Assembly (NCBI GenBank): GCA_049999805.1
Contig: JBNGIO010006231.1
Location: 48,413 to 68,412 of the forward strand
Direction: 5' to 3'
Source: Folioceros fuciformis
Taxonomy: Eukaryota
Length of the DNA stretch: 20,000 nucleotides
Below are positions 1-20,000 of this stretch, one piece after another; positions within the stretch are counted from its first letter, which is position 1, and the number at the start of each line of letters is the position of its first letter. The notes under the pieces are model-generated. The model ran no database searches and was not told the origin of the DNA. It saw only the letters and a list, made by a program, of their open reading frames with translations. The translations under genes and the position numbers were made by a program.

Positions 1-934
1 GCGCGATCTAGGTCAAGCCACGTCGGGCCGCAGCAACATAAATCCGTCCCCGCGTCCAAGATGCCTGCTCGCTTCGGATCTCGAGCCCTTCCGCCTGCAG
101 GAGCCGGAACAGAAGCATCAACCTGACCGCGAGCTCCGATCTTGGCCAACGCCGAAAGCTGACGGCGCGGGCAGCACGCGAGGTAGAGCAGCGCGGGTCG
201 GCGGGACTGGAGACGATGCGCGAGGAGGCGCGCGATGAAGTGGCTCGAGAGGATGGAAAAGAGGCGGGCACAGGCTACGAAAAGAAGGGAAGAGGTTGCG
301 GTGAGGTGGGACAGGAGGAGAGCGCGAGCGGAGGCTGAGGAGAAGGTTGTGGTAGCACTCTACTCTCTTCATCCCTCTTCAGGGGATACCACGACCCACA
401 CCCCACTGGCCACCGGGGACCGGGGTCGCCGGAACCTTCGCGTGATCGGATCAGCTGACAGCTTGGTGCTGTTGACCGGCTCTCTGCGCCTGACACACCA
501 ATTGACCGGAGACGACGCGCTAACGTGAGGTTGCACGCACACACACGTTGGGATCATGTCAAGGCGGCAGATTCGTCCGCCGGCCAGGCGCTACAGGGTT
601 GGCCCAGACCCAGCCCCAGTCCCAGCCCACTAGCACGCTTTCCCTTTCTCGTCTATTGTCAGCGAAGCATAGCTGGTGATCCGCCAGCCTTGCAACAATG
701 CGTCTTGCTTCATCAAGGGCTTCTCCCGCCCACCACGTTGCAACGAGAGGGTGCTTCGTGTGATGGATCCCACTCGAGCTTCGAACCATTGTCCCCACAG
801 TGGTGGCAAGAGCTAGGGGATGGAATCCTCGAAGCTTGGCGATGATATGATATAATTTGCTGAGATATATGTACATTACAGCCGGTTGGAGTCGGAGAGT
901 TCTATGCGGATGTGATGAGTTATCGAGGATCGTT

Positions 935-2848
935 CTATCCTCTGGTCCGCATCACCGTGATGGTTCCGTTTCCCTCTGTGACGATCGTGGTGAGCGCAAG
1001 CACGGACCGCCCAGATCCAGGAGCATCCCGGAGGTCGGGAGGAGAAACTGGGTGAGGATGGTGGCCTCCTTCGGGCTTGCTTGATCTTGAGCTCGTGGGC
1101 CCGGAGATTCGGCGGTTGATGTCGTGGAGCGTGACGTCTCCTTGAGCTCCGCAGGGCTTGAGCAGGGCGAACGGGTAGGCCACCGACGACGGCGCAAGGC
1201 TGGATCTGGTGCGCGCAAGGGCCAGCCCCTTCCTCCCTGCAACTGCCAGAATGCCACCTTCAGTTGCATTGCATGTGAGTCAAGCCACTCCACTTCGATG
1301 CTTGCTCTGGTGTGTGTCCGTGAGTGGACGGATGTGTGCGTGTGTGCAGAAACGAGATATACCAGCAGTAGTAGAGGAGGGTCGTGATGACAGGGGAGTG
1401 AGAGAGCCCAGAAACAGGTTACACTCGGAGTCGAGGGTGGGGGGATGGCCGGAGATTAGAGGAGGACTGGGTCTGCCAAGAGGGAAGCCTTTTTTCCTGC
1501 ACCACCGTGAGCATGCAATGCAACCGAATTGAGCTCATGAGCATCGTCCTCGTCAGACATCACCGTCAGCATAGCATAACTTCACACGCTCACACAAGTA
1601 CTGGTACTGGAACTCACTTGATGCCATAGCAGTCTACAGCGAACAGGTCACGCCAGTCCCTGCTCTCTTCACAGAGCACGGCTTCACGGGACTCAAGAAC
1701 TTGCTCCTGCGAACCCTGAGACGGCTCCTGTGCTTGAGTGATGGAGCTGCGGGACAGCTCATGCTCCTGATTATGCAGCAAGCCGAGCTCCTGCTCGTAC
1801 GAGGACTCCTGCGTTTGCTCATGACTGCTGCCCTGGTCACCAAAGCGTTCACGGGGATAGCTCACATCCGCGTGCTCGCCTTCCGAGTTGTGGTACAGAA
1901 GCTGATTGCCATCATGATTATCCTGGGCCTGGGACTCGTGGTGGTCAAGGAGGTTTCGGGTTTGGTCGCATGGGTCCCTAGCTTCTCGGTTTCCGAAGCA
2001 TCTGTCCACCCATTTGTCGGACTGATCCACACTGGAGCACGGCTCATCTGCATCTCCTGGGCCAGGTTACCATATACCTCACTCATCAGTTTGCCCACTG
2101 TTGTTACATGCAATGTGACTGAGCTACACACACCTCTCGTCGACCAACTGCCTCTGCATACCTGATCTTAGGTACCATGGAGACGCAGAGGCAGAGGCTT
2201 CGTGCTCATCGGACACCTGACAGAGGCAGACACTCTAATGAGCACAGGGTCATCATGAGGCTCGCGACGTAGACTACAGCGTGCCACCGGACAAAGCAGT
2301 GAGTTACCCCAAACGCGCCATTCCCGGGCCCAAGCTGTGCTTCACAAAGCACGTCAAACTCTGAGGTGCTACAGAAGCTCAGCATGCGTCGCCTCTTGAA
2401 CCGGCTTTTGGGAGGACTGGATGCACCTTCTTCATGACCTACACCTCGCAGTCCCAACAGGAGGACACTTCATGAGCAACTCCTGATCACACCAGCACAG
2501 ACACTTGCATCCAAACGCCGCAGCAAAAACCTGCACCGCAGCCACTTACTCACCTCCACTGCTGGAAAGTCCATAAGACCACGACTGCACCCTCTCCGGC
2601 CCCGGAGTGGACCCAAACAGGGACTTGGACTGGGCTTCGGCTTGAGACAAGTCTTGCAGAAACGACTGAGAGATGGCTGTAGGATAGATTCACAGCAGCA
2701 GTGTGACGGTGAGGTCCCGGAGAAAGCCAATCACACGTTGTGCGTACCAGAAACAATGAGCGTGACGGAAGAGACCAACGAGCCACGCACCTAATGGAGA
2801 CTCGGCATCAAGCTTGTACGCATCGTCTTGCCAGTCCCAGGGCTCCAT
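935..2848 (-). CDS. XRI1: XRI1-like (X-ray induced 1 family) protein, 7 exons, about 413 aa
   Basis: GT-AG exons 2848-2791, 2676-2554, 2438-2308, 2216-2162, 2056-1618, 1496-1363 and 1236-935 join in frame. Family-type motifs: N-terminal WDWQ, KRRRMLSF, SDKWVDRCF, VAYPFALLKPCGAQGDVTLHDINRRI, and C-terminal SGRSVLALTTIVTEGNGTITVMRTRG*. Confidence 0.85.
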
Positions 2849-4363
2849 AACGTAGGAATGCGAACAACACACCCCCAGAAGCGGAACCCAATTCAGTCAC
2901 ACTGGCATTCCGACTCCTACCTCACATATCACTCCCCCGCGTACAGCCACATTTCTTTTTCCCCAAGACAGTGCCGCATCAAGGCCCCCCGCTCCAAGAG
3001 GCGAAGCAATCGCAAATCGAATTGAAAAAACGGGGGGCATTCCAAGCCGCGCAGCAGCTGACTGTATTCGGCAGCGGAGAGGTGACGCCCAATTGGTGGG
3101 TCCGCAACGCGCCGTCTTGCTCCCAAAGAAACCCAAGACACCCAAAACCAAGACAAGCCCAGCCCTCAAGGCCTGCTGCCTGCCGCCATGCGTACTTCCG
3201 GGTCCACACCCGACAGTGTCAAGTTCACGAGGAGGATTACCACCTCGGGACACCTCGGTGCATCGACAATCGCGCCAGCCACACGATCAAGCCTGAAGCT
3301 AAACAGGGTGAGCAGTCGGCTCAAGAAACAACAAACAAAGCGCAGCAGCCACTGCAGGAACAGCAGCAGCAGCAGCCACAGTGGCAAGCTGAAAGCGAGG
3401 TCGCCTTGAAACCGATCTTGCCGACCCAACTTGCTCTGCGTCTGCCGTGGAAGGTTGGCCAGCGCCAGCCAGATGATTCAACGGAAGGACAGCGGCTGTG
3501 GCAGGAACAGCATGCCATCCAGGCCCAGGGGCATTAAATGCCTGCCGAGCTGATTTCACGCCCCGGGTGGCGCGGGCCTATAAAGAAGCGGCAGTTACGG
3601 GCCAAGGGGTAAAAGGAGGCCTGGCCACGAGGTGACTAGAGTGTCGGGGAGTCGGGGTGAGTCGTGACGCTGGTCCAGACCCCCGACACGTGTATCGTGA
3701 CGCTCCTGTGGGTGGAAACGGAAACCGTTGAGGCAAGCGAATTAAGACGGCGGCCATGCTTGTCGTGGCAACCATAAACCCAGAGCCTTCCTTCCGTTTG
3801 CCACACAGCGCGCAGCGCACAGAATCGCGGGCTCCAAGCCACCAGCACACCGGCATCATCGTCACCTTGAGACTTCAAACCTCGCTAATCGACTTCGCGT
3901 ATCGCGTATGTACTGCGTTCGGCAAGTAGCATCTCACCAGCTTTCCGGCCTGCATAAAACTGAGTGCCGCCCGAAACGGCTGCGACTGCGGCAACCACTT
4001 CCTTCAATAATTGGCGAGGCGAGGCAGAAGAGACGGGGGATGTAACATGTTCGCAATCTTGGGATACAGGGAATGTACCCACTACATACCCCAGATCCCA
4101 CCTTCCTCACAGAGGAACACCAGACTATAGACGGACAGCTTTGGACCCACCAAAAAGATGTACGAGAGCGATAAGAGGATATACCAGACAGGACAGGCCC
4201 ACCTAATGATGCCCCACCCGCTCCAGCGTGACAACACGCATGTACCTCTATTTGACCCAAAGCTGGAGTGAAGTCACGGGCGAGGAGACTGATTGAGGGA
4301 AGGATGATGGCAGCATTGCAGCTCTGATCTGATTCACATACACTAGGTGGGAGCCAGGTCAAC

Positions 4364-7260
<2,897 letters not shown>

Positions 7261-7484
7261 CTCTTATAATTCCAGCAATACGATGCTGGACACAGGGTCA
7301 CTGGCTTGTGTCATGAGATCGCTCCAACTTCCATGCAAGCTGGAGTTTATAGGCGGATACATCGCGCGATAGGATTAGTAAAAACCTAAAGCAACAAGAG
7401 GACTCGTCCGACAACCTTCCTTACGCACCAAGCTTAAAAGAGGACGCGAGTTTCATGCACGGATCAAAACTCAAAATGCCAACT
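7261..7484. promoter_or_regulatory. Short divergent (bidirectional) promoter region, CNOT11 / IMD
   Basis: Only 224 bp separate the head-to-head start codons at 7260 (-) and 7485 (+). Confidence 0.6.
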
Positions 7485-9700
<2,216 letters not shown>

Positions 9701-9893
9701 TACACGGAGGGACCAAGGGAGCCAGAAACCAATAATCCGCAACGAAAAGAAGATGAGTCACGGCTGTAGTGTAGGTACTCAAGTGATCAGCACATTATGC
9801 AATTTTGGCGAGCTCATTTTGAGAGTATTTAAGAAAGAATGGGGGGCAAGAAATACCGTCTGTTAAGCGCTGTTTCTGTGCCTTATTGATGTA

Positions 9894-11079
9894 TTAGACA
9901 AAATCTACTCTGTCTTTCTCGGCTAATTTCCTCACAGCAGAGTATCTCACAATGTGCAAGTCATCAGGCGTCATGTCTACCGTCTCGTCTCCCCTGCAGA
10001 AGATCACATGTCCAAAGTCATGGCACCCATGTCATGTCTTTCACGCAAGGCCAGCTAACAGCAACAAAAGCGGCACGCTGTGTCTTACTTCTCATCCAGC
10101 TGGATGGACCCGATGTTGTCTTTACTCCGGCAGAACACATAGGTGTCCAGCTTTGGAGTGGGCACTGAAGTACAAGTTAAGCAGCAAGACAAAGAGAATG
10201 CCAAAGCAAAACTAGTACGACGGCAATCACAAGCGTTGATGCGGATACTCATGTCGACTTCTGCGTTGGAGTCCACCTGCCTGAGCATGCTCCTATATCC
10301 CTCTGGTAATCTGTTCAAAACCGAATAGTGCAAGTGCTTCTCGAGAACGTCACTGTACCTGCCACCGACGTGCACAGTGGTCACATGAACATCACAGCAT
10401 GATGCTTCCACCACAGGATCCCGTGAACGTGCCTGAACTTGGAAACTTCAAGCTCACCACAATGCAACATTGAACGCTTCGACCTGTGGTTCTGCGAGGT
10501 GATGCTCACCTTTCCGCATACCGCTTCTCTTCTGCCGACAGCCTATCGAAGGTCTCTGGACTACTTCCAACGTACAGCACATGTTTCTCAATCTGCAGGC
10601 GAAGAACAAGGCTAAGAAGGAAGTGAGCGGAGACGCAAATTTCTCACAAGGCTTGGCAGGGCAGGGCAAGGGCAAACAAGCGTACCTTTGAAAGCCGGGT
10701 ACGCAGATATGATCTGAGCAGAAACTGGATCCTGTTCAGATCCATGCGGTACATGGACAGAACCAGCTCCTGAGTACCTTCTCCCTCCAATTCCATTATA
10801 CTCCGCTCCTGCGCACCAACAAGGACTAACTCCCAGCCAACGCGGCTTCTTTTCCAGAACCAACGGGACAGAAATAGAACCGCGCAGGATGCAAGGGCGT
10901 ACCACGAGCTCAATTCGCTCCCGAATCCGCTGGACAAGCGGAGTTCGGACGGGCAAAATTTCAGGTGCCACCTTCTCGTTGCGCCACACTGCATTGAGCA
11001 GTTCCGCATCACTGCGGCCATCCCCGAACTCTGTATCGTCCCAATCTCCTGCCGTGGATGCTCCTGGGCTCTGGTCCAT
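9894..11079 (-). CDS. SLD5: DNA replication GINS complex subunit SLD5 (GINS4), 6 exons
   Basis: DAELLNAVWRNEKVAPEILP, MYRMDLNRIQFLLRSYLRTRLSKIEKH, RLSAEEKRYA, PTPKLDTYVFCRSK and DDLHIVRYSAVRKLAEKDRVDFV*; exons join in frame via GT-AG introns. Confidence 0.93.
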
Positions 11080-11239
11080 AGTGGGAGTCCGGCAGACGGC
11101 GCAGTCAGACTAGGATAGCTGCGACCGCGAATGCATTCAAATCTGTGACGGAAGGAATCGGGGTGTGAAATCGCAGCCTGATTAGGGTCCGAAGGAGATC
11201 GAAACAAACAACGTTGAAGCCAACGCAGTAGTGACGCGC
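11080..11239. promoter_or_regulatory. Short divergent promoter region, SLD5 / PPR-DYW
   Basis: 160 bp separate ATG 11079 (-) from the proposed PPR ATG 11240 (+). This depends on the inferred PPR first exon. Confidence 0.5.
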
Positions 11240-14176
11240 ATGACGAGGAGAATGAAGAGAAGTGGTGGGTTGGGCTGGCGTCCGCTTCTGTCCTGCCTAG
11301 TTGTGGGCAGCGAGCACACTGGAAGCAGAGGTTTGGAGGAATGTTGCAGGTATTTGTCGTATTTCCAGGTCGCAGTGGAGCGACCTGGATTCGCTGCAGA
11401 CCCACTGCAGTTCTGGGACAAGAGGTTGAACAAGGTAATTCATGTCACAGATTGGTGCCTTAAGCATGGCTACGAGGTAGATGTTGTTGGGGCGTTTAAT
11501 TGTTGCAATTTGCAGAAAATCCTGAACTCTTCGGACTCCCTGCACAGCGTGACGAGGAACGCGCTGCGGGTTCAGGTGCAGCCCTCCTGGGTCGAGGAAC
11601 GTGGACAAGGATTACAGGCTGGGATTCCGGTTAGAGAACCTGGGAGGTCTGGTCTTGAACTTTGGATCATTCGGTAGGGTCTGGCAGGCTTGGAATGAGA
11701 GCATTCACACTCCTGCCCGTTTTGCAGGATAAGAACCCTGGATGGAGGGCCTCTTGATGTTGGACTCTGGACGAAAATATGTGAGGAGGGAAAGCTCTGT
11801 GAGGCAGTCCAGGTCTTGCACATCTTCGCGCAGGGTGGGTCGTATGTTGCAGGATCGCTCTTGTATCATGTCCTTAAGGGTTGCATTTCGAGGAAAGACT
11901 TGGTCGTTGGCAAACGTGTTCATGATCTTACTGTTGCAATCGGGTATGAGTCAAACGTGTTTCTGGCGAACCATCTGATCCGCATGTATGCTTCTCATGG
12001 GAGACTCCAGGAAGCAATGCAGGTGTTCAGCAAGCTTGCTGCGCCAGATTCGTTTATGTGGGATTCCATCATCTGGGCGCATGCTGATCGTCAGCAGCCT
12101 GCACAGGCTTTAAGTTTGTATCAACGGATGCTAGAGTCCGCGGTGAAGCCGAGTAACTATACATTTGTGGCGGTGCTGAAAGCTTGTGCTGGTGCAAAGG
12201 ATTTGGCGTTTGGCAAGCGAGTTCATGCAGATGTTCTCAAGAGTGCTGAGGAGCCAGACAGACTTGTTTGCAACTCTTTGGTGGACATGTACGCCAAGTG
12301 TGGAAGCTTGAAGAAAGCGCGGGAAGTGTTTGACACGTTGTCCACAAAAGATGTGGTGACATGGAATACCATGTTTGGAGGGTATGCTCAGCATGGTTTT
12401 GGTCACGAAGCTCTCATGCTTTACAGCGAAGGGATGTCTCGGAAGTCCTTCACTCCGGATAGTGTTACATTTGTGTGTCTCCTCAAAGCGTGCGCCATCA
12501 TTGGAGCTCTATGTGAGGGCAAACAGCTCCATCGTGAACTTCAGAAAGCAGGCTTGGAGGCTGACGTGGTGGTTGGAAGCAGCCTTGTAGATATGTATGC
12601 GAAGTGTGGCAGCTTACCTGATGCTCGTGACGTTTTTGACGGAATGTCTTCAAAGAATGTGGTGACTTGGACTTCTATGATTTCAGGATATGCTCAGAAT
12701 GGTCTAGGTCACGAAGCTCTTACCCTTTACAAAGGTATGCAACAGGAAGGCGTCACCCCAGCAAACCAAGTTACTTTTGTTTGCCTACTAAACGCTTGTG
12801 CCAGTATCGGAGCTCTAGCTGAGGGGAAGGAGCTTCATTTCCAGATTCAAGGAAGAGGTCTGGAGTCTGATGTGGTTGTCGGCAGCTGCCTGGTGGACAT
12901 GTATGCAAAATGCGGTGACATAGAAGAAGCAAAACGAGTGTTTGATGGATTGCACTCCAAAAACGTGGTCACCTGGACTGCCATGATCACTGCGTATTCT
13001 CATGGTGGGCTTGTTCAAGAGGCCCTCATGCTTTATGAAAGTATGCAAAAAGAGGGCATTACTCCCGCAGACTCATTTACATTTGTCTGCCTGCTGAAAG
13101 CATGTGCCAGTGTCGGAGCATTGCAACAAGGAAGGGAACTTCATTCTCAAATAGAAGAAAGGGGCCTCGAAGCTGACATGGTCATTGGCAACAGCCTGGT
13201 AGACATGTATGCAAAATGTGGGAATTTGGGCAGTGCCCGTCGAGTGCTTGACAGATTGCCCAGACCCGATGTCGTGACATGGACTGCTTTGTTGAATGGG
13301 TACGCCCAACAGAACGACAGCCAAATGGCAAGGCAGTGCTTTCAAGAGATGCTACAGCATGGGGTTGAACCAGACCATGCTACCTTCACCTGCCTACTGG
13401 TGGCCTGCAGCCACGAGGGTCTCGTGAATGAGGGACAGCAGTATTTCAAGATGATGAAGGAAGATTATGGCATCACACCCAATTTATATCACTACAACTG
13501 CATGGTTGATCTTCTTGGACGGTGTGGCCACCTAGCTGACGCAGAGCTTATGTTGCAAACCATGCCATTTGATGGCGACGAGGTCGGCTGGACATCCTTG
13601 CTTACGGCCTGCAAAACACATGGTGATGTAGACCGTGGAAGGCGATGCTTCGACCGTCTCATCCAGTTGCAACCCCAAAACTCAGCCGCGTACATACTTC
13701 TGACGGATTTGTACTCCAGTGCTGGAAGGTGGAGGGATGTAAGCAAAATAGAACACTTGCGAAGATCGGCAGGTGCTAGCAAGATGCCTGCAAAGGCTTG
13801 GATTGAGGTGGACAGCAAGGTGCATTCCTTCAGCGTGGGCGAAGAAAGGGCTGACATCTCCTCGAAACTGAGGAGTGTGAATCTCCTGCTGAACCAGGAA
13901 GCAGAACTCAGCAAGCCATCCATGAAGCTAGCATCTGAGAAAGAACTGGAGGATTCATTGTGCGGACATGCTGAGAAACTTGCTCTGGCATATGGTCTCC
14001 TGAACACTCCAGACGGCACAACTTTACGTGTCACTAAGAACCTTCGGATGTGTGATGACTGTCACACTGGCACCAAAGTGATATCCAGAATTGAGCAGCG
14101 AGAGATCATAGTCAGAGATGCACACCGGCTTCACCACTTTGTGGATGGATTTTGTTCTTGTGGAGATCGCCATTAG
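11240..14176 (+). CDS. PLS-class pentatricopeptide repeat protein with E1-E2 and a variant DYW (DYW:KP, DRH-ending) domain; putative organellar RNA editing factor
   Basis: The long exon (about 11728-14176) encodes about 17 P/L/S motifs (e.g. SLVDMYAKCG, VVTWT, TFVCLLKAC), E1/E2, then KMPAKAWIEV..HAEKLA..KNLRMCDDCH..CSCGDRH*. The upstream same-frame ORF (ATG 11240 or 11252, basic targeting-peptide-like) joins by a 54-nt GT-AG intron 11674-11727 that removes two stops. A further in-frame intron at 11435-11515 is possible. The 5' end is less certain. Confidence 0.93.
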
Positions 14177-14263
14177 TTTGTCTCTTTTAAGAGACGTGTG
14201 AATAACGTGATTTTGGTGAAAGCCTTCGTCCGGATTCCTTCCAACTTCCCCCTTTTCACGGCT

Positions 14264-14932
14264 ATGGCTGCCTTACAGTGCCTCCATCTTCAGGTTGCGG
14301 CGCCTGCAACGCACCCGCGGCGATATGGCCCTGCGTTGGAGCGACCAGCGGTGGCGGCGACTACCTCGGGAAAGCTTTCATGGACGTCGGCAATGCAGGC
14401 ATGCCCTCTGGTGAAATCGCTGGAGTATCGGCAAGCTCGGGCCATCCAGGTTTGTAGCTGCTCCCTTATTCCCGAGGGTTTGGCCTCGAGAGCGAGCCTC
14501 TTTGTTTGACGTCCGGAGAACCGTGTGCAGGCCCCGTTCACGGTCCATGCCGCCTGGACCAGGCGCTCCAAGGGAGACCAGAGCGCTCCGAGTAAGAAGA
14601 GGTCGTGGGGTCAGCGTGCAGACAAGTACATGAAGCCCTTCATGCTGGACGTGTACATCTCGAAGAAGTACGTGAACGCCAAGGTCACTCACAGAGTAAC
14701 GGGCAGGGTGGTGTCCGTGGCTACAAGCAACGCAAGGGACATGAGAGAATCTCTGCGCTCCCTTTCGGATGACCACGCCTGTAAGGTCATCTCCAGACTC
14801 CTCGCTGAGCGGACAAAAGAAGCAGACGTTTACAGTGTCAAATTCGAGCTTCGGAAGAACGAGAAATTTGAAGGCAAGCTGGCACTGGTAGTGAACACTG
14901 TGGCAGAGGAGGGGATAACGGTCATGGTGTAA
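14264..14932 (+). CDS. Organellar ribosomal protein uL18-like (L18p/L5e family), probably plastid-targeted, 2 exons
   Basis: Exon 14264-14449 is transit-peptide-like (MAALQCLHLQVAAPA...), followed by intron 14450-14530. Exon 14531-14932 encodes AWTRRS..SWGQRADKYMKPFMLDVYISKKYVNAKVTHRVTGRVVSVATSN..LLAERTKEADV..FEGKL, typical of plant uL18-like paralogs. Confidence 0.85.
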
Positions 14933-16270
14933 ACACACCTGGGAGAGCAGCACTGGCTGAATGCAATCCTGCACGGTCTAAGGTTTGGGCATTCATGCAA
15001 CGCCTTCCAGGTGCACCAACCTTCCTTCTACTGTCTCTGTCTGTCTCACGCTGACTTCCGCTGAAGCAAGGACTCACAGGTTTGCATAAACCACGCAGGT
15101 GAAGGTGCAGCAAGCTCACAAGGCAGTCGGTTGTGCTGTTTGCTCGGCAGCAGTTGGTGCTTGTGATTGTCGTGAGGGCTGGGAACAGATGCTTGAATGT
15201 GTACGCCTATTTGCATGATTTGGTGTGTAAGTTGTAAATCCTTAGGAAATAACGATCCCACAACCACCCAAAACGTTGCACAGGTGACGTGTTTCGAATA
15301 TCCTTGTGTAACTTCTCTTACGAAATTTCGAGTCCACAAGTCCTGTTGACAATCGACCATCTCAGTTTTCAGCGATGCTCATTCTCTTGAGGCTGTCCTT
15401 CGCAATATTATCCTCTCTTGAGGTTCCCTAGCCTGGTTTCCTTGTCATTTTCGCTATGAAAGAGATCTTGAACTGGGTCGCTGAAAGTCGCCCTGCATCT
15501 ACACATCACCCATCTCCAGAGAGTTCTCGAGAGCTGCTCGGTGAAATCCCGGGTGGTATGTTCAGGTTGCTTAGGTGAGAATCTACGATGGCTGACTATT
15601 TACTTTCGAGTGTTTGAAAGGAGATTCTTACAACAGGCACCAGTCGCGCCTCGAGGCCCCATCCTCATCACATCGAAGAATCTCACCAAGCGAGCTACCT
15701 GAAGACGACGTTCAGCCGTCATAGAGGAACACATGTATGCCTCCCGTTATCGAGGATTACTGTGTCATTTTCAGGGCTGTTTTATTATTTTCGGATCTGA
15801 TTTGAATGTGTTTGCCCTTATCTCTTGTGACCTGTCGTTGACGAGGACATTCGTCTACGGAGTTAGTGAGCCCCTCGTGGAAACACCTCTCTAGCGCAGG
15901 TCATGGTACCGGGAGATAGAAGAGAGCACGGATACAAATCTCCTTCTACTCTGCGTTCATGCAGGCCAGTGACCTACCTTTGTACTGGGTGTGTCATTCT
16001 ACTTGAACGTGGTAGGTTGCAGATAACTTCTTCTACATATTTTAGTCATAATATCGGAAACGCATTTATGGGAAGCTATGTTTTGTCACAAAGTGAGCAT
16101 GTTTTGTGCTTTTCTCAAAGTCCTTATAAAACCATAGCCCCATAGTCATGGATCTTCATTGCATGGTAGGTCAACTTTTGAGGAGTGGTTCCATTGCATC
16201 TCTTTGTTGCCCAAAGGATTGGTAACCATATTTTATGCGGATCTATAATGATATGCTCCAATAAGGTCTC

Positions 16271-16446
16271 TTCGAATAGAGTATATTACAACCACATTAA
16301 CTATAGACACCAAGCCACCTAGAGAAACCTTGTAGAGCCAAGTGTCTTGCACCCTTTTGAATAGAGCAAGTTACAACCACATTAACAATAGACACCAAGC
16401 CACCTAGAGAAACCTTGTAGAGCCAAGTGTCTTGCACCCTTTTGAA
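16271..16446. repeat. Tandem duplication, 85-bp unit x2
   Basis: ttacaaccacattaac.atagacaccaagccacctagagaaaccttgtagagccaagtgtcttgcacccttttgaa starts at 16286 and again at 16371. Confidence 0.9.
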
Positions 16447-16710
16447 GGAAAGATCCCACTTGATACGTCTAACCCCACCTAATGTTGATAGCAAACCCTT
16501 GCCCTTTCCTCGGCTAGTATACACTAGTTGCATGTTTGTGAACTTAAGTACAGTAATAAAAGGAGCGTTCACCTCACAATACTCTTATTATGATCCCTTT
16601 TTGTTGATGAAAACTTAAGAACTAGTTAAGGTTCAGCATAGCTAGCTCCTATTGTGGATTGGTGGTGGCTTGCCAACAACTTCATTCCCATTATCTTTCC
16701 TACATGTTTA

Positions 16711-16848
16711 ATGCGTACCTCAACTACTTGCCTTATCTAGTGCGGCTTCCGCTTATTTGAGTGGTTCATGCGTACCTCAACTACTTGGCCTATTTGAGTG
16801 TGGCTTCATTCTCCTACGTTATGCACATCTCAACTACTTGGCTTATTT
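16711..16848. repeat. Degenerate tandem repeat, about 53-57 bp x3
   Basis: Variants of atgcgtacctcaactacttg(g)c(c/t)tat start at 16711, 16768 and 16821. Confidence 0.8.
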
Positions 16849-17093
16849 TTTAGGGCAACTTCGTTCTAACTTGGGAAAGGATGTAGGTTCTTAGTTCTTG
16901 GTTCAACCTAGCATCCTAGCTTTTCAAATCCAGAAGCCACATTCTCTTACATGATGAGGTTTTTGTCTTGGGTTGGTTCAATCTTTGGCTTTGAGCTCTC
17001 CTCTTGCAACTATGGGGCCATTCAATTACGAGTGCAACAAATCTCCTATTCATCTTGCCCATTGCTTTGCTTGGTATAACATATCACCTTAAA

Positions 17094-17454
17094 ATGATGT
17101 CATGTTTTTGCTGGCCAAAAAGGTCACACTCTAAATGTTGTATGTTGTTGACAGCCAAGAAGGCCACACTCTAAATGATGCACACTCTAAATGATGTCAC
17201 GTTTTTGCCGGCCAAGAAGGCCACACTTTGAATGTTGTATGTTTTTTATGGCTAAGAGGGCCACACTTTGAATGATGTCATGGTTTTGCTGGCCAAGAAG
17301 ACCAAACTTTGAATGTTCTATGTTTTTTATGGCCTTCTTGTGACGCTATGTTTTCCACACTCTTAATGACGCTATGTTTTCTATGGCCAAGAAGGCCATA
17401 CTCTGAATGATGCACGCTCTGATTGACGTTATGTTTTCGCTCGCCAAGAAGGCC
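17094..17454. repeat. Minisatellite of alternating 41/40-bp units with a ggccaagaaggcc core
   Basis: Units start at 17094, 17135, 17191, 17232, 17272 and 17313, then decay. Consensus atg(a/t)tgt(c)atgttttt..(t)ggccaagaaggccacact(c/t)t(a/g)a. Confidence 0.88.
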
Positions 17455-17566
17455 CATTTTCTATCGTTCACAGAGTGCCCACATATTCTGCTTGACAAAG
17501 TTTCTTTCTGGGCTGGCCTTTTCGTCAACATGAGAGAGAATAGTTTTCCATCACTAACGCAGTCGT

Positions 17567-18102
17567 TATAGATTGATCCATAAGGATATAGATTGATCCA
17601 TAAGGATGTTGTGTTCAACTCCCCGGGTCGAGCATGGGCTAAGATTCACAAGTACACCCCTCTACATGTCAGACACATCTTTATCCCCCTAACTTATGGT
17701 AGTGTTAATTCAACAAAGGGTTTCCATTGCACTATGTTAGGCCTTGGCTCATGCCATATTCGTTCAGAGGATTACTATAGTGTAGTGGACCTTAGTGTAG
17801 TGGACCTTGGTTGATGTCATATTCGTTCTTTCAACAAAAGGTTTCTAGGTCTTCGTTTTTTTAGGTTTCACCCCTTAAGGACTAGTTGGTACAAGTTTCT
17901 AGGCTTGACCCTTAAGGGCTAGCTCTCGTGGCCTTGTCTCTAATAGTGGCTTGTCTCACCTATGTGTGTCAAGGTAGATGGTTTCCCATCTTGTTTTTCT
18001 CAAGTAATTACTAAGTCCTCAACTACATACTTATGGGATGTGGGCTGAGGTAGTAGGAGGGTTTCCCACTTGTTTTTCTCAAGTAGTTGCGAAGTCCTCA
18101 AC
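17567..18102. repeat. Cluster of short direct duplications in AT-rich, probably transposon-derived DNA
   Basis: tatagattgatccataagga x2 (17567-17606), tagtgtagtggacct x2 (about 17778-17807), and ggtttccca(t)cttgtttttctcaagta..aagtcctcaac x2 (about 17980 and 18060). Confidence 0.7.
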
Positions 18103-18818
18103 GTACTTGAGCTGACTTAGGCACGCTGATGACTAATTGTTTGTTCCAACAAATAAAATCAAAGATACCCATGTTACATGCGTCTTGGAAAGAGATGAAA
18201 CGTATCTCTCATCGTAGCAATATAATAATATAAAAAAGCTTTGGCTCAAGCACCTTCACCACGAGGCGTTAATGTGTTGAGGATACCACGTATTGTGATG
18301 GTGTTCGCTGATATAATATCGGAGTGGAGAGAAGGTCCCGTGGTCCTGGGGTGTATGCGTGGGGTTCCCTGCTTTTTGTCAGCTGGTTTGAATCCCATCG
18401 ATGCGTCTCTCTTTATTGGTGAAAGGCATCTGGTTGTGTACGACCGAGGTCAAGAGAAGGCTAAAGTGGTCGCCAACATCTATTGCCTTGTGTCCACCCC
18501 GGTTCCTACATGCATGAAGGAAGGACAAGGCTTTTATGATCTGACGAAAAGCCCGTGCGGTGGGCCAAGCAACTCTACAGTAAGTATGTATGTATGTTGC
18601 TGTACCATGTACAGTACATATACACTAGCAATACAGCACTAGGCCTACGGAGAAAGGATCTTCCCCGCACGCTCTCGGGGTCAGGTCATAGAATGCGTGT
18701 GGGTAGGTTTAGGAGCGGGCTTTGCCCACGAGTGGCCGGCCGTAGGGCAAAGCGTCCCGTTCGTAAGCCACATAAATGTGACATCGAGGAGGCACGAAGC
18801 GCTCCAGAATGGAGAGGT

Positions 18819-18848
18819 TCGCGAGTCGCGAGTCGCGAGTCGCGAATC
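18819..18848. repeat. 7-bp tandem repeat (tcgcgag) about x4
   Basis: tcgcgag tcgcgag tcgcgag tcgcgaatc. Confidence 0.75.
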
Positions 18849-20000
18849 GTGCCGTGTTGTGGGAGCGGCGAAGGGGCGAAGGATACGTAGTGCCTAGAAG
18901 GTAAGAAAGCCCGAACCCCGCTCACACCGCGGGGAAAGGAGTGGAGGGACGAACGGGGCCCGGCGTAGCAGCGGAGCTGGATGTGTCTCGGGACTGGAGG
19001 TGGGAGTTGCGTGGAAGGAAGTGATAGCCAGCATTGAATGGACTGGGTCATCGTGCGCAATTGTCGATACGGTTCTACACGGACATTGAATGCTCCTCCG
19101 TGCATCGCTTTTGCCCCCGTTCTTGCCTCGCGTCCAGGCAGATTCGTGAGAATTTGTGCCCGGTGCTAATTTTCACCGCGACACGCTTCCAGGATGTTGG
19201 CATCGTCTGCTGCTGTGATTATGAATTTTGCATGTTACAGTCGTGGAATGCCCACGTAATGAGGAGAGGAGCCTGTGGAGTCAAGGGGTGTGCTTCATGT
19301 GCCGGGGACAGAGTGGCCAAGCCTCGGGCGGCTCATTAGGAAGCAAGCAAGTCAGTCCCTCTCCGTCTGCGCTGGCACGACTTGCCTTGACTCTTGCCCT
19401 TTCCCTTTCCCTTGCTCGTTCGCATCGGCTTTGCCTCAGTCTTTCCCCGTCTTGTCCGTTGAAGTTACGTGGGCTGAGTCGAAGGCTCGTGTTGCCTGAC
19501 CCCGGAATCGTGTACTTGTGCCCCGTCAGCTCCGCACGAACAGTGCTGGGTCCAGAACGCCAGACTGCTGGCTGGCTGGCTGGCCACCATCTCGCTGCTA
19601 GCTTGGGTAAGCTGTCGGCCTCGCCTGCACTGTTGCTTTACCGAGGTTATGCGTCAGAGGTTTATCCGGAGGCCGGTCAAGGGGTGGGTTGGATGGCGGA
19701 AGCCGGAAGCCGGAAGCCTGAGATTACTGCTTGCTACCGTAGCTGCTCTGGTCATATATAGCCTGGTTGGCGCAGTTCTGGCGAGTGGGGGAAGCCGAGG
19801 CAGAGGCGAGTCAAAGTGGCTGGCGGGAATTGGAGTGTGTGAGTGAGGCTGGTGGGTGGGTACGTCAGCGGCGACGACACTGCTGCTGGGATTTCTGGGT
19901 TCGGGGGAACCGGCTTGTTCCAGCTTTGCTAAAGCATGCGTCACGTCTGAGAGAAGGAGGGCTTCCATTTTCCGCCAGCCTTCGCTCGCCTCGTGGCCGG

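Follow-up and report, generated by a model that had tools for sequence, protein, structure and literature searches.

A transcribed PLS-class PPR gene with a DYW:KP domain of the DRH subtype, a probable organelle U-to-C RNA editing factor

DYW:KP PPR proteins of the DRH subgroup have been described from hornworts (Gerke et al., 2020; Gutmann et al., 2020, as presented in PMC9478123 and PMC12548569), in which DRH and GRP are the two subgroups of the class. Over 1400 PPR proteins are reported from hornworts, and many full-length KP proteins from Anthoceros agrestis, where the count of such KP proteins is correlated with that of U-to-C sites. The literature agrees with the taxonomic background that the original prediction had given for the variant class (hornworts, some lycophytes and ferns, the lineages with U-to-C editing). 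Activity has been described for designed proteins. Of seven designer KP proteins (PMC9478123, PMC11845758), editing is described for three only, KP2 and KP3, both built on GRP sequences, and KP6, built on fern sequences. The earlier statement that engineered DYW:KP proteins perform U-to-C editing holds for these three; KP1, which was designed on the DRH subgroup, is not among the active designs named there. KP2 and KP3 are U-to-C-only designs, while KP6 edits in both directions in human cells. According to the same reports, K88 is essential for U-to-C editing in all three proteins and in KP6 also restrains C-to-U editing, and three changes (G64, V113 and H133) make KP6 C-to-U-only. They also describe purified KP6 as giving no U-to-C conversion in vitro with any added amine donor. 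The amination chemistry had been called poorly understood in the original prediction, which has been overtaken by a Schiff-base model, proposed for lysine K88 of the designer KP enzymes. A 2025 paper describes the activity of natural KP proteins as still unknown, and our literature search brought up no native KP protein that had been assayed for function. U-to-C exchange is the one pyrimidine transition lacking a demonstrated natural enzyme, its support coming from consensus designs and from gene-count/site correlations, which makes a native DYW:KP gene that is intact and expressed useful for testing.

Here, we describe such a gene from a 20,000-nucleotide stretch of Folioceros fuciformis DNA (the window). 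It is a nuclear gene for a PLS-class pentatricopeptide repeat protein, predicted to be organelle-targeted, with a DYW:KP domain (DRH subtype) at its C-terminus. All features lie on the forward (+) strand. The main exon (11728-14176) carries the PLS array, the E1 and E2 motifs, the DYW:KP domain and the stop codon TAG (14174-14176) and belongs to a stop-to-stop frame of 825 codons (11699-14176). The first in-frame ATG of this frame is not reached until codon 95 at the earliest, and the start codon must hence be supplied by exons further upstream. A candidate first coding exon (11240-11434) begins with an ATG at 11240, encodes a basic N-terminus that may be an organelle presequence and is in frame with the PPR frame once spliced. 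It would be followed by intron 1 (11435-11515, 81 nt, GT..AG), a candidate exon 2 (11516-11646, or to 11673 with an alternative donor) and a candidate intron 2 (11647-11727, 81 nt, GT..AG, or 54 nt with the donor at 11674). Exon 2 and intron 2 are gene-model predictions. With either donor of exon 2 the frame stays open throughout, for 924 or 933 codons. Intron 2 would close with a polypyrimidine-AG acceptor whose last base is 11727, and an in-frame stop is found at 11696-11698, upstream of the PPR frame.

The gene is transcribed, which, like its class membership, its sequence features and its conservation in sister species, was observed directly. Two sequencing runs, X3 and X5, were taken as RNA-derived because their contigs skip GT..AG introns that the DNA run X1 contains, this being the sole ground for the judgement; none of the runs listed is registered as RNA. 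Contigs of X3, which comes from the same organism, span 10902-11432, 11800-14126 and 14098-14446, the latter two with 0 differences. Compared with X1, two 81-nt GT..AG introns are spliced in X3 contigs; of the upstream introns of the gene, only intron 1 is among them. Its junction is seen in X3 record 18, where 11432 is joined to 11514 with an ambiguity of 2 nt, and X1 record 1 runs unbroken over 10800-12910, i.e. intron 1 is present in the DNA. The same X3 record is unspliced over 11514-11755, and candidate intron 2 is thus retained in the sole RNA contig that spans it. The gene had been predicted to be intact. This stands for the open frame of 825 codons, but it has to be qualified for the 5' part, in which the start lies upstream of the main exon and intron 2 is a candidate retained in the RNA contig.

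The 825-codon frame encodes about 20 PLS/E motifs, that is 18 PPR motifs, E1 and E2, so that the P-L-S array, both E motifs and the DYW-type domain lie in one polypeptide. When segmented by motif length, the array (11753-13579) consists of a P-like motif, L-S, four P-L-S triplets and P2-L2-S2, and is matched by the Pfam families PPR_2 (E 1e-91) and PPR (E 5.9e-83). E1 (13580-13681) and E2 (13682-13780) were placed by the same segmentation, and Pfam E_motif PF20431 matches residues 602-664 (E 6.9e-15). In the PPR code, ND reads U, TD reads G, and TN and SN read A. With this code and with S2 set at -4, the array is predicted to recognize a target that we take to be roughly 5'-nUnnUUnAAnAGnUG(A)U(A)nn-[edited base].

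The C-terminal domain of 131 residues (13781-14173) was delimited by translation, Pfam, profiles and trees. Pfam DYW_deaminase PF14432 matches residues 706-784 of a 786-aa frame (E 7.3e-34, 115.9 bits, cut-off 24), and among 1.84 billion representative proteins the domain has 2367 matches at E<=0.001 and 27 at E<=1e-30. Such a match is far beyond chance. Translation and alignment bore out the features on which the original prediction had been built: a KMPAKA box instead of the PG box, loss of the D-x-SHP segment, HAE, the catalytic Glu, the CxxCH and CSC zinc ligands and a DRH end. None of the four elements PG box, xHP, HSE and DYW end is present. In the box (13781-13798), PG is replaced and the residues follow the P-A-x-A pattern of KP domains, but the eponymous Lys is Met, so that the class-naming dipeptide reads M-P rather than K-P; at this position the KP side of the tree has M in 3 of 65 rows and K in 49. 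The first K of KMPAKA aligns with a Lys two residues before the Pro that is conserved in both classes, and position 6 of the box is W, as in 53 of 66 PG domains. No xHP follows FSVGEE, where the HMMER alignment shows a gap of four residues against OTP86; the 132/133-residue form of DYW:KP domains is the one that lacks xHP. The gating-domain equivalent (H15-G62, 13823-13966), placed by alignment to 7o4e with residue numbers from PMC7611903, comprises 48 residues and is seven shorter than that of OTP86 (55).

The zinc-binding His and the catalytic Glu lie in the HAE motif (13967-13975), with Ala for the Ser of PG domains; KP domains have either Ala or Cys here. The middle column of HxE is A in 44/44 HAE/no-HP rows and S in 66/66 PG rows, a split that follows from how these row sets were built; across the tree, HSE is found in all 36 PG-side rows and HAE in 46 of the 65 KP-side rows. 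A Lys (14036-14038) is equivalent by alignment to K88 of the designer KP proteins and K915 of OTP86. This column is K in 195 of 199 domains, and since it is equally conserved in PG domains it does not discriminate between DYW:KP and DYW:PG. Downstream follow a Met at the M92 position (14048-14050), directly before the CDDCH zinc ligands (14051-14065), and the C-terminus CSC-G-DRH (14153-14173, with CSC at 14153-14161 and DRH at 14165-14173). The domain thus has K86, E65, H63, C91, C94, H95, C125 and C127, and further A116, G64, V113 and H133; apart from the M and W of the box it is off the KP consensus at S17 and L119.

Profile scores, trees and diagnostic residues assign the domain to DYW:KP and not to DYW:PG, as had been predicted. 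The KP profile scored 201.0 bits, a KP profile built without the domain's own clade 191.4 bits and the PG profile 153.8 bits, giving KP an advantage of 37.6 to 47.2 bits. In a calibration on 98 held-out domains the KP-PG difference was above zero in 8/8 domains with a strict KP box and in 1/63 with a strict PG box, as compared to +37.6 here. The phylogeny likewise grouped the domain with KP and not with PG. IQ-TREE was run on 101 of 199 rows and then on 47 of those 101, chosen at random within groups, the 101-row subset keeping all 45 HAE/no-HP rows. The quick tree of 101 rows separated a PG side of 36 from a KP side of 65 rows (SH-aLRT 98) and placed the domain within a clade of 25 rows (support 95). 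In the careful tree of 47 rows, the PG-side split had a support of 99/91 and was found in 98% of 200 bootstrap trees, and forcing the domain to the PG side cost 35.09 lnL (p-AU 0.0296). An earlier AU test on the quick tree gave p 0.534; there the constrained tree was 0.91 lnL better than the incomplete free search, and as the constrained search beat the short free search this comparison is uninformative. In a FastTree of all 199 domains, 97 of 194 inner branches were unresolved and no well-supported set surrounded the domain.

The 25-row clade is one of DRH- and GRP-ending sequences, DRH being the commonest end (12/25; GRP 4/25), and includes the proteins P0067 and P0036 of the hornwort Nothoceros aenigmaticus, in agreement with the two hornwort subgroups described in the literature. 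The closest named relatives, from Nothoceros, are P0207 (64% over 227 aa) and P0230 (69%), and the gene is most likely that of a hornwort. No protein with more than 69% identity was found in the protein collections searched (62 matches among 382 candidates in the near-length search, 45 among 332 in the shorter-length search). With the hornwort DRH-subgroup proteins the gene shares the PLS array, E1/E2, a (K)PAxA box, the missing xHP, HAE, M92 and the DRH end, and its domain forms one supported clade with the Nothoceros sequences. It differs from them in the Met for the eponymous Lys, in W at position 6, in a linker three residues shorter that lacks the GHVP-T-like segment, and in an identity of at most 69% in the collections searched. 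The hypothetical KP proteins of the ferns Adiantum capillus-veneris and Ceratopteris richardii also have a KP-type box, HAE and no xHP; they share 49-55% identity with the domain, mostly have E instead of G at position 64, end in F or G types and form a separate clade in the quick tree (support 98).

The designs KP2, KP3 and KP6 share with the gene the domain class, K88, the Glu and the zinc ligands. They are consensus designs with proven activity, whereas the gene encodes a natural DRH-type sequence whose nearest design, KP1, is not reported active; the end is DRH here, GRP in the KP2/KP3 subgroup and F at position 133 in KP6. G64 and V113 are common to the domain and to GRP-ending natural sequences (P0015, P0019, P0021 and P0028), the subgroup behind KP2 and KP3. 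The structures of OTP86 DYW (7O4E/7O4F), DYW1 (7W86) and 9KFX are of the DYW:PG type; a search of the PDB found no structure of a KP domain. Common to these and to the domain are the deaminase fold with the inserted gating domain, HxE...CxxCH, the Lys915 equivalent and the C-terminal CxC. The domain, at 38-47% identity, differs in having neither PG box, xHP nor DYW triplet, Ala for Ser in HxE, and Met for Val before the first Cys.

Counted from the class-naming dipeptide of the box, the domain has 130 residues versus 132 or 133 in 22 of the 25 clade rows. It is three residues shorter than usual in its clade, the loss lying in the variable linker, and it is without the GHVP-T-like segment that most clade members keep. 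Short, divergent linkers also occur elsewhere among natural KP domains (121 to 131 residues in 14/65 rows). A frameshift within the linker was considered and rejected, as neither of the two remaining frames in 13840-13990 encodes anything that resembles a DYW domain. An AF2 model of the domain had a mean pLDDT of 86, with the linker at low confidence (means of 59 for residues 41-50 and 53 for residues 51-60) and all other 10-residue blocks, the last residue aside, at means of 81-97. The best PDB matches of the model were 9kfx, a synthetic PPR-DYW protein with RNA (E 3e-15, TM 0.78), and the OTP86 DYW domain. Among sister species, the main-exon frame of organism B is free of indels wherever it is covered (11732-14126, apart from small gaps), and indels occur just outside it (14178 +2, 14248 -1, 11203 +3, 11205 +2); near the candidate first exon, indels in the sister-species contig are found only upstream of 11240, at 11203 and 11205. 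In organism C, the gating-domain equivalent has lost 12 nt, or four codons, in frame at 13918. Among the six in-frame differences listed, out of 216, four are synonymous and two are toward the family consensus.

Judged from its sequence, the gene is a typical new member of a well-described, very large family and a probable U-to-C editor. We consider it probable, though well short of certain, that the protein acts as an organelle U-to-C editing factor, organelle targeting, RNA target, editing direction and chemistry being predicted features of this reading. Each P, L or S motif would contact a single nucleotide within one segment of a transcript from chloroplasts or mitochondria, and the zinc enzyme at the C-terminus would thereby come to lie on the pyrimidine that is found four positions downstream of the base recognized by S2. 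Most likely the domain would then convert that uridine to cytidine in a deaminase-like site, in which His63, Cys91 and Cys94 would hold the zinc, together with Glu65, and Lys86, at the K88 position, may be the attacking amine, as proposed for the designer enzymes. Counted against this reading are the four departures from KP consensus (box M for K, W at position 6, S17 and L119), the short linker without the GHVP-T-like segment and its low-confidence model, the native G64, V113 and H133, which are the residues of C-to-U-only KP6, the absence of DRH-based KP1 from the active designs, the non-discriminating nature of K88, the late first ATG of the main-exon frame together with the retained candidate intron 2, and the outcomes of the quick-tree AU test (p 0.534) and of the FastTree.

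Several of these points bear on other readings. The shortened gating-domain equivalent, with its lost clade-conserved segment and four more codons gone in organism C, could mean that the protein is an RNA-binding specificity or stabilising factor whose KP domain depends on a partner or has lost catalysis. KP1 and the failure of purified KP6 in vitro, whatever amine donor was added, would fit this. We regard it as unlikely, since no zinc ligand is lost, Glu65, Lys86 and the CSC-G-D near the C-terminus are likewise intact, other natural KP domains are also short and divergent in the linker, and the model is confidently predicted except at residues 41-60 and the last residue. It appears rather unlikely that the protein is a working editor of the C-to-U direction, or a two-way editor like KP6 in human cells. 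G64, V113 and H133 are native here, position 6 is a PG-like W, and in KP6 small changes switch direction; but G64 and V113 are also found in the GRP-ending subgroup behind the U-to-C-only designs, K88, which in KP6 is needed for U-to-C and restrains C-to-U, is kept, and KP protein numbers follow U-to-C sites in A. agrestis.

It is very unlikely that the locus represents a PPR paralogue, one of a large family, that is decaying or not translated. The late first ATG of the main-exon frame, the stop 30 codons upstream of the first motif and the unspliced intron 2 in the RNA contig covering it could be so explained, but the frame is open over 825 codons, transcription is seen together with the splicing of one upstream intron, and each of two GT..AG donors gives one frame from an ATG. 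In addition, organism B is indel-free in the covered main-exon frame with indels directly outside, and the deletion of organism C keeps the frame. That the domain is a DYW:PG cytidine deaminase of the canonical type in which a few residues are odd is already disfavoured and extremely improbable: W at box position 6, the PG type of the fold and of all solved relatives, and the quick-tree p of 0.534 would agree with it, whereas the calibrated profile scores, both trees, the careful-tree AU test and the diagnostic residues oppose it.

As a probable U-to-C editor, the gene belongs to the subgroup, DRH, in which, by the reports cited, not even a designed protein has been shown active. It is one of many, given the over 1400 PPR proteins and numerous full-length KP proteins reported from hornworts, and, its somewhat shortened gating segment aside, we observed nothing that would make this copy more informative than its many paralogues. 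As to that segment, with three residues fewer than in the clade and four more codons gone in organism C, it is conceivable but quite unlikely that the N-terminal strand of the gating-domain beta-finger is being lost from the orthologue group while all catalytic residues are kept. Should this be so and the protein be active, we would have in it a KP aminase of minimal, 'ungated' form that occurs in nature; for U-to-C editing, the autoinhibitory finger known from DYW:PG enzymes would then be dispensable, and a compact native scaffold would be at hand for the DRH subgroup, whose consensus design is not reported active.

Two minor observations concern the layout of the gene. The locus is compact, with introns of 81 nt, and the contig of organism B has 105 letters between 11432 and 11732.

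The window domain (13781-14173) had originally been predicted to be of the DYW:KP type, and sequence comparison supports its assignment to this class. Translation and a coordinate check placed the KMPAKA box, HAE, CDDCH, CSC, DRH and the stop codon TAG where they had been described, and xHP is indeed absent after FSVGEE. Relatives were collected (n=205) and the complete domains extracted and aligned (n=199). FastTree resolved all 199 domains poorly. For a quick IQ-TREE search, 101 of the 199 rows were used: all 45 with HAE and no HP, and random draws from the remaining groups. It separated a PG side of 36 rows from a KP side of 65 (SH-aLRT 98), with the window on the KP side. HSE occurs in 36/36 rows of the PG side and a DYW ending in 23/36, while HAE is found in 46/65 rows of the KP side. 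The window lies within a 25-row clade (support 95) in which 12 rows end in DRH and four in GRP. A careful search restricted to 47 of the 101 rows gave support of 99/91 for the PG side, which 98% of 200 bootstrap trees contained, and of 90/88 for the clade of the window. Forcing the window onto the PG side of the careful tree cost 35.09 lnL (p-AU 0.0296), so that grouping with PG domains, named beforehand as the refutation of the KP claim, was rejected there; the AU test on the quick tree gave p 0.534, with a free search that was worse than the constrained one. Profiles were built from the two tree sides, a split supported in both trees, with the window left out. In this comparison, which had been proposed along with the original prediction, the window domain scored 201.0 bits with the KP and 153.8 bits with the PG profile, and still 191.4 bits when its own clade was also removed from the KP profile. 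On 98 held-out domains, the score difference was above zero in 8/8 strict KP boxes and in 1/63 strict PG boxes.

Four of the closest named relatives belong to the hornwort Nothoceros aenigmaticus: P0207 (64% identity over 227 residues), P0230 (69% identity over the domain), and P0067 and P0036, both within the 25-row clade of the quick tree. The named fern proteins from Adiantum and Ceratopteris (49-55% identity) form a separate clade (support 98). Hornwort KP proteins are described as two subgroups, DRH and GRP, with tracheophyte KP proteins clustering separately (PMC9478123). On these grounds the window gene is probably of hornwort origin. Since over 1400 PPR proteins are reported from hornworts, and full-length KP proteins are reported to be numerous in A. 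agrestis, in keeping with its U-to-C sites, the window gene is a further member of a known family.

The frame closing at 14176 comprises 825 open codons, beginning at 11699, and is entered in the ORF list with a TTG start at 11816 (786 aa). Pfam recognized PPR_2 (E 1e-91) and PPR (E 5.9e-83) in these 786 aa, together with the E motif at residues 602-664 (E 6.9e-15) and DYW_deaminase at residues 706-784 (E 7.3e-34). Cut by standard motif lengths, the plus-strand frame consists of a P-like motif, L-S, four P-L-S units and P2-L2-S2 (11753-13579), E1 (13580-13681), E2 (13682-13780) and the terminal domain of 131 residues (13781-14173).

The earlier description of the gene as intact holds for the 825-codon frame; the main exon (11728-14176) has no ATG ahead of its first motifs, a stop lies at 11696-11698, and the start would be supplied by candidate exons upstream. 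Run X3 shares its organism label with the DNA run X1 and comes from another study. Two 81-nt GT..AG stretches (11435-11515 and about 14450-14530) are present in X1 contigs and missing from those of X3, which is therefore RNA-derived. A single frame of 924 or 933 codons results if translation starts at the ATG at 11240 and both the proven intron 1 and a second plus-strand GT..AG intron, either 11647-11727 (81 nt) or 11674-11727 (54 nt), are removed. Candidate intron 2 was not spliced in the sole RNA contig crossing that site, and a contig of the sister species organism B has 105 letters between 11432 and 11732. The 5' end is the weak point of the case for a live gene; a decaying paralogue is an unlikely rival reading. 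X3 contigs covering 11800-14126 and 14098-14446 have 0 differences from the window. Organism B contigs diverge by about 4.5-7.3% in the coding part versus 8-10% in the flanks; no indel was seen in the covered stretches between 11732 and 14126, and just beyond the frame there are indels of +2 at 14178, -1 at 14248, +3 at 11203 and +2 at 11205. Organism C, also a sister species, has one 12-nt in-frame deletion at 13918 (13918-13929), which falls in the linker of the gating segment within the DYW:KP domain. Among six differences listed of 216, four are synonymous and two run towards the family consensus. The deletion in organism C hits a linker segment already three residues short in the window. 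The exact length of 81 nt is common to both RNA-proven introns and the longer of the two in-frame versions proposed for PPR intron 2 (11647-11727).

Structural matches to the model of the window domain, which has a pLDDT of 86, are the synthetic PPR-DYW-RNA complex 9KFX (E 3e-15, TM 0.78) and the OTP86 DYW domain. Counted on the HMMER alignment to 7O4E against the residue numbers in PMC7611903, H63, E65, C91 and C94 of the window correspond to H892, E894, C920 and C923 of OTP86, K86 to K915, the lysine pairing with the catalytic Glu, K1 to K823 ahead of the PG box, and H15-G62 to the gating domain H837-G891 (48 versus 55 residues). K86 also takes the position of K88 in designer KP proteins, the replacement of which is reported to abolish U-to-C and raise C-to-U editing, and which is proposed to attack C4 of uridine, giving a Schiff base. 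Because this lysine is present in 195 of the 199 domains, PG and KP classes alike, the window sequence does not explain amination by KP enzymes. PG-type factors edit the nucleotide lying four positions downstream of the one to which S2 binds. Homology predicts the same spacing for the window protein, whose PLS array would read an organelle transcript and whose terminal domain would act at the corresponding base.

It is a reasonable reading, somewhat better than even, that the window protein is a U-to-C editor. A 2025 paper states that activity of natural KP proteins is not established, and our literature search found no later functional test of one. The accompanying claim that engineered DYW:KP proteins edit U-to-C holds, as reported, for KP2, KP3 and KP6 among seven designs; the DRH-based KP1 is not among the active ones. 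The exchanges E64G, L113V and F133H together are reported to turn KP6 into a C-to-U-only enzyme. The corresponding residues G64, V113 and H133 are native to the window domain, which bears on the less likely alternative of a dual-direction or C-to-U enzyme. G64 and V113 also occur in natural sequences with a GRP ending; KP2 and KP3, which edit U-to-C only, were designed on that subgroup, so the effect of these changes depends on context. The window further departs from the KP class at S17, at L119 and at two box positions (M for K; W6). Its gating segment, a low-confidence region of the model, is without the motif that most sequences of the clade retain. Short, divergent linkers are not uncommon in natural KP domains (121-131 residues in 14/65 rows). 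A catalytically dependent factor is a further rival reading, also less likely. The box, S17, L119, the altered gating segment, KP1 and the G/V/H residues are points against a simple reverse-editor label. As a predicted U-to-C editor, the window gene offers one more native DRH-subgroup candidate for demonstrating natural U-to-C editing.

The locus is compact and nuclear. Housekeeping genes in this gene-dense surrounding include CNOT11, represented by one exon (4647-4982, minus strand; Pfam E 2e-16), and an isocitrate/isopropylmalate dehydrogenase gene with exons at 7620-8740 (plus strand; Pfam E 4e-27). An SLD5/GINS-like gene on the minus strand (within 10612-11240) and the PPR gene are arranged head to head: the former starts at 11079 and the candidate PPR start is at 11240, a distance of just about 160 nt. 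Both 5' ends fall within a single RNA-derived contig (10902-11755), so their transcripts apparently overlap in this orientation. A uL18-family gene (within 14098-14932; PF00861, E 3e-8) follows downstream, starting no more than about 100 nt past the PPR stop, and in two species an RNA-derived contig joins the PPR 3' end to spliced uL18-family exons. GC is 0.40-0.42 at 16001-18000 versus 0.48-0.60 elsewhere, and no open frame of at least 110 codons lies within this stretch. Summed contig depth over the S-motif segments at 12241-13288 reaches thousands in all four runs, up to 75,897 in run X12, owing to very many near-identical PLS motifs in the sampled organisms.

Follow-up and report, generated by a model that had tools for sequence, protein, structure and literature searches.

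A PLS-class PPR gene of Folioceros fuciformis with a DRH-type DYW:KP domain, a candidate factor for organellar U-to-C editing

The window analysed here, a 20,000-nucleotide stretch of Folioceros fuciformis DNA, carries on its forward strand a gene for a PLS-class PPR protein whose C-terminal domain is of the DYW:KP type and belongs to the DRH subgroup as described for hornworts. We consider it probable, at roughly 0.6, that this is a nuclear gene whose product converts one organellar uridine to cytidine. A single open frame of 825 codons, running from stop to stop at 11699-14176 (+), encodes a PLS-class PPR array followed by E1, E2 and a DYW deaminase domain. Pfam searches with this frame returned PPR_2 at 1e-91, PPR at 5.9e-83, E_motif at 6.9e-15 and DYW_deaminase at 7.3e-34 and, with the PPR families scoring between 1e-91 and 6e-47, the repeats greatly exceed what chance would produce. 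The E_motif match covers residues 602-664 of the query protein (P0001) and corresponds to two 34-aa units at 13580-13783. The protein would be imported into an organelle, either plastid or mitochondrion, where the 18 PPR motifs with E1 and E2 would lie along one transcript, each motif facing a single nucleotide. Reading of positions -19 to -4 by the P and S motifs would bring the DYW:KP domain to the uridine lying four nucleotides downstream of the base bound by S2, and the domain would convert that uridine to cytidine by the chemistry reported for the designer KP domains, using a zinc site (HAE...CxxCH) and a conserved active-site lysine. In the hornwort Anthoceros agrestis U-to-C editing is reported to exceed C-to-U editing (PMC12548569).

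The zinc-binding deaminase signature of the C-terminal domain is complete, with HAE, CDDCH, HHF and CSC all present, and the sequence matches the solved DYW domains 9kfx (2.8e-35), 7o4e (2.6e-32) and 7w86 (7.2e-29). The KP subclass, as set out in PMC9478123 and PMC11845758, is distinguished by an HxE in which alanine or cysteine replaces serine, by M92, by the absence of xHP and by variable C-terminal ends, with DRH and GRP subgroups in hornworts. The query has Ala instead of Ser in HAE, has Met in NLRMC (TKNLRMC) where PG domains have V95, and lacks xHP, there being no SHP after the box. It is also shorter than PG domains, at 130 aa compared with 136 aa, and the spacer between the box and HxE is 61 residues, compared with 67 in PG-type homologues. 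These homologues carry HSE, PGxSW, a DYW end and mostly NLRV, with I or M in a minority; since some domains of PG type, with HSE and a DYW-like end, also have M at the NLRV position, methionine here is not exclusive to KP. The protein terminates in GDRH, and a DRH end is found in 11 of the 44 KP-like domains sampled.

The box itself reads M-P-A-K-A-W, with P and AxA present and with G and the literal K absent. The methionine in place of the lysine that gives the KP pair its name argues against the U-to-C reading. A literal KP is not universal in the clade, since it occurs in 24 of the 40 boxes that could be resolved among the 44 domains; MP occurs in three, the query included, other pairs make up the remaining 13, and AxA is present in 34. 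The equivalent of Lys88 of the designer domain KP6 is the lysine at domain residue 85, the offset of 3 being fixed by aligning M89 with M92. This active-site lysine is needed for U-to-C editing but is conserved in PG domains too (PMC11845758), and so does not discriminate between the two classes. A sequence-only reading of this DNA had implicitly treated the protein as a reverse (U-to-C) editor, which fits the DYW:KP/DRH character of the domain.

An editing factor that, despite its KP-type domain, acts from C to U or in both directions would also retain the full HxE...CxxCH signature, and both the W at position 6 of the box, as in the PGxSW of PG domains, and the missing K of KP would suit it. 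The designer domain KP6, active from U to C, also edited C to U in human cells, and single substitutions can flip the direction (PMC11845758). Only three of the seven designer KP domains were active from U to C, namely KP2 and KP3 (GRP type) and KP6; the DRH-based KP1 is absent from the active designs in the account given in PMC9478123. Both findings also weigh against the U-to-C reading. We nonetheless judge C-to-U or two-way editing to be decidedly unlikely. In the query HAE takes the place of HSE and M that of V before CxxCH, xHP and the DYW end are both absent, and the Lys88 equivalent that U-to-C editing requires is retained, though PG domains share it. The query also sits inside the KP clade: in a quick maximum-likelihood tree (IQ-TREE) of 86 DYW domains over 137 columns it falls within a group of 17 rows with an SH-aLRT support of 98%, of which 15 are labelled KP and the other two have KP-like boxes.

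In a search with the C-terminal 198 aa, the four best matches share 61-66% identity with the query, and each has a DRH end. No close orthologue was found in the protein database, where the best full-length identity was 58%, nor were near-identical orthologue fragments found among shorter proteins (best 56%), a point against the U-to-C reading. None of 18 pattern matches in metagenome contigs was confirmed as a relative. The PPR code of the nearest relative, P0043, read by eye, differs from that of the query.

The array was cut into motifs by numeric coordinates and, independently, parsed with HMMs made from motifs of the protein itself, which gave the same boundaries and the same pairs of fifth and last residues. 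It consists of 18 contiguous motifs with lengths of 35/35/31 or 36/35/31, closing with P2-L2-S2 of 35/36/32 before E1 and E2 (Table 1). The P/L/S triplets therefore have the lengths expected of the PLS class (~35, 35-36 and 31-32), and E1 and E2 follow S2. The 16 pairs listed in the sequence-only reading were all recovered in order, both by coordinates and by the HMM parser, and the span it had given, 11945-13580, was correct to within 12 bases at its start (11957) and one base at its end (13579). Its list did not contain the N-terminal P-like motif, the L motif that follows or E1.

Table 1. Positions of the exons, introns, motifs and domain of the PPR gene in the window, with the residue pairs (fifth/last) and the transcript positions that they would face.
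Feature	Start	End	Strand	Remarks
Exon 1 (putative), coding for the N-terminal extension	11240	11434	+	ATG 11240 inside frame 11186..11677
Intron 1, 81 nt, GT..AG	11435	11515	+	X3 record 18 (RNA-like contig, same organism) joins across; splice signals
Exon 2 (putative)	11516	11673	+	Continues ATG frame; 3' end placed by donor CG/GTAGGG
Intron 2 (putative), 54 nt, GT..AG	11674	11727	+	Frame joining; canonical signals and pyrimidine tract
Exon 3: PPR array, E1, E2, DYW:KP domain, stop codon (14174-14176)	11728	14176	+	Open frame, Pfam, motif cut
P-like motif, N-terminal, degenerate	11747	11851	+	V/A (own register) or T/A (HMM register); opposite -21
L motif	11852	11956	+	Y/N; opposite -20
S motif	11957	12049	+	N/D; predicts U at -19
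P motif	12050	12154	+	D/S, non-canonical; -18 unreadable
L motif	12155	12259	+	V/D; -17
S motif	12260	12352	+	N/D; predicts U at -16
P motif (36 aa)	12353	12460	+	N/D; predicts U at -15
L motif	12461	12565	+	V/D; -14
S motif	12566	12658	+	S/N; predicts A at -13
P motif (36 aa)	12659	12766	+	T/N; predicts A at -12
L motif	12767	12871	+	V/D; -11
S motif	12872	12964	+	S/N; predicts A at -10
P motif (36 aa)	12965	13072	+	T/D; predicts G at -9
L motif	13073	13177	+	V/D; -8
S motif	13178	13270	+	N/D; predicts U at -7
P2 motif	13271	13375	+	T/D; predicts G at -6
L2 motif (36 aa)	13376	13483	+	T/N; -5, possibly A
S2 motif (32 aa)	13484	13579	+	N/D; predicts U at -4
E1 motif (34 aa)	13580	13681	+	T/N; opposite -3; A if E1 obeys the code, as in designer KP proteins
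E2 motif (34 aa)	13682	13783	+	Pfam and motif cut
DYW:KP-type deaminase-fold domain (130 aa)	13784	14173	+	MPAKAW box, HAE, TKNLRMC, CDDCH, DRH end

In the published code, as given in PMC10482289, T or S with N specifies A, T or S with D specifies G, and N with D specifies U; the terminal S2 lies opposite -4 and L motifs are not code-readable. Read in this way for positions -19 to -4, the P and S motifs predict 5'-U n n U U n A A n A G n U G n U-3', and the predicted motif derived from the whole, with S2 at -4 in line with the published code, is 5'-UnnUUnAAnAGnUGnUnnn[U], which may be a real binding site. The behaviour of L2 differed between designer KP proteins (PMC9478123). The motif specifies 11 bases. 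Were each N/D pair to be written as Y, about 6-9 chance matches would be expected in 400 kb on both strands; with N/D taken as U this falls to about 1 in 400 kb on both strands, and fewer than 0.1 perfect matches would be expected among 2000 documented sites.

The translation of pairs into bases in the sequence-only reading agrees with the published rule and stands, and its assumption of a reverse editor fits the character of the C-terminal domain. Its further argument, that almost all P/S pairs being canonical is a sign of function, does not stand. Canonical pairs are found in 10 of the 12 P and S motifs of the query by the parser's count, or 10 of 11 among those listed in that reading with S2 included, but pooled values are similarly high, at 166 of 201 in 15 KP-like proteins (the query among them) and 534 of 599 in 39 PG-like homologues. 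Mostly canonical pairs are thus the norm for the family, carry little weight alone and do not prove function.

PMC10482289 describes canonical S2 pairs that match -4 as exceptional among editing factors, so that not every array acts as a plain reader of its site. This, the ability of PPR arrays to bind RNA by themselves and the lack of demonstrated activity for a DRH-type domain in the account of PMC9478123 would accord with an organellar RNA binder that does not edit, and instead stabilises or processes a transcript or lends specificity to a catalytic partner. Such a role appears highly improbable to us, given that the whole E1-E2-DYW module has been kept, with HAE, CxxCH, the second set of zinc residues and the active-site lysine intact, and that the copies in related organisms have no frameshifts among the matches listed; retention of this kind is what would be expected for a catalytic editing factor.

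The gene is probably expressed, nuclear and made up of three exons. In the main PPR frame, counted from stop to stop, the first ATG comes no earlier than residue 96, and the only ATG able to open a complete reading frame is that at 11240, the putative start of the gene. The ATG at 11695 was considered as a start and rejected, as its frame stops after 20 codons. The 3' end of exon 1 is set by record 18 of X3, which fits the window at 10902-11432 and then at 11514-11755, with the donor AAG/GTAAT. Beyond intron 1 the exon structure at the 5' end is putative. When intron 2 is also removed the ATG frame joins the PPR frame to give 933 codons in which the sole stop is the terminal one, and only in this three-exon model does the protein have a 117-residue N-terminal extension. 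The sequence 'ttttgcag' at 11720-11727 was also considered as the acceptor for a far-upstream exon, but the local 54-nt intron was preferred, since exon 2 stays in frame up to 11673.

Contigs of X3, labelled with the same organism as the DNA run X1, and contigs of X5 join across GT..AG introns. The joints 10592/10686, 10807/10902 and 14446/14528 are seen in X3 and X5 contigs and not in X1, and as the contigs are spliced in this way we take X3 and X5 to be RNA-derived. Records 19-21 of X3 cover 11800-14126 with no differences from the window. Differences at 11968 and 12859, among the matches listed, either have depth in the DNA run too or come from paralogous contigs.

The complete reading frame depends on a 54-nt intron that the same-organism contig retains, record 18 of X3 running unbroken to 11755, and this argues against the U-to-C reading. 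With intron 1 alone removed the frame from ATG 11240 ends at the TAG at 11675-11677, and upstream of the array the PPR frame has no in-frame ATG. The gene might on these grounds be a transcribed but non-functional copy that makes no protein, a young pseudogene among very many PLS genes; the M for K in the KP box would fit, and the canonical code pairs, being usual in the family, do not speak for function. PLS (PPR) genes make up ~7.9% of predicted genes in Anthoceros angustus (PMC7027989), which makes redundancy plausible. We regard a pseudogene as unlikely, because 825 codons are open, the catalytic and zinc residues are all intact and MP boxes occur elsewhere in the KP clade. The segment at 11674-11727 has canonical GT..AG ends and a pyrimidine tract, its removal restores the frame exactly, and the matching pieces of X5 (organism B) and X12 (organism C) start at 11732, immediately past its acceptor.

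The related organisms also argue for a maintained gene. Records 24-27 of X5 (organism B) match the coding region over 2003 nt, with 123 substitutions and no gaps, and the indels of X5, at 11203, 11205, 14178 and 14248, all lie outside the coding frame, in both cases among the matches listed. Record 28 of X5 spans the 3' end of the PPR gene and reaches the L18p-like gene downstream of it, which shows that synteny is conserved in organism B. In X12 (organism C), whose cover is confined to 11632-14249, there is one gap, of 12 nt, which is in frame and lies in the variable DYW spacer.

Reverse (U-to-C) editing has, according to PMC11845758, been shown until now for consensus-designed KP domains alone, with no assay of a natural KP protein and no natural factor tied by experiment to a U-to-C site. 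The gene adds another member to the hornwort-type DYW:KP factors already known; it belongs to a very large family, and reading its code is routine. As a natural, expressed gene of DRH type with a mostly canonical code it is a reasonable candidate for the pairing of a factor with its site, and it also bears on whether domains of the DRH subgroup have any catalytic activity. A bolder and rather doubtful proposal is that this DRH-type array is unusually readable and could be paired with a single U-to-C site, making the first natural pair of reverse-editing factor and site. The MPAKAW box, with no K and a PG-like W, would then show either that the K is dispensable for amination or that DRH types need a partner or work unlike the GRP and fern types; the latter would explain why the DRH-based designer is not among the active ones.

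The closest known systems are the hornwort PPR-DYW:KP proteins of the DRH subgroup (Gerke et al, 2020, as described in PMC9478123). The query shares with them the PLS-E1-E2 organisation with a short DYW variant, the PAxA box, HAE, NLRMC, the lack of xHP and the DRH end, and it clusters with DRH-ending proteins from public assemblies. It differs in having M for the K of the KP pair, in its length of 130 aa compared with the KP domains of 132 and 133 aa aligned in PMC11845758, and in its distance from the nearest database protein, with which it shares only 66% identity across the C-terminal 198 aa and 58% across the whole length.

With the designer proteins KP1-KP7 (PMC9478123; PMC11845758) the query has in common the order P2-L2-S2-E1-E2-DYW:KP, HAE and the equivalents of Lys88 and M92. 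By analogy with these editors the edit would be expected four nucleotides downstream of the base bound by S2, with E1 reading -3. The designer proteins are consensus designs assayed in E. coli and human cells, among which KP2, KP3 (GRP) and KP6 (fern type) are described as active, whereas the query is a natural gene with a native array of 18 motifs and a predicted activity. The DYW:PG factors that edit C to U, such as moss PPR56 (PMC10482289) and Arabidopsis OTP86 (solved as 7o4e), have the same PLS-E1-E2-DYW organisation, HxE...CxxCH, the code of fifth and last residues on P and S motifs and S2 opposite -4. Their domains, which deaminate C, are characterised by PGxSW, HSE, mostly NLRVC, xHP, a spacer of 67 and a DYW end, in contrast to the MPAKAW, HAE, NLRMC, spacer of 61 and DRH end of the query.

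The PPR gene of the window probably encodes a site-specific organellar U-to-C editing factor, a reading that we put at a probability of about 0.6 from the architecture, code and domain type of its product. No other PPR gene lies in the window. The forward-strand frame of this one is open from 11699 to a stop at 14174-14176 (825 codons), with Pfam matches to PPR_2 (1e-91), PPR (5.9e-83), E motif (6.9e-15) and DYW deaminase (7.3e-34). Partitioned by numeric coordinates the frame gives 18 PPR motifs, E1, E2 and a 130-residue DYW domain, with boundaries that were reproduced by HMMs made from the instances of P, L, S, P2, L2, S2 and E1 in the protein itself. All 16 pairs of fifth and last residues listed by eye in the sequence-only reading were recovered by the coordinate cut, in identical order, between 11957 and 13579; motifs absent from that list are included in the table.

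Motifs added to the PPR array and genes neighbouring it
Feature	Position	Strand	Details
First P motif, degenerate	11747-11851	+	Absent from the earlier list; register ambiguous: the HMM gives T/A, reading by eye V/A
L motif Y/N	11852-11956	+	Absent from the earlier list
E1 motif T/N		+	Absent from the earlier list
Spliced gene directly 3' of the PPR stop	14200-15000	+	ORF 14510-14932 matches Ribosomal_L18p (3.7e-08)
Spliced gene head-to-head with the PPR gene	10400-11100	-	Two introns, 10592/10686 and 10807/10902
Two Iso_dh (isocitrate/isopropylmalate dehydrogenase) open stretches	7620-8740	+	3.8e-27 and 1.1e-04

The domain type was assessed by comparing 87 proteins that carry the deaminase signature, the query and matches from the first two homologue searches, and these split cleanly in two. 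The PG type, canonical for C-to-U editing, combines a PGxSW box and HSE with a DYW end, a spacer of 67 and, in most cases, NLRVC, while the KP type, tied to U-to-C editing, has a KPAxA-like box, HAE (rarely HVE or HCE), NLRMC, variable ends and a mostly shorter spacer, of 60-64 where the box is correctly resolved. The same differences are named in the available sections of PMC9478123 and PMC11845758, which also divide hornwort KP proteins into DRH and GRP subgroups, each named for its three final residues. In the query the box reads MPAKAW and the other features are HAE, NLRMC, a DRH end and a spacer of 61; the equivalent of Lys88 is domain residue 85. Its one deviation from KP is the replacement of K by M; amongst 44 KP-like domains KP is found in 24 of the 40 resolved boxes and MP in three. 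A single quick-mode maximum likelihood tree, built from 86 DYW domains, places the query within a clade of 17 rows (SH-aLRT 98), 15 of them labelled KP and the other two carrying KP-like boxes that the crude label overlooked. When its C-terminal 198 residues were searched, the top matches were assembly proteins of 61-66% identity, the best four all with a DRH end, and named fern and lycophyte KP proteins ranked next at no more than 54%. We conclude from these sequence features that the domain is of the DYW:KP type, DRH subgroup, which in turn makes a hornwort the probable source of the window.

In the code as set out in the relevant part of PMC10482289, only P and S motifs are read (T/S with N for A, T/S with D for G, ND for U, NS for C and NN for Y) and the terminal S2 faces position -4; L motifs fall outside the code and mismatches are frequent in N-terminal motifs. 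Given this code and the register of the designer PPR-DYW:KP proteins, in which L2, S2 and E1 lie opposite -5, -4 and -3 (PMC9478123, in part), the target proposed earlier, 5'-U n n U U n A A n A G n U G n U n n n [U]-3', applies the published rule correctly. The designer proteins also favour purines at -2 and pyrimidines at -1, as reported there, and by analogy with them the target may cautiously be extended to A at -3 (from E1 T/N), R at -2 and Y at -1, and possibly to A at -5 from L2 T/N. As a hypothesis the prediction is sound, if less specific than was implied. All ten specified upstream positions would match by chance with a probability of approximately 2-4e-6 when ND is read as U, rising to 3e-5 with ND as Y; for assumed round numbers of 400 kb and 2000 documented sites, some 0.2-1.2 (U) or 6-9 (Y) chance matches are expected on both strands and 0.002-0.07 amongst the sites. 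That the pattern alone lacks specificity is illustrated by the nuclear window itself, whose minus strand holds two chance matches to the Y version, at reverse-complement positions 14487 and 17598. Nor does the observation that almost all pairs are canonical serve as a special sign of function, such pairs being the family norm. The same parser, applied to proteins that have the HxE...CxxCH signature and yield at least five parsed P/S motifs, scores as canonical 166 of the 201 P/S motifs from 15 KP-like proteins, the query included (10 of 12 in the query alone), and 534 of the 599 from 39 PG-like homologues.

Runs X3, with the same organism label as the DNA run X1, and X5, from organism B, are taken as RNA-derived since in both, unlike in X1, contigs are joined across three neighbouring introns. 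X3 contigs span 11800-14126 without a difference. Four pieces from organism B match 2003 nt of coding sequence with 123 substitutions and no gaps, the indels listed all lying upstream of the ATG at 11240 or beyond the stop, and another contig links the 3' end of the PPR gene with the downstream gene. For organism C the sole gap amongst the differences listed is an in-frame one of 12 nt within the variable spacer of the DYW domain. Drawn from contigs and the differences listed, this is suggestive of purifying selection on the gene, and a transcribed but non-functional copy is unlikely. Three segments encoding the conserved S-motif core (12248-12401, 12864-13017 and 13172-13325) have very high summed contig word depth in all four runs, peaking at 9829 in X1 and 102813 in X12, from organism C. 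Since many loose-ended contigs there belong to paralogous PLS genes, read-based work on this gene has to allow for cross-mapping.

No ATG precedes residue 96 of the PPR frame. X3 record 18 aligns to 10902-11432 and then 11514-11755, lacking an 81-nt GT..AG intron that the splice signals place at 11435-11515. The frame from the ATG at 11240 crosses this junction and ends at a TAG at 11675-11677; removal of a 54-nt GT..AG segment, 11674-11727, joins it exactly to the PPR frame to give 933 codons with a sole, terminal stop. This segment would be a putative second intron. Support for it comes from the matching frame, from canonical signals and from organism B and C contigs that begin to fit at 11732, but the X3 contig from the same organism retains the segment unspliced and its length is below that of the four other introns observed (81-94 nt).

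The genes on either side are spliced nuclear ones of an ordinary kind. X3 and X5 contigs of the L18p-like gene begin at 14098, within the 3' end of the PPR gene, and lack an 81-nt GT..AG intron, joining 14446 directly to 14528. Introns of the minus-strand gene, with CT..AC ends on the forward strand, are spliced in X3 and X5 and not in X1; its first-exon ORF, 10612-11079, had no Pfam match. Record 18 of X3 extends from that first exon into the PPR 5' region, and the transcripts or UTRs of the two genes therefore abut or overlap. The two Iso_dh stretches are presumably exons of a single gene. GC content in the window is approximately 0.40-0.60, falling to 0.40-0.42 over 16001-18000 against 0.48-0.60 elsewhere.

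By comparison with the designer proteins, the product would be imported into an organelle, where its array would bind the predicted site and the domain would carry out U-to-C chemistry. Against this, natural KP proteins are described as lacking any assay in the literature (PMC11845758, in the portion available). Of the seven designs, activity was confined to KP2, KP3 and KP6, and the DRH-based KP1 is not named amongst the active ones in the corresponding portion of PMC9478123. A protein that binds RNA without editing is quite improbable. KP6 can also deaminate C (PMC11845758, same portion), and C-to-U or dual-direction activity is rather improbable, if less so than binding alone. No full-length match above 58% identity was found for the query in the protein database. 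Its family is known and very large: in Anthoceros angustus approximately 7.9% of the predicted genes are PPR genes (PMC7027989, in part), and in A. agrestis U-to-C editing exceeds C-to-U editing (PMC12548569, in part).
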